Part shown: positions 1-63,473 of the stretch, one piece after another | Position numbering within the stretch: the first letter of the stretch is position 1 | How the letters are laid out: each line of letters starts with the position of its first letter | From: Candidatus Hodarchaeota archaeon | GTDB lineage: Archaea > Asgardarchaeota > Heimdallarchaeia > Hodarchaeales > Hodarchaeaceae | Length of the DNA stretch: 63,473 bases | Direction: 5' to 3' | NCBI GenBank assembly: GCA_016839815.1 | Contig: JAEOTM010000171.1 | Span: 1 to 63,473 of the forward strand | The notes under the pieces: model-generated | Seen by the model: the letters and a program-made list of their open reading frames with translations, nothing else | Databases searched by the model: none | What the model was told of the DNA's origin: nothing | Made by a program: the position numbers and the translations under genes

Positions 1-87
1 ATAGATAGGTTGATTTTACCTCATATTACTTTTTTCTTATAATTGTTCTGAAATCAAATATCCTATTATAATCATAATTTTTGTTTT

Positions 88-3000
88 CTAGTTTTTCCGT
101 CTAGCTTTTACTCGTTCAAAGATAACTGCAATTCCAATACCAAAACCTAAGGCAATAATATCTAGTAAGATGAATTGAATTAGGTCTATTGGACGTAATA
201 CACCAGGTCCACCGGGAGGATTTGTTGTAGTGCTAGGAGGAACGGTGGTTGTTGTTCTGGGAAGGAGAATGTTGAAATCTGTCGATCCTACTGTTAAAGA
301 GTTGCCTACGTTGTCAAAAATGGTCATTCTTACAAGATAATGGCCATCACCCAGGCTATTGGCGTTCAGAGTAAGACTAGCATTGGTATCTGCGATCAAG
401 GATACTTCAGCATCAGTTGGATCGAAAGTTTGCTCCAGTGTATTATCATCAGCATCATATAGTTCAAATCTTAAGAAATCAACGTTGATTCCACTCTTTA
501 TATCAAAATATGAAATTACGATTTCGAAAGTGCCTCCAGAGATCTGGGCTGGTGGTGGTGATTCTATTGCTATTCCGGGACTCTCATCTTCTAGTTCAAC
601 AGTCAAAAGTGTTTGATTTGTTCTACCCGCCATATCTGTAACGAAAATCACTAACTCCCAGGTTGTTTGACCGACATACAAGGAATTTCGACTTAAAGTA
701 ATAGAATCAAAGATATCCCAGTCGTAAAAATAAGCACCTCCACCTACATTAAGATCTTGATCATCTAGGGTTAGTACGGTAGCACCACCTTGGGATCGGA
801 CGATTAACTGGACACTGGATTCCTCTACTCCAGAATTACGGCCTGTGAAGGAACTAGAGTCGGAAAGAACACCAGAAATAGAAACATTTCCATTAGCATC
901 CATAGTAGGATATATAATGCCTTGGACAGTTATGGAGGTGACACTAATAGTTGCTGAAGGATCAATAACATCAATAACGGCAATAAACGAGACGTTCGCT
1001 AAGTTATTAGCGTTATCTAACGCGGTGATTGAAATGAAAAATTCAGTGTCTCCAACAGTGGAGGTATCCCAATCATATGAGAAAATTGAACCAACAGTAT
1101 TTATCATGGAAAAGTCTGCACCGTTTATCGTAATCGTGACGGAACTTGTATTCAAACCCAATGAAACATAACCTGGAGGGGTACCCGCATCGGGATCGAA
1201 TATATCAGCAATAATGGTAGTTGTAGGACTATATGGCAAAGCTATTGTGTCTATATTGGTTGGTGCCACAAGAGTAATATCAGGAGCTGTACTATCCACT
1301 GCTATCCAGTTGAAAGTAACCATAAAAACAGTAGACAGAAATGTACCATTATCTAGACGATGTTGAAGACTCCAAATCCAAGAAACAGTGGTTAATCCTG
1401 TAAATGGCTGATCAAAGTTAAATGATCCTCCACTTCCACTAGTTCTTGTTCTTGGAGTTCCATTCCAATCTTCATATAGTTGTTTTCCTGATAATCCTCG
1501 ATTAATTTGATCTACCAAATCCCCTAAGATATTTACGTCACGATGTAAATCTCCTACTATACGATACGTACCACCATTCGTTATAGATATTGTTGATCCG
1601 TTAGCAGGGAGGTATATTTCAAATGATGAGGGTAAGATATTTATTGCGTTATAAACATTGATTCCGAGGGCAAAGATTCGTGGACGGTAATGGAGGAGGT
1701 TTGGTCCCCAAATTACTCTGGATCGGATACTAATTGCATTTAAAGCATAATTATTAGGGATTTGATAATCCAACGTAAAGCTTCCCGAGGTTAAACTTCC
1801 AACTGTAGCTGTGCCAACTTCTTGAAGACCATCATATCCAACGTTCCGAATTAAACCAACAAATTGAGCAGAATTGACATTTACATCTTGATCATCCTGA
1901 ATTGTTCCAGATGAAGTAATGCTTTCCCCAGTAAACACAGCATTTCCGCTGTAACCGCTAAGTGTATGTCCTGTTATAGATAGTCTTGATATTAACCTAA
2001 CATTGGAGATTGAACTACGAGCTTCTTGAGGAGTCGGAGTTGCAGGATCCCAACCATAGATCGATATATCCTGCAAAACAATAGATCCAGGGATAGTGAT
2101 GATCCTCCAAAATTCACCATCACTATCAGTAACGACATCTGTTAGTGTATAAGTTTGTGGTGTAGGAATTGTTACATTATAAGCAAGTCTTACAGTAGTA
2201 GATGCAAGTCCAAGACCAGTTTCTTGATCATAATAACTACCAGAAATATTGAGAGAAGTTGTATCTCGATAAATCTCATAATATCCATTAGATACATTTA
2301 AACCAGCGTCAGGATGGGTCCCATCTGTTATATCGTTAACTGGATCTTGAATAAGAACTTGAATTCGATCCACATTTTTAACTTCGAAATTAAATGTTGT
2401 GAATGAAATAGTATTCGTATGAGAACCATTTACCCAGACACCTGATAATTTTCCAGATGGAACAGCTGAGTGGGTAAAATTATAGGTCAACCCTTGAGCA
2501 TCTCCAAAATGAGCTGTTGCATTCATAGTATACCACTTCTCAGGGGTTGTTCCAGTCGCTTGAAGTGAAAAAATCGCTTTACTAACAGCTGAATCTTGGT
2601 AGCTCCCAACTGGGATAACATTCATATTAATCGTGGGATCTCCTGGAAGTTTTCCATCAACTGTGATAGAAATGTTCACATCATCAATATCTGCGAGTAC
2701 TACTCCTCCTCTGTTTAATCTTAGTGTAAATTCAATATTGATCCACTCGGTTTGACCAATACGAGAATCTGGATTATCTGCTGGATAAGCAACGATTTGG
2801 CCTAAGAAATACTGCGGATCAACCTGTATTATTTCTTCAACATCTGAATAAGAGCTGTTTGAAAAGAAATTTATGTTAGTAGATTTTTGACCAACATCCC
2901 ATTCACTATCCACACCAACATCGGATGTTAGGTCAGCTGTTGCATTAAGTACAATACCGAGAATCTTGGGTGTAGTTAGATATGTGGTTGTCAATCGAAC

Positions 3001-5244
3001 TGTAACATATCCTGATCCGTTTGTGACTGAACCTCCAACGTAAACCAGAGAAACACCTGCGTAAATACCTCCAAGAACCACATTTACGTCCACTCCTCCA
3101 AGTCCTACTCCACCACCTTCTTCTTGAACCCTGAAATCAATTTCAAGAATATCTCCAGATCGTATTGTCGTATCTCCCGATTCGTTTGTATCAGAAAGCA
3201 CTATTTCATAAAAAGTAAAAGCAGGGTCGATTCTTAGACTACTATCTTGTGCAGTTCGCCATGTCTTATCCCATTCAGCGAAGGTAGTAGTGCCTTCATG
3301 TTGATTCCCAATCCATCTCACCTGTGAGTCATTTTCAAAGTCGACTGTTAGATCTAACACAATTATCTTAAGGATCTCGGGAGTCGTTAGATATATACTA
3401 TTCACAGTTACTTCAATCATACCATTTGAATCAGTTGTACGATACCCGTAAATTCCATATACAGGATTACGACCATCATTGAATGACAATGAGACACCAG
3501 GAGTTACTTGGTTTAATACAATTTTAACGGGTACATCTGCAAAATCAACCAAAGGAGCAGAAGTTGTATTAACCTCAAATACCAAAATGGCTGACTCTCC
3601 TGGTCGAATACTCGTTGATGTAATAGAATTTAAGCTAATATCACCAATCCAGAAATCAGGATCGATACTTATCATATCCCCTCCTGAAGAAGCTGTTAAT
3701 ATACCCGTTGAACTTCTCATAAAACGATGGGGATTGTTAGGATAGCTACTAGGATACGGGCCAGCAGGAGCATTGGTACTACGTAAATCAGCTACTGCTG
3801 TAATTGTAGGAGTTTTTAATTGATAAGGGATAGGAAAACCTGCAGTGATAGTAAATTGAACGATTCCACTCCCATTGGTTATTGCCCAGCCTGAACCATT
3901 ATCAAGAAAACCTGTGGCAAATTGAAGAGTGATCCCTGTTGGATGTGAATCTAAGGTTGCATTCACAGGAATTCCTGCCACCTGATAAATATCGCTTGTA
4001 TATGCGTAATCTAAGTCCACTCTGAAAGTTACAAGTGTAGAATTTTCATTTGGTGGTGCAATTGATGTTGAGGGAACAGCGGAGACAAATTCAACCGAGG
4101 CAACATCCATCTCATTTAATATCGTAAAATTCGAAGTAGAATCAGCATAATTGGTTAAAGGATCATTACCGTCATAATGTTCCGTAAAATATCCAGAAAC
4201 AGGATCAATTGTAGTATTAAGTATAAAATAGTAATCATTTTCTAAAGTAGTAGGATAAGTTGTTGTTACATTCAGCCTGAGCTCTCCATTGGCGTCTGTT
4301 AATGTACTTGGTAAATTAGTACTCATATCGAGGAGATTATAACTTATCCCTTCGGGGCCTCCACTTGAAATAGGAGCATCAGTAGTGCCATCATAAAGAT
4401 CTGCACTAACTGTAAGCCCTGATAAAGGAGTAGTGCCTGAATAGGCCTTAAGAACAACACTAGCTTCTTCTCCCTGACGAAAAGTATTATCACCACTTGC
4501 TATATTAACAAAACCAGGATTGACCTCGGTTAGAGCTGAAAAACCGCTTACAATGAAATAATCAATCTTTGCAAACGGATTCACATTTTCAATTTTCGCT
4601 GTTGTATTTGTACTGCCTCCTGGGTAGTATTGGTAGATTGAAACATTGTCTCCAGGTGAGATCCCGTACTTAGTGGATAAATCAGTCATATCTGGTATTG
4701 TGAAGGAAGCTTCGATTTTCCCTTCTGTAGGGTCATTAGAGATGGCAGGAATTACAGGTGTCCCATTAGTTACGGCAGATGCAATTAGATGATTTGAATC
4801 AGTAAGGTTTGTATAATCATATTTATGTAGATAAATAGAAATATTTTGATTGATAATGGCCCAGTTACCTGTTTGTGCACTATTAAACCGATTACTCACA
4901 CTGATGATTTCTCCCGGGAAATAAATAGTTTTATCAGGTTCGATTTCAGTAATAGAAAAATAGGGAGATTTCTGTGATTCTTTGTTACGATAAATCCCTG
5001 AACGGGGAAGAGAATGTGTGTCTTGGCTAGGTTCACGTAAAGAAGTTAAATAACGATCTGTTGGCTGAATTTCTTGGGGAAGAGTACTCCCAACAAATGG
5101 GAACAGAACAGTAGATAAGAGTAAAAGAGGAACTATTAATATTACGGAGTAAAACGGCGATGAGCGTTTATTATATTTCAACAATTTCAATTCACCGAAC
5201 AGAGTGTTGATTAGAACTGAGATTAAGATCGGAGGGTTTTCCAT
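88..5244 (-). CDS. Very large cell-surface/adhesin-like protein with tandem Ig-like (invasin/Big-like) modules and a C-terminal membrane anchor
   Basis: 1718-aa ORF with an N-terminal hydrophobic signal segment, Thr/Asn/Asp-rich beta-strand composition, a recurring T[DN]xxGxV...Y[LP]TTP motif, D[ST]xAP..I..DxAGN Ig-type motifs near the C-terminus, a Thr/Pro linker, a TM helix and a basic tail (KARRKN). The true start may be about 20 codons downstream. Confidence 0.75.
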   Translation of the reverse strand: MENPPILISVLINTLFGELKLLKYNKRSSPFYSVILIVPLLLLSTVLFPFVGSTLPQEIQPTDRYLTSLREPSQDTHSLPRSGIYRNKESQKSPYFSITEIEPDKTIYFPGEIISVSNRFNSAQTGNWAIINQNISIYLHKYDYTNLTDSNHLIASAVTNGTPVIPAISNDPTEGKIEASFTIPDMTDLSTKYGISPGDNVSIYQYYPGGSTNTTAKIENVNPFAKIDYFIVSGFSALTEVNPGFVNIASGDNTFRQGEEASVVLKAYSGTTPLSGLTVSADLYDGTTDAPISSGGPEGISYNLLDMSTNLPSTLTDANGELRLNVTTTYPTTLENDYYFILNTTIDPVSGYFTEHYDGNDPLTNYADSTSNFTILNEMDVASVEFVSAVPSTSIAPPNENSTLVTFRVDLDYAYTSDIYQVAGIPVNATLDSHPTGITLQFATGFLDNGSGWAITNGSGIVQFTITAGFPIPYQLKTPTITAVADLRSTNAPAGPYPSSYPNNPHRFMRSSTGILTASSGGDMISIDPDFWIGDISLNSITSTSIRPGESAILVFEVNTTSAPLVDFADVPVKIVLNQVTPGVSLSFNDGRNPVYGIYGYRTTDSNGMIEVTVNSIYLTTPEILKIIVLDLTVDFENDSQVRWIGNQHEGTTTFAEWDKTWRTAQDSSLRIDPAFTFYEIVLSDTNESGDTTIRSGDILEIDFRVQEEGGGVGLGGVDVNVVLGGIYAGVSLVYVGGSVTNGSGYVTVRLTTTYLTTPKILGIVLNATADLTSDVGVDSEWDVGQKSTNINFFSNSSYSDVEEIIQVDPQYFLGQIVAYPADNPDSRIGQTEWINIEFTLRLNRGGVVLADIDDVNISITVDGKLPGDPTINMNVIPVGSYQDSAVSKAIFSLQATGTTPEKWYTMNATAHFGDAQGLTYNFTHSAVPSGKLSGVWVNGSHTNTISFTTFNFEVKNVDRIQVLIQDPVNDITDGTHPDAGLNVSNGYYEIYRDTTSLNISGSYYDQETGLGLASTTVRLAYNVTIPTPQTYTLTDVVTDSDGEFWRIITIPGSIVLQDISIYGWDPATPTPQEARSSISNVRLISRLSITGHTLSGYSGNAVFTGESITSSGTIQDDQDVNVNSAQFVGLIRNVGYDGLQEVGTATVGSLTSGSFTLDYQIPNNYALNAISIRSRVIWGPNLLHYRPRIFALGINVYNAINILPSSFEIYLPANGSTISITNGGTYRIVGDLHRDVNILGDLVDQINRGLSGKQLYEDWNGTPRTRTSGSGGSFNFDQPFTGLTTVSWIWSLQHRLDNGTFLSTVFMVTFNWIAVDSTAPDITLVAPTNIDTIALPYSPTTTIIADIFDPDAGTPPGYVSLGLNTSSVTITINGADFSMINTVGSIFSYDWDTSTVGDTEFFISITALDNANNLANVSFIAVIDVIDPSATISVTSITVQGIIYPTMDANGNVSISGVLSDSSSFTGRNSGVEESSVQLIVRSQGGATVLTLDDQDLNVGGGAYFYDWDIFDSITLSRNSLYVGQTTWELVIFVTDMAGRTNQTLLTVELEDESPGIAIESPPPAQISGGTFEIVISYFDIKSGINVDFLRFELYDADDNTLEQTFDPTDAEVSLIADTNASLTLNANSLGDGHYLVRMTIFDNVGNSLTVGSTDFNILLPRTTTTVPPSTTTNPPGGPGVLRPIDLIQFILLDIIALGFGIGIAVIFERVKARRKN

Positions 5245-5728
5245 ATGTAAATTTATGACAGTAGTGAAGAAACTCTCCGTATAGTCGTTTTATATAATCC
5301 TGTATTAATTAATGTTGCCTTATTCTAATAAAGTATTTCTGAAGCAAATTGGATTTAATGGTGTTAAAACGGTATTTTATTATATATATTCTTACTTAAT
5401 GATAACTTAAAGGAAGAATTGAGCCTACTCCGGTCTATACGAAGAATCTCTCTTCAATATTCAAGTTTGACAGGAAATTAACTTTCAGATTTATCCCAAA
5501 GAGCCTCTCCTCTAGATCAATCAATGTTTAACAGCACTTTTGGAAGCTTAAAATCAAGAATGAAACGAATGATCACAATTCCAAGATTTTTCAGCGAATT
5601 CTTTTTAGAAAAATTAATCATTTCAAAAGTTGTTCAACAGAACTGTTGATTTTCCATCATTAACGAAAAGTGCAATTCGAATCTTTATATATAATGTTGG
5701 TTTTACACAAATTGCGGAGTCATTCTTA

Positions 5729-6478
5729 ATGGTATTATTCAAGGGAAATAAAATTAAGAAAGGTCAAGAAGAATTCGATCAAGGCATGGCTTATTATGAA
5801 ACTCAACGCTATGAGGAGGCCGTTGGGAATTTTAAGAAATCTGCAAAGCTTTTTAGGGATGGGAATGAAAAGAAGTTAAGTAAAAGAGCTGAAGCGTTCA
5901 AACTCTGCGCTTTTGGTTATATCGATATGATCAAAATGAATTTTCTTGAAGCAATTCGATCGTTCGGCAAAGCTAATGTAATTTTTTCGACTGAAGGATT
6001 TCTCGATGAGGCAAAACATGCAAGAACAGTTCAAGCTCAAACTCAGGGAGAATTAGCCAAATCTAAAGCTCAAAATGGAGAGTTTATCGAATCAGCTCGA
6101 TTATACGAATCTGCAGGTGCATTATATTCGACAACTGGTCTAGAGATGGAAGCTGCGAAAGCCCGTGCTCGTTCCTTTGTACAAAGAGCTGCTGCAATGG
6201 AATCAGATTTTGATAAAGCTTACTATTTAGAACGAGCAGTGGAAGAATTTAAGAAAGGACGGGAAGATGCTACCCGGTATGAAGCTCTCGCATTATACAG
6301 TCGGGCAAAATCATTAATTAGTGCACGGGAGAACATGAAAGAAGCTATTGATTTATTGGTACAAGCCCATGAAAAATACGTAAAAGTAGGAAGTACCACT
6401 CAAACAGAAAAGGTAAAATTATTGTTAGAAGATTTAACAGAGCAAGTAAAAATACGTCCCTCTGAATTCGGTATTTAA
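5729..6478 (+). CDS. TPR-like alpha-helical repeat protein (alpha-SNAP-like character)
   Basis: Repeated A...Y/F..AA..Y/F helical pairs (YEEAVGNFKKSAKLF, FIESARLYESAGALY). ATG at 5729 is preferred over the TTG at 5630. Confidence 0.6.
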   Translation: MVLFKGNKIKKGQEEFDQGMAYYETQRYEEAVGNFKKSAKLFRDGNEKKLSKRAEAFKLCAFGYIDMIKMNFLEAIRSFGKANVIFSTEGFLDEAKHARTVQAQTQGELAKSKAQNGEFIESARLYESAGALYSTTGLEMEAAKARARSFVQRAAAMESDFDKAYYLERAVEEFKKGREDATRYEALALYSRAKSLISARENMKEAIDLLVQAHEKYVKVGSTTQTEKVKLLLEDLTEQVKIRPSEFGI

Positions 6479-6595
6479 GCTTATTGATTATTTGGCCTGT
6501 GATGATTAATTTAAAGGCACTGATTACCTAGATGAAGAGCGATGAGCGGTCTGAGGCTAATAACCATTTGATTTGTTAACTAAGATTGAAAAACA

Positions 6596-7339
6596 ATGAC
6601 AATTACAATATTTCCATTAAGAGATTTTCCCTTAATTAATCCAGGAGATTCCTTATCAGACATAATTGTAGAAGAGTTAAAAAAGATAGATCTAAAAGAT
6701 AAAGATATCATTGTTATTGCCCATACAATAATTTCCAAAGCAGAGAATAAAGTCTATAAACTCGATTCAATCACACCTAGTTCTTTTGCTAATCAAATTG
6801 GTAAGCTTCAAGAAAAAGATCCACGGAAAATCGAGATCATCCTTCGTGAAAGTAGTGAAATTATTCGCATGAATCAGAATGTTTTGATTACTGCAACCCA
6901 TCATGGATTCATTTGTGCGAATAGTGGAATAGATAAATCAAATACTCCTGGAAATACTGTTATTTCTCTTCCTGATGATCCTGATAAATCTGCCAGGGAG
7001 ATTATGGAAAAGATCAAAACCAAACTACATAAAAATGTGGCAGTAATCATTTCTGATACCTTTGGCAGACCTTTACGAGTGGGTACAGTTAATTTCGCTA
7101 TTGGAATAGCTGGAATTGCTCCTTTGGAGGATATTCGTGGAAAAACGGATCTTTTTGGTTATGAATTGAGATCTACGATTATAGCAAGAGTTGATGAAGT
7201 AGCTGCCGCCGCAGGGATAGTTATGGGGCAGGCTGATGAAGGAACACCTGTTATAGTAGTGAGAGGGGTTGAATATTCGATCAGTAACAATTCAGCTCGA
7301 GAATTAATTCGTGAACCAGCTAAGGATGTCTTCCGATAA
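6596..7339 (+). CDS. cofE: Coenzyme F420-0:L-glutamate ligase
   Basis: Motifs P.I.PGD, IISKAE, GFICANSGIDKSN, LP.DPD.SA, SDTFGRPLR.G, DEVAAAA..VMGQADEGTPV..VRG. Confidence 0.95.
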   Translation: MTITIFPLRDFPLINPGDSLSDIIVEELKKIDLKDKDIIVIAHTIISKAENKVYKLDSITPSSFANQIGKLQEKDPRKIEIILRESSEIIRMNQNVLITATHHGFICANSGIDKSNTPGNTVISLPDDPDKSAREIMEKIKTKLHKNVAVIISDTFGRPLRVGTVNFAIGIAGIAPLEDIRGKTDLFGYELRSTIIARVDEVAAAAGIVMGQADEGTPVIVVRGVEYSISNNSARELIREPAKDVFR

Positions 7340-7403
7340 ATAAAAAACAATAAAGCAAATGCTCTTTCTTGGATTATAGTAGTATTCTGAGATACTAATT
7401 CAA

Positions 7404-7505
7404 GCGCCGATAGTCTAGTCTGGTAGGACTTCACCCTCCCAAGGTGATAGCCCGGGTTCAAAAGAATTTCTCCCTCGAGAAATGCTGAAACTCCCGGTCG
7501 GCGCA
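7404..7505 (+). tRNA. tRNA-Gly(CCC) with a 29-nt T-loop intron (59/60; 7463-7491)
   Basis: Acceptor GCGCCGA/TCGGCGC, anticodon arm TCACC-CTCCCAA-GGTGA, T stem CCGGG/CCCGG. The insert forms a BHB (TTCA/TGAA helix, AAA and ACT bulges), and its removal restores TTCAAAT. Confidence 0.93.
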
Positions 7506-7531
7506 TTTTAATAGGACGGACTGATAGTAAA

Positions 7532-7816
7532 ATGGAAATACTTTTGGTTTTTTTAGGTTCATTACAATATGATTTGGGTCATGCGGAATTGACATATAAT
7601 TTCAAAGAGGGAGCATCTATAAAGTCTGTGGTGAGAGAACTCTCTGAATCATCCGAGTTTAGGGGCTTAAAGAATTTTTTTACCGAGTCTTATGAATCAT
7701 TAAGGTCTGTAATAGTATTTCTAAATGAGAAGGATATTTCTGTACTAGATGGTATGAATACATCTATACAACAAGGTGATAAACTAACCTTTATTCCTGT
7801 AATTCACGGTGGATGA
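7532..7816 (+). CDS. Ubiquitin-like sulfur carrier (MoaD/ThiS/SAMP; Urm1-like)
   Basis: 94 aa; VFLNEKDI..LDG....GD.LTFIPVIHGG with C-terminal Gly-Gly. The HGG ending is Urm1-like. Confidence 0.88.
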   Translation: MEILLVFLGSLQYDLGHAELTYNFKEGASIKSVVRELSESSEFRGLKNFFTESYESLRSVIVFLNEKDISVLDGMNTSIQQGDKLTFIPVIHGG

Positions 7817-7848
7817 GATTCAATAGACGAATAGGAACGTAATATGAA

Positions 7849-8778
7849 ATGGGAATTCAAATGAAAGGACGATCAATTTTAACACTTTTAGACTTGAAAC
7901 CTGAAGAAATAAGATTTTTATTAGATAAAGCGAAGGATTTCAAACAAAATAGAGATAGATACATCCAATCTGAACCTTTGAAAGGTAAGACACTTGGAAT
8001 GATATTCCAGAAAAGGTCTACAAGAACACGAGTTTCAACAGAAACTGCAATGGCCGAACTCGGGGGACATGCTCTGTTCTTAGGGAAAGATGATATTCAA
8101 CTTGGTGTCAATGAATCTCTATCGGATACTGCGATTGTACTTGGACGGATGGTTTCAGCAATCTTAGCACGTGTATTTGCACATGATACAGTGGAAACAC
8201 TTGCAAAACATGCAAAAATACCTGTAATCAATGCTTTATCAGACCAATTTCATCCCTTACAGGGTTTAGCTGATATACTTACAATAGAAGAACATTTGGG
8301 AAAATTAAAAGATGTTAGAATTGCATGGATTGGAGATGGAAACAACGTTTGTCACACTCTGATGATTGCTTCCATTAAAATGGGAATGAAGATGAAAGTA
8401 GGAACTCCAATTGGTTATATGCCTGATAAGCACATTATCGATTACTGTAATACGAATGCTTCTTCTTCAGGACAGGTTTTAGTAATGAATGATCCAATCG
8501 CAGCAATCGAGAACGCAGACGTTGTGGTTACAGACACTTTTATTTCTATGGGACAAGAAGCGGAGAAAAATGAGAAATTAAAAGAATTTAAAGGTTTTCA
8601 AGTAAACCAAGAATTAGTTGAGCATGCTGCAAAAAACTATCTCTTCTTGCATTGTCTACCACGTCATAAAGAAGAAGTCACAGATGATATCATCTATGGT
8701 ACGCATTCTGTAGTATTTGATGAAGCAGAAAATCGATTACATACTGTTGCTGCAGTATTAAATAGTATAATTCAATAA
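7849..8778 (+). CDS. argF: Ornithine carbamoyltransferase
   Basis: STRT carbamoyl-phosphate motif, HPLQ.LAD, GDGNN, SMG, HCLP, EAENR. Confidence 0.96.
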   Translation: MGIQMKGRSILTLLDLKPEEIRFLLDKAKDFKQNRDRYIQSEPLKGKTLGMIFQKRSTRTRVSTETAMAELGGHALFLGKDDIQLGVNESLSDTAIVLGRMVSAILARVFAHDTVETLAKHAKIPVINALSDQFHPLQGLADILTIEEHLGKLKDVRIAWIGDGNNVCHTLMIASIKMGMKMKVGTPIGYMPDKHIIDYCNTNASSSGQVLVMNDPIAAIENADVVVTDTFISMGQEAEKNEKLKEFKGFQVNQELVEHAAKNYLFLHCLPRHKEEVTDDIIYGTHSVVFDEAENRLHTVAAVLNSIIQ

Positions 8779-8884
8779 TGATCTAGAGATCGGTAAAAAT
8801 CAATTATTAAACGACAGATAATTAAGGGAATTAGTGATTCAAATTCAAAGATGAATCCTTTAATTATTTACAGAGGCAAATTAA

Positions 8885-9388
8885 GTGGTTAATACTCCTA
8901 TATGTAATTTTTGTGCGAAAACTGGAGTACTATGTAAGAAGTGTAAACAAAAACTCCGCAAAAAGAAAATCAATCAATTAGATATAGATATCTCTAAAGC
9001 ATTTGCCAAAATTGAGTTACGTTTTTCCAAACAACTACAAAATGTGACGTTTGAAAGAGCTCATAAGATGAATGGCTCAGTGGTACTCTTAACTAGAAAT
9101 GGTCACGTGTTACTCGAGAATGATGAAATTCTTGACTATTTAGAAAATGAACTAAGACAACCTATAGAAATAGTAGAAAGAAAGGGGGATACTCGGACTA
9201 CTTTTGTCCAGTTCTTTGCACCATTGGACATTGTAGAAATTGATCAAATATTTGTACCACCAGAAGGCGATGTTGAGTTAAGAATAACATTAAATGGAAA
9301 TCCTGACGATCTAAGATTTCCATTAAATCAATTAGAACAAATAGCTGAACTAATTTCAAAGAATCCCGTAAGAATTGAAATTCAGTAA
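8885..9388 (+). CDS. Archaeal NusA-like transcription factor with N-terminal Zn site
   Basis: N-terminal PIC.FC.KTG.LC..C and D..IS..F, followed by degenerate KH-like domains, as in the archaeal NusA paralogue family. Confidence 0.72.
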   Translation: MVNTPICNFCAKTGVLCKKCKQKLRKKKINQLDIDISKAFAKIELRFSKQLQNVTFERAHKMNGSVVLLTRNGHVLLENDEILDYLENELRQPIEIVERKGDTRTTFVQFFAPLDIVEIDQIFVPPEGDVELRITLNGNPDDLRFPLNQLEQIAELISKNPVRIEIQ

Positions 9389-9459
9389 AACAAAACAGAG
9401 TGGATGTCTCATATCTTCATTTACATAGTCCTTACTTTTATTCAAGCCTACTCTCTCTT

Positions 9460-10056
9460 CTAGAGGAAGAAGAGAAAGTCAGCAATAGAAAAACCTAGTA
9501 ACTGCAATAAGCCCTGAATAATGCAGATGACTCCCACTGTTACTGATATAATAGGATTAGAAAGAAGTTCTGCGATTAGAAGATAAAGATCTTCAATCAT
9601 TCTAATCGAACCGTAAATTATAAGGAATATGAGTATAAAGACACCTGCCATAATTTTAATTTGATTCGCTCCCAAAAATACAAGAATAGCTGCACCCAAG
9701 AGGCCTAAAGCTAATGAAAGGAAAGTTCCAAATCTAAAATTCTTAATTGGCCTTAGAATAAGGACAAGTCCAAGTACACTAAAACAAATAAGAGTTATCA
9801 AGTCAAACGATGATGGTAGGCCGACTGGTTGTGAATTAAGGTAAAAAGCGGAACCAATCATTAAGAAGGAAATAATGCCAACAGGAAATCCTAAAATAGC
9901 AACTTTTTCAGTTAATGAGGCAATTTCTTCTGAATCAGAGACTGAAGACAATCGAATTAATAACCAGGAGGCCGCTACGCCCCCGCCTATTATCAGAAGA
10001 AGAAAATTCCAATCTACGAATACAAAAAGTCCATCATCAAGTGCCAAGTGATCCAT
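9460..10056 (-). CDS. Hypothetical integral membrane protein (about 6 TM)
   Basis: 198-aa ORF made of alternating hydrophobic helices. Confidence 0.6.
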   Translation of the reverse strand: MDHLALDDGLFVFVDWNFLLLIIGGGVAASWLLIRLSSVSDSEEIASLTEKVAILGFPVGIISFLMIGSAFYLNSQPVGLPSSFDLITLICFSVLGLVLILRPIKNFRFGTFLSLALGLLGAAILVFLGANQIKIMAGVFILIFLIIYGSIRMIEDLYLLIAELLSNPIISVTVGVICIIQGLLQLLGFSIADFLFFL

Positions 10057-10251
10057 CTCTAGTTTTTATGAAGCTTTCAATGTTTTAATTCAGGTGAAAT
10101 TCGCATTTTGTGTGCTTATAAAATTGCGGATTAAAGTACTAATACTACTCGGAATTCATTCGTTACTGGTTTTCCTATTTTCAATAAACTGGAAAGTTCA
10201 ACTATTAAAATCCTCATAGTCCTAACAAAAAAAAATTCAATTTACGATAAC

Positions 10252-11460
10252 CTAAATTTGTTCCCACCCCATAAATAAGAACGAAAGAGCGAAATTTAGA
10301 ACTAGTACTATGAGTGCGAAGTATTTTACCCTTCTATGTAAGTTTTGATTTTTTTCTCCGAGAAAAGCTGCAAGTAATTTATCTCCATCTAAAAAGGGTA
10401 CGGGCAATAGATTCATTAATGCTAGCATTAAATTTACCATAAAAGTATAAAGAACTGTGTAAGAAAACCAATATGGGATTAGTCTAACTATTGTGTTTTC
10501 TGAGAGGAATCTGGGCTGATAATAACTCCAAGTAGCAATTCCAATATAACCGGTGTTATTATCCATTGATTCATCGGTGATCTTAGATTTATTCATTGTT
10601 TGCAAGGAGATCGGATTTATCTCGTCATCAAAATGAAATGTTAAACTCTGGTTAATGAAAACCTCTGTATGCACGAAATTACTAAAATCTGAACCTGAAT
10701 GTATGTAAAAATATCCCTTTTCGCTAGTTACCCCAATAATTACATATCCAACGCGTAATCCTTCTTCTCTTGCGGGTGTATTTGCTTTTGTTTCAACGAT
10801 AAGAGCTCCACTAGATTCAGTTTCATAAAGGGGAGATAATAGGAACGGTATTCCCATAGGGAGAATGAGAATTATTATCAAAAAAACGGCAACTACCATA
10901 TTTGCTAACCCCCCTGCAGCCATTATTCGCATCTTAGAACGATTTGAGGCTTTTAGAATTTTCTCTTCCTCTGGTTCTACGAATGCTCCAAAAAACAGAA
11001 GGAAGACAAAAATCCCCGTGCTCTTCAAAGAGACTTTTTCATTTACGGCTGCAATACCATGCGCAAACTCATGAACGATTGCCCCTATCATGATGGCTAC
11101 AATGAAATATGGTAAAGTCGCAAATGAAACAGTTATTCCCGGGATTACAGGTGTAATTGTTATTGGAGTCACTTCTTTTGACTTCGGGAGAAAAAAAGTA
11201 ATTATATTGATAGAAAAGATAAACAGACCAGTGAACAGTATTCCTAGTCCAGATATAATTCCGATATCCCAGAGAAGCTTCCAGAAGAGAGTTCCTTTTT
11301 TCCCTATTCGATAAATCAGGGTGTTTAATCTAGTTGTTCGGTAGTAAGCAAATCCGAGACCTATTTCTGGATTTGTCACAGAAAACCATGAAATCCTTGA
11401 AATTCCTGTTAGTACTATCCAAACAAATCCAATTAAGAGGATAAACGTTATTGAGTCCAT
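10252..11460 (-). CDS. Site-2 protease (M50) with PDZ-like insert, MBTPS2-type architecture
   Basis: HEFAH zinc motif, GAFVEP, AGGLAN, NLLPVPFLDG, an IPG motif before the HExxH helix, and a luminal PDZ-like region (TPA...GL..G.VI). Confidence 0.92.
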   Translation of the reverse strand: MDSITFILLIGFVWIVLTGISRISWFSVTNPEIGLGFAYYRTTRLNTLIYRIGKKGTLFWKLLWDIGIISGLGILFTGLFIFSINIITFFLPKSKEVTPITITPVIPGITVSFATLPYFIVAIMIGAIVHEFAHGIAAVNEKVSLKSTGIFVFLLFFGAFVEPEEEKILKASNRSKMRIMAAGGLANMVVAVFLIIILILPMGIPFLLSPLYETESSGALIVETKANTPAREEGLRVGYVIIGVTSEKGYFYIHSGSDFSNFVHTEVFINQSLTFHFDDEINPISLQTMNKSKITDESMDNNTGYIGIATWSYYQPRFLSENTIVRLIPYWFSYTVLYTFMVNLMLALMNLLPVPFLDGDKLLAAFLGEKNQNLHRRVKYFALIVLVLNFALSFLFMGWEQI

Positions 11461-11589
11461 AGAAGTCCCTGATGTTAGTTTATATGTAGAGGGTTCTTAC
11501 ATTCTCTCATTGAGTCAGTTGTAACCACTATTTGTATATATATTGCAATCATTATTTGATTTTTTAGGTGCGATAAGTCAGTATTAAGA

Positions 11590-12699
11590 TTAGCTCAGAT
11601 GATCCCAAGAAATAGCATAACGAAGAAGTGCAATAATACCACCAAAGGTCTTCAATTGAGCTGCTGAATCGCTTTGAGAAGAGATAATTACTATTTTTCC
11701 TTTCATTTGCTCAATAGATTTTAGTAAGCCCTGTATCTCCGTTACTGGGGCTTGGTTAATCCCATGAAGGTAAGAATCAATCATTAACATTGTTTCAATA
11801 ACTCCCGTCTCTGCAATTTGATTTATATGGGTGTAACCGTAAGCTACATCCCCTGATCCTTTGCTGATTCTTCTTAAAAACTCTTCAATATCACGTTGTT
11901 CCTCAAGTATCTGAAAATCCTTAGCAAGTTTATCAAGAGCCTCAGATTTCATAAGTTCAAATAATCCAATTCGATTTCCCCCACTAGATGAGCTCCCAAT
12001 TACAATGTTTAAATTCTCTTTCGGCAAAGAACTCCTTAGATATTCAGCGAGACGTTCTTTAACAAATCCTGGCCCGCCAATAAGTAGATTTTTTGTTTCA
12101 GGTAATAAACTACGTTGGACAAGTTGAGTAATCTTATCAAAGAAGCTACTTGATTGTTCTTTCCGTGCTTTTGCTTTAGAGTGCTTCCTACCTATTCCTG
12201 ATTTTTCTTGGAATAATACACTCAATTGGTAGTTATCCAATATCCCAATACAGACATCATTGTTATCCACAGCAAGTAGTCCTATTTTCGGTTTTTGTGA
12301 AGCATTCTCGGCATCTCTCAAGATTTTTAGATAGTATTTTGACCATTCGGGTTTAAATACAGTAATTGTATCAGATAGTCCAACATTTAATGTGTGATAC
12401 GAACCTATTGATACATGCTGTTCAGGACCTTGGAAGATCCTTCCTTTGATACGTAACCTATTACTTGCAACACTTTCCTGGAAAGTTTGTCCTTCTACAT
12501 CTATTCCGATGATCATTGTAATACGTTGGCTTTCCTCTCCAGATCTACCTTCTGTTCCTGATCGTCGAATACGACGAGATGTTTTAGCAATAACTCTATC
12601 CCCGTTTACGATTATAGTTGACAGGATGTATAAATCCGTAGGAGTTTCAGCTCGGATAATTACTTGATTTGTACGTAAGTCAGATTTTATGATACGCAT
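11590..12699 (-). CDS. pelA: Pelota/Dom34 ribosome rescue factor
   Basis: DLY.L..I...GD, LRIKG, GSYHTL, GPGFVKE, AYG, QL..FGGI.ALLRY. Confidence 0.93.
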   Translation of the reverse strand: MRIIKSDLRTNQVIIRAETPTDLYILSTIIVNGDRVIAKTSRRIRRSGTEGRSGEESQRITMIIGIDVEGQTFQESVASNRLRIKGRIFQGPEQHVSIGSYHTLNVGLSDTITVFKPEWSKYYLKILRDAENASQKPKIGLLAVDNNDVCIGILDNYQLSVLFQEKSGIGRKHSKAKARKEQSSSFFDKITQLVQRSLLPETKNLLIGGPGFVKERLAEYLRSSLPKENLNIVIGSSSSGGNRIGLFELMKSEALDKLAKDFQILEEQRDIEEFLRRISKGSGDVAYGYTHINQIAETGVIETMLMIDSYLHGINQAPVTEIQGLLKSIEQMKGKIVIISSQSDSAAQLKTFGGIIALLRYAISWDHLS

Positions 12700-12739
12700 T
12701 GAGAAGGACTCCTATTGAAGCTTTTGAAAGGCTTTGGAA

Positions 12740-13099
12740 TCAATATAGTTTAAGACTAGAAGTGATTTTCTCTACTTCCAATAAATTGTGAGGACCAATT
12801 CCAAGTGCAGTTGCAGTTCCAGGAGGAAGTTGTGTCCTTCCAGCATCATTAATTTTTGTGACAAATACACCTAATCTCCTTATTCTCGATTCAATTTCAT
12901 CTAGTTGGACTTCAGAGTCTACAGCGAGAACTACTTTCATTTGGCCTCCATTCCACCATTTGTTGAATAATGTTGGATTCTGTCTCAAAGTTTTAACTGC
13001 AGCACTTACAGCTGCATGAGAAGCTTGTGCGGCAGCTTTTCCTTTTGACATCTTCAGATCTTTTCTAAGAATTAATACTTGTTTCAGTTCGAGGATAAT
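12740..13099 (-). CDS. pth2: Peptidyl-tRNA hydrolase Pth2, probably with a non-AUG start
   Basis: KQVLILRKDLKMSKGK.AAQASHA, GQ.KVVL, DAGRTQLPPGT.TALGIGP, LKLY. The conserved N-terminal strand lies upstream of the ATG at 13051, and a GGAGG RBS at 13109-13105 precedes in-frame ATT/ATC codons. Confidence 0.92.
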   Translation of the reverse strand: MILELKQVLILRKDLKMSKGKAAAQASHAAVSAAVKTLRQNPTLFNKWWNGGQMKVVLAVDSEVQLDEIESRIRRLGVFVTKINDAGRTQLPPGTATALGIGPHNLLEVEKITSSLKLY

Positions 13100-13469
13100 G
13101 ATCTCCTCCAGATAAATATCTTGAAAATCATGTTGGAATAAGGCTTAATAGGAACTTGAGAGATACCCTTCAATAATTTCTAGGAGGGATACTCCTCAGT
13201 GAGGTACATGGACATCATAAATAGGTTCAAGTGGTGTCCGTTTATGAACCTATCATCAGTATAGGTCAGTATCATCATTCGGGAGTTTGAAGTTCCATTA
13301 GCTTCATTTGAAGCAAATAAACTAAAAATCACTGTGAAATACTGAAGGATATCTCAGTTATTTATAATTAAGAGGCGTTTCGAGTTTTGATATAATTCTT
13401 TAGAAATAAAAAGGAAACAAGACTTACTTACTTCTTTTCAAATTCCCAGAAGCTTCTCAATTCTTAGGA

Positions 13470-13988
13470 TTATGCAACTAAATCCTTGCCTTTTGTTACT
13501 CTTATTCTGCAAGGAGTTGGAAATTTCGCTTTCCCACGTCGAAGAGCGTCTTTCGCCATTTCTAAGTTTTCCAGATTTGTCCTGACAAAGAGTAGTCTAT
13601 CCTCTTCATACACACGAGCGGCAACACTAATTACTTTCCCGAAGGCTTTTCGCATCCCGTTTTGAATACGATCGGCTCCAGCTCCTGTCATCATCTTATT
13701 TTCACGAATACGATGATGAGGATAAACGCAAATTCTATAGTGGTAATTCTCACGACCTAAGTTTCTTGTTAAGAATCGATTAACATGTATCCTGGCTGCT
13801 TCTAGTGCATTGTGCGATATTTGGCATCTTTCCTTTGCAATTAAGGAGACTTCGATCGGAAAATCTGTACCAGGAGAACCTAGATCAAAGGTACGAATTT
13901 TGGGGTCAGGTCCACCTTTTATAAATTTCTTGCGTGTAAAAGGTGGTCGATCGATACGAGTATAGCAATGAGCCGGTCTTTTTCCCAT
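13470..13988 (-). CDS. rpl16: 50S ribosomal protein uL16 (L10e type)
   Basis: MGKRPAHCY, ALEAAR, YPHH.IRENKMMTGAGADRIQ.GMR.AFGK. Confidence 0.96.
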   Translation of the reverse strand: MGKRPAHCYTRIDRPPFTRKKFIKGGPDPKIRTFDLGSPGTDFPIEVSLIAKERCQISHNALEAARIHVNRFLTRNLGRENYHYRICVYPHHRIRENKMMTGAGADRIQNGMRKAFGKVISVAARVYEEDRLLFVRTNLENLEMAKDALRRGKAKFPTPCRIRVTKGKDLVA

Positions 13989-14117
13989 TTGTATTCACCA
14001 TAAATAAAGTAATGACGTTTCAACGAAATTTAGTTTTCGTAGAAAATTGAGTACGTCATCAGATCCTTATTTGAGCAGTATTTAGAGAAGAATTTTAAAT
14101 CTACTTCAAAACAATTA

Positions 14118-14357
14118 ATGAATGGAGGAAAATCGATCTTGGTAGAGATACCCAATTCAGCAATTGATAGGATAATTAGAAAAAGCGGGGCTACACGAGT
14201 TTCTACGTCGGCAATACAAGTCCTACGGAAAGAGTTAGAAGATTATGGACAAAAACTTGCAGCTTTGAGTATTGAAATTGCCTCCCATGCGGGGAAAAAA
14301 ACAGTCGAAGGAGAAGATATCTCTTTGGCAATTCAGAAAGTGAAATTTCTCTTATAG
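14118..14357 (+). CDS. Archaeal histone (HMf family)
   Basis: EIP.SAI.RIIRKSGA.RVS..A...L...LE.Y...LA..SIE.A.HAGKKTV..EDI.LA. An alternative TTG start at 14139 follows GGAGG. Confidence 0.92.
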   Translation: MNGGKSILVEIPNSAIDRIIRKSGATRVSTSAIQVLRKELEDYGQKLAALSIEIASHAGKKTVEGEDISLAIQKVKFLL

Positions 14358-14739
14358 GAATATTCCGTTACACGAACATTTATGTACCCATAAATTAAAA
14401 AAATTGGATGATGGAGGGTATTATCGTAAGTATAAAGAATTCAATTAACTCCTTTGATTTAGTTCACTAAATAACATGAATAACAAAGGACAAATCACAA
14501 AATAAATTCAATCATAAGAATAATTCAAAAAAACCATAATTCCCTGAGAAGTAATCTCATGATTTGATATCTTAGAGAACTTAATGATTACCAGGGAAAA
14601 AACGATGATGCTCACTAGAGCACCATTAAACCGCGTACGAAACCGCATTTCATGATTATTACATCATTAATTCATCGTTACCTTATCAACGACCAGTGAG
14701 AAATACAATCACGCAATTGGTGGAATTTTCGTAATAGGA

Positions 14740-16032
14740 GTGAGTGTTGTTTCATCGCAAAAATTTGGAGATGAAACTTCAATGGCTAATGAAGAAGATA
14801 TCGATACTAGTACAGTAAAATACTTAATTCACGAAAAATTCTCAATTAATGGAGTAGCTGAACGTTCTGATATAATCGGTGCGTTATTTGGCCAAACCGA
14901 AGGTTTAATTGGTGAGGGCCTTGATTTACGTGAATTACAGAAAACATCAAGAATTGGTAGAATAGCTGTTAAGCTGCAGTACCAAAAAAGACAAAGAAAA
15001 ACAACCGGGACTCTAATAATCCCCTCCTCGCTAGACCGTGTTGAAACGGCATTGCTTGCCGCAGCTTTAGAAACGGTCGATAGAGTTGGTCCCTGTGTTG
15101 GTAAAATAAATCTCCTCAAAATTGAGGACGTAAGAGAGAGTAAACGAAGGCAAATAGTTCAGAGAGCATCACGAATATTGAAAACATGGGATAATGAGGT
15201 CGCACCAGACTCTGTTTCAGTTCTAGATGAAGTTTTGAAGGAAGCGCGAGTCAGTATCATTCAAAAATTCGGAAAAGCGGCTTTACCTGCTGGACCTGGA
15301 GTTTTAGATAGTGATAATTTGATCATTGTAGAAGGTAGGGCCGATGTAATGAATTTACTAAAACATGGCTTTAGAAATGTCATTTCTGTTCAAGGTACGG
15401 ACGTTCCCCCTGAAGTAGTTGATTTAACAAGAAAAAAGGTGACTACAGCCTTTCTGGATGGAGATCACGGAGGTGATCTTATCTTACGAGAATTGATTCA
15501 CCTTGCAGATCTTGATTACGTTGCTAGAGCCCCAACAAACCTAGAAGTCGAAGAATTATCAAGTAAAGAAATTTTGAAGGCTCTTAGGACAAAAATTCCA
15601 ATCGAGCAAATCATGAAAGAGCTGAATATCACTCCAGAAGAGGATGATTTTTCTGAGGATGCTGCTATAGAGGATGAAGATAATGATCTAGTGGCAAAAG
15701 AAATCCCAATCGTGGTTAGACGAAAAGCAGAACCCGCAAGTCCCGCTAAAATGCCGCAAGAATTCCTTAAAGCCGTAGAAAACTTGAATGAACAGCAAGC
15801 AACTGTATTCGACAAGGAATTTTCTATTATAGAGGAAAACATCCCAATAAGTGAGCTTCGAGATAAAATTTTAAACACTGATAATATTGTGACTGTAATC
15901 TTTGATGGAATAATTACCCAGAGACTCTTAGATATTGCTTCTAGTAGAGGGGTACAAAATATTGTTGGAGCCCGTCAACATGATATCACAAAAATTCCTC
16001 TTAGTATTAAAATCTACACCTTATCTGACTAG
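14740..16032 (+). CDS. dnaG: Archaeal DnaG (bacterial-type primase fold; exosome-associated)
   Basis: KY.I...F...G..E.SD.IGA.FGQTEGL.G..LDLRELQK..RIGRI, TOPRIM VEGRADV and DGD.GG, C-terminal FDGIITQRL. Confidence 0.95.
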   Translation: MSVVSSQKFGDETSMANEEDIDTSTVKYLIHEKFSINGVAERSDIIGALFGQTEGLIGEGLDLRELQKTSRIGRIAVKLQYQKRQRKTTGTLIIPSSLDRVETALLAAALETVDRVGPCVGKINLLKIEDVRESKRRQIVQRASRILKTWDNEVAPDSVSVLDEVLKEARVSIIQKFGKAALPAGPGVLDSDNLIIVEGRADVMNLLKHGFRNVISVQGTDVPPEVVDLTRKKVTTAFLDGDHGGDLILRELIHLADLDYVARAPTNLEVEELSSKEILKALRTKIPIEQIMKELNITPEEDDFSEDAAIEDEDNDLVAKEIPIVVRRKAEPASPAKMPQEFLKAVENLNEQQATVFDKEFSIIEENIPISELRDKILNTDNIVTVIFDGIITQRLLDIASSRGVQNIVGARQHDITKIPLSIKIYTLSD

Positions 16033-16044
16033 ATGAAAGGATAT

Positions 16045-16111
16045 TATCTACACCTCTTCCTTTTTTCCCCCTTTCTTTTAAAAAGCAGAAACTAATACTA
16101 CGGTTTTTTTT
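16045..16111 (+). terminator. Oligo-T/pyrimidine tracts after dnaG
   Basis: TTTTTT and TTTTTTTT runs within 80 nt of the stop codon (archaeal oligo-U termination). Confidence 0.45.
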
Positions 16112-16114
16112 AGT

Positions 16115-16336
16115 GGATCTGTTGCCCCCAACACTAACTCTACGACCACATATCAGGGAGTATCCCGAATTCAGCCTAGTTCTCTTATGAAGGGCGTTAT
16201 TGATCCTTACTCCTGTCGCTTAGAAGGGTTAACTCTATCGCTCATTGTTGGGTGACACACCCATCCTCATGCGAGAGCCCGTCTCCTAATTCATATGGAA
16301 GTAAATGCTCAGGATTTCTCTACTCATTTGCACTCC
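16115..16336. ncRNA. Candidate structured non-coding RNA (long imperfect rod plus a second hairpin); family unknown
   Basis: A more GC-rich intergenic island with nested pairings: GGAT/ATCC, GTTGCC-CCAACA/TGTTGG-GTGAC, TAACTCT/AGGGTTA, CGAC/GTCG, GGAGTA/TACTCC, GCCT/GGGC. A second hairpin is GGAAGTAAATG/CATTTGCACTCC. G-U wobbles favour the + strand. No long ORF. Confidence 0.5.
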
Positions 16337-16481
16337 GAATCATCTTGGCTCATCGTGTCCTCGAGAATAGAATTTGTTCCTTCCTTGCATTGATTACAAT
16401 CAATCTCTGAATACAAAAACCTTTCTTATTGGGAATACAATGAACAATTAAGAACAAATCAGAGTAAAGTGAAAAAGAATT

Positions 16482-16958
16482 ATGTCCAAATATCTGAATT
16501 TAGGTCTAGGAGGAACTTTTGACCGTCTCCATACTGGTCATAAATTAATATTAGATCTTGCATCCTTTTACTCGGAAAATATCCAAATTGGGCTGATAGA
16601 TGAAAAATATTTGCTAAATAATCCGAAAGAATTAGGGAGGTTTATCCAACCCTATAAGAAACGACATTCTAACTTAACGGATTACCTTCAATCACGAAAC
16701 CGAAGATGTTCAATCGTTAAAATTGATACACTAGGAAAAGATAAAGAAATAGCAAGTCGGTCAGATTTAACTGCATTATTAGTTTCACAGGAGACTTATT
16801 CTGGTGCGTTAGCTATTAATAACCAAAGGAAAATGTCAAAAAAAGCTCCTGTGATGATTATTCTTTCCCCAATTGTAACAGCAGATAATGGTAAGAAGTT
16901 GAGTAGTTCTAATATCCGAGAATCACTTGTTGAGAAGGGAGAGCATGAAATAAGGTGA
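16482..16958 (+). CDS. coaD: Phosphopantetheine adenylyltransferase (archaeal/eukaryotic type)
   Basis: GGTFDRLH.GH, LLVS.ET..GA..IN..R, LSSS.IR. Confidence 0.9.
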   Translation: MSKYLNLGLGGTFDRLHTGHKLILDLASFYSENIQIGLIDEKYLLNNPKELGRFIQPYKKRHSNLTDYLQSRNRRCSIVKIDTLGKDKEIASRSDLTALLVSQETYSGALAINNQRKMSKKAPVMIILSPIVTADNGKKLSSSNIRESLVEKGEHEIR

Positions 16959-17113
16959 AGTGAAAGGATCCTCTATACTCAAGATCTTCATCATGTAGAA
17001 AAACAATTCATAGTGATCCTATCGGTAGGGCTAGAGACATCATAGGATCCTTCCAACGAAAAATCATAATTAAAAAATATAAATTTTTGGGAGAGGCTGT
17101 GGAAAATTCGTGT

Positions 17114-18157
17114 TCACAAAGACCAATACTCGCTTAACACACGTTTAGAACTTTGAATAGTGGTTTTTGTTTCCTCTTTAACTTGAAGAGCAGGGTTAAT
17201 GCCTTCCATCTGATCATTTTCGTTAATAAAAGGAGATATATAAGCAGACACAAGTTCTGGTAAAAGATTGAGATTATATCCTCCTTCTAAGAAATGAGCG
17301 CAGGGAATTTGATGATCATCAGTGATTTCCTTAATCGCTTTTCCGATGTAAGTGAATCCTTCAATGGATACTCCAAGGATTCCAATGGGATCTCTTTCAA
17401 ATGCATCGAAGCCTGCACTCAGTGCTAAAAAATTAGGTTTAAATTGTTCAATAATCGGATTAATTATTGTTTCAAAGCAAAGTTCTAAGTCTGCTTCAGA
17501 AGCTCTATATCCAAGGGGAATTGGTACATTGAATCCTCGTCCCTCACCAAAACCAATTTCGTCTGAGAATCCACAACCAGGGTAGGATATTCTCGGGTCT
17601 GCATGTGTACTTATATATAGGATGTTAGGATTAGATTCGTTAATATATGCAGTCCCATTGCCAAAGTGATGGTCGAAGTCTAAAATAGCTATCCTTTGAT
17701 ATTTTTTCTTATGCAAAGCGATTTGGCTACTTATTGCGATATTGTTGAATATACAAAATCCCTGAGGGGAATGTTGAGTCGCATGATGACCTGGAGGGCG
17801 TACAAGACAGAAAATTGAAGAGTTTCTTGTGCTTTCAAAGGTAGCCTGTATTCCAATTTGAACAGCTTGCATCGCTGCTTCATAGGAATAACTATTTGCT
17901 GCTGTATCTGCGTCAAAGTAGAAATGGCCCTCATAATTTCTGGTTTTCTCAATCAAATGGTAATAATCTTCTGTATGAACAGACAGGATATCTTCCTTTT
18001 CTGGCATTTTGTCTGAGATCTCATAGGATATTGAGTCACCTAACCGAGTTGTTACCCAATTTTCGATCATTTCAATTCTTTGAGGAGATTCAGGATGAAA
18101 TCTCCCATTAGAATGTTTTTTTGCAAGAGCGTTACTGATAAATCGAATTGAATTCAC
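17114..18157 (-). CDS. Zn-dependent histone deacetylase/amidohydrolase family protein
   Basis: HPESPQR, RPPGHH, GFCIFNN, DFDHHFGNGT, YPG.G, SAGFDA...DP, LEGGY. Confidence 0.93.
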   Translation of the reverse strand: MNSIRFISNALAKKHSNGRFHPESPQRIEMIENWVTTRLGDSISYEISDKMPEKEDILSVHTEDYYHLIEKTRNYEGHFYFDADTAANSYSYEAAMQAVQIGIQATFESTRNSSIFCLVRPPGHHATQHSPQGFCIFNNIAISSQIALHKKKYQRIAILDFDHHFGNGTAYINESNPNILYISTHADPRISYPGCGFSDEIGFGEGRGFNVPIPLGYRASEADLELCFETIINPIIEQFKPNFLALSAGFDAFERDPIGILGVSIEGFTYIGKAIKEITDDHQIPCAHFLEGGYNLNLLPELVSAYISPFINENDQMEGINPALQVKEETKTTIQSSKRVLSEYWSL

Positions 18158-18438
18158 ATTCTTATCCTCGTTCTGTGTAAAATTCCGATCAAAGACCTAT
18201 TTTCTGAAAGCAAGAATCTAAAATTTTATCAATACTTACGTTTATACTCAATAAGTAAAGATTTAATTAACTTATCAAAGGTTGTCACATAGCTCATATC
18301 CTTTAACATGTAGAATCAACAATGTGATTCAGCAAATTCAGATAATATTATTAGAAAACTCTCACAGATGAGTTTATGCTAATAATACCTGTATTATAAG
18401 GAATCTAAAATTTTAATAATCCGTTCGGGGATTAAAAT

Positions 18439-18921
18439 ATGGCTGGAAAAAGAATTATCATAAAAAGCATTCATTGTTCATTAAATCCATCCAATAAAGA
18501 AAAATCCCCTGGTTTCCAAGTCACGGGCTATAAGGAAATTGAAACTGAAGATAGTACAGAGAAAATTGGTTTTATTATATCTGGTATAAGGATATTAATT
18601 TTCCAACAGCTCAAAAATATTGGAATACGAACTCGTATAAAATGGATCTCAAAAGGATTTGAGATCAGGGAGGAAGTTCATCCTGTTTCTGAGGTAATTG
18701 TTGATCCACAGAGAAAGAATAATATCTTATTCGTGAGTAAGGATGACAATTCAATGGTTGTTATGCAAGGAGAGCCTGTAGTCATGGAAAATGGATTTAC
18801 AGGTCAGATCGTAAATGTTAAGTGGGAGATTAATGAAGTTACAATATTTCCTCACAATAGAACGGTCTTTCATTGTGTTTTGGATCCCCGAAACAGCCGA
18901 ATCGATTGTATTGTCAAATAG
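18439..18921 (+). CDS. Hypothetical protein
   Basis: 160-aa ORF with an ATG start filling the intergenic space; no recognised motif. Confidence 0.55.
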   Translation: MAGKRIIIKSIHCSLNPSNKEKSPGFQVTGYKEIETEDSTEKIGFIISGIRILIFQQLKNIGIRTRIKWISKGFEIREEVHPVSEVIVDPQRKNNILFVSKDDNSMVVMQGEPVVMENGFTGQIVNVKWEINEVTIFPHNRTVFHCVLDPRNSRIDCIVK

Positions 18922-18973
18922 ATCGGTTTAAGAACTTTATTTCAAGTATATAGAGAGAGATTAGAAGAGAATA

Positions 18974-19345
18974 TTACTTAATAACTATAGAGTCAATGGT
19001 TGCCTCTGTTCCCGATATAATATCCGTTACATAACTCTTACATTTGGGACATTGAAATATTGGAGCTAATTCAGTATGTTTTTGCGGGATATCATCGATA
19101 TTCCCCCTAAAACTACATTCTTGACATCTCAGCTTTCCTGGAATCCAGATAATCTCAAGTTCTGTTTCTTTCAGCAATATTGATTCTTTTTTAAGAATAT
19201 CAAAACAAAATCTGAATTGATCTTCCTCAATCAAGGCGAATGCACCGAACTTGAGTATGACTTTGTTTATTTCTTTTGCTGCACGCTCTTTTGCAACAGA
19301 TAATACAGTTTCTTGTACCGATTGAGCTAGAGAGAATTCATGCAT
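18974..19345 (-). CDS. hypA: Hydrogenase nickel chaperone HypA
   Basis: MHE.SLA N-terminus and two CxxC motifs (CQEC, CPKC). Confidence 0.95.
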   Translation of the reverse strand: MHEFSLAQSVQETVLSVAKERAAKEINKVILKFGAFALIEEDQFRFCFDILKKESILLKETELEIIWIPGKLRCQECSFRGNIDDIPQKHTELAPIFQCPKCKSYVTDIISGTEATIDSIVIK

Positions 19346-19415
19346 TAAGGTTCAATTTATCTCTCACAGAAGAGATAAAAAAAACTCTTTCTCTTCTTTA
19401 AACGAGGAATAAGAT

Positions 19416-20072
19416 TTGCCCCAAGTACTGAATATTCAAATTGATCAAAAGATTCAGGAGAAAAATGATCAAATTGCAGGGAGAATTCGTCAAAAAAGAC
19501 AAGATTTGAATATCCCAATGATTGACATAATGGGAAGCGTCGGTTCTGGGAAAACTTCCATTTTAGAGTATTTTTCAAAGGAATTTGGGAAAAATCAAAA
19601 GTTTCTCGTGATTAACGGAGATCTTGCAACGGATATTGATGCACAAAGAATTAGTCGATTTGGTAGTAAGTGTATTCAGATTAACACAGGACGAGGATGT
19701 CATCTGATGGCTTTCCAGATTGAGAATGCCTTGAATGCCATTAACATGGAAAATTTTGATTTTATCTTTGTTGAAAATGTTGGAAATCTGATCTGTCCTT
19801 CATCAACAGATGTTGGCGCTGATAAAAAGATCACAGTTACAAGCGTTACAGAAGGCCCTTACGTTTTTCGGAAACACCCAGTAACTTTTCGTATGAGTGA
19901 TTTAGCTATTCTCAATAAAGTAGATCTTGCTTTTGCGATGGATATTGATATTCAAGAGATCATTGGAGGATCCAAGGAGCTCTATCCACAACTGGAGGTA
20001 GTACCTACTAGCACAAGAACAGGGGAAGGGATGGAAATATTTGCAAAAAAAATTGGGCTTCGTATAAAATAA
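19416..20072 (+). CDS. hypB: Hydrogenase nickel incorporation GTPase HypB
   Basis: GSGKTS, GDL...DA, INTG.GCHL, ENVGNL.CP, SVTEG, KHP, NK.DL. Confidence 0.95.
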   Translation: MPQVLNIQIDQKIQEKNDQIAGRIRQKRQDLNIPMIDIMGSVGSGKTSILEYFSKEFGKNQKFLVINGDLATDIDAQRISRFGSKCIQINTGRGCHLMAFQIENALNAINMENFDFIFVENVGNLICPSSTDVGADKKITVTSVTEGPYVFRKHPVTFRMSDLAILNKVDLAFAMDIDIQEIIGGSKELYPQLEVVPTSTRTGEGMEIFAKKIGLRIK

Positions 20073-20133
20073 ATAAAACTAGTTTTTTAGGATTCATTTA
20101 AATAAAAAATGAAAACGGACTGTTAAATCTTAG

Positions 20134-21420
20134 CTAAAAAAGACCCAAGAACTTCTTTTTACGAGGTTTTCCCTCTGTTATATCTGGATCATCATCAAGA
20201 GAGAAGCGAGCGGAAGGTAAATTCGTTCTAATTTCCTCTGAATCACGATTTTTTGAAGTAATGACTGAGAAAGGAGAATCTAAGTCCGCAAGGAGTGATT
20301 CTAAATCACTCTTCGAGTAATATAATCCATCGTTCTCGGTTAGAGGTGAATGTACATCACTTAAGACAACAATCACTCGAATTTTATTTCCGAGATCTGG
20401 ATCAATAGTTGCTCCCCAAATGATTTCAGCAGAATTATCTATTTCAGTGGCAATTTTCATCACAGCTTCTTCTGCATCTTTTAAAGCCAGTCCTTCACCA
20501 CCAGATACACAGATAAGGCCTTTCTTAGCTCGACTAATGTCCAAATCATCAAGGAGAGGATTTCGTAAAGCCTCAAAGACTGCTTCATCCACTTTCATGG
20601 TTTGATGATCAGATTCTCCTAATCCAATCATAGCCATTCCACCTTCAGTTAAGATTTTTTTGACATCAGCAAAATCCAGGTTAATAAGCTGTGGCTTTGT
20701 AATCAGTTCTGTAATCGCCATTACTGCTCTCAATAAGACGGCGTCAGCTATTCTAAACGCAGCCATCATAGTAATATCATCAGAGAGCTGAAGAAGTTTT
20801 TCATTTGGAACCACAATAACAGTATCTGAAGCTTCATATAATTTCTTTAATCCCTGTCGAGCGTTTTCATATCTCTTGACCCCTTCCATTTGGAAAGGTA
20901 GAGTACATATTGAAACAGTTAAAGCCCCTTTTTCTTTTGCTTGTCTCGCAATCACATGAGCAGCCCCTGTACCTGTTCCTCCACCAAGTCCACAAGTGAT
21001 AAAGATCATATTTGCATTTAACGTGCTTTTAATTTCTTCTAGGGATTCTCGAGCTGCTGTTTCTCCAATCTCTGGATTATTTCCTGCTCCAAATCCTCTG
21101 GACGTATCTTTCCCAATTAATAACTTTTTATGTGCTCGTGTTGATAGCAAGTGTTGAGCATCTGTGTTTACTGCAACACATTCAGCATCGACTTCTGTAT
21201 TCATTAAACGAAAGATTGCATTATTCCCTGCGCCTCCAACTCCCACTACTTGAACCTTAGGAAGTCGTTCAGTTAAAATATCAGCTATTTCATCATCAAT
21301 TTTCGGAGGTGATGGAATAAACTGTGTAGTTCGTTCCCTTTTTACCTCTCCTAAATTTTTGAACGATCCTGTTCCACTCAACGCATCTTTTAAAATTGAT
21401 TCCATTGGATTAGCCTTCAT
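20134..21420 (-). CDS. ftsZ: Cell division protein FtsZ
   Basis: [33 protein letters not shown]7 loop INLDFAD, IIWGA. Confidence 0.96.
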
Positions 21421-21540
21421 TGTTGGTATGTACCAGTAACCGACAAAAATATTATAGGATAGGGTAATATCGTCATATTATGTCAGAATTAGTCCCGAAA
21501 GATTCACTTAAATTTGCGTAAGAAAAGAGTGGAAATACAA

Positions 21541-21643
21541 TGGGTTCGAGGGGAATTCCGTTATGCTTAACACAAGCATAAGTTCGAACCCCTGAACTCG
21601 TGCACCCCAGGCACGGATCCTAGCCAAGCTAGACCACGAACCC
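21541..21643 (-). tRNA. tRNA-Pro(GGG) with a 28-nt T-loop intron (59/60; 21555-21582)
   Basis: Acceptor GGGTTCG/CGAACCC, anticodon arm CGTGC-CTGGGGT-GCACG. BHB with TTCG/CGGA helix, AAC and ATT bulges and inner helix TTATGCTT/AAGCATAA. Splicing restores TTCGAAT. Confidence 0.93.
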
Positions 21644-21880
21644 CTTTTGTTTTCACTGAATATGCTGATATTTTTTTACGTTTAATCTTCAAATCGCATG
21701 TATACACTAGTAGCGTATTGATTTGCCTATCAGTAATACTTAAGGGCATTTATTTCCCAATGCTAAAGAAATTAAAAGTTGTTCTATTATCTAAATAGAA
21801 CATTCAAATTGCAAAAAGAGATTTGAAAGACGTCTAAGATTCTTTAAATATTAGATTAATGTTGGAGATGGATTTTAAAC

Positions 21881-22987
21881 ATGGAGTACCAGTCAAAAAT
21901 TAAACCTAAGCAAGAATCCTTTACTAAAGTTGCACCAAAGATGGATAAATTAGTATTATCTCCAGTTGGTTATCCTTTAAAAGCAGGAGATGAATCTTCT
22001 CCTTATTTATCAACCGATGATCCCTCTCTATTTCAGCATTATGCTCGTAGCCAGTGGATTGGACTAGTTGTGAAAAAAGGGAACTTTTTGTTTGATTCTC
22101 TCTTGTTTCCAGATTATGCTTTTCGAGCAATTACAGTTGAGCCTAAGGAATCTCAAATAACAAAGAATACTAGAATTCAGTTATATACCGAACAAAAAAT
22201 TAACCCAGGACATAAGATTAGTAAGCAACAATTGACCTACACAGATGTAATTGGTCAGGAGAGTGCCAAAGAAAAGTGTCAAATTATTGGGAAGTTCCTA
22301 AGAAATAAGGATCTGATGAGTTCTTTTTGGGCCCCAAAAAACATTCTCTTTTGGGGGCCCCCAGGAAATGGAAAAACTATGATGGCAAAGGCTCTTTCTA
22401 ATGAGATTAAGAGTTCAATCTTCTTAATAAAAGCCAGTGACTTGTTAGGAATTTATGTAGGTGATGGAGCAAGGAAGATAAAGAACTTGTATTCTGAAGC
22501 CAGAAGATCTGCTCCAGCAGTCATTTTCATTGATGAGCTCGATTCAATTGCGCTGAAGAGGAATTATCAGGGTATAAGGGGTGATGTGGTTGAGCTGGTG
22601 AGTGCTTTACTAGGAGAAATGGACGGTATCGATAGTAATCAAGGTGTTATTACTATTGGTTCTACAAACCAACCCAGTATTCTTGATTCAGCAATATTGA
22701 GTAGATTTGAAGATTTGATAGAATTCAAATACCCTAATCAATCAGAACGAGGAGAAATATTGAAATTGTATGCAGATTTATCACCTATTCCTTTTAATGA
22801 CATATCATGGGATATAATTATTCATCGCACAGATCATTGGTCTGGTAGAGACTTGAAAGAAAAAATCATAAAGGGAGCTATTCATCATGCTGTTTTGTAT
22901 AATCTTTCAAGAATTACACAAAAGGAATTAAATGATTCGCTACAAAAGGCGAAAATTTTTGATGACACTTTTTCCTACTTCTCTTAA
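21881..22987 (+). CDS. AAA+ ATPase, COG1223/MJ1494-type
   Basis: N-terminal P.GYP...F..YAR.QW.G, WAPKNILFWGPPGNGKT, Walker B FIDELD, RGDV.E.V.ALL.EMDG, SGRDLKEK. Confidence 0.88.
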   Translation: MEYQSKIKPKQESFTKVAPKMDKLVLSPVGYPLKAGDESSPYLSTDDPSLFQHYARSQWIGLVVKKGNFLFDSLLFPDYAFRAITVEPKESQITKNTRIQLYTEQKINPGHKISKQQLTYTDVIGQESAKEKCQIIGKFLRNKDLMSSFWAPKNILFWGPPGNGKTMMAKALSNEIKSSIFLIKASDLLGIYVGDGARKIKNLYSEARRSAPAVIFIDELDSIALKRNYQGIRGDVVELVSALLGEMDGIDSNQGVITIGSTNQPSILDSAILSRFEDLIEFKYPNQSERGEILKLYADLSPIPFNDISWDIIIHRTDHWSGRDLKEKIIKGAIHHAVLYNLSRITQKELNDSLQKAKIFDDTFSYFS

Positions 22988-23047
22988 AACTGATTGTGTG
23001 TCACTAAATATTAGTTTTATTTTCTTAGCAATGATGGATATTTACTT

Positions 23048-24169
23048 ATGAAATTTAATCGAACTTCGGAATATTTCTGTCTCCTATCTGGAGAGAATCC
23101 TGAACTTGCTCAATATGAACTGGAAAGTATAGTTCATGCGATGGATAACAAGATATACTTGAAACCTACTAGCGATTCACGAATTATTAGAATTATCCCC
23201 AATAGGTCATTATCCACAAAAGAGAATTTTTACTTTATTCAAAAGTTGATACAAAGAGCTACATTAGTTCATTGTTGTTGTAGAACCCTTTATTACATTG
23301 AATATCGAAATAACTTCTTGAGTAATTTTGAAAACTTGGTGGAATCATTCGATGAAAAGGATCTTTATGGTTTGGAATCCACTAATTCCTTTTGTGTGAG
23401 AACTAGACGAATTAGAAATCCCACTGGATTATTAGCCGAATCCCAAATAACACAAAAGATCTCAGAATTTTTTGGTGCAGCAATACTCAAACTGTTTCCA
23501 AATAAAAAAGTAGATTTAGAGCGTCCTGAAGAAACATATCGAGTAATTGTAAGTAAATATGGACTGTGGTTTGGATTACATGCTTTCGATTCCTTACGTA
23601 AAATAGTTAGAAAACGAACCGCACGAGATCGTCCATTTTTTCATCCAAGTTCAATGAATCCCATCCTACAGAGGACACTTGTTAACCTTGCTGCATTAAA
23701 AGAGGGCCAATGGTTACTGGATCCCTTTTGTGGTACTGGAGGTGCATTACTAGAAGCTGCGAGGCTAGGTTTTAGAAGTATAGGAATTGAAATTGATCGT
23801 AGAATTATATGGGGAGCAATCAGAAACCTGAAATCAGATGATGAAACCAAATCTTTAACTAATTTAATTTTTGGAGATGCAAAACATTTAGGATTTCGTT
23901 TTGGGGCTGTTTCGGCAATTGTTACAGATCCACCTTATGGAACCGCAGCCTCAACTCAAGGGTACAACCTTAGCGATCTTCTTATCGAATTTTTTACAGA
24001 AATTAAGTGTATTCTATTACCAAAGAGTCGTGTAGTAATTTCAATCCCTTCCACTGTTGAGTTTGAGGAAAAAGCTGCTACAATTCTTAATGCATCGTAT
24101 AAGACATTTTATCAGTATGTTCATCGTTCCCTAACTAGAAAAATTCTTGTATTTTCCTTACTTGAATAA
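23048..24169 (+). CDS. tRNA (guanine-10-N2) methyltransferase, THUMP + MTase
   Basis: LSGE.PELA..E, THUMP VDL..P, RPFFHPSSM, LDPFCGTGG.LLEA, TDPPYG, VHRSLTR (Trm11/Trm-G10 family). Confidence 0.9.
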   Translation: MKFNRTSEYFCLLSGENPELAQYELESIVHAMDNKIYLKPTSDSRIIRIIPNRSLSTKENFYFIQKLIQRATLVHCCCRTLYYIEYRNNFLSNFENLVESFDEKDLYGLESTNSFCVRTRRIRNPTGLLAESQITQKISEFFGAAILKLFPNKKVDLERPEETYRVIVSKYGLWFGLHAFDSLRKIVRKRTARDRPFFHPSSMNPILQRTLVNLAALKEGQWLLDPFCGTGGALLEAARLGFRSIGIEIDRRIIWGAIRNLKSDDETKSLTNLIFGDAKHLGFRFGAVSAIVTDPPYGTAASTQGYNLSDLLIEFFTEIKCILLPKSRVVISIPSTVEFEEKAATILNASYKTFYQYVHRSLTRKILVFSLLE

Positions 24170-24584
24170 TCAGAGACTTAAAAGTCATCCACAGATTAAT
24201 CCATTGATGTACAGCTTTCAACGAGCGTAGAGTAGGAAATACCTAAATTAGAAGCATTTAGCGTGTTAGATCTAAGGTTCTAAATGAACAAGATTACAAA
24301 TGGTGTAATCTAAGCGTCAACGAGCATTTAAGAAAAATTGGTCAATAATTTGATTAAATGGATATCCAATCAGGGTATTAAACTACTCTATCATGAATTT
24401 AAGAATATCCATATTTAATTCGACTTCATGAAACCTAGTCATTTAAAAGAATTTAAGGGAAGAGGGACATAAGAAGACATGAAAGAACAGATGTTTTCTC
24501 AATCCTTTAATTTCGTTTAGTTTATTCTAAACACTTTTTGAACAGGCTAGCAATTACATCTGTGAAGTCCAACTTACTGAGAAG

Positions 24585-26522
24585 TTGAAAGAAATTATGG
24601 AAAAGACCGAGAGTGAATCCTTCGAGGTTGATATGGAATTTGAAACTACACGTGATATTCCAATTCCCTCAAGACTAGTCGACCAAGTTATTGGTCAAGA
24701 ACCATCTGTCGCAATAATAAAAAAAGCAGCAATTCAAAGAAGAAACGTCTTACTAATAGGTGATCCTGGGACGGGTAAATCTATGTTGGGACAAGCCTTG
24801 GCTGAATTACTTCCACGTGAAGAGTTAGAAGATATATTATGTTTACCCAATCAAAACGATTCACACACACCGAGAATCATGACTGTACCAGCTGTAGAGG
24901 GAAGAAAAATTGTTGATCATTACAAACAATTGGCTCGTAAGACAGATCAACAGAGGAGTATGTTGTTATTAGGTATACCTGCATTAGTTATTCTTGTTGG
25001 ACTAGCTCTACAAGTAACTAATCCAGAAGGTAACCCAATTCTTTTTGCCATCCTAGTCGCTCTAGTGGCTTTTTTCGTAATTGGTCAATTTCGATCACGA
25101 AGAGAAAATCTTGTACCAAAATTATTAGTAGATAATTCCGAGAGTAATAGTGCACCATTTAATGATGCAACGGGAGCACATGCAGGAGCTCTCCTAGGAG
25201 ACGTTAGGCATGATCCCTTTCAATCAGGTGGATTGGGAACTCCAGCCCACGACCGAGTTGAGGCTGGTTTAATTCATAAATCGCATAAAGGTGTTCTCTA
25301 CATAGATGAAGTCGCAACATTGAATCAGAAGACTCAGCAACAACTACTAACTGCGATGCAGGACAGACAACTCTCTATTACTGGTCGATCTGAGCTTTCA
25401 AGTGGAGCCATGGTAAGAACAGAAGCAGTACCTTGTGATTTCGTGTTAGTAGCTTCTGGTAATATTGATACAGTTCGACGAATGCATCCCGCATTAAGAT
25501 CCAGAATTCGTGGATACGGATATGAAATTGCCGTTAACCATGTTATGAAGGATACTATGGAGAATCGAAGGAAGTTAGTTAGATTTGTTGCTCAAGAGAT
25601 AACTAATGATGGAAAGATCCCGCACTTCTCTCGAGCCGCAGTTCTGGCGATAATCTTAGAGGCCAAAAAAAGAGCAGACAGAAAGCATCATTTGACTTTA
25701 CGATTACGTGATCTGGGAGGTATGATCAGAGCTGCAGGAGATCTCGCAAGAGAAGAAGGAGTCCCATTTGTAGAAGCCCGACATGTTTTTGCCTCACGAA
25801 ATCTTGCACGTTCACTTGAAAATCAAATTGCTGATAAGCAAATTGAACGGAAGAAAGAGTATAAGATCTTTGAAACAGTTGGAAATATCATAGGACGTGT
25901 TAATGGGCTAGCTGTCATGGTCGGTGATTCCGGTGCGGCTCGTGGAGGTCATATTACTCCTATTGAAGCCACTGTTACTCCTGCTCAGGGTACTGGAGGA
26001 AGAGTGATCGCTACAGGAAGTTTACGTGTTATCGCGCGCGAATCTGTCCAGAACGTCTCTGCCTGGTTTAAGAAATATACTGGGACGGATATTAGAAATC
26101 TAGACTTTCACATTCAATTTTTAGGAGTACATGGGATAGATGGGGATAGTGCGAGTATTACCATTGCTACTGCGATTATGAGTGATTTAGAAGGGCTTCC
26201 TGTCAGACAAGATGTCGCGATGACTGGATCCTTTTCTGTAAGAGGTACGGTCTTACCAATTGGTGGAGCAACTGCAAAAATTGAAGGTGCGTACGAAGCT
26301 GGTGTCAAAGAAGTCATCATACCGAGATCAAACCTTGAAGATGTTGTCTTAGAAGATAAGATTAGAGAAGCAGTAAAAATACATCCTGTAGAGACTCTGG
26401 AAGAAGTTTTAGCCATAGCTTTGATTGGTTGGAATGCTAGAAGTCGTGATGTGGAACTTGATCCTTCAACCAAACTACAGGGCATGAGATCATCCCACAA
26501 GTCTGTAGGTTATCCCAGTTAA
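24585..26522 (+). CDS. lonB: Membrane-anchored ATP-dependent protease LonB
   Basis: QVIGQ, GDPGTGKS, two TM helices in the AAA insert, HDPFQSGGLGTP, YIDE, catalytic DGDSAS and TAK (Ser-Lys dyad). Confidence 0.96.
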   Translation: MKEIMEKTESESFEVDMEFETTRDIPIPSRLVDQVIGQEPSVAIIKKAAIQRRNVLLIGDPGTGKSMLGQALAELLPREELEDILCLPNQNDSHTPRIMTVPAVEGRKIVDHYKQLARKTDQQRSMLLLGIPALVILVGLALQVTNPEGNPILFAILVALVAFFVIGQFRSRRENLVPKLLVDNSESNSAPFNDATGAHAGALLGDVRHDPFQSGGLGTPAHDRVEAGLIHKSHKGVLYIDEVATLNQKTQQQLLTAMQDRQLSITGRSELSSGAMVRTEAVPCDFVLVASGNIDTVRRMHPALRSRIRGYGYEIAVNHVMKDTMENRRKLVRFVAQEITNDGKIPHFSRAAVLAIILEAKKRADRKHHLTLRLRDLGGMIRAAGDLAREEGVPFVEARHVFASRNLARSLENQIADKQIERKKEYKIFETVGNIIGRVNGLAVMVGDSGAARGGHITPIEATVTPAQGTGGRVIATGSLRVIARESVQNVSAWFKKYTGTDIRNLDFHIQFLGVHGIDGDSASITIATAIMSDLEGLPVRQDVAMTGSFSVRGTVLPIGGATAKIEGAYEAGVKEVIIPRSNLEDVVLEDKIREAVKIHPVETLEEVLAIALIGWNARSRDVELDPSTKLQGMRSSHKSVGYPS

Positions 26523-26643
26523 GTTTTGTTATTAGAATATTATCTTACTGGATATGCAATCGAATTTCAAATCAGTTGGATAATATTGATCTAACAGAGA
26601 AGTTTTTCAAAACCTCTAACAGGTGACTTCTTATAATAGATTA

Positions 26644-26751
26644 GGATCCGTGGCTTAGCCAGGATAAAGCTTTTGCACAAGTAGAGCTTCTAGAAAGAGC
26701 GGCGGCCTTCTAAGTCGCAGGTCGGGGGTTCAAATCCCCTCGGATCCGCCA
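26644..26751 (+). tRNA. tRNA-Arg(TCT) with a 30-nt D-loop intron (about 20a/21; 26666-26695), CCA encoded
   Basis: Acceptor GGATCCG/CGGATCC+GCCA, anticodon arm GCGGC-CTTCTAA-GTCGC, TTCAAAT loop. The D arm GCTT...GAGC is interrupted by hairpin AAGCTTT/AGAGCTT (BHL-like). Confidence 0.92.
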
Positions 26752-26769
26752 TCTAGCATTATTATAGAT

Positions 26770-26903
26770 GGACTCGTAGCTCAGCATGGATAGAGTGTTT
26801 TCAATAAAAATACTTCTGCAAAGAGCATCTGCCTCCTATTATTTCCGCATAAACGGTTTAGAGAGAAAGCAGAGGGTCGGGGGTTCAAATCCCCTCGAGT
26901 CCG
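26770..26903 (+). tRNA. tRNA-Arg(CCT) with two introns (D-loop 26792-26821; canonical 37/38 26839-26867)
   Basis: Acceptor GGACTCG/CGAGTCC, anticodon stem TCTGC/GCAGA with CTCCTA|A. The D-loop intron has inner helix GAGTGTTTT/AAAATACTT. Confidence 0.9.
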
Positions 26904-26954
26904 TTTTCTTCGTTAGCCAAAAAATTGATTCTAAGTAATAGATATTTATTTGGA

Positions 26955-27057
26955 GGGCCCTTCGCTTAGCATGGATAGAGCGCTTGCCTCCGGAGCAAGG
27001 ATAATTTCTTTAATGATCCCCCGTCAGAGGTCGTGAGTTCAAATCTCACAGGGCCCG
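26955..27057 (+). tRNA. tRNA-Arg(CCG) with a 28-nt intron at about 41/42 (26998-27025; boundary ambiguous by 1-2 nt)
   Basis: Acceptor GGGCCCT/AGGGCCC, anticodon arm CTTGC-CTCCGGA-GCAAG, T arm GTGAG-TTCAAAT-CTCAC. The insert pairs as CCTC/GAGG, CGG/CCG and GGAT/ATCC with CAA and TCA bulges. Confidence 0.88.
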
Positions 27058-27202
27058 TTAAGTTCGGAGGATATTCTTGATCTTTCAATTCATATTTTTT
27101 CTTAAGAAAAATCACGTTTCACTCCGAATTAACCCTCCCCTGCTAAGATTTTTTGTATAGTTGAGTTAAATTAGGATATAGTGTCCTCTTATGTTTTTTG
27201 GG

Positions 27203-27463
27203 TTACATACATTGATAGACTGCATTTACTTGATTACTTTTTGAGCCGAGAAACCAATCTAAGTAATCTCGTTCTTTACGTCGTTTTTTATTATCCTGCT
27301 CGTTTTCGGAGATTTGAGCATCATACATGACTTCTTTTTGTTTATCATGCATTCTTTCATACTCACGACGACGTAGTGCTAACCCGCATACTGTACATAC
27401 ATAGAAGGGAGAATTCCATTTGGCTAATCCTCCGCATTCAGGACATTTTGCGATTATTTCCAC
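27203..27463 (-). CDS. Small Zn-ribbon protein
   Basis: CPECGG...YVCTVCGL followed by a charged helix and YLDWFL. Confidence 0.7.
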   Translation of the reverse strand: MEIIAKCPECGGLAKWNSPFYVCTVCGLALRRREYERMHDKQKEVMYDAQISENEQDNKKRRKERDYLDWFLGSKSNQVNAVYQCM

Positions 27464-27722
27464 CTCTGATAATATGAAAACATTTCTTGACTAGTAAGGC
27501 TTTTTTTATGTTTTCTTGAAGTTCTTTTCTCTCCGAGTTTTTTTCATATCGAATTGTCTATAATCACAGAAATCCAACTTTACTTCAAATCTGAGAAATG
27601 CCCCGAATAAGTTACTATCTTTTTATTCTAGATAATTGACTTTATTAGAATGTCAAATTCTAGAAAAATCTCTCCCCTTTAGTAAGAATACAAATAGGAT
27701 ATAATTCAGAAAAAAGGAAAGT

Positions 27723-28865
27723 ATGACTAAGGTAAGGAATATGTTTCGTATTTTACGAATGCCTTCTGAATCAATCTGGAAAGACCCAGTACTATCTGAA
27801 AGGCTAACACGATATCGAGCTATTTGTAAAGGGAAAAAAATAGCAAGATATTTGATTGCTAAGAAAACTCCAGCATATCTTAATGAAAACGTTCAAGATA
27901 ATGTTAAAGAAATGTGGAAAACTCATAACGAGGCAAGAAATGAATTTAATAAGATACTTAATGAAGTAGATAAAGAAAAATTGAATTTATTTGAGCTAAA
28001 AACTCCTGAAATCAGCTTTTTAGATGTTAAAGCACGAATTGCCAATAAGATAATTGAAAAATGTCATTTATGTGAAAGAAGGTGTCAAGTAAATAGAAGA
28101 GCTGGGGAAAAAGGTATATGTAGATTGGGAGTGAACTCTATTATTTCTTCTGCATTTTTACATGTTGGAGAGGAACCTCCCTTAGTACCGTCGGGTACAA
28201 TCTTTTTCGCTTCATGTGTGTTTAAATGTGTTTTTTGTCAGAATCATGATATTTCCCAGAGTTGGGATAAGAATGTTACTCATTTACAAGAAGATGAAGT
28301 AGATTCCTCTCAGTTGGCAAGAATTCAAAAGAAGTTAATATCCGAAGGTGCAATTAATATTAATTGGGTTGGAGGAGATCCTATCCCCAATGTGCATAAT
28401 ATCTTACATTCACTTCAAACACTGGAAGATAATATAGTTCAACTCTGGAACTCAAATATGTATCTCTCCCATGAATCGATGAATTTACTTGTCGATATCA
28501 TAGATTTTTGGCTCCCAGATTTAAAATTTCGTGAAAATTCCTTTGCCAAGCGGATGTCGGGAGTTGAAAATTACTGGGAAATAGTTACACGAAATATTAG
28601 ATTTGCATATATTGAAGGATCACGTGAGATGATAATTCGACATCTTTGTATGCCTAATCGAATAGAAAAGGATACAATTCCAATTCTAGATTGGGTGAAA
28701 AAGGAAGTACCTAAGGCTTTCGTCAATATTATGGCCCAATATCGCCCAGAGTATCGGGTGCATAGGAATGAGTACCAAGACATAAATAGAAGAATAACTT
28801 CTTCTGAAATGCAGATAGCAAGACAATATGCAGACAACATAGGAATTGCATGGAGGCAAGTCTAA
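27723..28865 (+). CDS. PflX-like radical SAM protein
   Basis: C.LCERRC.VNR, H.GEE.PL.PSGTIFF..C.F.C.FCQN.DIS, NINWVGGDP, WNSN.Y, VNIM.QYRP. Confidence 0.9.
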   Translation: MTKVRNMFRILRMPSESIWKDPVLSERLTRYRAICKGKKIARYLIAKKTPAYLNENVQDNVKEMWKTHNEARNEFNKILNEVDKEKLNLFELKTPEISFLDVKARIANKIIEKCHLCERRCQVNRRAGEKGICRLGVNSIISSAFLHVGEEPPLVPSGTIFFASCVFKCVFCQNHDISQSWDKNVTHLQEDEVDSSQLARIQKKLISEGAININWVGGDPIPNVHNILHSLQTLEDNIVQLWNSNMYLSHESMNLLVDIIDFWLPDLKFRENSFAKRMSGVENYWEIVTRNIRFAYIEGSREMIIRHLCMPNRIEKDTIPILDWVKKEVPKAFVNIMAQYRPEYRVHRNEYQDINRRITSSEMQIARQYADNIGIAWRQV

Positions 28866-29033
28866 TTTTTTTCACGGTACTATAATCTCTCACTATAAAT
28901 TCCACTTTATGCGGTCTCAGAGGTTTTAAATCGGATTAGCAAAACTCTATTAGGATACAATATATAGTGACTCACCTGTCTTAAACGACCTCTCCTTATC
29001 ATATTCATCTTTTTGTATACGGAGTCTTCCTAG

Positions 29034-30191
29034 ATGAGTGATCAGAAATACAATCTTGAATCATTTTATTCAGCATTTGAACTCCTAGTTAAAACTGCTA
29101 AAAAAACAGTTAATTCAATTAATGAAAACCCTTCACAATTAGTTAAGTTTTGTAATATAATCCAACAAGCGAAAGAAAATAGAATTCATCTTGTGGGAAT
29201 GGGTAGATCAGGTAAAGTTGGCATGCTCTTTGGAGAGATGTTAAAGAACATCGGGTACGAGGTTTCATATTTAGGCAAGAGTTTAGCTAAACCAGTGAGA
29301 GCCAATGATGTAGTAATTGGTGTAACTGGCTCAGGGTGGACTAATTTTACTACTAAAGCTATTCAAAACGCGATTCTTAGGAAGGCAAAGATTCTGGTGA
29401 TTACAGGAGATGAAAAATCTCTAGCGGCTCGATTAGCTGATTCTATCATGATTATTCCTCGAGGTTATGTACGATCGACTTCTTCGGGGATAAATTCAAC
29501 TGGAAAGACCCCTCTTGGAGCCCCTTTAACACCCTTAGGAACATTGTTCGAAATGACTACGATGGCAATCGGTTTTGGTATTGTTGCCGGACTTAGAGAA
29601 GATTCTAATGTAAAAGGATTTAATGAAGGCATTAATAACATCCTAACAGCTGTAGACATGACTTTACATAATATACAGAAAAATGAAACATCTGTTCGAC
29701 AGTTCATAAATGCTATCGAGCCTTACTCATTACGGCCCCATTACAACCTTTTCATTTTCGGTAGTGGATTAGATTCGATTATTGCTAGTATCTCTTCCAT
29801 ACGATTAAGTCACCTCGGAATCCATGTTAAATCAACTTATGACTGGCGATTTAGGAAAAAAGGGGATCTTCTGATAAGTATCTCGGGTTCAGGTGTTTCT
29901 AGTAGGACTTTAGAACAAGTTAAAAGTGCAAAACAATCTAAAATGAAGATTCTAAGCTTAACGTCATTTCCCGAATCAAACTTAGCGAAAGACAGCGATA
30001 TATTACTGGAAATTGAGGGAAGACATGAAGAAGTAAGTTCAGATTTTCGTGAAATCTCAGATATGAGTTTTTTTATTCCCTCGTTTGAATACGCGGCAGC
30101 AATTGCTTTAGATTCTTGTGTAGCTCAAATTGCGAACAATCTAGGCATTACAGAAGAATCCATGCGAGCAGAACACGCTAATATAGAATAA
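29034..30191 (+). CDS. 6-phospho-3-hexuloisomerase-like protein with two tandem SIS domains
   Basis: Domain 1: G.GRSG, GVTGSG.T, PLGTLFE. Domain 2: FG.G, SISGSG.S, FE....LD, and the C-terminal M..EHANIE typical of PHI/HxlB. Confidence 0.82.
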   Translation: MSDQKYNLESFYSAFELLVKTAKKTVNSINENPSQLVKFCNIIQQAKENRIHLVGMGRSGKVGMLFGEMLKNIGYEVSYLGKSLAKPVRANDVVIGVTGSGWTNFTTKAIQNAILRKAKILVITGDEKSLAARLADSIMIIPRGYVRSTSSGINSTGKTPLGAPLTPLGTLFEMTTMAIGFGIVAGLREDSNVKGFNEGINNILTAVDMTLHNIQKNETSVRQFINAIEPYSLRPHYNLFIFGSGLDSIIASISSIRLSHLGIHVKSTYDWRFRKKGDLLISISGSGVSSRTLEQVKSAKQSKMKILSLTSFPESNLAKDSDILLEIEGRHEEVSSDFREISDMSFFIPSFEYAAAIALDSCVAQIANNLGITEESMRAEHANIE

Positions 30192-30219
30192 ATCAAAGTG
30201 ATGAGTGAGAAGAAGTAAT

Positions 30220-30906
30220 CTAGAACTCGATTTGAATTGAAGTAAGGAATTTCTTTAGCTCAACAGATGGTTTTTCTGCCTGATAAATGGCTCTACCAAT
30301 AATTATTATATCAGAACCGTTGTGCAAAGGTTCCTGAACAGTATCCAAAGTAATACCTCCTGCAACAGCTACTAAACTTGGTGTCTGTGCTTTGTATTTG
30401 TTGATAATATCCCAAGTAGATTTTCTTCCAGATAATTCTTCATCAATTCCCCTATGGATTATTAGCACATCAGGAAATATTTCAAACGTTTTCATTTTTT
30501 TTTCAAAATCATTAAATGGAATACCTAATGTATCTACCCAACTATCGATCTGTAATCTTTTACATTCAGCTATAAAGTTGTTTATCGTAGCTATAGGAGC
30601 AAGACCAGATACTACACATGCATCTACACCAGATTTAGCCCCTAAGTTCACTTCTAATTTTCCTACATCTAATGTTTTTAGATCAGCAATTAAATAATTT
30701 GAAGGAAAAAACTCTCTACACAAAGGAACAAGAGAACGTAATCCTTCGTTTTTCAGTAAAGGTGTACCAATTTCAATTAAGAGCTGAGTTGTAGATATTA
30801 CAGAAATTTGATCAAAGAGTTTTCTTACAGTAACAATTTCAGGTATATCAATTGCGAGTTGAAGATAGGGAGGAGAATTTAATAACCTAGGCTGAGAGCT
30901 ATTCAT
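30220..30906 (-). CDS. 3-hexulose-6-phosphate synthase (OMP-decarboxylase fold)
   Basis: LQLAID, IEIGTPLLK.EG, IADLKTLDVG, HRGIDE, AVAGGI, IIGRAI. The ATG at 30906 abuts the mobile element end. Confidence 0.88.
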   Translation of the reverse strand: MNSSQPRLLNSPPYLQLAIDIPEIVTVRKLFDQISVISTTQLLIEIGTPLLKNEGLRSLVPLCREFFPSNYLIADLKTLDVGKLEVNLGAKSGVDACVVSGLAPIATINNFIAECKRLQIDSWVDTLGIPFNDFEKKMKTFEIFPDVLIIHRGIDEELSGRKSTWDIINKYKAQTPSLVAVAGGITLDTVQEPLHNGSDIIIIGRAIYQAEKPSVELKKFLTSIQIEF

Positions 30907-30925
30907 GACTGAATTTGTCAGACAA
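30904..30925. repeat. Left terminal inverted repeat of the TnpB element (internal palindrome TTGTC-N-GACAA)
   Basis: Direct sequence comparison with 32309-32330. Confidence 0.75.
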
Positions 30926-32189
30926 TTCGTATAAAAGAATTCTGGACAGGATGAGTCACACATCCGCTATCCAGCAGGTTAGCACTCAAAGATGAGGTAC
31001 TAGCCATTGGGACTACTTGAGGAGCAGGTTGACCCCGCTGGAGAATATTACAAGCAGCGTTGATATCAGCATTGAGATGAACTCCACACCTTCGACAAGA
31101 AAAAGCTCCACGAGATCGTCGATTTTTCTTATCAATCAACCCACACTGACTGCATTGTTGGGAAGTATACGCCTCATTCACCCGAATTACCGTTATACCC
31201 ACAAGATTGGCCTTATATTCGAGCATATGTACGAATTTATGGAACGGTAGTTGGACAAATGCTTGATTAACACGCTTTCCAAGATCACAATGTTGTTTCC
31301 ACCCTAAGTTATACCCTATGAAAAGAGTATGAACGTTCTGGTCTAAACAATGAGAAATAATACGACGGGAGGTTTGATGGAAAAAATCCTGGAGGCGATT
31401 TGTTCGGAGACGATGAAGACGTAATATTCGCTGGGTTATTAGCTGGTGATTACAGGTGGTTGCTATAGAGCGATAATGGGCAAGTTGTTTGTTATACCAC
31501 TGATTGATGGTCTTTACTACCCCGCCTTTGACGAGTAAGCCGTCTGACGTAGTTACGAGGTTTGTAAGTCCAAGATCAATTCCCAACGCTCGGGAAGGAA
31601 TACTAGTAGAGGGAACAGGATACACTTGCACTTTATAGAGGATCTCAACCACGAATCGATCGTAAAAGGGGATGAGGCGCGCTCCCACGCAGGTGTCTGG
31701 CGTTACGGGAAGAGTTCCCACTGGAAAAGTAGGAAATCCGCGGGTCATAAGGTTTTTCGCAAATAAGATCTGGTTATTCCGAATACGCACCCGCGGGCGA
31801 GGAAAATTGAGCATGTGCAATCCGTTCCTAGGTTTATAACCTGGGATTCGGGGACGAGCGTGAAATTTGGTTGAATCCTGTTTCCACACTTTCAACCCAT
31901 TAAAGAAGCTTCGCCAGGTCTGTTCAATTTGCCGTAAGACCTGCTGCGGGAGGTAGCTATCGGATATTTCTTTTAACGCGAGATAGACGGGTTCGTGCTT
32001 GAGGCGATGGTAGAGCGCTTTATATTGGAGCCAGCGGCCTGTACGGAAAAATTCTTGGCGAACTTCATAGGTAGCTCGATTGTATAGGTTTTTGGCACAG
32101 GTACACAAATCCCTAAAGATGGGTCGGGGTTTCAACTGCATACGGATAGTTAACTGAGGGTGAGAAGATTTTTTGGCGCGCATTCCCAC
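30918..32189 (-). CDS. tnpB: RNA-guided endonuclease TnpB (IS200/IS605-IS607 family), rearranged RuvC
   Basis: AKNLYN, Q..LRQ....W.SFF, P.YK, RuvC-I GIDLG, IGYN.GWKQ, L.YKA...GI, NEAYTSQ, CSQC/CRRC zinc finger, RuvC-III NADINAA.NI. Confidence 0.93.
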   Translation of the reverse strand: MGMRAKKSSHPQLTIRMQLKPRPIFRDLCTCAKNLYNRATYEVRQEFFRTGRWLQYKALYHRLKHEPVYLALKEISDSYLPQQVLRQIEQTWRSFFNGLKVWKQDSTKFHARPRIPGYKPRNGLHMLNFPRPRVRIRNNQILFAKNLMTRGFPTFPVGTLPVTPDTCVGARLIPFYDRFVVEILYKVQVYPVPSTSIPSRALGIDLGLTNLVTTSDGLLVKGGVVKTINQWYNKQLAHYRSIATTCNHQLITQRILRLHRLRTNRLQDFFHQTSRRIISHCLDQNVHTLFIGYNLGWKQHCDLGKRVNQAFVQLPFHKFVHMLEYKANLVGITVIRVNEAYTSQQCSQCGLIDKKNRRSRGAFSCRRCGVHLNADINAACNILQRGQPAPQVVPMASTSSLSANLLDSGCVTHPVQNSFIRIV

Positions 32190-32308
32190 CTTTATCTAGA
32201 ATTCTTGGTCTTATAAGTGTGTACCCGAGAGAGAGGGGTGAAAATGACGAATGTGACACAATTCATCGAAATTGAACTCAGTCATTTCTGTTTTCTATCT
32301 TTTTTAGG

Positions 32309-32330
32309 TTGTCGGACAAATTCAACCATG
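32309..32330. repeat. Right terminal inverted repeat of the TnpB element
   Basis: Direct sequence comparison with 30904-30925. Confidence 0.75.
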
Positions 32331-32359
32331 TTACTTCCATTCTTCTTCACTTTTTTAGA

Positions 32360-33484
32360 CTAATTAAATGGAATAAATGTCGTCTGTAGATTGTCATACG
32401 AAGGATATTCTTCGGCCATACCCACCTGTGCTTTGGGGAATTTGGAGATAAGATCTTGGCTGATTTCTTCCAATAATGCAGCGTTAGTTAGAAGTCGGTG
32501 TTTTTCATAATCGATATGAACTAAATGCGCTGGGATATCCACCTCTAAAACTAGAAATTGTTTAATCTCTTCGAGATTATGATCGAATGTTTTTATGACT
32601 CCTCTGATAAGTAATCCTCTATCTGTGCCTTCTTCCACCACGACATCGGATGGGAGTTTAGTATTCATTGCTATTCGGTACAACCGGTTTGGTAACTGGA
32701 TGTTATCCTTCGTAGCGAGAGCACAGTAGTGAACTGGAATTTTTACATTTGTTGATGCCCATTCTACAATCTCGGTGGCTAGTTGTGCACTACCTTTTAC
32801 AGCGGACAAATTCATTTTATCAACTTCCAGCTTATGAGAGAGAAGATTGCGGAAGTTGGTTTCACTTACTTCGAGTTCATTCAAATTAATAAAGTAGAAC
32901 TGATTCTTTTGGGGGAGAATTGTTTCAAAATCCTGAATTATTCGTTGGTAATACTCGATTCCTTTCGTTGGAATCACAGGAATTTCGATTCCGACATCAA
33001 TATCAAATTTTGTTGTTTGTTGGATTATGTGAAGATCTTTTCTAATATTAAGCACATGAAAGCGGATTTCATCAATTACGGGTGAAATAATTGATAACAA
33101 TTCGGTATTCAAATCCTTCCCTCTAGTGTATACATGGATATGAAAATCATTTGAGAATTCTTCTTTTAAAGCTTTACAGTATGTGTAAGTCTTATCAAAC
33201 GAATGTAGTTCAAGAGGATCACCACCAGTCATACTAGCTCCTTTAGCATTCATATGGAGGGCTTCGATTAGAAGATCAGCAATACTGGAAAAAGGACGTT
33301 CATTTGCGAACGATTTGTTTGATTCTTTCCTTTCATTACTTAAAGGACAATAAAAACAATTACTGGAGCATTCCGTTCCTACAAGAACTACTAATTTCTC
33401 TCCCGAAATACATTGACGGCATCCTTTCGATAGGGGGCCTGAAAGAGAACTTCCCCAATCTGTTCTTTCAGGTTTATTAGCCAT
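32360..33484 (-). CDS. Radical SAM protein (COG2108-like)
   Basis: LSKGC..C..GEKLV...G..C...CFYCPLS, GAS.TGGDPL, HIH.YT, DEIRFH, INLNELE.SETN. Confidence 0.87.
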   Translation of the reverse strand: MANKPERTDWGSSLSGPLSKGCRQCISGEKLVVLVGTECSSNCFYCPLSNERKESNKSFANERPFSSIADLLIEALHMNAKGASMTGGDPLELHSFDKTYTYCKALKEEFSNDFHIHVYTRGKDLNTELLSIISPVIDEIRFHVLNIRKDLHIIQQTTKFDIDVGIEIPVIPTKGIEYYQRIIQDFETILPQKNQFYFINLNELEVSETNFRNLLSHKLEVDKMNLSAVKGSAQLATEIVEWASTNVKIPVHYCALATKDNIQLPNRLYRIAMNTKLPSDVVVEEGTDRGLLIRGVIKTFDHNLEEIKQFLVLEVDIPAHLVHIDYEKHRLLTNAALLEEISQDLISKFPKAQVGMAEEYPSYDNLQTTFIPFN

Positions 33485-33535
33485 AAAATCCCGTTCAAAG
33501 GATCCTTCAATGTCGCTTGTTTAAAAAATTGGAAT

Positions 33536-33775
33536 TTAGAACTCCTGAAAATGCACAAGAAAGTGGTCTCCTTGGGAAACAACTTTATATACTCCAGGGA
33601 GGTCTTTTCTACCTAAAACTTTCTTTGTGTAAAATTTTAATTTTCTAGAAGAAAGGTCCTTCACTACTAGTGTTTTACCTTCCTTTTTAGGCTTTAAATT
33701 CTCTTTCTCTTTGATCATTTTCGCTAAATCATTTATTATATCTGGATCGGGTATACTTGAAAGATCTACCTTCAT
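33536..33775 (-). CDS. Ribosomal protein eL22-like
   Basis: 79 aa, basic; SSRKLKFYTKKVL...DL...YKVVS aligns by eye with eL22 SKRYLKYLTKKYL...NLRDWLRVV. Confidence 0.72.
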   Translation of the reverse strand: MKVDLSSIPDPDIINDLAKMIKEKENLKPKKEGKTLVVKDLSSRKLKFYTKKVLGRKDLPGVYKVVSQGDHFLVHFQEF

Positions 33776-33818
33776 TTCATTTCCACCTAGTTAAACTCGA
33801 TTCTCTGGAAAACCCCTT

Positions 33819-34286
33819 CTAATTAATATCTGAATCACTGAGGTCGGGTAAAGAAACATCAATATAATCAAGAAACACCGTTAAATTGTTGCTATTGCGC
33901 ATTTCTATCAAATTTGTCTCTGCAGCAATAAACTTCGTACATTCTCCAGCTTGCGATGACACAGTTAGCTTCCTGTATGAGCAAGCTCGACTTATATCTA
34001 ATATAACGGATTCAAAGGGTCTTGACAATAGGTCTTGACGTACTTGAGACTCTGAAAATAGTCCATTAGCCAATCCTGAGGAAATAATAGGCTCTGCTTT
34101 CATTATATATTGCAATAAACAATTAATATGTCCAATATAACCGTTTTCAACCTCTGCAACAATTTTTTCATCAAACAGTTCGTTCATTACGACTCTATTT
34201 CCACAATGAGAACAAACTAGTCTTCCATTATTTGCAATGATCTCGTATATCAGGAATTCATTAAAATCATTGTCTTTAATTTCCAA
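33819..34286 (-). CDS. Hypothetical protein with possible Zn site
   Basis: 155-aa ORF with a CSHC...HINC pattern. Confidence 0.55.
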   Translation of the reverse strand: MEIKDNDFNEFLIYEIIANNGRLVCSHCGNRVVMNELFDEKIVAEVENGYIGHINCLLQYIMKAEPIISSGLANGLFSESQVRQDLLSRPFESVILDISRACSYRKLTVSSQAGECTKFIAAETNLIEMRNSNNLTVFLDYIDVSLPDLSDSDIN

Positions 34287-34649
34287 CTGGGTCAGTTCTC
34301 CATAGATCTACTTTAGGGAAGAGTTTTCCACTTCAAAGGATCGTCTATTTCTGAATTATTTATAGTATTTTCTTAAGGAAAGTAGTGAAAATTTCATTCC
34401 TCTTATTGTTTAAAGTCATTGATACTTAAATCACAGCGAATTTATACATTAATAGGAAATCAGAGTGATCTAAATTAAAAAGAACAATTTGAAATTTACG
34501 AAAAGAAAGGTTTTTCTAGATTTTATGATTAACCAGTCACAGAGAAATTAGGAATTCAGAGCTTAATAATGTCGCTCTGACACCGATGGTATTTTAGAAT
34601 ATTACGTATTTCTATTTTCTATTCGACTAGAAGGTCTGGGTGATCAAAA

Positions 34650-34925
34650 ATGGAAGATAAAATTGAAAATTCAAAGATGTTGTTGCAGCAAATCTCATCT
34701 GATCATAGTGTGCCAAAGAACATTAGAAGAGCTGCTAAAGAAGCCTATATGGCGGTAACAGGTAAAAATAGTCAAGATGATGACCCACCTGAAGTACGGG
34801 CAAATTTCGCTATCTCAATATTAGATGAGATTAGTCAAGATCCAAATTGTCCTCTTTTTGCCCGAACTAAAATTTGGGGAATCCTTTCCTTATTGGAAAC
34901 GATTACATCAGAATCTCAAGAATAG
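34650..34925 (+). CDS. UPF0147 family protein
   Basis: D.SVPKNIRRAA, RA..AISILDEISQDPN.P..ART.IW...S.LE. Confidence 0.92.
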   Translation: MEDKIENSKMLLQQISSDHSVPKNIRRAAKEAYMAVTGKNSQDDDPPEVRANFAISILDEISQDPNCPLFARTKIWGILSLLETITSESQE

Positions 34926-35032
34926 AGGCCATGAATACAGTCGCTATTGCGAGCTATTCCCTTTTTTTTATTTAAAACAATTAAAAAAACTGTGTTTTCA
35001 ATTTACAGAAGGCAAATATTCGAATGAGGGTT

Positions 35033-35233
35033 TTAAACTTCCTCAACAGGTATATTTAAATTTTGTACGATCTGATTAGCTTCTTTGGGGGTTGTTTTGA
35101 ACGTATAAAGACGTTTTTTAGTTCTAAGTTTTAATTTTACAACATCTGAATCCTTTAATCGTTTCACATAGCAAACTGATGCTAAATCGAGTGTAGTCAT
35201 GAATTCTTCTTTGGATTTTAATTCTTCTGGCAA
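35033..35233 (-). CDS. rpl38e: Ribosomal protein eL38
   Basis: MP.E.....EF, VKLKLRT.KRLYTFK. Confidence 0.85.
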   Translation of the reverse strand: MPEELKSKEEFMTTLDLASVCYVKRLKDSDVVKLKLRTKKRLYTFKTTPKEANQIVQNLNIPVEEV

Positions 35234-35314
35234 GTTTGTTTCTTCCTAGGGGAATTTTACTTGTGAACGTCCTTTCTTGTAATGAATTTTTATTTTTACT
35301 TAATTTTTTTCCTC

Positions 35315-35845
35315 TCATTCCTTCAGAATGTCTTTAGAGTAGAACTGCTTTAATTCCCCCCCACAATCAGGACATCGTAAAATGGATGTTCGAAAGACCT
35401 TTTTACAACTTCTACATCGTAATTGAGTTTTCCTGATCTCTTTAATTTCTTTACCACTGAGGATACGTGTTTTTAGATTCAGGTGTGCGGCAACATTCTG
35501 CAAAGCAAGGTCATTCGTAACTACTACTCCATTTAACTGATATGATAAGGCTAGAACTTGAATATCCGTTTCAGAAAGACGTGTATTAGGGTCGATTTTC
35601 CTTAATCTTTTCTTAAATAGTTTTAAAGCCTGTAAATCGGGAACGATTACCTCTAATTTACTTTCTTGGCGCATAATATCCAAATTCATCTTTGATCGAA
35701 AATCTTTTAGCTCATCAATTACTGAATGTGTTGTTACAAATTTTTGTGCATTTATAGACTGAAGAATTGGGAAGTCTAGTCCGATAAAAACGGTAGAATC
35801 CAAAACATGAATTAACTGGGTTGAATTTTCCAATATCAGGCTCAA
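35315..35845 (-). CDS. nob1: rRNA-processing endonuclease Nob1 (PIN + Zn ribbon)
   Basis: VLDS..FI, V..E.KD, LSETD..VLAL, TND.ALQNVA, C..C...CP.CG. Confidence 0.9.
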   Translation of the reverse strand: MSLILENSTQLIHVLDSTVFIGLDFPILQSINAQKFVTTHSVIDELKDFRSKMNLDIMRQESKLEVIVPDLQALKLFKKRLRKIDPNTRLSETDIQVLALSYQLNGVVVTNDLALQNVAAHLNLKTRILSGKEIKEIRKTQLRCRSCKKVFRTSILRCPDCGGELKQFYSKDILKE

Positions 35846-36702
35846 TCCCTAATTTCAGGATGAAGATGTTGTCTCCAACGTGAAGTGAAATGACGATGAC
35901 GAAAAAATTTAACTTTCTCTTGAGAGAGAGAAATTGAAAATTTCACAGGAGTGGTATATTCTATACTAATTTGTCCGTCGAAAACCATTTTTATTGGATT
36001 TATTCTCGTAGAGCAAATGATCTCAAGATTTCTAGATAAATCTAAAATTACAGGGCGAATAGCCAGATTTATTGGATTGATCCATGATATTATTAAACCA
36101 TGTAAGTTAGGATCCATGATACTACCCCCACTAGATAAATTGTGCCCTGTAGAACCTATTGGTGTTGCTATTATTATACCATCCGCTGATGAACCTGAGA
36201 TGACCTCATTATCCACTAATACCTTAAAGTCAATTGGTTTCAACAAATCTCCTGAAGTTATCAAGATTTCATTTATTGCAGATCCTTGAATTTGTCCATC
36301 CATTCTTGCAGCGATCTTTGTATGTTCTTCAAGCCGAAAATTACCTTGGAAAAATAATTTCAGAGAAGTTTCAATCTCATTTGCTTCAATTTCAGTCATA
36401 AACCCTTTTCTCCCCTTATTTATGGATAGTATTGGAACATGTGGTTTTGCTCGTGCAATTCTAAGGATTGTTCCATCTCCACCTATTGAGAAGATACAGT
36501 CTACATTCATCTCTTTGAGTGAAGCTTTGCGAAATCCAGGAATAAATTTCGGTCTATTGCTTTCGATATAATTGAAGAGTTCTGGATTTAACGAAAAAGA
36601 GATTGATTTACATTCTTCTAAGGAAATAATTGTATTAAGGATATCGATTGTATCTTCGCAAAGTACTTGGGAGAAAATACCAATTTGTGATACTTCCACC
36701 AA
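35842..36702 (-). CDS. nadK: NAD kinase
   Basis: GGDGT.L, N.G..GF, NE, ADG.IIATP.GSTG..LS.GG, DGQ. Confidence 0.92.
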   Translation of the reverse strand: MVEVSQIGIFSQVLCEDTIDILNTIISLEECKSISFSLNPELFNYIESNRPKFIPGFRKASLKEMNVDCIFSIGGDGTILRIARAKPHVPILSINKGRKGFMTEIEANEIETSLKLFFQGNFRLEEHTKIAARMDGQIQGSAINEILITSGDLLKPIDFKVLVDNEVISGSSADGIIIATPIGSTGHNLSSGGSIMDPNLHGLIISWINPINLAIRPVILDLSRNLEIICSTRINPIKMVFDGQISIEYTTPVKFSISLSQEKVKFFRHRHFTSRWRQHLHPEIRD

Positions 36703-36734
36703 TTATTAAACAACCTTTTTTTCAGTCCGTCTTC

Positions 36735-37172
36735 TCAGTATTCCATCTCCCGCACAAGATTAATTTTTTTCCTGTCCATTACCACCCAATAATCAAGTTC
36801 TATACCCTTACCTGCCTCAAATAGTTCATTTAATTTAGATTTTAAATCGTCTTCTGTTGGAGAATCAACAACAAAGGTTTCATATGATTCATTATCCATT
36901 ACATGTACGAATCCTGTATTAGCTTCCACATTGGTTACTTGTCCTGTCTTCTTCTCTATAATAGGAACATTAACTCGTTTATCAACGGGAGAGATCAATT
37001 GTCGTTTTTGATTGTCAAATAGACCAACAATCATCATTCGCGCTTTTGCCGCACCATGTTTTCCAGGTTTGCTTTTGTCGATGGAAATAACACGACATGG
37101 TTCGTTTGAGTCAGGATCAATAATATATCTACCTACTTTGATTGTACCAATTTTTTTCGGTTCGTAAGCCAT
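36735..37172 (-). CDS. eif5a: Translation factor aIF5A
   Basis: Hypusine motif SKPGKHG.AK, VP.IEK, MD.E.YETF. Confidence 0.95.
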   Translation of the reverse strand: MAYEPKKIGTIKVGRYIIDPDSNEPCRVISIDKSKPGKHGAAKARMMIVGLFDNQKRQLISPVDKRVNVPIIEKKTGQVTNVEANTGFVHVMDNESYETFVVDSPTEDDLKSKLNELFEAGKGIELDYWVVMDRKKINLVREMEY

Positions 37173-37657
37173 GGAATAACACCTTTCCTGAATTTTAGCA
37201 AGAAATTAACATTTCTTCGACTTGAATCTGCTGAAGAAATACATAATTTAAATAGTTTTTAACTTCTTACTAGGTTTTACCTTCTTGAGGGAGGAAAGTG
37301 TGGCATTCAATTATCTGTCTTGGGATAGGGTTTTGTTCTAATTGCACTCAAACTTTTATTTTCAATTCATAGCTGATTGATTAGATGATTTGTGCTTATT
37401 AAGGCAACTTAGGGGTTTAGTAGAATTAATAAGTTCAAATTCATGCTTTCAGAATACTCCTTAAGAGAGCGGGTTTTGTTTGGATCCTAGGGAGACTTGT
37501 GATAATTTAAATCATAGATAAAACTCATTCTATTGTTTTTTACTTTAGTAGCCTAAACAAGGAAGAAAATTACCCTCTGAATCGTTAAATATACAAGGTA
37601 AAATCGAATAGAATGACAGAGAAACGGAAAAAAAGTTCATACTTCAGGTGGATTGAG

Positions 37658-38395
37658 TTGTTTGCCCCAAAAGGTTTAGGTTATGATCGAGGGAGTACGA
37701 TTTTTAGCCCTGATGGACGATTGTTTCAGGTAGAGTACGCAATTGAGGCTGTTAAAAGGGGCACAACAGCTGTTGGCATTAAAACCGATGAAGGGTGTAT
37801 TCTTGTAGTACAGAAGAGATTACATAATACACTGATTGAAAAAGAAATGGTTAAGAAAATTTTTGCAATTGATGATCACATTGCTGTTGCTATTGCGGGA
37901 TTAACGGCTGATGCCCGAATATTAGTAAACCAAGCTCGAATTCAGGCACAAATTCATCAAATCACATATAAAGAATCAATTACAGTTGAAAATCTCACTC
38001 ATCGGATTGCTGATGTAAAGCAGGCTTATACACAGCATGCAGGTGTCCGGCCTTTCGGGGTATCCTTAATCATTGCTGGAGTGGATGAGATTAAAGGCCC
38101 TCAATTATATATGACAGAACCAAGTGGAAGTTATTGGGGATATCGTGCAGCCGTCATTGGATCTGGTACTCCGGTCATTGTAGAAGAATTAGAAAAATCT
38201 TACCCAGAAATCTCCAAAACTCTTCAAGAAGGAATTTTAATAGCACTTAAGGCTTTACAAAAAGTATCTGACGATATTCTCGATCCAGACATGGTAGAAA
38301 TTGCTGTCATTCCCACTACTGATCGAAAATTAAATTACTATGACTCGATAGATATATTAAATCTCATTGAGCAAATTAAGAATACAGAGGAATAG
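37658..38395 (+). CDS. psmA: Proteasome alpha subunit
   Basis: YDR..TIFSPDGRLFQVEYA.EAV.RG, AGL.ADAR, YTQ..GVRPFGVS, EPSG. TTG start after AGGTGG is preferred (ORF track starts at 37613). Confidence 0.96.
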   Translation: MFAPKGLGYDRGSTIFSPDGRLFQVEYAIEAVKRGTTAVGIKTDEGCILVVQKRLHNTLIEKEMVKKIFAIDDHIAVAIAGLTADARILVNQARIQAQIHQITYKESITVENLTHRIADVKQAYTQHAGVRPFGVSLIIAGVDEIKGPQLYMTEPSGSYWGYRAAVIGSGTPVIVEELEKSYPEISKTLQEGILIALKALQKVSDDILDPDMVEIAVIPTTDRKLNYYDSIDILNLIEQIKNTEE

Positions 38396-38397
38396 TC

Positions 38398-39132
38398 ATG
38401 TTACGAGATGCTAGAAGATTTGATCTTTCAGGAAAATCCGTTGTACGAGCGAAGTTCGAAGGAAATAGGTTTGAACTAATAGTCAATCCCGAACTTGCCT
38501 TAAAATACAAGATGGGTCTCCTTGATGAATCAACCACGATTGGAGACATACTCGAAGTAGATGAGATTTTTGAAAATGCTAGTAAGGGCGAACGAGCATC
38601 TGAAGAAATTTTGGATCATTGTTTTCAAACGACCAATTTTAATGAAATAGTAGAAAAAATCCTGATTAAAGGAGAGCTAAACTTAACAGCAGAGCAAAGA
38701 CAAGAATTTTTTGAGAAAAAGAGGAAACAGATAGTAAATTTACTTGCCAAAACCTGTATTAATCCTAAAACAAGAATTCCTCATCCCCCATTACGATTAG
38801 AAAATGCAATGAAAGAAGCTAAAGTAATGGTTGATCCATCGAAGTCGGCAGAAGAGCAAGTAAAAACAATTATTGTCGAACTTCGAAAAGTAATTCCAAT
38901 TAGTATGGAAACCGTGAAACTTGCCGTTCAAATACCACCTGAATACACTGGAAAGGCATATGGTGAAATTAAACGTAAAGGACAAATTGAGAAGGATGAA
39001 TGGCAGAAAGATGGTTCTTGGATTGCAGTTGTGAGTGTAGCAGCAGGAGTACAAGGGGAGTTTATGGAGATGGTTCAAGGAATGACTAAGGGTCGTTCTG
39101 AAATTAAAGTCCTTGAAAGAATTAGATTATGA
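38398..39132 (+). CDS. Ribosome maturation factor SBDS/Sdo1
   Basis: FE..V.P, IF.NASKGERAS, IL.KGEL.LTAEQR, INP.T..PHPP.R.E.A, W..DGSW. Confidence 0.94.
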   Translation: MLRDARRFDLSGKSVVRAKFEGNRFELIVNPELALKYKMGLLDESTTIGDILEVDEIFENASKGERASEEILDHCFQTTNFNEIVEKILIKGELNLTAEQRQEFFEKKRKQIVNLLAKTCINPKTRIPHPPLRLENAMKEAKVMVDPSKSAEEQVKTIIVELRKVIPISMETVKLAVQIPPEYTGKAYGEIKRKGQIEKDEWQKDGSWIAVVSVAAGVQGEFMEMVQGMTKGRSEIKVLERIRL

Positions 39133-39148
39133 TAATAAAGTGATAAAA

Positions 39149-39856
39149 ATGACAATTTTAGTAAGTAAAAACCAGCTGGTTGTACCAGGTGAAGTCCTCG
39201 CACGTGGATCTGGAGTCAATGTTGCGGGTGGAGTATATCGGAAAAAAAACAAGGGAGAAACAGAAATTATAGCCTCTATGATTGGATTAGTAAAAATACG
39301 GAAAGATAGCGTTGGTGTCGTTCCTTTAGAAGGCTGTTATATCCCTTTAGAGGGAGATATTATTATTGGGAAAATTGTAAAAGTGGGGATAACCTCATGG
39401 AACGTTGATATACGTGGTCCTTATGTAGGTGCGCTCAGAGTGAATAGTGTTCTAGATAGGGATTTTGATTCTCTTAGAGAAAGCCTTGAGCAAGTTTTGA
39501 ATTATGGAGATGTAATAAAAGCTCAGATTACATATTTTGATCGAACTAGAGACCCTGTCCTTACAATGCAAGGACGAGGACTTCGAAAATTGACCCATGG
39601 GAGATTGATCGAAGTCGATCCAGTAAAAATACCACGAATAATTGGTAAGAAAGGTAGTATGATTCAATTATTAAAAAATATGACCAATGCTCAGATTATC
39701 GTTGGTCAAAATGGACGTATTGTAGTTTCTGCTAATTCTGTGGAGAAAGAAAATTTGGTGATTCGCGCCATTCGCAAGATTGAGGCCGAAGCTCATACGA
39801 GTGGACTTACGGATAGAATTCGTGCTTATTTAGATGCTGAAAAAGCGAAGTTATGA
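39149..39856 (+). CDS. rrp4: Exosome RNA-binding subunit Rrp4
   Basis: VVPGE, PLEG.Y.P..GD..IG, S1 domain, KH P.KIPRIIGKKGSM, VGQNG, EAHTSGLTDRI. Confidence 0.95.
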   Translation: MTILVSKNQLVVPGEVLARGSGVNVAGGVYRKKNKGETEIIASMIGLVKIRKDSVGVVPLEGCYIPLEGDIIIGKIVKVGITSWNVDIRGPYVGALRVNSVLDRDFDSLRESLEQVLNYGDVIKAQITYFDRTRDPVLTMQGRGLRKLTHGRLIEVDPVKIPRIIGKKGSMIQLLKNMTNAQIIVGQNGRIVVSANSVEKENLVIRAIRKIEAEAHTSGLTDRIRAYLDAEKAKL

Positions 39857-39872
39857 TAAAGGTTGATATTAG

Positions 39873-40628
39873 ATGACACAAGAAAAAACATCTCTCCTTT
39901 TAGATGATGGACGACGTTTAGATGGAAGAGAACTTCATGAATTACGTCCAATTACTATGCGAAGTAGTGTTTTGGACAGAGCAGATGGAAGTTGTTATCT
40001 CACATGGGGTAATAATAAAATAATTTGTGCAGTATACGGCCCTAGGGAATTGCACCCAAAACATTTGGCAAAACCCGATCGTGCAATTGTCCGTGTTGAA
40101 TATCGGTTGGCTACATTTTCTGTTAACGAGCGGAAAAGTCCTGCACCAAGACGTAGAGAATATGAATTAAGTAAATTGATTAAAGAATCTTTAGATGCTG
40201 TTTTATTCTTAGAAAAGTTTCCAAATGGCACCATTGATGTTTTCATCACTGTATTAGATGCAGATGGAGGCACACGATGTGCCGCATTAACCGCAGCATC
40301 AATAGCACTTGCCGATGCAGGGATTCCGATGAAAGGATTCGTAACAGGATGTGCTGTGGGTAAAGTCGCCGATAAAATGGTTGTAGATTTGTCAGATGTC
40401 GAAGATAAGGATGGACAAGGTGATATGCCAGTAGCTATGAACTACAATACTGGAGAAATCACTTTACTTCAATGTGATGGTGAATTCACAGCTGATGAAG
40501 TCAAAGAAGGATTATCACTAGCAATTCAAGCAATAGGTGATGTTTACAAAATGCAAAAAGAGGCGATATTGGCCAAATACACCCAAATCGAGGGTGCTAT
40601 AGAAGATTTCGGAGAAGAAGAGGAATAG
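39873..40628 (+). CDS. rrp41: Exosome exoribonuclease Rrp41
   Basis: RLDGR...ELRPI, ADGS, VYGPRE.HP, FSV.ERK, DGGTR.A, ALADAGIPM. Confidence 0.95.
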   Translation: MTQEKTSLLLDDGRRLDGRELHELRPITMRSSVLDRADGSCYLTWGNNKIICAVYGPRELHPKHLAKPDRAIVRVEYRLATFSVNERKSPAPRRREYELSKLIKESLDAVLFLEKFPNGTIDVFITVLDADGGTRCAALTAASIALADAGIPMKGFVTGCAVGKVADKMVVDLSDVEDKDGQGDMPVAMNYNTGEITLLQCDGEFTADEVKEGLSLAIQAIGDVYKMQKEAILAKYTQIEGAIEDFGEEEE

Positions 40629-40639
40629 GTGAAGATCTC

Positions 40640-41494
40640 ATGCGTTCAGAAGCAATAATTGGTGTTTTAGAAAAGCAATACGTGACTAAGTTACTTGAAA
40701 AAGGAAAAAGAGTTGATGGGAGAAAGTTATTAGAAAGTAGACCTATACAAATCGTGCCAAATGTGATTAAAAAGGCAGAAGGATCTGCAATGGTTAAATG
40801 GGGAGAGACTGTAATCCTAGCTGGAGTGAAGGCACAACTTGGTTCTCCGTTTCCTGATACTCCAAATGACGGAGTTATTACTGTAAATGCAGAAGTTTCA
40901 CCAATCTCATCACCAACTAATGAAAGTGGTCCTCCAGGCCCCCGTGCCGTTGAGTTAGCCCGTGTTGTCGATCGTGGTATTCGTGAAAGTAAGGTAATAC
41001 CTATGAAGGATCCTAAACTCTGTGTAATTCCCGGAAAAAAAGTTTGGATACTTTTTGTTGATGTGTACATTCTCGATGATGGTGGAAACTTATTTGATGC
41101 TGCAGCTCTTGGTGCTATGGCAGCTATTGCAAATACACGACTGAAAAAAGTCATAATTGATGAAGATCTTGAAGAAGTAACACTTTCGGAAGAAACTGAA
41201 CCACTTCCAAGAAATGGGTCAGTTGCAAGTCTTACTTTTGCAAAAATAAATGATACAATTGTGTACGATCCCAATCTCCTAGAGGATATGGGAAAAGATG
41301 CACGCTTCTCTCTGGCTATGACTGACAAAGGGATAATTTGTTCGATGCAGAAAGGAGAGGCAGGAATGTTCAGCGAGGAAGAATTTCATAAGATCTTAGA
41401 TCAAAGCTCTTCGTTAGTAGCGCCACTGCTTAAAAAGATTGAAGAAAGTTCTCAATTCCCTGAAATGAACGAGATGTACAAATTTGATTTTTAA
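40640..41494 (+). CDS. rrp42: Exosome subunit Rrp42
   Basis: R.DGR....R, KAEGSA, PFPDTP..G, GPP...A.ELARVVDRGIRES, DP...E, QK. Confidence 0.95.
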   Translation: MRSEAIIGVLEKQYVTKLLEKGKRVDGRKLLESRPIQIVPNVIKKAEGSAMVKWGETVILAGVKAQLGSPFPDTPNDGVITVNAEVSPISSPTNESGPPGPRAVELARVVDRGIRESKVIPMKDPKLCVIPGKKVWILFVDVYILDDGGNLFDAAALGAMAAIANTRLKKVIIDEDLEEVTLSEETEPLPRNGSVASLTFAKINDTIVYDPNLLEDMGKDARFSLAMTDKGIICSMQKGEAGMFSEEEFHKILDQSSSLVAPLLKKIEESSQFPEMNEMYKFDF

Positions 41495-41544
41495 CCCTCA
41501 AAAGGTAAAAAACAGACACTTAAAACAGGAAATTTGGTGGTAAA

Positions 41545-41820
41545 ATGGGTCGAACTAAGAAAGTAGGTTCAACTGGACGTTTCGGTACTCGCTATGGAGC
41601 TACTATTCGTAAACGAGTTAAGAAAATTGAACAAGACTCAAAGAGATTTCATAATTGTCCCTCTTGCGATTCCCTGAAAGTTAAACGAGTATCTATCGGA
41701 ATTTGGGAATGCAAATTCTGTGGATTCAGATTTACAGGTGGATCATGGGCTCCAGAAACCCCCGGAGGAAAAATCGCTCAGAGAACAGCGAAACGTCTAG
41801 CCACACAAACTGATTCCTAA
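41545..41820 (+). CDS. rpl37ae: Ribosomal protein eL43 (L37ae)
   Basis: RTKKVG..GRFG.RYG...RK, CP.C, GIW.C..C. Confidence 0.96.
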   Translation: MGRTKKVGSTGRFGTRYGATIRKRVKKIEQDSKRFHNCPSCDSLKVKRVSIGIWECKFCGFRFTGGSWAPETPGGKIAQRTAKRLATQTDS

Positions 41821-41863
41821 GTAAACCCCGTTTTTCGTGAGAATTTCAATGAAATGAGGTATT

Positions 41864-42436
41864 ATGGCTGAAATTGAGAGGGGAATTACTTCTAATTTAC
41901 TGATAACCACATCCCATAATCCTTCTCACTTTCTTCGCCGTGTATGTAAATTACTCTCTTTTTCCCTTCCTGCATCCCAGCGAATTAATAGAGGATCATT
42001 GAGTCTTAAGGAAATTCGAAATTATTGTTGGAATATTGGTATCCATAAACTCTTGATTGTTAAGGGTTCCAAGAAGAATGATTCTGTTTCTCTTAGTTGT
42101 TATGATTTTCGACGTTCAACTCAGCTGATTAATATTGAAGTAACTTTGATGGATTTCAATTTCCCTAAAAAAGGAGATAAAGATACAAGAATTGAAAGCA
42201 AAATTAATGTAATCGAATTTCCTCCAAAACTTCCAGTTTCGCTAAAAGAGGCCGTTCTCAAATTTATAAATCCTTTAAATGACTCTACAATGAAGAAAAT
42301 ATCGAAATCAAATGTTTTGATTAGAATTAATAGTTTCTCTGACGGAAAACTTCAAGGTCAAGTAATTAATACTAATCTTAATAGGAAAATTCCTCTCTAT
42401 TCATTCTATGCCAGCCAGATTCATGAGGTGATCTAA
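41864..42436 (+). CDS. Brix-domain (Imp4-like) ribosome biogenesis protein
   Basis: LLITTS..PS..LR.....L......INRG..SL and the conserved position after L37ae. Confidence 0.8.
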   Translation: MAEIERGITSNLLITTSHNPSHFLRRVCKLLSFSLPASQRINRGSLSLKEIRNYCWNIGIHKLLIVKGSKKNDSVSLSCYDFRRSTQLINIEVTLMDFNFPKKGDKDTRIESKINVIEFPPKLPVSLKEAVLKFINPLNDSTMKKISKSNVLIRINSFSDGKLQGQVINTNLNRKIPLYSFYASQIHEVI

Positions 42437-42705
42437 TGAAAAACAGAGTCTCTATCAAAACCACAGTCCAGCTTGATTCACTAGATGAAGCTGATTTTAT
42501 GTATAATTCCTTAATTCCTGAAGTTAAAGATCATCATTTCGAAAGATCACAAATCTTAATGGAATTGGAAGGCTCTTCCCTCATTTTTACAGTTAACTCA
42601 CTGGATATCACTGCGGCAAAAGCGAACATTTCATCGGTACTTAGATGGATTTCTTTGGTAACTGAATTAATTCAGATTATCCCGGAGAAAATTGTAAATA
42701 CTTAA
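42436..42705 (+). CDS. pcc1: KEOPS complex subunit Pcc1
   Basis: SL.PE......RS, D.TA..A...S.LRWI and superoperon position. Confidence 0.85.
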   Translation: MKNRVSIKTTVQLDSLDEADFMYNSLIPEVKDHHFERSQILMELEGSSLIFTVNSLDITAAKANISSVLRWISLVTELIQIIPEKIVNT

Positions 42706-42739
42706 AATAAAACAACATAAATTAAGAGGAAAATGAAAA

Positions 42740-43084
42740 ATGGCACTCCCTGAACTCTCACCCGCTCAACAAGAACAGTTAGTAAGATATCGAACTCTCG
42801 AACAGAATATTCAGAATCTTCGGATTCAATTAACTGAAATTGATCGAGCTTTGTCAGAAATTGAGCTTACTAAAAAGGAGTTAGAGAAACTCGAAGGAGA
42901 AACACAAGTCTGGAAAGCTGTTGGAGGTGTAATGTTCCCAAAAAAAGCTCAAGATGTGTTAAATGAATTAAATGAGAAGGGCGAATTGCTTGAAATTCAG
43001 AAAAAGGGATTATCTTCGCAAGAGAAACAGAATGTTGAACGTTTTGAAGAATTACAGAAGAAATTAAGTCAGGATCTTGGATAA
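42740..43084 (+). CDS. pfdB: Prefoldin beta subunit
   Basis: Coiled coil-V[WY]KAVG hairpin-coiled coil, and superoperon position. Confidence 0.9.
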   Translation: MALPELSPAQQEQLVRYRTLEQNIQNLRIQLTEIDRALSEIELTKKELEKLEGETQVWKAVGGVMFPKKAQDVLNELNEKGELLEIQKKGLSSQEKQNVERFEELQKKLSQDLG

Positions 43085-43126
43085 TCAAACTTTACTAACT
43101 CATTTTCCCCGATTGATTAGGTCAGG

Positions 43127-43432
43127 TTGATTATTTTGTCTTCATTGAATCCTGATGACTTGCTTGAATATCTATACGAGGAAATTACAACATTTTTGGT
43201 TAAAGAAGCGGGGGAGGAATTAGGACATAATGAAATTGATATAACTTTAAAAAGTACAGAGAAGGGAGAAATAAATATTGAGATCAGTTTGGTCATTGAA
43301 CTGACAGCATTCTCTAATATTAATGCAGAAGAGCTTTCAAAAAAAGCAATTTCATACGCTGAAGTAATCGCAGATAAGCATTGTCCTCCTCTAGTAAAAT
43401 TACAGGTCTCGGAACGAAAAAATAGTCAATAG
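43127..43432 (+). CDS. DUF3194-like protein
   Basis: Small acidic alpha/beta protein in the conserved position after pfdB. Confidence 0.6.
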   Translation: MIILSSLNPDDLLEYLYEEITTFLVKEAGEELGHNEIDITLKSTEKGEINIEISLVIELTAFSNINAEELSKKAISYAEVIADKHCPPLVKLQVSERKNSQ

Positions 43433-43442
43433 TTGTCCTGGT

Positions 43443-44390
43443 ATGAGAAAATCTAATTGCTGTAGTAATCCTTCATATACGAAAGATCCTAAAACCAAGA
43501 AAATTCTTTGTCGTCAACATTTTATACAGCATTTTGAAAATCGGGTTAAAAAATCAGTTCTCAAATACAATATGCTTACTCAAGACGACCACATTGGACT
43601 TGGTTATTCTGGTGGTAAGGATAGTACGGCATTATTACATCTTTTATCGAAGGTTATTCTCAGTCAGCATTCTAACAACAAATTAACTGTGATCACTGTA
43701 GATGAGGGAATTGAGGGATATCGTGAGGGATTTTTGGAATTAACAGAGCGACTCAGTTCAAAATATGGGTTAAAACATGTTATTGTCTCGTTTTTTGATC
43801 TATATGGCGCAACTTTAGATGAAATTGTATATAAGAATTCCAAGAGCGGAAGTTCCTTATCTGCTTGTGCTTTATGTGGAATTTTACGAAGACGAGCGTT
43901 AAACTATGGGAGTCAGATTGCTAATGTGACAAAAATTGCTACTGCACATAATCTAGATGATGAGGCTCAATCGATTGTTATGAATCTCCTCCGTGGAGAT
44001 GCAGGAAAATTTAAAAGGATAACCAGATTCCCTAAAAAGAAGTTTCCTTCCTTAATTCCTCGAATTCGTCCCCTTGTTAAAGTTTCTGAACCAGAAATAG
44101 TGCTTTACGCCCATGCAAACAGTCTAGAATATCATTCAGTCCCGTGTCCTTACTCTTCCAGTGCTATGCGGAATGATATTAGGCGATTCCTTTCGGAGAT
44201 GGAGAAGAAACGACCAAGTACGTTGATAAATATCGTAAATGTACATGATTCATTATCCCAATATTTTACCTCTTCAGAAATCACTTCTACTACTTACTCA
44301 TGTGAGATCTGCAAAGAAGTGACTACTCAAAAGATTTGCACTGTTTGTAAATTACTGGACAGGTTAAACTTGAAAATAAGAATTATTTAG
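43443..44390 (+). CDS. tRNA 2-thiouridine synthetase NcsA/Ctu1 (TtuA family)
   Basis: PP-loop SGGKDS, VDEGI.GYR, C..CG..RR, T.HNLDDEAQS, CPY, C-terminal C..C/C..C. Confidence 0.9.
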   Translation: MRKSNCCSNPSYTKDPKTKKILCRQHFIQHFENRVKKSVLKYNMLTQDDHIGLGYSGGKDSTALLHLLSKVILSQHSNNKLTVITVDEGIEGYREGFLELTERLSSKYGLKHVIVSFFDLYGATLDEIVYKNSKSGSSLSACALCGILRRRALNYGSQIANVTKIATAHNLDDEAQSIVMNLLRGDAGKFKRITRFPKKKFPSLIPRIRPLVKVSEPEIVLYAHANSLEYHSVPCPYSSSAMRNDIRRFLSEMEKKRPSTLINIVNVHDSLSQYFTSSEITSTTYSCEICKEVTTQKICTVCKLLDRLNLKIRII

Positions 44391-44396
44391 TATTTC

Positions 44397-44669
44397 TCAA
44401 TCTTCTCCGACTGTAAGGAATTTATTCCCCTTCTTTATGCGTTTTATTACTCGTTGGTTTTTCTTTATAGTTTGAACATGAATTAATCCTTCAATTTCTA
44501 GTTTCATTAAGGCCTGATTTAATTCTCGATCAGAGAATTCTCCTACATCTGATTCGAGGAGACGGGTTAAATCATCTTCTAACAGAATACCTTCACGTCG
44601 TTCTACAATATTCATGATAGAAAATGTTAACGGAAAGGGCCGCCAGTACGGGTCTTTTGGTGATGCCAT
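44397..44669 (-). CDS. Small winged-helix protein downstream of cdc48
   Basis: S.RELNQALMKLEIEGLI.V wHTH pattern. Confidence 0.7.
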   Translation of the reverse strand: MASPKDPYWRPFPLTFSIMNIVERREGILLEDDLTRLLESDVGEFSDRELNQALMKLEIEGLIHVQTIKKNQRVIKRIKKGNKFLTVGED

Positions 44670-44815
44670 TAAAAGTCACTATACTCTGTCTAATGCTTCC
44701 TTTGAAATAAGTTTCGTAAATTTGTAACGAGTGGTTAAATTAATAAACTGGAGGGTTAATTTTTGAGTAATAAGGAATTATTATTTAACTATTCTATTGA
44801 ATGTGTTAATTTCTT

Positions 44816-47056
44816 TTAGCCAAAGAGAGGAATTGTCTGATGAGAATCCACACCTATTCGACGTCGGAATTGGGATTCTTGATCTTTGTACCATTTCATC
44901 ATGTCAGGTGTACATGAAGAATGTACAGTAGAAAGTGCTTGCTCAAAATGTCTCCATAATACAGTGTGAGCGTTCAAATTTTCACGTAAGGCCAGCATTC
45001 CAGCTTCTCGACAAATAGCTTCAAGATCGGCTCCTACATAAAATTCTGTTTCTTTTGCCAGACGATCTAAGTTAACATCTTCCCCTAATGGCATATCTCT
45101 TGTATGAATCTCTAAAATTTTCTTTCGACTATCTTCTTCAGGAGGTGGGATGTACACGACCCTATCGAAGCGACCTGGTCTAAGTAAAGCGGGATCAATC
45201 ATGTCAGGACGATTTGTAGCAGCTAGAACTGCGACATCACGTAATGGCTCAATCCCTGCAAGTTCAGTTAATAATTGACTAATTACACGTTCATTGGCCC
45301 CAGAAGAATCAGATGATCCACGTCGTGTTGCTACAGCGTCAATTTCATCAAAGAATATTAAAGCTGGGGCTGCAGTGCGCGCTTTTCGAAAAACTTCTCT
45401 AATCGCTTTTTCACTTTCTCCAACCCATTTTGAAATTAATTCAGGCCCCTTTACGCTAATAAAGTTTACTTGACTCTCCGTTGCTATTGCTTTGGCTAGT
45501 AATGTTTTCCCTGTACCTGGTGCTCCAAATAATAAGATCGCTCGTGGGGGATTAATTCCAATGCGTTCGAAATTTTTCTTCTGCTTGAAAGGCCATTCTA
45601 CAGTTTCAATGAGTTCTTGTTTTACCTTATCCATGCCTCCAATGTTAGTCCATCTTACATTGGGGACCTCAATAAACACTTCTCGGATAGCAGAGGGATG
45701 TATTTCTTTTAATGCATCTCCAAAATGACGATTTTCAACTTCTAAGTTATCAAGGACTGCGGGAGGAATAGTGTCCTCACTTAAATTAATATCGGGAAGG
45801 ATTTCACGTAATTTTTTCATGGCAGCTTCTCTACCTAGAGCAGCAAGATCTGCACCAACAAATCCATGTGTAATTACTGCTAACTTCTTGATATCAACTT
45901 TTTCGATTCCAGGCATACGTCTGGTATGAATTTGAAGGATTTCTAACCTTTCATTTTGATCAGGAACCCCAATTTCTATTTCTCTATCAAACCTGCCAGG
46001 CCTTCGGAGAGCAGGATCTACCGCATTGGGACGATTAGTAGCTCCAATGACAATTGTCTCTCCTCGACTTTCTAAACCATCCATAAGAGCTAGAATTTGA
46101 GCAACAACGCGTCTTTCCACTTCTCCCGTTACATCCTCTCTTTTAGGAGCAATAGCATCAATTTCGTCAATGAAGATAATACTTGGTGCATTGTCTTCAG
46201 CTTCCTTGAAAATGTCTCTTAGCCGAGCTTCACTCTCACCATAGAACTTAGACATGATTTCTGGTCCCTGTATTGGAATAAAATGTGCTTCAGATTCATT
46301 AGCAACTGCTTTCGCAATTAGAGTTTTTCCTGTTCCAGGAGGACCGTGTAGTAATACACCTTTCGGAGGATCAATTCCCAATTTCTTAAATAACTCTGGA
46401 TGTTTGAGAGGGAGTTCGACCATTTCACGAATTTTTTGAATTGCATCTGAAAGTCCTCCAATATCTTCATAACTTACCCCTGGCATACTGGTTTCTGCTT
46501 CAGAAATAGGTTTTTCTGAAACATTGAGTTTAGTGGTATCTGTGATAAGTACTATATCTGCTGGTGTAGTGGAATTAACTACAAACGGAATGGATCGACC
46601 TAATATTGGAATGAGGACTGTATCATTTTTTGAGACTGGGTACCCCAAGAGTTTTCTTTTTACAAACGCTTCGAATCCATAATCTAATGAAATCTGGCGA
46701 GTGGGTGCAATATTAACTGTTTTAGCGACTTTTATTTGGGCTTTCCGAATACGTACGTTTTCTTCTAAGGATACTTTTGCATTTCGTCTAATAATACCGT
46801 CCATACGGACTATTCCTGCTCCTTGATCTTCAATGTATGCGGGCCAAGCGATAGCACCTGTTTTTTGGCGGCCACGAATTTCAACAACGTCTCCAGTCGT
46901 GATTCCAATTTCCCTCATGTTGATATCATCCATTCGGATCTTTCCACGGCCTACATCCCGTTGTCTGGCTTCCGCTACCTTTAGTACTACTTCATTTGCC
47001 AAATTATTCCGCCAACTCATGGATTTGATATGAAATTGTATGTTAATCTTACTCAA
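44816..47056 (-). CDS. cdc48: Cdc48/p97/VAT AAA+ ATPase
   Basis: N domain (DVGRG..R, GD.VEI.G) and two AAA modules ([16 protein letters not shown]; RPGRFDR twice). Probable true start is the TTG at 47002. Confidence 0.96.
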
Positions 47057-47180
47057 AATAATGATATTTAATATTAGTTTTCTTTTAGAGATTTGAATTT
47101 ATCGTACATAGAATTAACTTTTCCCCAATATCTTTCCCCTAACAACCCCATACAACTGAGAATCAAAAAAAATTGACGCT

Positions 47181-47468
47181 CTAGTAATCAATAATTGTTT
47201 GTAGTTCTATTTCACAATTATCTATTTCTTCTACATCTAGAAGTCTTTGTTCAAACGTCTGAAGAACTTCATTTCCTTCATCAGAATCGACTGTCTTTAC
47301 AAAGAGCTTCATTGCAACCAATCCAAAAAATAAAGGTTCTTCTTCATATTTCAATATTTCTATCTCCAATCCTTCAGTTAGTTCATTTTTCGCTTTAGAT
47401 AACAATTCTTCACGATTCGCCTCTGGAGAAGTGGGGATTACTTTTAATATGGATAACACATTTGACAT
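47181..47468 (-). CDS. Elongation factor 1-beta
   Basis: V...LKV.P.SPE, EEP.FFGL.A, and its position downstream of the Zn-ribbon gene. Confidence 0.9.
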   Translation of the reverse strand: MSNVLSILKVIPTSPEANREELLSKAKNELTEGLEIEILKYEEEPLFFGLVAMKLFVKTVDSDEGNEVLQTFEQRLLDVEEIDNCEIELQTIIDY

Positions 47469-47533
47469 GGTAGATCATCTTACAAGGTAAATCATTAAAT
47501 TACAGGATATTGTCGTTTATAATTATAATAAAA

Positions 47534-47716
47534 CTAAGGTCCCGAAAAACCACAATTGGGACAAATATAGCGATTTCCAAGCTTTCGACATCGTTCACAT
47601 CGGATGATAGGTATCATTCCGCATGATGGGCAGGGAAAACGAGCTGTTCCATGTTCACTTGGCATAACTGCAACTTGACAAGGATTACAACGTTGCATTT
47701 TAATGTTTTCACTCAT
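47534..47716 (-). CDS. Zn-finger protein DUF1610/HVO_2753 family
   Basis: C..C...F.CP.CG...I.RC.RCRK....Y.CP.CGF.GP. Confidence 0.92.
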   Translation of the reverse strand: MSENIKMQRCNPCQVAVMPSEHGTARFPCPSCGMIPIIRCERCRKLGNRYICPNCGFSGP

Positions 47717-48018
47717 TCCAGTAACCTCTTTGCCTATTTGCCTCGGATAAGAATGCGATAATAAAAGCTTCTCTTAGGTCTTGAGTCACACACTAAATTC
47801 AAAGAGATAAATCATAAAGAAAAATCTTCTTTCTTTCTCTTTTCCTTATAAATTTCTGTAATTACTCAAAGGAGTAAATGATCTTCTTTCTCACGAATAG
47901 AAAGACTATTGGAAGTACTTGTCACATTTCAGGTGCACTAAATCTAACACTCAATCTCTGGATCAATTTTGGGTTTTTATAAGTAAAACCTTAACTGTCA
48001 TGATAGTTATTTTGAGAG

Positions 48019-48447
48019 GTGAAAGAATTGGCTACTTTTGATAATATGACATTAGGAGATAATAATGGATATCCTGTTATGGAACAGGTTCAAAAAATTA
48101 TTGATGGACTGGGAACGGTAAAAGGAGTAAAAAAAGTTCTATTGGTAACAGAGGAAGGTTTTCCTATTCTGTCAGCAAGGACCTTACCAATGTCAGATGA
48201 AGTAGAGACAGTCGTATCTGCAATGGTCGCAGGAATTGTCAGTACATTTTCCAGTGCATGTATTCAATTAAATTTAGGAGATCAGGTTGATTTTATTCAT
48301 GTTCAAACTCCGATAGGTCTTGGTATTATTTCAAAAGTGCAGAGTACTATTCTTGTGCTTATCACAGACTCAAATGTGAAGCTAGGTTTAATGCACTACT
48401 TGGTTAGTTCCACTAAAATGAAACTTTTAAAAACTCGAGAATTTTGA
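48019..48447 (+). CDS. Roadblock/LC7 (MglB-like) domain protein
   Basis: GV..VLLVT.EGFPI.S, VSAM.A, LVLIT....KLGL. The start may be the ATG at 48046 or 48079. Confidence 0.88.
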   Translation: MKELATFDNMTLGDNNGYPVMEQVQKIIDGLGTVKGVKKVLLVTEEGFPILSARTLPMSDEVETVVSAMVAGIVSTFSSACIQLNLGDQVDFIHVQTPIGLGIISKVQSTILVLITDSNVKLGLMHYLVSSTKMKLLKTREF

Positions 48448-48604
48448 ATTGCTTAGAGAGGAAAAAGACGTTCTAATTTGAATATTTAAAAAATTTTTTT
48501 TTCAATCAGTAAAAGTCATCCTTTTATTAACGAATATTCTAGAGACTCCAAATAACATACTTATACTTTTAATGTTATAATTTGTCTTATTTGGTGAGTT
48601 TACA

Positions 48605-49063
48605 TTGTCTTTAGATGAATCCCAATTACAGTTATTTCCAGTCCCTTGTACAACAGGTATGGAACCGATGTGTATACTAGATCCTGATCATCCGTGTTGT
48701 GAAAAAATTAAGCGAGAAACTGTTGAATTTAAGAATGGAATACTAATAAAGCAAGGGAATTCTGCAATTGTATCACTTAAATTATCGTTTAATGATCCTG
48801 TTGAGGAGTTTATATTTGATCGAATACGTAATGAATTATGGCGAAATCCCGGGAGCCATGTCAAAGTAATTCGAAGTCCAGAAGAAGGTTTTCAGATCTC
48901 ATTTTTCTTGACATTAGATATGGTTAAATCAGAAGAACAACGAAGAAAATTAGTTGCTTATTGGGATGATTTTGCTATCAATATACGTCAAGTTCTGACT
49001 GATGGAAAAATGGCAGTAAATAAGTTTGTACGAAGTAGAACCACAAGTTTGAGGCTGGATTAA
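48605..49063 (+). CDS. ARPC4-like protein (Arp2/3 complex p20 subunit homologue)
   Basis: By-eye alignment to ARPC4: NSAIVSL~NSVRVSI, DPVEE~DEIEK, R.PEEGFQISFFLT~RKPVEGYDISFLIT, KLV....F~KLVDF..HF, KMAVN..VR~KLSVN.RAR. Confidence 0.78.
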   Translation: MSLDESQLQLFPVPCTTGMEPMCILDPDHPCCEKIKRETVEFKNGILIKQGNSAIVSLKLSFNDPVEEFIFDRIRNELWRNPGSHVKVIRSPEEGFQISFFLTLDMVKSEEQRRKLVAYWDDFAINIRQVLTDGKMAVNKFVRSRTTSLRLD

Positions 49064-49139
49064 TCCCGATTTAAACCTCATTAAAAATGTAAATTACTTT
49101 TGTGTTGGAAAAAAAAGAAGGGAAGGATTTCCTCTAAGA

Positions 49140-49613
49140 TTAAACTGCAATATCGTATGCAGTACTGTATAGGGGATCCTCAGCTACACCGTCAATAGAA
49201 TAATCTACTTTAATTCGGAGTTCGTCGTAGGTTCCTGGATCAAAAGTAAATGTTATATCAATTTCTGATTGACTTAAACCTATACTGAATGGGTAATTTG
49301 TTGTCGTATTATCTTCATTAGCAAACGTAGTCCAAGTTCCTGTTCCAGTTCTTCCTTGCAGAACTATGTTTGTTACTTGTAGACCATCTGATTGTTCATT
49401 TGTTAATGTAAATACCAATTTGTCGTTTAAACCATCAGTATCTATATCAGACAAGGTAGTTTTCCCAAAATACAATTCTCCAGATGATGATATCATTGGT
49501 AATACTACTACAAACAATACAGCACCTGCGGCAACAGCCAACCCAATGAGTAGTATCGCTGCTAGAATTGGGCTCACAGCTCTTCTGCGTCGATATAATT
49601 TCATTATTTTCAT
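49140..49613 (-). CDS. Archaeal type IV pilin-like protein
   Basis: Class III signal peptide RRRRA|VSPILAAILLIGLAVAAGAVLF followed by a beta-rich globular domain. Confidence 0.88.
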   Translation of the reverse strand: MKIMKLYRRRRAVSPILAAILLIGLAVAAGAVLFVVVLPMISSSGELYFGKTTLSDIDTDGLNDKLVFTLTNEQSDGLQVTNIVLQGRTGTGTWTTFANEDNTTTNYPFSIGLSQSEIDITFTFDPGTYDELRIKVDYSIDGVAEDPLYSTAYDIAV

Positions 49614-49855
49614 TTTTAATTAAACTCCGTGAGTTTTTCTTATTTTCATCCCAATAAATTGGAATTAGCATAAAAAGTATATAATGGATATTATTTAAGC
49701 ATTTCATTTCATATGTTTCGAGCTTAATAAACCGAGTTGAATAAAATATCAGAAAAAAAATGAATTCATAAATTCCCACTAGAAGATGCGGAATATTGAT
49801 TCGGATAACTTCTTATCATACTCAACCCAAAATGGTCTAAAGGTGCATTTCAAGA

Positions 49856-51340
49856 ATGGTGAGACGATTTTCTATCAAAAGTCAGTTACTCTTGCTTACC
49901 ATTGTAATCTTCGGAGGGGTATTCACATTTACAAATACGATCACACAAGCTTACACACACTTAGCAACTGATATAAATTCTCCTAAAATAGCTATTTTTT
50001 ATGGATCAGACAATGATAAGAGAATTAGCGAACAAATGGTTTTAGATACCGAATTTGAAGTAGAATTCCATAATATAACATCAATACTACTCGATGATTC
50101 TTTTAAGTTCGATAATAACAGTATAAAGGCAATCTGGTGGATCAATGAACTTCATCTACCAATCGATTTTTCATTTGTGGGAGATTTAGCAACATGGATT
50201 CAAAGTGGGAACGGGTTATTCATTCTCAATAAGTATCTAGATAGAACACCTATTGTAGAATTGCAGAATTTGGGGATCACAAACTACTGGCCTGAAATTT
50301 ATCCACTAGCAGAAGAAAGTAAATTGCATACGATTGATCTAATAAATGAATCATTACCTTCTTTACAACTCGATCAGTTATCATATGAGTTTAATGGTTC
50401 TTCCTCATGGGTAGATTTACATGAAAGAACCGTTGTTTTGGCTGAGATTACTCACCCTGAAAATAATTCGTATCTGTCAAAATTTCAATCAGGCCTCTGG
50501 CTAGTCCAAAATAAGGTAATAGTTGGGAGTTTTTCAGTCAGTACATCCCAAGATAACACTGGTATTGCTTATAAATTAATGAATTTAAACTCACCAAGCG
50601 CAAACGGCTTAATAGATGTATTAGGCAAAGTAGCACTACTAACTACTGAAAGCATATCTGATTCGTCTGGGTTGTTTCAATTTACAGGATTTGAACAGCT
50701 AGCTACTATAGCAATCGCATCTATCGCTGTGGTAATAACATTAATAGGTTTAATTAAACTTGGTGTTTTAGCAAAAATTCGTGATATGCTTATTGGAGCT
50801 ACTGTAGGGATAATTTTCCTTTTTGCACATATTGCTTACTCTCCTCAAAGAAGACGAATTAGTGAAGATGATTTATTAGACAATGAGATGCGAATGCAAA
50901 TTGTAGGGTACTTAGAAGAAAAGGGGGAACGAGGTGCACACCTTCGGGAGATTCAACGAATCCTAGGATGTGGGATCTCTTCTCTTCTTTGGCATTTACA
51001 AGCATTAGATGATTTCAATATTGTAACCCATCATAAGATCGGGAAGTATCATATCTTCTACTTAACAGGTACCGAATCTCTCCAAGTATCAGAAATTGCC
51101 TTAGCCTTGAAGAGCGAAGTTGCAAAAGAACTTTGTAAAGTCCTCTTGCAGAATAGATCCCCTCTTTCTCTCTCAAAAATCTCCTCTGAAATAAAAGTTC
51201 ACCATTCGAGTGTCCAACACCATATCAAACGGCTTTCAGATTTAGGAATTATCATGATATTAAAAGAGAAAAAAAGATCTTCCTATATTATTAATCCCAC
51301 TAGAGTAGAATCATTGGATCAAGTTTTGGAGGTAAGTTGA
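49856..51340 (+). CDS. Membrane-anchored transcription regulator: extracellular domain + TM + tandem wHTH (COG3398-like)
   Basis: N-terminal signal/TM, about 240-aa external alpha/beta domain, two hydrophobic segments, then LLDN..R..I..YL...G.HLREI.R.LG..ISSL.WHL..L and a second HTH (LS.IS.....HHSSVQHHI.RL...G.I). Confidence 0.8.
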   Translation: MVRRFSIKSQLLLLTIVIFGGVFTFTNTITQAYTHLATDINSPKIAIFYGSDNDKRISEQMVLDTEFEVEFHNITSILLDDSFKFDNNSIKAIWWINELHLPIDFSFVGDLATWIQSGNGLFILNKYLDRTPIVELQNLGITNYWPEIYPLAEESKLHTIDLINESLPSLQLDQLSYEFNGSSSWVDLHERTVVLAEITHPENNSYLSKFQSGLWLVQNKVIVGSFSVSTSQDNTGIAYKLMNLNSPSANGLIDVLGKVALLTTESISDSSGLFQFTGFEQLATIAIASIAVVITLIGLIKLGVLAKIRDMLIGATVGIIFLFAHIAYSPQRRRISEDDLLDNEMRMQIVGYLEEKGERGAHLREIQRILGCGISSLLWHLQALDDFNIVTHHKIGKYHIFYLTGTESLQVSEIALALKSEVAKELCKVLLQNRSPLSLSKISSEIKVHHSSVQHHIKRLSDLGIIMILKEKKRSSYIINPTRVESLDQVLEVS

Positions 51341-53017
51341 GTGAAGAATAAGAGCTCTATTCCAAGAATTGTCTCTATTGTATCCTATATTGCTATTTTC
51401 ATTATTTCATCAAGTATGATAATCAGGGGGACAGCTCTAAATGGTCACTTTGCCCAATTGGATCCTTTCTACGAAGAAACACTTTTTGCTCTAAAATTCG
51501 ATTATAATGACAATATTCCACCTGAACAATCCCTGCAATTACATAGTAATCTCATAACAGGTCTTGATTATCCCGTTCAGACTGATCCAGATCCTGAACT
51601 AGATAATAATGTTACGCTTATTAATCATGATTTACATAATATTAGGTCTACATTCTTAGCTTTGGAAAATATCCAAAGATCAGAGTATATTCCTTTGTAT
51701 GGGACTGTAGAATGGCAAGCATCTCTTCCTTACTTTAAATATATAACTATATATAATTTACCTTCAGGAGAAAATGTTATTCAAACTCAGGACTTGATGG
51801 GATTGACTTTAAAGTTGGACAGAGAACCATTTGAAAATGATGAATACCTTGTAGGGTATGCAAATATTCCTCTAGATTTTTTGGAATTTATTTTTGAGTC
51901 AATCAATACAGTCCAAATAAAGCAAAATTCCATTGATGGGCTTTCAAGTTCGATTGATATTCCTAAATTCTCTAGTATTATTCCAATGGATGTTGAGATA
52001 AAAGAAAATAAAAACGAGTTAATGATTACTATCGAATATTCTAATATCACATATTTATTTCAAACAGATCCCATTGATTCAGAGCAAATTGTCACTTTCA
52101 ACCTTTCAGATAAATTTGTTCTTGTAGAATTTGAATCAATGAGATTTTCAACTAGAATATTAAAATACTCAACCTCTACTAATGTAGGAGCGGAAATACA
52201 GGTAGAAATGAAGGTTGGGGGTATTCGCAACTTACTAATTAATGAAGAATTGCCTTCGAGTACTATTTGGTCTGATTCTACTGAAACCTACATCGAAAAG
52301 CACTACAAGGAGCTTTTCTCTTTAGAAGAAACAATCTCATGGTACAAGGGAGATGATATAGAAAAAAGGTTGTTATTATTCAGTGATACTTCTCTTTCGT
52401 TCCTAGTTTCTCATAATCTAGGTGTATTAGAAGGTGTGGAGTCTACAGAGAACTCATATGTTAAAATTGATGGATATAACACATCTAGGGAGGATCTAAT
52501 ACAATCGGACATTATGATTAGTGATAATGTCACAATTACTCAGAATGAGGATGTTTTATTTATAAATCATATTAAAGGCAAAGATTATGCGCTTCATCAA
52601 GATCCTAAATCAACTAGTTGGGAATTAACCCCAGCAAAAATACGTTCTTTGGCAATAAATCAACATCCAAGCTTAAGTGGTAATATTCTATTCTTAGAAG
52701 AATCGTCCATTCTAAACTCATTAATGGTTGATGGTTTAAAGCGATTCATTGCTAATGCCACATTAAGCTCACTTAGTGAGGAACAACTACTTAAAATTGC
52801 GACTTTGTATCTTCCTTCAGCCGAATATATTCAAGAGTTTCAAATAGACTCATGGCTTGGCTATCCTACTAAAATAAAATCGACAACAACGACAATTCTT
52901 GATTCTAATAATTTAGATATCGGAGTCTCTAAAATATCAAATATCCCGTTCCTTTCAAGCATTCTTTCTCTGTCATTAATGGTTTTATATCAGGTAAGAA
53001 TTCGTCGGAAAAAATAA
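51341..53017 (+). CDS. Secreted/surface protein with C-terminal sorting-like TM segment
   Basis: N-terminal signal, acidic beta-rich body, C-terminus NIPF-hydrophobic helix-RIRRKK. It starts immediately after the stop of the upstream regulator. Confidence 0.65.
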   Translation: MKNKSSIPRIVSIVSYIAIFIISSSMIIRGTALNGHFAQLDPFYEETLFALKFDYNDNIPPEQSLQLHSNLITGLDYPVQTDPDPELDNNVTLINHDLHNIRSTFLALENIQRSEYIPLYGTVEWQASLPYFKYITIYNLPSGENVIQTQDLMGLTLKLDREPFENDEYLVGYANIPLDFLEFIFESINTVQIKQNSIDGLSSSIDIPKFSSIIPMDVEIKENKNELMITIEYSNITYLFQTDPIDSEQIVTFNLSDKFVLVEFESMRFSTRILKYSTSTNVGAEIQVEMKVGGIRNLLINEELPSSTIWSDSTETYIEKHYKELFSLEETISWYKGDDIEKRLLLFSDTSLSFLVSHNLGVLEGVESTENSYVKIDGYNTSREDLIQSDIMISDNVTITQNEDVLFINHIKGKDYALHQDPKSTSWELTPAKIRSLAINQHPSLSGNILFLEESSILNSLMVDGLKRFIANATLSSLSEEQLLKIATLYLPSAEYIQEFQIDSWLGYPTKIKSTTTTILDSNNLDIGVSKISNIPFLSSILSLSLMVLYQVRIRRKK

Positions 53018-53376
53018 GCCGTTAAAAAAAATGAATTTTTAAAAAAAAAAAAAAAAATTCAATTATTGGAAGGAATCTTAATTCCCTCACGAATCGTTAC
53101 TTGTATGGGTTAAGATTTAATGTAATAAGGCAATTTATAGTCTCTAGTAATTATGAGTTGACAAATAATAAAGAAAACTCTCCGTAAAAACGAAATCTTG
53201 TGAGACCAAACTGGTTTTAAACCCTCGGATAGTTTCTCTATATGATTTTGCGGATTTTCATAACATATCATGTTATAAGTCACTGGCATTGAGAAATACA
53301 TAGACTTTGGACTCGATTAAATGAACTCAGATAAAAGAGAGAATTTATCGAGAATTCCAAGAAAGGTGTTTTAATA

Positions 53377-55164
53377 ATGAAGAAGAAAATTATTATGGGA
53401 ATATCGGTAATGTTTTTACTGATACTTCTTACTTTTACTACTCCAGCTCAAGCCACAGATTATGCGGGGCATGATTTTAGTGAAGATCATTTTGCTGTTG
53501 AAATAGATCTTTACAACAATCCAGCAAACCCTGACGTAATCTATGATTTTGAAACTGGGGTAGAAGGTTCAGATTCGATCCCTGAGACTGATTTACAATT
53601 CTTTATGACATATATGAACAAATCTGGGATTGAAGTAGCATATTCTGCGTTAGAAAAAATGGAACACTGGATAAAGTTCCGTGATTTACTGCCAAGCGAT
53701 GTTACTGAAGTCATTGATACACTTGGACCCGCTTTTCCAGATGGAGTTGAAGCTCTTGATACCAATCTCGTTCATATAAATGCAACCGCTCCATTCCAAC
53801 AATTAGTTCAACACTTCAATACTCCTTGGGGTACCGATGCTTTCATTACAAATAACTTCATGACGTTAATTGCGTACTCTGGTGGTACTGGTACTAATCT
53901 CACCAAAATGGATGCTCAAGACAATCTCTATATGGGGTATACTTTCGCAGTCCAAGAAGTAGCAGAAGCTCTTAACGATGTCATGGCGCCACATTATGAA
54001 ATTCCCCCATTCGATTATGAAGCTAGCTTTGAACAGACCGCAGATGGATACAAATTTGGTATCAATTACACAAACCTGTTCGTCTTATGGCAAGATATCG
54101 AAGTGGAACTTCGTGGACCAGATTATTTATCCGCAGCAGGTCTCCAATTACCAAAGACTAAAGGAATTATATATGGTGAGGATATTGTAGCTGCATCAGT
54201 GCTAGATCATCTTGCATTTGAGTATATTTTCAAGGTAGAAGAAATTACTATTAGTACAACTCCATCCATCAAGGCTAATTTGGGAACAGTTGAGACGAGA
54301 TATCATATTGGTGAAACTGATCTACTGATTACAAGAGATAATGATGCATTCATTGCTGCTCATGCCGCTGAATGGCTTGGTTCACCCTTTACCGCAACAC
54401 CCAGTTATACTCTTGACGTTCCTGCAACACTACAAGGCAAGACGGTTCCTGGAAGCTCATGGACATTTCCAGCAAGCGTAACACTGACATTGTCAGAAAT
54501 GGCCTTCTTTATCGAGAACGATGCAAAAGTTCGAATGAGTATGGCCGATGCATTCGGATTAACTGTTGTAACAGCTACAAATTGGTTTGATGCTGAAGTT
54601 GTCAGCAATCCACAGTATGCAACTCATCTCGATGAACCAGAAAACCCAAGAATTGACTTTTCAAAGGATGAAAATGTTTTCTTCTGGACAAGCTTCAAAG
54701 ATAAAATGAACTACAAGCTAAGAGAAATGGATTTTGCTCCGTTCAACGAGGACCCCAACATAGATCGTGATGTTTACGTAACATTAGCTATTCCTAGTGG
54801 ATGGTTTGCAACAAATGTAGCAAAACCATATTTCATTGTCGAATTTTCACTCGCTTGGGGTTTTACAGTCTTTATGGCGTCTAAAATAGCTCCAGAAATT
54901 GTACATCCAGGAGCAGGACAACACACTGAAGTAGTTAACCAAATTCTCTATATGACATTCACAGAGTTCCCAGAGTGGTACGGTGGAGAAATCTATCATG
55001 ATCCCTCTTATTCAGCTGTAGCTGCAGTTGCTGCTCAGCCAGATTCAACCACTGATAGCCCACCTGGAAGCGATACCACTGGAGCAAACATTCCAGGATT
55101 TGAATTGATCTCTGTGTTAGTTGCTCTCCCTCTGATGTATGCTGGTTATCGAAAGAGACGATAG
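53377..55164 (+). CDS. Cell-surface glycoprotein with PGF-CTERM-like sorting signal
   Basis: Signal peptide MKKK...PAQA, N-glycosylation sequons, Ser/Thr/Pro/Asp linker, then IPGFE-TM-YRKRR. Confidence 0.78.
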   Translation: MKKKIIMGISVMFLLILLTFTTPAQATDYAGHDFSEDHFAVEIDLYNNPANPDVIYDFETGVEGSDSIPETDLQFFMTYMNKSGIEVAYSALEKMEHWIKFRDLLPSDVTEVIDTLGPAFPDGVEALDTNLVHINATAPFQQLVQHFNTPWGTDAFITNNFMTLIAYSGGTGTNLTKMDAQDNLYMGYTFAVQEVAEALNDVMAPHYEIPPFDYEASFEQTADGYKFGINYTNLFVLWQDIEVELRGPDYLSAAGLQLPKTKGIIYGEDIVAASVLDHLAFEYIFKVEEITISTTPSIKANLGTVETRYHIGETDLLITRDNDAFIAAHAAEWLGSPFTATPSYTLDVPATLQGKTVPGSSWTFPASVTLTLSEMAFFIENDAKVRMSMADAFGLTVVTATNWFDAEVVSNPQYATHLDEPENPRIDFSKDENVFFWTSFKDKMNYKLREMDFAPFNEDPNIDRDVYVTLAIPSGWFATNVAKPYFIVEFSLAWGFTVFMASKIAPEIVHPGAGQHTEVVNQILYMTFTEFPEWYGGEIYHDPSYSAVAAVAAQPDSTTDSPPGSDTTGANIPGFELISVLVALPLMYAGYRKRR

Positions 55165-55169
55165 ATCAA

Positions 55170-55210
55170 GTCTCTTTACCTTTCTTTTTTTTCCAAATGA
55201 TTTAATTTTT
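55170..55210 (+). terminator. Oligo-T terminator after the PGF-CTERM surface protein gene
   Basis: CTTTCTTTTTTTT and further T runs directly after the stop codon. Confidence 0.5.
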
Positions 55211-55397
55211 TGCAGTCTTTTTTTATTAAATATCCGCTCAGTTTTTGTGATTCTTTTAATTTTCTTTGATAGAAGATCGAGACTATCTTACTTTTTCAAA
55301 GGAAGGAGAGTACAAGAGGGAATATAAATGGCAAGGTTTAAACCCAAGTCTAGATTATAAAAACAACTAACCAAAAAGCTTTACTCGAAGTGACAAA

Positions 55398-57968
55398 ATG
55401 ACAAATATTGATCTCCTAACGGACCCGATAAACCTAGTAGTATCTGTACTATTAACATTTTCTCCTTTAATCGTACTATTTCTCCCATATCTATATACAA
55501 GAAGAAAGACGGAGAATTTTTTTGCAACACTTTTCAATCGTGCTTATATCGGCTTTGTTATATTTTATATTGCATATTTCATCTTTCCTAGTATTTTAAA
55601 TTCTTTTGTACCAGATCCCAATCAATTTATTGATCAAGAATATTATCCAGTTGCTGGGTCATCTGGATGGACTACTGTATGGGATTCCGAATCTGTAATC
55701 ACTCAAGGAGCGATTTCTGTACCCATTCCCCTTCTGGTAAAGTATCTCTTTCAACATTTCTTTAATTCAATAGTTATTTTTCTCAGTTACCCAATTGTGA
55801 TACTGGCTTTCGTCTTTGGGATCTCCCCGATAGTATCTATGTTAATCATTTTTTACCAAACTTGGACTGAGAAACGAAATGAGATAAATCCGATAAGAAA
55901 ACTGATAAAAAGGAATAAAAATGAAATTTCACAACTTCAGAAGCAATTGAAGAACGCTAGTGATCCAGAATCATATGAAAAGAATGTAACTCTTTCTGAG
56001 TATAAAACAGAGAACAATGACTTGGAAAAACAGCTTTCTGATACTAGATCAATTACTCAGAGATTACAAGAGATCCAGTTTGAACTTGATACCTCTCCCT
56101 TCCATGCGGTCACAAAACGGGTAAAGGAAAAGAATTGGGATAATGAGCGAGAATTATTAAAAGTTTTGATAGCTATTTTACCTATTTCGTTATTTCTTTT
56201 AATGACAATTTTACAGCTTCTTGGAGAGACAGAAAACCCAAGCTTGCTACAAGGAACATCTATGGGGTGGTTTTTAGAGATCTATTTTGCGTATATCGCT
56301 ACTTTTGTCTTTAGTATTTATCTAATAAAAGCGAGTCTTTTGTCAAGAAAGGGAAAATTCTTAGGAAATCAATTATATATTGCAATGGTTCAGAGTTTAT
56401 CAACTGTCGGAGCTTTTATGTCAGGATTAGCTGTTATATTGTTCTTGGTGCAGTATTTTGACCAAATTTTTGTAGTTTCATACTTTATTGTTTATTTCAT
56501 AATGGTTTCTTTGTTTTTCGTACTTTTCCTTGATGTTTTCGAACCCTTCTCAATATATTTACTTCTTAAGCTCATAGAAAGTTTTAAAGCATTTAAAATC
56601 TCCGTTGGCCGTTTTAACAGAGCGAACATTACTAAAAGTATTACCTCTGGTGTTTTAGTTGGTTTTCTTCTTTCTGTTGGTTTTTTAACCTACTTGGTGA
56701 TTGTTAAGAGTATCTTTACAAATTTTAATACAGTCCAATATGCTACATTTTTCTGGTTAACACAAAATTATGCTAGTTTTCTGTTAAGTGCTACATTAGT
56801 TTTGGTTGTTAGAAGATGGAATTGGAGTGTTATTGGTACAAGTATTCTCACTTATCTATCAATCTTATTTGTGAGTCTATTCTTGTTTGGATGGTACAAT
56901 GAGGGTTGGTATACTTTACTAGGCTTCTCTGTTGAGGATTTGTACCCAAACTATCAAGGTGAAATTTTAGTTGCCCCTTTTATTCAAGCTACATCAGTTC
57001 TGGGCACCATTGACTTAAATTGGCTAACAGCTGTATGGAAAGGCGGAACCTTTGGTGATTACCAATTTTTACTTCCTGAACTTAGACAAATACCCATAGT
57101 TTGGCAGGGTGATGGAGGACAATTTCTACAGGTCTTGTCTATTCCTTATAATCTTTTTCATCCATTAGCGATTGTTTTAGTATATGGTGGAGTCCTCTTC
57201 TTAGCCGGAAAACAATTTCATGTGAGAACACAAAAAGGCGAAGAGAAAACACAATATAAATCAATTTTCTCTGATGTGACGAGACTACTTAGCGCTGATG
57301 AACTAGAAAAGAAAGCTGATATTCTTTTAATCACAGCTACTCCAGCGAAAGACGAAAAAACTGCAAACCTAATAGATAAAGCATGGATGAAATCAGAAAA
57401 GGGTAAAATGCTACAGGACACGCTAACCGGGCAGATGCAACCTATAAATAAAATAATCGAACAAACGGGTGTTTCTGCACATGAGATTCATTCAATTCTT
57501 GATGAAGTAACTTATGATGCTGAAGTACCTTTCAATCAAATCATAACACTTTGGCATCGTGAATTTGCTTATTCCTTTGAAGAAGTCACTATCGATTCAC
57601 TCCACGTTATGATGTTAGATGGACGAGCTGTTCTCTCCCATACATTTGCAGAAGAATCGCAGGTAGAACCGGCATTAGTGGCTGGGTTATTTTCTGCTAT
57701 TACTTCATTTGCAAAAGAAGCTGTTCGAAGTGAGCAATTACTCAAGACTATTGACCATGGGGATGTCGTTCTAACGATCGAATATGCTAAATGGGTTTTT
57801 GCCGCAATTTTTGCAGATAGTACATCCACTGAATTACGTAAAAAACTTGGTAAATTCTTGAATGATTTTGAAACAAGGCACAAGAAGACTCTACCCAAAT
57901 GGTTGGGGGAGTTAGACGCGTTCGCGGGAGAAACAGATTCAATTAAGGAGCTTTTCCCTAGAGGGTAA
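55398..57968 (+). CDS. Polytopic membrane protein with a coiled-coil loop and a C-terminal longin-like domain
   Basis: About 13-15 hydrophobic helices and a coiled coil near aa 155-230. The C-terminal LHVMM.DGR.V.SH.F....EP.LV.GLFSAI.SFA.E...TIDHGD..L.IE pattern is typical of Asgard longin-like domains. Confidence 0.7.
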   Translation: MTNIDLLTDPINLVVSVLLTFSPLIVLFLPYLYTRRKTENFFATLFNRAYIGFVIFYIAYFIFPSILNSFVPDPNQFIDQEYYPVAGSSGWTTVWDSESVITQGAISVPIPLLVKYLFQHFFNSIVIFLSYPIVILAFVFGISPIVSMLIIFYQTWTEKRNEINPIRKLIKRNKNEISQLQKQLKNASDPESYEKNVTLSEYKTENNDLEKQLSDTRSITQRLQEIQFELDTSPFHAVTKRVKEKNWDNERELLKVLIAILPISLFLLMTILQLLGETENPSLLQGTSMGWFLEIYFAYIATFVFSIYLIKASLLSRKGKFLGNQLYIAMVQSLSTVGAFMSGLAVILFLVQYFDQIFVVSYFIVYFIMVSLFFVLFLDVFEPFSIYLLLKLIESFKAFKISVGRFNRANITKSITSGVLVGFLLSVGFLTYLVIVKSIFTNFNTVQYATFFWLTQNYASFLLSATLVLVVRRWNWSVIGTSILTYLSILFVSLFLFGWYNEGWYTLLGFSVEDLYPNYQGEILVAPFIQATSVLGTIDLNWLTAVWKGGTFGDYQFLLPELRQIPIVWQGDGGQFLQVLSIPYNLFHPLAIVLVYGGVLFLAGKQFHVRTQKGEEKTQYKSIFSDVTRLLSADELEKKADILLITATPAKDEKTANLIDKAWMKSEKGKMLQDTLTGQMQPINKIIEQTGVSAHEIHSILDEVTYDAEVPFNQIITLWHREFAYSFEEVTIDSLHVMMLDGRAVLSHTFAEESQVEPALVAGLFSAITSFAKEAVRSEQLLKTIDHGDVVLTIEYAKWVFAAIFADSTSTELRKKLGKFLNDFETRHKKTLPKWLGELDAFAGETDSIKELFPRG

Positions 57969-58003
57969 CCTCTCACCTTCTTTCTTTTTATTTCAAAAAC
58001 ATA

Positions 58004-60637
58004 TCAGGATAGTTGTGCTATTACACAGAGGAAGCCTTTGGACTTAAACCTTGAAATCGAGATTATTAGTTCAGCACTTCCCGATGATATAATAATTTTT
58101 GGCCCCTTTAAAGGATTGGTTGCTTTCTTTAAGGGGTGAAATCCAGCTTTAGATAATAAAGCTAAGCTTTCGACTAATTCCTCCTCATTATATATGTTAA
58201 TACTGGGAGTATTATTCTTTATTTTAATATTTGATTCGAATACAATATCTCGGACTAATATATCCTCTTTAAGCTGTTCTGGTATACTATTTTCTTGAAC
58301 TTCTAACAGAATTTGTGTTATCCATTCAATGGTCCCTTCTCCGTTTTGTTGAAAAGGAACTTCGGTGTGATAATCAAATTCATGTACATAATGGGAAGGA
58401 TCGTCGTCGTCAGCTTTTACACCTCTGTCTTCCGAGGATTGAATAATTCTGTCAAAAGAGGGTAATTTACGGTTACTATTTTGTGGTACTAAAATCTTAT
58501 CTTTAAACAAGTCCAGGAGTTTTTCGAATATTTCTATATATTTAAATTTAGAACTAAATAATCCATGATTTACTATTTCTTTAATGAATAGGCCTTCTGA
58601 GTTTGCTAACTGATTACTCTGCTCTTGAACCACTAATAAAAGTTCATTGTCATAATTTTCTGACTCAATTTCTTTATTAATTACTAGCGGTCCTAATAGA
58701 GATAATCCAAGGAGTTGATCTAAATCTTCAATCGCAGCTTGAAACGGATCAAGTTCTCCAACGAAATCTACAAGGTATCTTTGAAATCTCTTTTCAAAAG
58801 CATATACAAACTCCCGCCCTCGCTTTCTTAAACGATTATTGAATTTTGGGGGACGTTCAAGTATTAATGCCGTTACAGAATAATTTCCTTCAAATGTAAC
58901 TATTTTAAACGTTCTATCACCGATGTCTTCTGTAAAATCTCTTACTATCGTTCGATCCTTTACCTCTTCACTTTTCAATTCAGTAAAAAGGCTAGAAATC
59001 GCTGATAAAAATCCAGATACCAATTGTGGATCAACTTTTAACATTGAGGTGCCGAATTTAAATAAACAAATTCCCGTGAGCTTGTGTGTGATCATTATAT
59101 GCTCACAATAAAGAAGATTGACTAAATCTTTGTAATCTATGGGATTGATTGAGATTTCTGAATGCTTTAAATCAGTATCATCTTCTTGTTTCACTTCTGG
59201 GTACTCATCTATTATTTGATGTTTTTCTTCGTGTAGAGTCGTAGGAGAAATTCGGGGGATTAGATCAGGCATTTGATCTTTTTGAGGGTCAACATGTTTC
59301 GTTACTCGTGCACGAATCTGGATTTTTATTGGACTGGAAATTCCCTCCTGCAATCCCACAATAAGAGCTTCTCCTTTTGTGAGGTGAGGAAGAACAGAAA
59401 CGACACTCGAATTTATTCCCTCCATTAACCGAATCTTTGTAATATCCTTCTCAGATTTTATTCGAAGAGCAATTAAGGTATTCATATTAGCAATTATATT
59501 ATCTGGCAGATCTCCTGGTCTTTGGGAGATTAGAATCTCATATACTCCAAATTTTCTTCCTTCACGTGAAATTTGAGCAAGGATATCGCTCTTGTGCGCA
59601 AATCTGTGGGCCTCTTCTAAGATTATGAGAATTTCCTGTTCATTTGGGATATCTCCATGGATCTTTTTCTGAAAAATTTGAGTAAGAAGTTCATTCACCA
59701 GTGTATTGCGTTTTTTCTCGTCTGTATATTGATCCAAACGAATGATAGAAACTTGGTTTTTCCGTACTAGATTGGTAATATCTACTTCTTTTGTATATAC
59801 AGACTGCTTACTTAACACATTTATTTTAGATATTAAATTTTCACGTGTTTGTGTATGCATATCAGCCTTGTAAATTCTCTTTAAGATAGTATCCAATTTT
59901 TCTGGTTTTTGTATTATACTTGTTAAGACATTTTCTTGAGCTGGTGAAATTTCCAAAAGTCGTCTTAATTTTGGTAGATCGAAATGCGTTCCTAGACCAA
60001 TAGATCCTTTATCAAAGACTGTTAACTTATCGATAAACCCTTGAGGGCTGTACCCCTCTCGATTAAGAGTTTTGATTTCCTCTCCAGTATTTTCTAATCC
60101 TAAACCCCAATACTCGTTATGAACGTCAAAAAGCAGAATCGATGCATCCTTAATTTTCATGAGGATTTCTTCAAGCAGTACTCCTATACTATATGATTTT
60201 CCAGCCCCAGTACTCGCTATACACAAGACATGTCGTTCCAAAAATTGGGGTGAGATCAAGAATGGGTCAGTTGAAATAGAAGAAGTTACAATATCTCCCA
60301 AATAAATTCCCTCTTCTCCATCATAGGAAATAATTTTCGAAATCAATCCTTTTGGAGGAATTGATATTTCAGAGTTCATTGAGATAGGAATTCGACATGG
60401 ATTTAGACGAAATTCATCCATTTCAAACTCTCCAAGTATATTCGCAATCCCTTTCATCTGTTTCTCCTTCTCTTGGGATAACTTATTAACTTGAGCTAAT
60501 AGATGATTATTAGTTGACTTATTTTGATCAAAAAGGATGATATAGTCACCTTCATGCACCAAATTATCGCTGACTTCTGAGAGAAAAGTGATATTGGAAG
60601 TAGTTGTTTTTATAATCTTCATTGGTAATTCAACCAA
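58004..60637 (-). CDS. HerA/DUF87-type ATPase fused to a longin-like domain and a C-terminal extension
   Basis: HAS-barrel-like N-terminus, RH....ASTGAGKS (Walker A), D.H.EY, ILEEAH (Walker B), REGRKFG, SQRP, then HK.TGICLF...DPQLVSGFLSAISS...E longin-like domain. Confidence 0.82.
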   Translation of the reverse strand: MVELPMKIIKTTTSNITFLSEVSDNLVHEGDYIILFDQNKSTNNHLLAQVNKLSQEKEKQMKGIANILGEFEMDEFRLNPCRIPISMNSEISIPPKGLISKIISYDGEEGIYLGDIVTSSISTDPFLISPQFLERHVLCIASTGAGKSYSIGVLLEEILMKIKDASILLFDVHNEYWGLGLENTGEEIKTLNREGYSPQGFIDKLTVFDKGSIGLGTHFDLPKLRRLLEISPAQENVLTSIIQKPEKLDTILKRIYKADMHTQTRENLISKINVLSKQSVYTKEVDITNLVRKNQVSIIRLDQYTDEKKRNTLVNELLTQIFQKKIHGDIPNEQEILIILEEAHRFAHKSDILAQISREGRKFGVYEILISQRPGDLPDNIIANMNTLIALRIKSEKDITKIRLMEGINSSVVSVLPHLTKGEALIVGLQEGISSPIKIQIRARVTKHVDPQKDQMPDLIPRISPTTLHEEKHQIIDEYPEVKQEDDTDLKHSEISINPIDYKDLVNLLYCEHIMITHKLTGICLFKFGTSMLKVDPQLVSGFLSAISSLFTELKSEEVKDRTIVRDFTEDIGDRTFKIVTFEGNYSVTALILERPPKFNNRLRKRGREFVYAFEKRFQRYLVDFVGELDPFQAAIEDLDQLLGLSLLGPLVINKEIESENYDNELLLVVQEQSNQLANSEGLFIKEIVNHGLFSSKFKYIEIFEKLLDLFKDKILVPQNSNRKLPSFDRIIQSSEDRGVKADDDDPSHYVHEFDYHTEVPFQQNGEGTIEWITQILLEVQENSIPEQLKEDILVRDIVFESNIKIKNNTPSINIYNEEELVESLALLSKAGFHPLKKATNPLKGPKIIISSGSAELIISISRFKSKGFLCVIAQLS

Positions 60638-60873
60638 TTGATTTTCCTTTATGAATCTGAATATCCGTACTTTGAGAGAGTCATATTCTTTCTCTAGAGA
60701 ATATTTAATTTACCTCTTATTATGATTATAAGAGTTGAGATTGAGATAGTCATGTACGTATCCTATTCCTTCCCTAGGTTAAAGTTTTCGCAATCACAAA
60801 AGATTAATAATGAATCAATTATCTATATAAAATAATATCAACTATCTGTTACTAGATTGGAGTGTAGAAAAGA

Positions 60874-61827
60874 GTGGGCACAGATTCTCTGAAATATGAT
60901 ATGGTAATCATTGGTGCAGGACCTGCAGGAATGGCCACGGCAATTTATGCCTCTAGAATGGGTTGGAATACGCTTGTGCTCGATAAAGGGCCTGTTGGTG
61001 GATTAGCAGCAACTACACCCAAGATTGAGAATTATCCTGGCTTTAGTGAGATTACAGGGATGGAATTCGCTGACAGGTTAAAAAAACAAGCGGAAAAATT
61101 CGGTGCTGAAATAAAAGAATTGACAGAGGTAACGGATCTCAATATAGGAGAATCTGAAGTTGAAGTTATAACTCCTATTGGTAAATTCCTAGCCAATGTA
61201 ATCGTGTTGGCAATGGGTACATCCCATCGACATCTGGGTGTTCCTGGAGAGGAAAAGCTAGAAGGAAAAGGAGTTTCCTATTGTGCAACATGTGATGGAC
61301 CTTTGTATGGTTCAAGAAAAGTAATAGTTGTTGGGGGAGGTAATTCTGCTGTCACAGAAGCCCTCTATCTTGATAATGTGGTAAGAGAAGTCTCTCTCAT
61401 TCATCGTAGAGATCAATTGCGCGCAGAGGAATCACTCCAGAAAGAAATTTTAGAAAAATCAAATGTAAAGATGGTTTGGGATTCTGTAGTAACAGAGATT
61501 ATAGGAGATGAGATGACTGGGGTTAAAAAAGTCACAATCAAAAATGTGAAAACTGGGGAAGAAGAACAAAAACGAGTCAAAGCTGTATTTGTAGCTATAG
61601 GCATATTGCCAAACAATGATTTAGCAAAAAAGATTGGAGTAAATTTAAACGAAGATGGCTTAATACTGGTAGATTCAAATCAACGTACAACTATTCCTCG
61701 TGTTTATGCATGTGGTGACATAACTCCTGGCCAGGGCCAAATCTCTGTAGCTGTTGGAGAAGGAACTACAGCTGCAATTTCTGCCTTTCTTGATATGCGA
61801 GGCGGAGATTGGTATGGGAAAGAATAG
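60874..61827 (+). CDS. trxB: Thioredoxin reductase
   Basis: IIGAGPAG, IENYPG, GVSYCATCDG, VGGGNSA..EA, HRRD, ACGD. Confidence 0.95.
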   Translation: MGTDSLKYDMVIIGAGPAGMATAIYASRMGWNTLVLDKGPVGGLAATTPKIENYPGFSEITGMEFADRLKKQAEKFGAEIKELTEVTDLNIGESEVEVITPIGKFLANVIVLAMGTSHRHLGVPGEEKLEGKGVSYCATCDGPLYGSRKVIVVGGGNSAVTEALYLDNVVREVSLIHRRDQLRAEESLQKEILEKSNVKMVWDSVVTEIIGDEMTGVKKVTIKNVKTGEEEQKRVKAVFVAIGILPNNDLAKKIGVNLNEDGLILVDSNQRTTIPRVYACGDITPGQGQISVAVGEGTTAAISAFLDMRGGDWYGKE

Positions 61828-61847
61828 TAGAAATGACGCGATGATTC

Positions 61848-62354
61848 TTGCGATCTGAATCTGATAAATCATCGATTGGCATACATAAATTTTCAAATCA
61901 TTTTTCTGCATCTCACCTGTTGATAACTAAAGATTTCTCTGAAGGGTTACATGGGCATAATTATTATGTTGAAATTAAATTATCAGGGAAAATTAACGAA
62001 AGTGGGTTGATAATAAACTTCCTTGCTATAGATAAAATCATAACTGATATTCTTTCGGAATGGGATCATTACACCTTACTTCCCAAGATGAATAATATTC
62101 TAAAAATACAAGAAAGTGGGAACAATGTTGATTTGGAAGCTGGAGACCAATTTTATTCTATACCCAAAGACGAAGTAGTACTACTGGAGTGCGAGAATGT
62201 TACAGCAGAATATTTAGCGAAATTTGTAGCATTTCAAGTAAAAAAGGCTTTACAGAGCATTCACGAAGAACACGGCATTCAAAGAATTAGTGTTATTCTA
62301 TGGGAGACTCCAACGTATTATGCAACTTATTCCACTCAACTAGCTGGTGATTGA
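61848..62354 (+). CDS. 6-pyruvoyl-tetrahydropterin synthase family protein, PTPS-III-type motif
   Basis: FSASH, EGLHGHNY, DH..L, TAE.LA, WET. Glu rather than Cys precedes HGH. Confidence 0.87.
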   Translation: MRSESDKSSIGIHKFSNHFSASHLLITKDFSEGLHGHNYYVEIKLSGKINESGLIINFLAIDKIITDILSEWDHYTLLPKMNNILKIQESGNNVDLEAGDQFYSIPKDEVVLLECENVTAEYLAKFVAFQVKKALQSIHEEHGIQRISVILWETPTYYATYSTQLAGD

Positions 62355-63135
62355 AATCAATATAGCTTAAATTTGGGAATCCTGGAATAGGTTCTCCTGA
62401 AAAAGTTAAATTAAACCGATCTCCCTTATGGATATGTTTGTAAGAGTCAAGAAGAGAGAGTGCAATCTTAAACTTCTCCCGTTTTCTGGCACGATCCTTC
62501 TTAATACGTAAATTTCGCGTACTATATTCTCCAATTTCTTCTCCAAAATCAAAACCAATAAGACCAATAATGGGTGATTGAAAGTGGAATGAAAGAAAAA
62601 TAGCTCTATCCCCATCTGTAAATCCCCCAAAATTAAATAAAGTGGTATCCAGGCTATTTTGTGTAGTACCCCAAATGTTGATGCTTTGGTTTTGAAAATT
62701 CTCTTCCTTAAAGAATTGCTGTATTAGGTTTCGATTATCTCCATGTGCATGTATGAGAGTAATAGCTCCTCTTGAAATTGCCCAACGAATTGCTGACCAT
62801 TCCCCATCTAAATCTGTGATTACAATATCTGGATCAATCTGTAGTTTTTGGAATAAGGAACAACTCCCATCGACGGCCAGTAGAACATTACCATCTAAGT
62901 TAATATGTTGTACACAATGCTCTAAATCCGTTTCAAGGGAAGGTCCAGCTCCTGCTATTAAAATTGGATGTTTCATTAACTGAACGATTTTTTCTAAGAT
63001 TAAATTCGCTCTATATGAGAGCTTACTTAATAGAAAGGTTTCCAATTCATATGTGGACGCGATATCCTCCTCTATATTCAGATTAAGGGTGGAGACAATC
63101 CTTAAATACTCATTATTCCACTTATCTAACTGCAT
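62293..63135 (-). CDS. mptE: 6-hydroxymethyl-7,8-dihydropterin pyrophosphokinase (DUF115)
   Basis: GAGPSL, DG, PD.V.TDLDG, HAHGDN, GTTQ, NFGGFTDGDRA, GFDF. Confidence 0.9.
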   Translation of the reverse strand: MQLDKWNNEYLRIVSTLNLNIEEDIASTYELETFLLSKLSYRANLILEKIVQLMKHPILIAGAGPSLETDLEHCVQHINLDGNVLLAVDGSCSLFQKLQIDPDIVITDLDGEWSAIRWAISRGAITLIHAHGDNRNLIQQFFKEENFQNQSINIWGTTQNSLDTTLFNFGGFTDGDRAIFLSFHFQSPIIGLIGFDFGEEIGEYSTRNLRIKKDRARKREKFKIALSLLDSYKHIHKGDRFNLTFSGEPIPGFPNLSYIDFNHQLVEWNKLHNTLESPIE

Positions 63136-63358
63136 TTAGGTTTATCCATTGACTATTAGAATCTAAAGACTAGTTTCCTGTTGATCTATTTAACTACAAA
63201 AGCCTACCGTTCTGTATAATTTATTTCCTTCCCTAAAATTCTTTCTAACTATAGAAGCTAAATATATAAAGATTCTTGAAAATGCCCCAACTGGTTTGTA
63301 ATCTCGCAAACAGACGTCTTGTGCTGAAACACGCGCTAAAATATCCTGTGAGATATTG

Positions 63359-63473
63359 CCGAAAGTTAAGTCAGGCTCCGTTCTGATCTGTACTGTTGTG
63401 CTCGCGCCTACGGGAAAATCGGAAAGCTGAAGGTTCTTCGGCCAAAGGGCCTGAGTCACACCCGGTCTCATTC
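63359..63473 (+). rRNA. rrf: 5S rRNA in permuted order (3' half 63359-63432, then 5' half 63436 to window end); truncated by the window edge
   Basis: 3'-half hallmarks: AAGTTAAG, loop E TGTACT/GGGAA, helix V TTCTGAT/ATCGGAA. 5'-half hallmarks: CGGCCAAAG, ACACCCGGTCTCATTC. Helix II GGGCCTGA/TCAGGCTC and helix I CTTCGGC/GCTGAAG are complementary between the halves. Confidence 0.85.

Follow-up and report, generated by a model that had tools for sequence, protein, structure and literature searches.

Between positions 30904 and 32330 of the window (i.e., the whole stretch of 63,473 nucleotides that was analysed, a contig of a Candidatus Hodarchaeota archaeon) lies a 1.43-kb element with a terminal inverted repeat (TIR) at each end and a lone intact tnpB inside. 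It is inserted between a radical SAM gene and an hps-like gene, both of which run on the same strand as tnpB. The element end at the 3′ end of tnpB is henceforth called RE, and the end at its 5′ end LE. The features of the locus are as follows.

30220-30906, minus strand: hps-like gene (OMPdecase/HUMPS family), intact, beginning at the RE-side CATG
30884-30903, minus strand: predicted guide, ~16-20 nt directly 3′ of the RE, equivalent to hps codons 2-8
30904-30925, no strand: RE TIR (tnpB-3′ end), including the terminal CATG 30904-30907; sequence and repeat search
30908-31021, minus strand: predicted omega RNA scaffold, 3′ part, overlapping the tnpB 3′ end, with an open-ended 5′ limit
30918-32183, minus strand: tnpB coding sequence, 421 aa, intact
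32184-32308, minus strand: LE interior with the tnpB 5′ leader and a TATA-like box, kept in MITE derivatives; sequence comparison
32309-32330, no strand: LE TIR (tnpB-5′ end), including the terminal CATG 32327-32330; sequence and repeat search
32360-33484, minus strand: radical SAM gene, upstream of the insertion

The two inverted arms are 22 nt each with 19/22 positions complementary, contain the palindrome TTGTC-N-GACAA, and carry a CATG at each element tip; they were the top-scoring inverted repeat of the region in a repeat search, which together with the sequence confirmed the imperfect TIRs, palindromes, CATG tips, and solitary tnpB that a preliminary description of the locus had reported. 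The start codon of hps is the minus-strand ATG of the RE-side CATG, and the radical SAM gene ends 30 nt from the LE-side CATG. Deleting the element and one CATG in silico yielded the radical SAM stop codon, a 30-nt spacer, and the hps ATG in succession. The TATA-like box in the LE interior is a putative promoter, judging by its sequence.

Further copies, whose existence the preliminary description had left to be established, were found in the genome of the window (G000, 89.5% complete) and in sister genomes, and in every copy the boundaries of homology coincided with the TIRs. Full-length copies in congeneric genomes share 67-79% nucleotide identity, and many matches of ~117 nt to the element end were recovered as well. 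TIR and YATG bound 14/14 aligned full-length copies at both start and stop, and the homology of all other copies begins at the RE TIR. G002 has 80 and G007 77 occurrences of the terminal motif (reversed control pattern: 5 and 3, respectively); as it is also present in 14/14 full-length relatives, the 22-nt inverted repeat is no chance feature. End-to-end complementarity runs 11 nt outward of the palindrome, on its outer side only, at both ends. Hence, the ends are true TIRs and not merely two identical hairpins. TIR and outer CATG accompany the family throughout, to TnpB identities as low as 55%, whereas Lokiarchaeal TnpB relatives (42-44%) have direct-oriented hairpins at both ends instead of a TIR. 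By their public names, the hosts of the family are Hodarchaeales/Heimdallarchaeota, and the reading of the locus as a non-autonomous element of an Asgard archaeon was supported.

The tnpB reading frames are mostly intact across the family copies. Twenty small copies were sorted into miniature (MITE) classes of ~360 bp, 146 bp, and 33 bp, the last of which consists of two TIRs fused at the palindrome. G000 holds a single full-length copy, a 229-bp deletion derivative (C185:49686-49915) in which the first 80 nt of the element are joined to its last 152 nt, a 45-bp derivative (C135), and several short fragments of the tnpB 3′ end. The derivative on C185 ends exactly at both element tips, its homology stopping precisely at the LE TIR. 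Insertions are polymorphic between G002 and G007, i.e., between genomes that are ~95% identical, and the family has therefore been mobile recently. When metagenome contigs were searched for the TnpB, only short contigs of the element family were obtained, and the TIR pattern gave 43 single matches in viral contigs, which by a rough estimate is about chance level.

An empty radical SAM/hps site was likewise among the points to be checked. The junction without the element was present in four congeneric genomes with spacers of ~28-31 nt, matching the 30 nt obtained by removing the element and one CATG; the window's own exact reconstructed empty site had no match in the metagenome contigs. Two exact empty sites were available for MITEs: a 363-bp MITE at G002:C86 compared with G007:C150, where the flanks are identical and two CATG stand against one, and a 146-bp MITE at G002:C57 compared with G007:C82, which has a single TATG. 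The exact sites are clean, with no footprints. All of these empty sites (two exact sites and four junctions) have a single YATG and keep no part of either repeat, so that neither of the findings named beforehand as contradicting an inserted TIR element, copies with homology boundaries off the repeats or an empty site retaining a repeat, was obtained.

The CATG may be a 4-bp target-site duplication (TSD), as had been suggested beforehand. There are two CATG in occupied sites and one in empty sites; the palindromic CATG is nearly invariant at both ends, its sole variants being C-to-T transitions (TATG or CATA), and the variants at the two ends are discordant in 9/11 variant-bearing copies. As a target or terminal motif, this palindrome is fixed, and owing to this invariance a 4-bp duplication is indistinguishable from a terminus identical to the target, as in IS607. 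The occupied and empty states are equally expected from a 4-bp or 2-bp duplication, from blunt insertion at CA|TG, or from site-specific exchange, in which the element would supply one CATG by analogy to the GG of IS607. The sequences flanking the target are not symmetric with respect to the direction in which the element lies: T is the 5′ neighbour of the LE-side CATG at just 1/48 ends, while the RE always reads T-CATG, and the first base past the RE is A or G at 38/47 ends. The enrichment of right ends at start codons (5/32 versus 1.7%, p ~2e-4) was not accepted as evidence of targeting because, according to a rough, uncomputed estimate, selection against intragenic insertions would give a similar fraction.

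The encoded TnpB carries the Pfam domains OrfB_IS605 (PF01385) and Cas12f1-like TNB (PF07282) and scored 223 bits against the RNA-guided TnpB model NF040570 of NCBIfam. The RuvC-I and RuvC-III aspartates are invariant. At the canonical RuvC-II position the protein reads IGYN, i.e., the glutamate is missing, and an invariant alternative glutamate, E338, is situated within NEAYTSQ. In the tree, the Asgard solo TnpB clade was sister to TnpBs linked to a serine TnpA (96/100 for that sister clade; limited sampling), and the Y1-linked TnpB of the genus was placed distantly. The only TnpA-linked relatives are of the serine-recombinase IS607 type, namely one on G007:C54 with 38% identity and others in Ktedonobacteria with 32-36%.

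Full-length copies and non-coding MITEs show equal conservation of the final ~115 nt up to the tnpB-3′ tip, a stretch that in the full-length copies overlaps the coding sequence. Within this RNA-like region lie two hairpins, one conserved and one covarying, as well as the RE TIR; clear compensatory changes were observed in the hairpin adjoining the TIR, the RE tip could possibly pair with the loop of the conserved hairpin, and a comparison of the region with Rfam returned no match. By analogy to Fanzor guide RNAs, it probably represents the 3′ part of an omega RNA scaffold that ends in TIR and CATG. With the scaffold ending there, the predicted guide would be formed by hps codons 2-8, as suggested by its position relative to the RE and by TnpB biology. 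The depletion of T 5′ of target CATGs is consistent with a predicted TAM of (not T)CATG, which would spare the occupied site.

An autonomous transposase with the same TIRs, which had been postulated for mobilisation in trans, was not found in G000, G002, G005, and G007. All TIR pairs of up to 5 kb in these four genomes contain tnpB or a deletion derivative, and no Y1, Cas1, DDE, or serine enzyme is located between them. A 2.6-kb TIR "pair" in G002:C8 was rejected as an autonomous partner, as it encloses a host M48 peptidase and no transposase, and searching G002 with the outer 14 nt of the TIR alone gave no new inverted pairs. Since every TIR pair encloses tnpB or an internal-deletion derivative of the tnpB element, the proposal that tnpB had been captured by a TIR-type element is left without evidence; the TIRs belong to this tnpB lineage itself.

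The search by enzyme family gave the following results. Y1 TnpA (PF01797) was absent from G000, G002, G005, and G007; its only two occurrences, in G006 and G004, neighbour a tnpB that has 28% identity and lacks these ends, and it was rejected as partner. Cas1 (PF01867) was absent from G000, G002, G005, G006, and G007, i.e., the assemblies with full-length and MITE copies, and in this absence the family differs from Asgard Cas1-linked TnpB transposons; it was rejected as well, being found only in G004 (a 120-aa fragment), G012, and G014. Serine recombinases (PF00239) were present in 3/5 genomes searched (G002, G006, and G007; none in G000 and G005), with no gene linked to TIRs and none inside the element. 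The IS607-type element on G007:C54, which could be bounded by means of an empty site on G002:C14, was excluded as a source, having unrelated ends, no TIR, and no CATG, and a resolvase/invertase-type enzyme on G002:C2 was dismissed with no TIRs nearby. For DDE_Tnp_1 (PF01609), the DDE family searched, genes are present but none is flanked by or next to the TIRs; an insertion sequence of this family on G002:C17 has 36-bp TIRs of its own and no CATG and was rejected. All genomes are MAGs (84-93% complete), and a repeated transposase gene may therefore have been left unassembled.

The best explanation overall, which we regard as probable on balance, is a non-autonomous element of TnpB and omega RNA that inserts at CATG, is maintained by homing, and is mobilised in trans. 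The element would be an insertion sequence specific to Hodarchaeales with 22-bp TIRs that encodes only TnpB and omega RNA, and its insertion into CATG would turn an empty site with one CATG into CATG-element-CATG. The RE TIR and CATG would constitute the last ~25 nt of the omega RNA scaffold, and the first 16-20 nt of hps the guide. At an emptied site, composed of a non-T base, CATG, and the 5′ end of hps, TnpB would then cut again, and repair would use an occupied copy as template. Transposition to further sites would be catalysed in trans by an unlinked enzyme recognising the two ends, and from their symmetry it is argued that this enzyme would act on double-stranded DNA at both tips. Our leading guess for the mobiliser, put forward tentatively, is a DDE-type cut-and-paste transposase that duplicates CATG. 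The lack of any transposase gene between the TIRs in the four genomes searched argues against this guess, as does the asymmetry of the target flanks, which is not predicted by a symmetric transposase on its own; a plain TSD would further need later mutation to account for the discordant CATG variants.

A close second, possible but held with less confidence, is a non-autonomous element derived from IS607, which a serine recombinase would move by strand exchange at the AT in the middle of CATG. A circular RE-CATG-LE junction would recombine with a target CATG, each contributing one CATG with no real duplication, and the two TIRs would together make up a palindromic crossover site, one half-site each. 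The position of the TnpB next to its IS607-type relatives in the tree is in line with this, as are the empty sites without footprints and the properties of IS607 itself, which ends in GG, targets GG, uses a 2-bp exchange, and has imperfect inverted repeats near its ends (PMC6188088). Moreover, RE-CATG followed by the first 6-14 nt of LE was encountered at G002:C82:62608-62631 and in L137. The genus' own IS607-type element, however, has different ends as described above, the recombinase genes occur in just three of the five genomes with no link to the TIRs, and the IS607 family is defined as having no TIRs.

A rather improbable joint claim is that an Asgard TnpB of IS607 ancestry became Fanzor-like in its lifestyle independently, with TIR and duplicated CATG in the guide scaffold, and that it multiplies, along with MITEs bearing the omega RNA, by means of something outside the known TnpB partners, be it a new transposase family, a host enzyme, or a contribution of TnpB itself. 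Distinctly unlikely is an ordinary IS200/IS605 element (IS1341-type, PATE-like) moved by single-strand peel-and-paste through a Y1 TnpA, which would insert 3′ of a target CATG and bring a further CATG of its own as right end, with the "TIRs" as a by-product of identical subterminal palindromes. The tnpB-only content, near-terminal palindromes, 4-nt target, and terminal-only minis have their counterpart in the IS1341-type elements and PATEs of haloarchaea (PMC3119063), target choice is asymmetric and depends on orientation, and the Lokiarchaeal relatives have direct-oriented hairpins, all of which would suit a Y1 enzyme. Yet PF01797 has the distribution given above, the 11-nt outward complementarity at both ends is not needed by a same-strand mechanism, and reading the sequence 5′ of the palindromes, no guide tetranucleotide complementary to CATG was evident. 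The notion that the inverted repeat has arisen by chance or is purely local, with tnpB as a fixed and immobile gene, for which the lone full-length copy in G000 might speak, is refuted, with practically no probability left, by dozens of copies with the same boundaries and by insertions polymorphic between sister genomes. The residual share falls to a mechanism not yet described.

The preferred reading, i.e., the homing, trans-mobilised TnpB element, resembles several known systems in part. Altae-Tran et al. 2023 (PMC10691335) described solo TnpBs whose inverted terminal repeats also occur with DDE-linked TnpBs; as in these, the element is TnpB-only with symmetric inverted ends, has the tnpB 3′ end <250 bp from the element end, and is presumed to be mobilised in trans. 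In contrast to these, no DDE-linked sibling with the same ends was found for it, its TnpB adjoins IS607-type (serine) TnpBs, its CATG target is fixed, and its host is an Asgard archaeon. Fanzor1 and Fanzor2* elements occur in eukaryotic TIR/TSD transposons (PMC10711439; Bao and Jurka 2013, PMC3627910), and the guide RNA scaffold of Fanzors includes TIR and TSD (Yoon et al. 2023, PMC10711439). Like them, the element combines TIRs with a TnpB-family nuclease whose RuvC-II glutamate is relocated, and its guide RNA scaffold, here as a prediction, likewise has TIR and duplicated target at its 3′ end. In contrast to Fanzors, the Asgard element is prokaryotic, and judged by sequence (mimivirus L79 with E 8e-12 versus Cas12f with 3e-15), its TnpB appears to have no special closeness to solved Fanzor-like proteins.

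With IS607, the element shares the TnpB clade, a short identity of terminus and target, and the single copy of the latter in the empty site; it differs in the absence of tnpA, in real 22-bp TIRs equidistant from both tips, and in CATG replacing GG. Compared with IS200/IS605 elements of the IS1341 group, its 22-bp TIRs extend to the tips and are conserved throughout the family, whereas a fixed CATG and single-copy empty sites fit the insertion of that group 3′ of a fixed target as well as they fit a TSD model. TIRs are also what a DDE-type TIR/MITE system would have, but the autonomous partner with matching TIRs is missing from the four genomes searched. The IS1341-type transposons and PATEs of haloarchaea (Dyall-Smith et al. 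2011, PMC3119063) are likewise tnpB-only elements of archaea, with palindromes close to the ends and a target that is short and fixed; they too have numerous non-coding derivatives, some of them terminal-only minis, and are mobile although an intact TnpA is lacking. Unlike PATEs, which were described without inverted terminal repeats or target duplications, the Asgard ends are inverted to the tips and are both flanked by CATG.

Solo TnpBs with inverted ends and mobilisation in trans (PMC10691335) as well as Fanzor TIR/TSD elements (PMC10711439) are already published. New is the combination of an Asgard family, an IS607-clade TnpB, a fixed CATG, scaffold-keeping MITEs, and no known partner enzyme; a full-text literature search found no paper describing it. 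The question of how elements with tnpB alone can spread when no transposase is linked to them is an old one, raised for haloarchaea in 2011 (PMC3119063), and the present family, recently mobile with no transposase in sight, is reminiscent of the haloarchaeal IS1341/PATE puzzle. The Hodarchaeales family provides a tractable case, offering sharp symmetric ends, a 4-nt target, exact empty sites, recent activity, and MITEs that retain the scaffold. In practical terms, a compact nuclease with a CATG-type TAM is predicted. With TIR and duplicated target in the predicted guide RNA, as in Fanzors, and with a relocated RuvC glutamate in Asgard archaea, the element bears on how TnpB may adapt to cut-and-paste transposons.

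Family relics in G000, the genome to which the window belongs, and terminal-only copies in a congeneric genome (G002) are given below by contig (C); a MITE is a non-coding internal-deletion derivative of the tnpB element.

G000 C185:49686-49915, 229-bp MITE, flanked by TATG on both sides
G000 C135, about 2564-2608, 45-bp mini derivative
G000 C45:125574-125629, tnpB-3' end fragment
G000 C167:6677-6731, tnpB-3' end fragment
G000 C47:34142-34256, tnpB-3' end fragment
G000 C196:76920-76977, tnpB-3' end fragment
G002 C35:1462-1494, 33-bp element, two TIRs joined at the palindrome, CATG on each flank
G002 C8:64499-64531, as C35
G002 C50:11147-11179, as C35
G002 C88:41348-41380, as C35

Two of the tnpB-3' fragments in G000 end at one and the same internal position, located in the loop of the conserved hairpin. 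These four 33-bp elements of G002 contain no sequence besides the fused TIRs, and are comparable to the terminal-only PATEs of 52 bp in Haloquadratum. At two further sites (G002 C82:62608-62631; locus L137, about 5290-5310), the right end (RE, the tnpB-3' end) and its CATG or CATA were followed immediately by the first 6-14 nt of a left end, a junction that could be left over from a tandem insertion or from a circle junction.

One orthologous CATG was occupied by a MITE in two genomes (G002 C8:18882-19240 and G007 C191:21714-22081; loci L078 and L092). The two MITEs belong to different subfamilies, are inserted in opposite orientations, and the sites differ at 3 bases beside one CATG; the site could be a hot spot hit independently, or a replacement could have left a footprint. 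Co-oriented genes often begin directly at the tnpB-3' end, their ATG being supplied by the CATG of the element, for example at:

L079 (G002 C86), about 12166, tnpB-3' end at start codon
L077 (G002 C67), about 12462, tnpB-3' end at start codon
Window, 30904, tnpB-3' end at start codon

Of 32 complete elements, 5 have this arrangement, as against 1.7% of CATGs taken at random (p about 2e-4). The excess probably stems from selection against insertions within genes and not from targeting. In all copies compared, the only departures of the flanking CATG were TATG and CATA, C-to-T transitions on one strand or the other, and the inner C of the RE-side CATG was invariant; cytosine-methylation-driven decay together with an RNA-structure constraint may account for this pattern.

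A second tnpB family of the genus is an IS607-type element of about 1.9 kb (serine tnpA + tnpB; L118, G007 C54:5509-8919) without TIR or TSD, which had further matches in G002, G004, G005, and G006 and numerous tnpB-only derivatives, G004 having about 20 matches. Another element, L209 (G002 C17:78-1557), is a DDE_Tnp_1 IS. The inner part of its 36-bp TIRs, GTCCGAC, is similar to the palindrome core of the tnpB element; at the tips the two elements differ, and L209 lacks the CATG. Within residues about 288-340 of the window TnpB (30918-32183), the canonical RuvC-II Glu position is occupied by IGYN and an invariant Glu lies within NEAYTSQ; a glutamate relocated in this way has been reported for both IS607-type TnpBs and Fanzors.

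Follow-up and report, generated by a model that had tools for sequence, protein, structure and literature searches.

A convergent Asgard gene pair with longin domains on a polytopic membrane protein and on a HerA-type ATPase

Two convergent genes and their products

The window analyzed here is a stretch of 63,473 nt from Candidatus Hodarchaeota archaeon (assembly GCA_016839815.1, contig JAEOTM010000171.1), within which we have studied the span from 55398 to 60637. Two large genes, termed A and B, converge at this position, with their stop codons (57966-57968 for A and 58004-58006 for B) separated by a spacer of 35 nt (Table 1). A first-pass annotation had described two tail-to-tail genes at this spacing, and both the ORF list and the sequence confirm it; the two sequence motifs that it quoted are also both found in the A and B ORFs. 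The oligo-T tracts within the spacer may function as archaeal terminators. Since the genes are convergent they are not co-transcribed. The ORF list begins B at a TTG codon at 60637 (877 aa), as against an ATG at 60622 (872 aa). All the database orthologs and the window's own record begin at the ATG, and we have therefore taken this as the start; the P0002 residue numbering of B counts from the TTG at 60637.

Table 1. Features of the A-B locus, given in window coordinates
Feature	Coordinates	Strand	Basis and details
Upstream neighbor g595	53377..55164	+	Secreted; N-terminal signal-like helix, PGF-type C-terminal TM anchor (sequence)
Gene A (P0001), 856-aa polytopic membrane protein with C-terminal cytoplasmic longin	55398..57968	+	ORF, AF2 model
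A TM helices 1-3, aa 8-156	55419..55865	+	External loop aa 73-116; hydropathy, model H10-34, H41-70, H112 onward
A charged helical hairpin, aa 157-245, probably cytoplasmic	55866..56132	+	Model H112-186, H189-214
A TM helices 4-11, aa 246-604	56133..57209	+	External beta-hairpin loop aa 505-583; hydropathy, model
A cytoplasmic linker, aa 605-715	57210..57542	+	Small beta sheet and helical bundle, DSSP of model
A longin, aa 716-856	57543..57965	+	VIA and Foldseek on AF2 model
Convergent spacer, 35 nt	57969..58003	.	Oligo-T tracts on each strand, direct sequence reading
Gene B (P0002), 872-aa soluble HerA-type ATPase with C-terminal longin-helical-alpha/beta arm	58004..60622	-	ORF, ortholog start
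B C-terminal alpha/beta domain, aa 771-877	58007..58327	-	H348-362, E373-378, H379-391, four strands, confident model
B acidic disordered linker, aa 726-770	58328..58462	-	pLDDT <50
B small helical domain, aa 651-725, winged-helix-like by secondary structure	58463..58687	-	H191-204, H226-237, H246-256, H261-273, E277-279 (model)
B longin, P0002 aa 501-650	58688..59137	-	Model topology, VIA Z 12.1 to 8yqg_B
B motor half, P0002 aa 6-445 (barrel-like N-terminal region, HerA P-loop ATPase core)	59303..60622	-	Pfam, NCBIfam, PDB, motifs

The AlphaFold2 model of A has a pLDDT of 80 and a pTM of 0.79. Hydropathy, the helices of the model and the positive-inside rule together indicate about 11 TM helices, rather than the 14 or so first proposed, with the N-terminus probably outside and the C-terminus inside as judged from the K/R-rich loops. 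The coiled-coil loop that had been noted in A corresponds to the charged hairpin that follows TM3. This is coiled-coil-like, and the VIA matches for residues 157-218 are to coiled coils only. The mean identity of the hairpin is 52%, the lowest in A with the exception of the poorly conserved linker (49%), whereas TM4-10 average 74% among Hodarchaeales-type orthologs. The longin is the best-conserved region of A, with 87.5% identity and a core that is nearly invariant among 27 orthologs; some 85 of its residues are nearly invariant in orthologs that are 49-86% identical over the C-terminal part. So nearly frozen a domain fits an interface with multiple partners.

Fold searches with the full-length model of A returned longin and coiled-coil matches only, and no solved fold was matched to the TM part. 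Pfam and NCBIfam searches gave hits to HpsJ-type models (E 0.004-0.01, covering TM3 and the charged hairpin), DUF2279 and FapA, all sub-threshold, which we read as compositional. Searched against 1.84 billion representatives, a profile of the TM domain returned just 78 clusters. The named members of the 10 clusters that were checked are all Asgard, and from these the family would seem to be confined so far to Asgard archaea.

B contains no TM segment by hydropathy, and thus any role at the membrane would need a tether. Its motor had been described as an intact HerA-type ATPase with Walker A and B motifs and an arginine finger, and this is fully upheld. Pfam DUF87 matches with E 4.4e-15 (56.8 bits against a cut-off of 23.2), HerA_C is also matched, and so are PDB chains of HerA (9x1l, E 1e-23; 4d2i, E 7.5e-20). 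The Walker A motif lies at A141-S148 (AxxxxGKS) and the Walker B at 341-344 (EEAH, found too in the canonical HerA of the same genome), together with the motifs REGRKFG and SQRP, and the ATPase motifs are invariant or nearly so across 14 sequences. The NCBIfam HerA models match at E 1.5e-28, far under their equivalog cut-offs (NF040819, 99.7 bits against 970; NF040937, 81.8 against 800, with an alignment that begins at residue 71). In a phylogenetic tree the B motor groups with canonical HerA as its sister clade (support 100/100), apart from the other Asgard HerA-like clade. The canonical NurA-HerA pair of this genome lies on a separate contig (C65:14676-17082), and B is therefore an extra HerA paralog.

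Beyond the motor B has an arm of 430 aa that is lacking in HerA. The mean ortholog identity of its longin is 63%, and the longin plus helical domain is a recurring module of many Asgard proteins (profile positions ~63-300). The acidic linker has a mean identity of 17%. The alpha/beta domain has an invariant NPL.G motif; a profile search finds nothing corresponding to it in the PDB, and by hhalign it is not detectably longin. The arm as a whole (longin, helical and alpha/beta domains) is found in a single genus of Hodarchaeales and otherwise in only a few deep relatives.

The neighbors of A and B in the window are housekeeping or surface genes. Upon inspection they include no nurA, mre11, rad50 or Sir2, in agreement with what had been remarked earlier. 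The three genes upstream of A encode a membrane-tethered wHTH protein and two C-terminally anchored secreted proteins, and the domain shared by A and B was sought in all three but not found. Some 7 kb upstream of the pair, at 48019-48444, is a roadblock gene that relatives also retain.

The longin domains

Longin is the fold that docks eukaryotic trafficking machinery on membranes, and is among the "eukaryotic signature" folds of Asgard archaea. To our knowledge, almost nothing is known of the docking partners of archaeal longins.

The domains of A and B are clearly of the same kind, as was originally suggested. BLASTP aligns them with 34% identity over about 100 aa (E 4e-9), and profile-profile comparison by hhalign gives a probability of 95% (E 3.6e-8). 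That both should have the longin fold was set beforehand as a test, and the AF2 models are in full accord. The A longin (residues 731-856) matches 7q3d_C with a VIA Z score of 13.3, the Sec22 longin 3egd_C with Z 13.1 (118 aa, 2.5 Å) and that of VAMP7 (4afi_B) with Z 12.7, and SRX is also among the matches (6frk_y, Z 10.8; 5ck3_A, Z 10.7). Foldseek adds AP sigma/mu, zeta-COP and TRAPP longins. The B longin (model residues 63-209) matches 8yqg_B, the longin of a Roadblock-Longin protein from Lokiarchaeota, with Z 12.1 over 136 aa at 3.0 Å. Roadblock structures score lower (Z 8.8-10.6). By DSSP the B longin has the topology beta-beta-alpha-beta-beta-beta-alpha-alpha (E72-79, E85-90, H98-115, E125-133, E136-144, E148-154, H161-184). 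In A the elements are E716-728, E732-739, E744-749, H758-774, E784-806 (three strands), H811-827 and H839-852, with one N-terminal strand beyond the canonical two. The Pfam models Longin, Sybindin, Sedlin and Robl_LC7 find no match on A or B at E up to 1, nor do the NCBIfam longin and roadblock models; for Pfam this is a limit of detection and does not define the fold.

Longins of this type occur in about 30 ORFs of the genome, in architectures that include MFS, TPR, ParA-like, Rag/Arf-type GTPase and giant surface proteins. Among these paralogs the A and B longins are not reciprocal best or closest to one another. Prediction of a complex between the A longin (aa 714-856) and the B longin (aa 497-654), both with alignments, scored 0.02 against a mark of 0.32; this was run without controls and is counted neither way.

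Distribution of A and B, and exchange of the motor

Adjacency of A and B in relatives had likewise been set beforehand as a test. The two genes are convergent neighbors in all 22 of 22 genomes of one genus, counting one in which an assembly gap cuts A and another where A lies at a contig edge, and are so again in one deeply diverged lineage. The 22 genomes belong to a single GTDB genus and have a collinear neighborhood, and most of this adjacency is therefore the result of shared ancestry.

In the distant lineage, contig L014 carries an A ortholog of 33% identity, convergent with and 70 nt from the gene for a 906-aa ATPase. The arm of this ATPase is homologous to that of B (E 4.7e-59 over the full length with the A1 profile; BLASTP E 2e-41 over 849 aa), whereas its motor scores 265 bits (37% identity) against arm-less ATPases of the G004 type and only 55 bits against the B motor. 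In the tree the two motors fall in different clades of the HerA superfamily, with a split supported at 100/100. A motor from a different clade beside A indicates that the motor was exchanged and the arm kept its place next to A. The flanking genes are rearranged in L014, and the three genes upstream of A are absent. The HerA-like proteins of 880-1020 aa from other Asgard families that were found with the L014 motor have no longin arm.

A itself is present at full length in many Asgard families (34/40, 4/4 and 3/3 genomes, for example). At loci covered outside the genus, no HerA or arm gene was found near A within 1.5 kb (19 loci) or 8 kb (15 loci), and a search beside A in Loki-type, Odin-type and other Asgard families likewise gave none. 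It follows that A works without B in most lineages, and is not a dedicated partner of B. Nor is the arm always found with A. P0027, a B ortholog with the same motor type and 27% identity in the arm, has a methyltransferase as its 3' neighbor, and in a sister family of the same order A lacks an arm-bearing neighbor while a 501-aa motor-less arm lies on another small contig. Only two deep cases of an arm-bearing ATPase were examined, and one is adjacent to A while the other is not.

Many of these observations would be expected if A and B were independent neighbors with separate functions and inherited synteny, each longin serving its own partners. On this view B might be a DNA motor in the cytoplasm whose activity its arm controls, and the role of the Asgard-wide membrane protein A would be unrelated. 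The convergent orientation, the frequency of A without a B-type neighbor, the derivation of the 22/22 count from one collinear genus, the lack of adjacency for P0027 and in the sister family, and the many unrelated architectures into which this longin is built are all consistent with this, and we regard it as quite possible. L014 is harder to accommodate: there the pair persists at 23-33% identity although its flanks are rearranged and its motor has been exchanged, and inertia alone does not readily account for this. Moreover, about 30 carriers in an assumed 4000 or so genes should give only about 0.2 adjacent pairs by chance.

A possible role at the membrane

The conservation of A and B side by side despite replacement of the motor suggests joint work at the membrane. 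We propose that the two genes make up a module specific to this lineage, founded on a membrane protein that is Asgard-wide, in which the arm recruits a HerA-superfamily motor to A, and would give this a probability of about 0.4. The longin tail of A could serve as a platform for docking on the inner side of the membrane. B, a soluble protein whose lineage is sister to repair HerA, would be a ring ATPase that has acquired a C-terminal arm, and it is the arm rather than the motor that would be the unit tied to A. The arm might deliver a translocase of the HerA superfamily to A, with the two longins either pairing directly or being bridged by a common partner (a small GTPase, for instance), leading to ATP-driven pumping of a polymer at the membrane. 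The HerA ancestry of B and its winged-helix-like domain would make DNA the likelier substrate. Formation of a hexamer by B, its contact with A, the pumped substrate and a channel role for A are all presumed in this scheme.

The first-pass annotation had gone as far as a motor docked on a membrane channel. The fold of the domains and the adjacency in relatives are in keeping with this. The remainder goes beyond the data, because A is widespread without B, and a channel role for A lacks support, searches with the full-length model having found no solved fold that matches the TM part. We think it doubtful that interchangeable HerA-superfamily motors are docked on an Asgard-specific 11-TM protein, through a longin-longin or longin-GTPase-longin bridge, as a membrane translocation machine. 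If docking of HerA motors by longins were true, such a machine would have no described counterpart, and longin-mediated membrane docking would predate eukaryotes.

The longins need not pair at all. Each could be a platform (as GEF, GAP or effector) for the same small GTPase, which would couple the state of A to the ATPase. Longin and roadblock dimers act as GTPase platforms from bacteria to eukaryotes (PMC10933270; bioRxiv 10.1101/2020.10.19.343400), Asgard fusions of longin to Rag/Arf-like GTPases are known and are present in this genome on contig C198, and the retained roadblock gene upstream points the same way. However, neither in this window nor at loci L001-L003 does the conserved block contain a GTPase gene, and we consider this explanation unlikely.

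The upstream genes raise another possibility, that together with A and B they export, anchor or remodel a surface structure. The five-gene order is conserved in L001-L003. The g595 gene, which has a PGF-type anchor, lies directly upstream of A within the genus (L001-L003 and the g1 loci) and in two deeper Heimdall-type contigs (L012 and L013), although its link to the A-B pair is positional only. Yet L014 has A and B without the three genes, L012 and L013 have g595 and A without B, and the A genes of Loki-type and Odin-type genomes have different neighbors. Secreted proteins with ordinary signal-like N-termini would not need a HerA motor in any case, and a role in envelope assembly seems very improbable. 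Least credible of all is an anti-phage defense module of the Sir2-HerA or DUF4297-HerA kind, assembled on a HerA scaffold. Although PADLOC HerA models (E 4e-34) and NCBIfam anti-phage HerA models (E 1.5e-20) match the B ATPase, the latter reach 73 bits against an equivalog cut-off of 850, PADLOC matches HerA models alone, on B alone, with no defense partner, no effector gene is adjacent, the locus lies not in a variable island but at one conserved position throughout the 22 genomes of the genus, and the B motor clade is sister to repair HerA.

Recruitment of the motor to A by the arm is our preferred reading. If A and B bind, this would be a case in archaea of longins recruiting a machine to the membrane, and a new tethering mode for a pump of the HerA/FtsK class; the locus offers a concrete and testable pair for the docking role of archaeal longins. 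Should they fail to bind, gene A by itself still represents a widely conserved and apparently uncharacterized Asgard membrane family.

Expansion of longins in Asgard archaea and their fusion to other domains (GTPases, TRAPPC3, DENN, NPRL2-type and two-component signaling domains) have been described (PMC10933270; 10.1101/2020.10.19.343400). In the published literature searched we found no longin on a HerA ATPase or on the 11-TM A family, so that the pair appears undescribed as far as that literature goes, as had been supposed. What is new here is the Asgard-wide A family with the longin as its most conserved part, the restricted arm of B, their adjacency throughout the genus, and the retention of that adjacency on a different motor.

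Of the closest known systems, archaeal repair HerA (HerA-NurA-Mre11-Rad50; 4d2i, 9x1l) has the P-loop core, Walker A, EEAH, arginine finger and SQRP in common with B, but NurA adjoins the other HerA on C65 and neither NurA, Mre11 nor Rad50 is near B. The A and B longins have the same fold (Z 12-13) as those of Lokiarchaeota Roadblock-Longin 8yqg, Sec22, VAMP7, AP sigma/mu, TRAPP sedlin/synbindin and SRX. The CedA/CedB importer, VirB4-VirB3 and FtsK share the proposed logic of a superfamily ring ATPase at a polytopic membrane protein (PMC9905601, PMC11868833). However, Pfam and NCBIfam reveal no kinship of A with CedA or VirB proteins, the CedD model gives B 49.4 bits where its cut-off is 600, the pair has no associated pilin or VirB-like set, and the tether proposed here would be a longin, which is used by none of those systems. 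In the SRX-SRbeta receptor for SRP the membrane partner is a GTPase rather than a second longin, and the A-B block encodes no GTPase, but there too a soluble factor is joined to its membrane-anchored partner by way of a longin.

A longin domain shared by convergent genes

The window corresponds to contig C149 in an Asgard assembly of 4.2 Mb, and database homologs of both genes carry the names Hodarchaeales or Heimdallarchaeota. Genes A and B are large and lie tail to tail, with 35 nt between their stops and T-rich tracts in both directions; the ORFs and stop positions agree in this with the first-pass annotation, and both sequence motifs that it quoted are found. The B start in the table is that of all orthologs and of its own protein record, while the ORF listing gives an alternative TTG at 60637. 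Because the sense frame is so extremely conserved as protein, the antisense ORF within the longin-coding region of A is most probably spurious.

The same domain type, a longin, had been proposed for both proteins. Residues 755-845 of A align with 534-635 of B at 34% identity (BLASTP, E = 4e-9), and a profile of 27 A orthologs matches one of 22 B orthologs with 95% probability (E = 3.6e-8). The longin and roadblock models of Pfam and NCBIfam detect neither protein, and the fold was therefore tested on AlphaFold2 models. The arm of B that follows the motor has a pLDDT of 73 overall and ~90 in the longin part, with predicted topology beta-beta-alpha-beta-beta-beta-alpha-alpha. In an all-against-representatives search the top match to this part is the longin of a Lokiarchaeota Roadblock-Longin protein (8yqg_B; Z 12.1, 136 aa, 3.0 Å), followed by the longins of AP5 sigma, Sec22, VAMP7 and TRAPP, with Roadblock/MglB structures scoring somewhat lower. 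Full-length A is modelled with pLDDT 80 and pTM 0.79; its residues 731-856 match the longins of CPLANE, Sec22, VAMP7 and AP mu with Z of 12.3-13.3, and Foldseek returns longins only. The homology is real, and on the predicted structures the common domain is a longin.

Features in the window, elsewhere in this genome (G000; C, contig) and in related loci (L)
Feature	Location	Strand	Size
Gene A, membrane protein	window 55398-57968	+	856 aa
Gene B, HerA-type ATPase	window, ATG at 60622	-	872 aa
Antisense ORF	window 57569-57976	-	135 aa
Two secreted proteins upstream of A	window 51341-55164		
Roadblock/LC7 and ARPC4-like genes	window 48019-49063		
Canonical NurA-HerA pair	C65:14676-17082		
Second NurA-family gene	G000:C168:1675-2439		
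Two divergent genes, each with N-terminal longin of this type	G000:C198:779-3851 (L011 covers 2388-3851)		
Longin + polytopic membrane protein without Pfam family	G000:C162:15315-17051		
Longin + MFS transporter	G000:C101:39151-40860		
Longin + degenerate ParA/MinD-like protein	G000:C89:8268-9977		
Longin + TPR protein	G000:C196:48624-50744		
Longin on cytoplasmic tail of surface protein	G000:C23:2483-7093		1537 aa
Loki-type A locus	L045:2298-7897		
Free-standing arm, sister family	L063:1342-2844 (G228:C406)		501 aa
Stretch without called gene	L005:1749-5467		3.7 kb

The membrane protein and the ATPase

Hydropathy, model helices and K/R-rich loops indicate 11 transmembrane helices in A, rather than the 14 or so first counted, with the N-terminus probably outside and the C-terminus inside. 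This topology would place a charged helical hairpin (aa 157-245), the coiled-coil-type loop noted previously, on the cytoplasmic side, and a modelled beta hairpin in the last external loop. No known family was found for the transmembrane region: its profile, compared with 1.84 billion representative proteins, reached only 78 clusters, all of the same family, and in the 10 looked up every organism-named member is Asgard (Promethearchaeota, Baldrarchaeia, Odinarchaeota). Across 201 sampled Asgard genomes, A is present at full length in 10/10 other genomes of this archaeon's own family and in seven more families (34/40, 4/4, 3/3, 3/3, 3/3, 3/4 and 1/1), with no match in three well-sampled ones (0/21, 0/7, 0/43). 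The longin core, ~85 nearly invariant residues, is its most conserved part, with a mean identity among Hodarchaeales-type orthologs of 87.5%; TM4-10 reach 74% and the linker 49%.

The N-terminal half of B is a HerA-type ATPase (Pfam DUF87, E = 4.4e-15; PDB HerA chains to E = 1e-23), and B has no transmembrane segment. The Walker A (AxxxxGKS), EEAH Walker B, REGRKFG arginine finger and SQRP motifs are invariant or nearly so, in keeping with the intact motor originally described. EEAH is no defect, as the canonical HerA of this genome has it too; since that protein is encoded elsewhere, in a NurA-HerA pair, B is an extra paralog. The second NurA-family gene is separate from this pair. Beyond the ATPase come a poorly conserved linker, the longin, a small helical domain of winged-helix-like appearance in the model, an acidic disordered linker and a confidently modelled alpha/beta domain in which the motif NPL.G is invariant; for this last domain we found no PDB match by profile and no longin by hhalign.

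Adjacency and the relation of the arm to A

We searched 24 genomes within the order, 22 of them of the genus, this one included. A and B are convergent and adjacent in all 22, counting one where A is cut by a 100-N scaffold gap and one where it ends at a contig edge. The entire neighbourhood is collinear in relatives, so this adjacency is largely shared ancestry. In a distant lineage (L014) an A ortholog of 33% identity is convergent with a 906-aa ATPase, 70 nt apart; the flanks are rearranged, and three genes upstream of A in the window are absent. The alignment of this ATPase with B spans 849 aa (23% identity, E = 2e-41), and the B-arm profile matches its arm from end to end (E = 4.7e-59). 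Its motor scores 265 bits (37% identity) with arm-less HerA-like ATPases of other Asgard families and 55 bits with that of B. In a maximum-likelihood tree B-type motors and the B ortholog P0027 form a clade (100/98) sister to canonical HerA, and the L014 motor groups with the arm-less ATPases across a 100/100 split. The arm thus kept its place beside A through replacement of the motor, and this is our main argument that the arm, not the motor, relates to A.

We tentatively favor, at a probability of about 40%, functional coupling of A and B at the membrane, where the arm would bring a HerA-superfamily ring to A. The direct longin-longin pairing originally envisaged is a less certain step, and ring formation, a substrate, A-B contact and any channel function of A are all things that we infer.

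It is quite possible that A and B are plain independent neighbors. The adjacency expected in relatives holds in the genus and in L014, but fails at the other loci checked. Outside the genus no HerA or arm neighbor of A was found in 19 loci with 1.5-kb flanks or 15 with 8-kb flanks, across eight families. Conserved neighbors in Loki-type genomes are instead a histone-deacetylase-family gene, profilin and an FtsX/ABC pair. Next to P0027, on its 3' side, lies a methyltransferase gene instead of A. Within the order, A of the sister family has no arm-bearing neighbor, and a free-standing protein of longin, helical and C-terminal domains without an ATPase is encoded on another contig than A, both small. 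At the deeper loci L012 and L013 the upstream secreted-protein gene adjoins A and there is no B. The longin type is promiscuous: its HMM matches roughly 30 ORFs in this genome, with MFS, TPR, ParA-like, Rag/Arf-type GTPase and giant surface proteins as fusion partners, and the copies in A and B are not reciprocal best matches. Being convergent, the genes are not co-transcribed. All this we count against an obligate A-B machine; the retained arm in L014 is what leads us to prefer coupling. That the two proteins share a GTPase switch is unlikely, though GTPases are among the fusion partners. A role in envelope assembly with the upstream genes is improbable; a secreted-protein gene adjoins A in L012 and L013, and three upstream genes are missing from L014. 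A function in defence is the least credible reading.

Both the expansion of longins in Asgard archaea and longin fusions there are already published (PMC10933270; bioRxiv 10.1101/2020.10.19.343400); literature searches found no published description of a HerA-longin fusion or of the A membrane family. What is added here is the Asgard-wide range of A as a compact family, the near-invariance of its longin, its constant adjacency to B in the genus, and a tree-backed motor replacement with adjacency retained, together with the counter-examples.

Other longin carriers and neighboring genes

With its divergent genes, C198 gives this genome a second pair of adjacent longin carriers; a Pfam scan of one of the two found a Gtr1/RagA/Arf-type GTPase domain in addition. 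At L045 the A ortholog is divergent from the histone-deacetylase-family gene, followed by profilin, an FtsX-like permease with an ABC ATPase, and a zinc-ribbon protein; the order recurs in L051 and L055-L059 (7 loci, two families). The two upstream secreted proteins are distantly related paralogs. One, g595, is 23% identical over 466 aa to the L013 counterpart of the other, g558, and its C-terminus consists of a Ser/Thr-rich stretch, then a PGF-type anchor and KRR. The Roadblock/LC7 and ARPC4-like genes, 7 kb upstream, keep their position relative to the block in L001 and L003, and in L002 the ARPC4-like gene is present before the locus ends. In the metagenome contig L005, the stretch without a called gene is upstream of the gene for P0028, a surface protein whose cytoplasmic tail carries a longin.

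What the first reader, a model, noticed from the sequence alone, without database searches (positions are those of the whole stretch)
63340..63473. Circularly permuted (or concatemeric) 5S rRNA gene
Seen in sequence: the 5S 3' half comes first (CCGAAAGTTAAG-TCAGGCTC...loop E...GCTGAAG, 63359-63432). After only GTT it is followed by the 5' half (CTTCGGCCAAAGGGCCTGAGTCACACCCGGTCTCATTC). The normal 3' and 5' ends are thus fused into a hairpin that closes helix I (GCTGAAG/CTTCGGC), and the halves are mutually complementary in helix II (8 bp). Upstream of 63359 there is no recognisable 5S 5' half, only a small hairpin AATATC/GATATT and a TGAGA that could pair with loop-C TCTCA. Established knowledge: archaea have permuted tRNA (Thermofilum) and SRP RNA (Thermoproteus) genes and circular rRNA intermediates made by the BHB endonuclease/RtcB system. 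I know of no permuted archaeal 5S gene. Inference: this is either a functional permuted gene with new ends in helix III/loop C, or a genomic copy of a circularised 5S RNA, or a head-to-tail 5S array.
Basis: partly seen in the sequence, partly recalled or inferred. Interest (0 to 1): 0.85.

Follow-up and report, generated by a model that had tools for sequence, protein, structure and literature searches.

The report
Back-to-front 5S rRNA gene, Asgard
This Hodarchaeales (Asgard) archaeon encodes its only 5S ribosomal RNA with the back part before the front part, between cut-and-join signals of the tRNA-splicing type, so a normal 5S can arise only by cutting and re-joining the transcript, probably into a 120-base ring; this also explains why 5S genes looked missing in these close relatives of eukaryotes.

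Summary
The window is a whole contig that ends inside the gene. A second contig of the same genome (C6) overlaps its last 182 bases and supplies the missing 11 bases plus a trailer. The order is leader, 5S 3' part, a 3-nt loop closing helix I, 5S 5' part, trailer. It is one permuted unit, not an array.

- **Only 5S found:** Rfam's 5S model finds no normal 5S in this genome (89.5% complete).
- **Conserved:** a model of the permuted unit finds it full-length in 79 of 83 Heimdallarchaeia genomes, some closed, and in most other Asgard families sampled.
- **Either/or:** the families without it carry a normal 5S.
- **Functional:** all five 5S helices keep pairing through compensatory changes.
- **Processing signal:** leader and trailer form a relaxed bulge-helix-bulge motif. 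Cutting two bases into each bulge and ligating gives the helix III sequence of normal-order Asgard 5S genes.
- **Enzymes:** the genome encodes two EndA paralogues and RtcB.
- **Not shown:** cleavage, ligation and a circular product are inferred; I obtained no RNA data.

No paper in the searched library reports this. Wu et al. 2022 could not find 5S genes in closed Heimdallarchaeum genomes. This scan has noted the same thing before on other DNA, including contig C6.

The parts
63260..63271 (+). A/T-rich TATA-box-like element, putative archaeal promoter of the 5S precursor
   Evidence: Read from the sequence. It lies about 25-30 nt upstream of the first base of the outermost leader stem. This is an inference; no transcript start was mapped.
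63293..63305 (+). Leader strand of the outermost processing stem
   Evidence: It pairs with an 11-nt stretch of the trailer on contig C6, directly before a T-run. The pairing is present in the minimum-energy fold of the 233-nt precursor. An equivalent stem is visible in several same-genus loci.
63333..63337 (+). Second leader-trailer pairing (5 bp)
   Evidence: It is complementary to a 5-nt stretch of the C6 trailer and is formed in the precursor fold.
63350..63358 (+). Leader strand of the outer helix of the BHB-like motif (9 positions, one A.C mismatch)
   Evidence: It pairs with the first 9 trailer bases after the trailer bulge. All 9 pairs show changes on both sides across 26 units, with 78.6% of cells paired. 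An uninterrupted run of at least 5 bp is present in 34 of 42 units, against 3.8% of controls with swapped leaders.
63359..63362 (+). Leader strand of the central 4-position helix of the BHB-like motif
   Evidence: It pairs with the 3' strand of helix III on C6. In this genome that gives 3 bp plus an A.C. The helix has 4 bp in 31 of 42 units, with 12 different complementary 4-mer combinations across lineages.
63363..63365 (+). Leader-side bulge; predicted cut between 63364 and 63365
   Evidence: Position rule of archaeal BHB cleavage, from my own knowledge. The cut leaves 63365 as the first base of the mature RNA. The predicted joint equals the continuous sequence of normal-order Asgard 5S genes.
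63365..63432 (+). 3' part of the 5S rRNA: lower helix III 3' strand, loop B, helix II 3' strand, helices V and IV with loop E, helix I 3' strand
   Evidence: The RF00001 alignment covers this domain. Covariation was counted per helix.
63433..63435 (+). 3-nt loop that caps helix I where a normal 5S has its two ends
   Evidence: Relatives carry loops of 3-7 nt here, often UUCG or UACG tetraloops, or longer hairpin extensions.
63436..63473 (+). 5' part of the 5S rRNA (helix I 5' strand, loop A, helix II 5' strand, helix III 5' strand, start of loop C), cut off by the contig end
   Evidence: It continues for 11 nt on C6 (C6 83933-83923, minus strand). Then come the trailer bulge, the trailer strands of the stems and a T-run.

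Best explanation
This is the organism's functional 5S rRNA gene in circularly permuted order.

**Transcript.** A transcript starts near 63293 and ends at a T-run on the adjoining contig C6. It carries, in order: leader, the 3' two-thirds of 5S, a 3-nt loop closing helix I, the 5' third of 5S, and trailer.

**Motif.** Leader and trailer pair into a long stem. The innermost part of that stem is a relaxed bulge-helix-bulge motif:
- an outer helix of 9 positions;
- a 3-nt trailer bulge;
- a 4-position central helix formed between the leader and the 3' strand of helix III;
- a 2-3-nt leader bulge;
- a 3-bp inner helix.

**Processing.** The tRNA-splicing endonuclease would cut two bases into each bulge, and RtcB would join the ends. 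That restores helix III with its AA bulge and yields a 120-nt molecule. Helix I stays capped, so that molecule would be a closed ring.

**Shown here:** the permuted order, its completeness, its conservation, the covariation, the absence of any other 5S gene, and the presence of the motif and the enzymes.

**Inferred:** cleavage, ligation and circularity of the mature RNA.

**My odds:**
- real, functional permuted gene: about 0.95;
- cut and re-joined at the motif: about 0.7;
- the ring is the ribosomal form: about 0.5.
For: **Completion of the gene**
- A second contig completes the gene and shows non-5S flanks on both sides.
- Rotated to normal order, the 120 nt fold by minimum free energy into the 5S three-way junction. 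They align without a gap at the joint to normal-order Asgard 5S genes at 56-68% identity.

**No other 5S gene**
- RF00001 finds no other 5S in this genome, which is 89.5% complete.

**Conservation**
- The same order is found in 19 of 21 same-genus genomes by DNA search, some of them single-contig genomes.
- Model R1 finds the full-length unit in 79 of 83 genomes of the class and in all 14 high-quality ones.
- RF00001 passes its cut-off in only 4 of those 83. Two of the four lie beside bacterial 23S and are contaminants.
- In a sample of 151 genomes of the phylum, permuted and normal 5S are complementary by family.

**Covariation**
- 92% of cells are paired, against 30-49% when the partners are slid. 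33 of 45 pairs show compensatory changes.
- In tandem units, helix II covaries within each unit only.

**BHB-like motif**
- A 4-bp central helix together with an outer run of at least 5 bp occurs in 55% of 42 units, against 0.8% of controls with swapped leaders.

**Enzymes**
- The genome encodes two divergent EndA paralogues and a full-length RtcB.

**Literature**
- Wu et al. 2022 (PMC8813620) state that 5S genes could not be predicted in closed Heimdallarchaeum genomes. Those genomes each carry two permuted units.
Against:
- In this genome the central helix has only 3 standard pairs plus an A.C. The leader bulge is 2 nt if the next G pairs, and the inner helix is only 3 bp. The motif is therefore relaxed, not canonical.
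- In one family (f3) a hairpin is inserted between the outer and central helices, so the motif is interrupted there.
- The central helix competes with native helix III. The two conformers come out about equal in energy, and the minimum-energy fold of the precursor shows neither cleanly.
- Nothing here shows that the helix I cap stays closed.
Confidence: 0.7

Rival explanations
1. Linear permuted 5S. The precursor is trimmed or cut at the motif but the ends are not ligated. The ribosome would then carry a 5S with a capped helix I and a nick at the helix III bulge, as in the permuted mitochondrial 5S of brown algae.
For: Permuted 5S molecules that remain permuted in the final product exist in brown-algal mitochondria (PMC4267664). 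The capped helix I and the conserved folding fit this reading as well as they fit a ring. No ligation has been shown.
Against: The leader and trailer keep a BHB-type geometry through many compensatory changes. Simple end trimming would not need that. From my own knowledge, EndA products carry the ends that RtcB joins. RtcB is present. The predicted joint reproduces the normal 5S sequence exactly.
Confidence: 0.15
2. Circular intermediate only. The ring is made but is then opened in the helix I cap, giving a conventional linear 5S, as happens with permuted tRNA genes.
For: Permuted tRNA genes are expressed through a circular intermediate that is later opened (Soma et al. 2007, as cited in PMC4267664). 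Archaeal 16S and 23S circles are commonly described as re-linearised (PMC12918454).
Against: The cap is a 3-7-nt loop, often a UUCG or UACG tetraloop, or a variable hairpin extension. It carries no conserved sequence or tRNA-like element that a known end-processing nuclease would recognise. The permuted SRP RNA of Thermoproteus stays circular (PMC4731332).
Confidence: 0.12
3. Not a working gene: an assembly artefact, a collapsed tandem array, or a decayed pseudogene.
For: The locus lies at two contig ends, and the two copies differ at one base.
Against: The same order occurs inside single-contig genomes and long contigs of many species. Both flanks are non-5S. Compensatory changes occur in every helix. 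No other 5S was found in this genome or in the class.
Confidence: 0.02

Closest known systems
Permuted, circularised SRP RNA gene of Thermoproteus tenax (Plagens et al. 2015, eLife, PMC4731332)
   Same: Both are essential structured non-coding RNAs whose canonical gene seemed to be missing. In both the gene halves are in swapped order, the new termini are flanked by a substrate of the tRNA-splicing endonuclease, and ligation restores the functional fold as a circle (abstract read).
   Different: The RNA here is 5S rRNA, not SRP RNA. The spread is most of a phylum rather than a few species. Circularisation here is predicted, not demonstrated. The motif in this genome is relaxed.
Circularly permuted tRNA genes (Cyanidioschyzon merolae; also Thermofilum, from my own knowledge)
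   Same: The 3' part is encoded before the 5' part, the native ends are joined by a short linker, and a BHB-type motif is formed by leader and trailer.
   Different: tRNA circles are reopened at the linker by the tRNA end-processing enzymes. Here the linker is a tetraloop-like cap with no such signal.
Permuted mitochondrial 5S rRNA of brown algae (Valach et al. 2014, PMC4267664; Rfam mtPerm-5S)
   Same: It is a 5S rRNA with helix I closed into a hairpin and its ends elsewhere.
   Different: There the ends lie at the junction of the alpha and gamma domains, and the product stays linear and permuted with no splicing motif. Here the break is at the helix III bulge and a BHB-type motif flanks it. 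No Rfam family other than sub-threshold RF00001 fragments matched this locus.
Archaeal circular pre-16S/23S rRNA and the permuted or circular 23S (Pyrococcus, Thermococcus, Methanosarcina; PMC7758197, PMC12918454)
   Same: Leader-trailer processing stems with a BHB, and circularisation dependent on EndA and RtcB.
   Different: Those genes are colinear, so circularisation is not needed to build the fold. The 2026 paper lists 5S as the rRNA whose processing does not involve excision and circularisation.

Membership tests
5S rRNA (Rfam RF00001) | Three-way junction of helices I, II-III and IV-V with the loop C and loop E sequence motifs | tested here: met
   The rotated 120-nt sequence folds by minimum free energy into this shape and aligns to normal-order Asgard 5S at 56-68% identity. 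All helices covary.
5S rRNA (Rfam RF00001) | Colinear gene that reaches the family's gathering score of 38 bits | tested here: not met
   There are only two fragments, of 16.7 and 20.8 bits, in swapped order. The cause is the permutation, not a lack of homology.
BHB substrate of the archaeal splicing endonuclease (hBHBh') | Two 3-nt bulges on opposite strands separated by a 4-bp helix | tested here: inconclusive
   In this genome the trailer bulge is 3 nt, the central helix is 3 bp plus an A.C, and the leader bulge is 2-3 nt. The motif is canonical in other lineages, for example G083, G085 and G074.
BHB substrate of the archaeal splicing endonuclease (hBHBh') | Flanking helices on both sides of the motif | tested here: met
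   The outer helix has 9 positions with one mismatch and covaries. The inner helix is only 3 bp.
BHB substrate of the archaeal splicing endonuclease (hBHBh') | Actual cleavage by EndA and ligation by RtcB | not testable with these tools
   The enzymes are encoded: two EndA paralogues and one RtcB. No RNA or biochemical data are available.
Permuted non-coding RNA genes matured by circularisation (Thermoproteus SRP RNA type) | 3' part encoded upstream of the 5' part, with the native ends joined by a short linker | tested here: met
Permuted non-coding RNA genes matured by circularisation (Thermoproteus SRP RNA type) | No colinear copy of the gene in the genome | tested here: met
   for this genome (89.5% complete). 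for closed relatives.
Permuted non-coding RNA genes matured by circularisation (Thermoproteus SRP RNA type) | Circular mature RNA detected | not testable with these tools
Two scans of metagenome contigs for the predicted joint found nothing.
mtPerm-5S (brown-algal mitochondrial permuted 5S) | Ends at the junction of the alpha and gamma domains, with a linear permuted product | tested here: not met
   The break here is at the helix III bulge. No Rfam match to that family was found.

The most novel reading that the evidence does not exclude
The 5S rRNA inside the ribosomes of Heimdallarchaeia and most other Asgard archaea is a covalently closed ring of about 120 nt, made by obligatory BHB splicing of a permuted precursor. 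This would be the first circular 5S rRNA and the first rRNA whose functional fold depends on the tRNA-splicing machinery. The permuted layout would be old, at the root of a large part of the Asgard phylum. The eukaryotic stem lineage would then have either reverted it or branched from a lineage that kept the colinear gene.
Probability: 0.5. Interest if true: 0.9.

Novelty: new variant of a known kind. Interest (0 to 1): 0.85.

Why it matters
- **An open annotation problem.** Authors of closed Heimdallarchaeum genomes reported that no 5S gene could be predicted (PMC8813620). In my sample, standard tools miss the 5S gene in 79 of 83 Heimdallarchaeia genomes and in most other Asgard families.
- **A broader role for the splicing enzymes.** In these lineages the tRNA-splicing endonuclease and RtcB would be required for ribosome biogenesis, not only for tRNA.
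- **A testable prediction.** It predicts a circular 5S in the ribosomes of the closest known archaeal relatives of eukaryotes. Cultured Asgard strains allow RNA sequencing and cryo-EM to test this.
- **A phylogenetic marker.** The clean split between families with permuted and with normal genes is a rare genomic change that could inform Asgard phylogeny.
- **A practical tool.** A covariance model of the permuted unit would let annotation pipelines and genome-completeness checks find these genes.

Tried and rejected
- **Predicted joint in metagenome contigs.** Two exact-pattern scans, one for this genus and one for family f3, found nothing. Those records may hold no RNA-derived contigs, so this says little.
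- **Thermodynamics.** The native helix III conformer and the BHB conformer differ by 0-3 kcal/mol in seven units, and the minimum-energy fold of the precursor shows neither cleanly. This is not decisive.
- **Fixed-column counting of the central helix.** On alignment A2 it under-counts pairing, because family f3 uses a register shifted by one base. I replaced it with a per-unit register search with swapped-leader controls.
- **Strict pattern scan of one genome per species.** It also hit Actinomycetota and a few other archaea. Those score below 38 bits with the permuted model and are not permuted 5S genes.
The hairpin at 63340-63357 and the proposed pairing of a leader pentamer with loop C are not conserved, and I dropped them.
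- **Strong RF00001 hits in two Heimdall bins.** They are bacterial contaminant contigs.

Full report
**1. What is in the window**

- A 5S 3' domain ends in the 3' strand of helix I (63426-63432).
- A 3-nt loop follows (63433-63435).
- Then come the 5' strand of helix I (63436-63442), loop A, the 5' strand of helix II and the 5' strand of helix III, up to the end of the sequence.

Rfam's 5S model gives one sub-threshold match of 16.7 bits. Only the 3' domain of that match is convincingly aligned.

**2. Completing the gene**

The window is the whole of contig C149 of a 206-contig genome that is 89.5% complete. The end of contig C6 overlaps the last 182 bases of the window in reverse complement, with one mismatch at window 63418.

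C6 carries the whole unit. After the window's last base come:
- 11 more bases that finish loop C and the 3' strand of helix III;
- a trailer unrelated to 5S;
- a T-run.

Upstream of the 3' part there is likewise no 5S sequence. The locus is therefore one complete permuted unit: leader, 3' part, cap, 5' part, trailer. It is not a fragment of a tandem array.

A search of the complete locus on C6 against all of Rfam gives only two RF00001 fragments, in swapped order, and no other family.

**3. It is the 5S gene of this organism**

RF00001 finds nothing else in the genome.

The 120 bases between the predicted processing sites, rotated to normal order, fold by minimum free energy into the standard three-way junction. 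They align colinearly to normal-order 5S genes of other Asgard families at 56-68% identity, with no gap at the joint. One of those genes has the identical 13 bases across the joint.

**4. Conservation**

- **Genus.** A DNA search finds the same order in 19 of 21 genomes of the genus, single-contig genomes among them, and in other families of the class.
- **Class.** I aligned 26 units (A2) and built a covariance model of the permuted unit (R1). R1 finds a full-length unit in 79 of 83 genomes of the class and in all 14 high-quality ones.
- **RF00001 on the same class.** It passes its cut-off in only 4 of the 83. Two of these sit beside bacterial 23S rRNA and are contaminant contigs.
- **Identity of the class.** Record titles identify it as Heimdallarchaeia, under Hod-, Heimdall- and Kariarchaeota labels. 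Two of the genomes searched are the closed genomes of Ca. Heimdallarchaeum aukensis and H. endolithica, and each holds two permuted units.
- **Phylum.** In an even sample of 151 genomes of the phylum, R1 finds full-length units in about twenty families. RF00001 finds normal 5S genes in the others: f11 26 of 26, f17 17 of 19, f20 3 of 5, plus f15, f27 and f28. Where both searches report a match in one genome, they hit the same locus.

The two layouts therefore exclude each other by lineage.

**5. Selection on the fold**

On A2 the permuted 5S structure has 92% of cells paired, against 30-49% when the 3' partners are slid by 1-3 columns. 33 of 45 pairs show changes on both sides, and these occur in helices I, II, III, IV and V and in the leader-trailer helix.

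A natural experiment supports the unit as drawn. One genome (G023) has two permuted units in tandem. Their helix II strands differ, and each 3' strand matches the 5' strand of its own unit, not that of its neighbour. Reading the locus as a normal 5S interrupted by a spacer is thereby excluded.

**6. The processing signal**

Leader and trailer pair in three blocks in this genome: 63293-63305, 63333-63337 and 63350-63358, each with a partner on C6.

The innermost block abuts a 4-position helix formed between leader 63359-63362 and the 3' strand of helix III. A 3-nt bulge lies on the trailer strand and a 2-3-nt bulge on the leader strand. A 3-bp helix lies beyond that.

This is the geometry of the archaeal bulge-helix-bulge motif, in relaxed form. 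Across 42 units from more than twenty families:

| Feature | Real units | Swapped-leader controls |
|---|---|---|
| Central helix with 4 standard pairs | 31 of 42 (3 pairs in the other 11, this genome among them) | 30% |
| Outer helix with an unbroken run of at least 5 bp | 34 of 42 | 3.8% |
| Both together | 55% | 0.8% |

Twelve different complementary 4-mer combinations occur in the central helix. In several lineages, G083, G085 and G074 for example, the motif is fully canonical.

Applying the usual cleavage position, two bases into each bulge (my own knowledge of the enzyme), the two cuts and a ligation give the continuous helix III sequence with its AA bulge. In family f3 both cuts shift by one base, and the product again restores helix III.

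The genome encodes two EndA paralogues that are 27% identical. One aligns a serine where the other has the conserved histidine, which suggests a heteromeric enzyme of the broad-specificity kind. That is an inference. It also encodes a full-length RtcB.

**7. What the product is**

Helix I is capped by 3-7-nt loops, very often UUCG or UACG tetraloops, or by variable hairpin extensions. Nothing conserved there suggests a second cleavage. If the ends are ligated, the product is therefore a ring, of 120 nt in this genome.

This step is inference. I could not obtain reads. Two scans of metagenome contigs for the predicted joint found nothing.

Notes from earlier stages of this scan say that the re-joined form was seen in environmental RNA for other Asgard genomes. 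I did not test that and do not count it as evidence.

**8. Known relatives and novelty**

The closest precedent is the permuted SRP RNA gene of Thermoproteus. Its transcript is cut by the splicing endonuclease and ligated into a functional circle (PMC4731332).

Other relatives:
- Permuted tRNA genes use the same logic but reopen the circle.
- The brown-algal mitochondrial 5S is permuted at a different place and is not ligated (PMC4267664).
- Archaeal 16S and 23S circles come from colinear genes. A 2026 paper still lists 5S as the rRNA whose processing does not involve excision and circularisation (PMC12918454).

Six full-text searches found no report of a permuted archaeal 5S gene. Wu et al. 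2022 wrote that 5S genes could not be predicted in their closed Heimdallarchaeum genomes.

I class this as a new variant of a known kind: a known mechanism applied to a new, universal RNA, at the scale of a phylum.

This scan has flagged the same feature many times on other DNA, among them contig C6 of this very genome. My tests were run independently of those notes and agree with them.

**9. Verdict**

- Observation confirmed.
- Real, functional permuted gene: about 0.95.
- Maturation by BHB cleavage and ligation: about 0.7.
- Ring as the ribosomal form: about 0.5.

Noticed in passing
L037 1501-1638 (-) = G048:C117: A normal-order 5S gene (RF00001, 48 bits) carries a 22-nt insertion at the helix III bulge, the same site where the Asgard genes are permuted. 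The insertion folds as a hairpin flanked by a 4-bp helix and two 3-nt bulges, like a BHB intron. The contig sits in a Heimdall bin with 6% contamination that also holds permuted 5S fragments, so its true owner is unknown. It could be an evolutionary intermediate between the two layouts.
   Followed up: partly
L024 about 1620-1660 (G001) and L226 about 220-255 (G109): Two unrelated genomes, one of this genus and one of family f14, carry an insertion of about 30 nt in loop C of the permuted 5S. In both it ends in a near-repeat of the bases before it. It may be a mini-intron or an expansion.
   Followed up: no
L049 1423-1753 (-) = G023:C510: Two complete permuted 5S units lie in tandem, about 11 nt apart. 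Each has its own leader-trailer helix and its own helix II sequence.
   Followed up: yes
L041 and L042 (closed Heimdallarchaeum genomes); L040, L044, L047: Family f3 genomes carry a second permuted 5S unit beside a tRNA gene. Its leader has an extra hairpin between the outer and central helices of the motif, which makes a three-way junction instead of a continuous BHB.
   Followed up: partly
window 63418, against C6 83989: This is the single A/C difference between the two overlapping contig ends. Both variants occur in related species. It is probably strain variation, and it may be why the assembler did not join C149 and C6.
   Followed up: partly
window 63190-63471 (-): A 93-aa open frame runs antisense across the leader and the 5S gene. 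It is probably spurious, but a gene caller might report it as a hypothetical protein and so hide the RNA gene.
   Followed up: no
L035 and L036 (G023:C798, G005:C310): Short contigs with a bacterial 23S 3' end plus a bacterial 5S lie inside Heimdall bins. This is contamination that could be mistaken for the archaeon's 5S gene.
   Followed up: yes
L234 77-228 (G194:C2, family f11): A normal-order 5S of 152 nt has an insertion of about 50 nt in the helix IV/V arm (RF00001, 32 bits).
   Followed up: no
window 21550-21644 (-): tRNA-Pro(GGG) is 95 nt long, so it presumably contains an intron.
   Followed up: no
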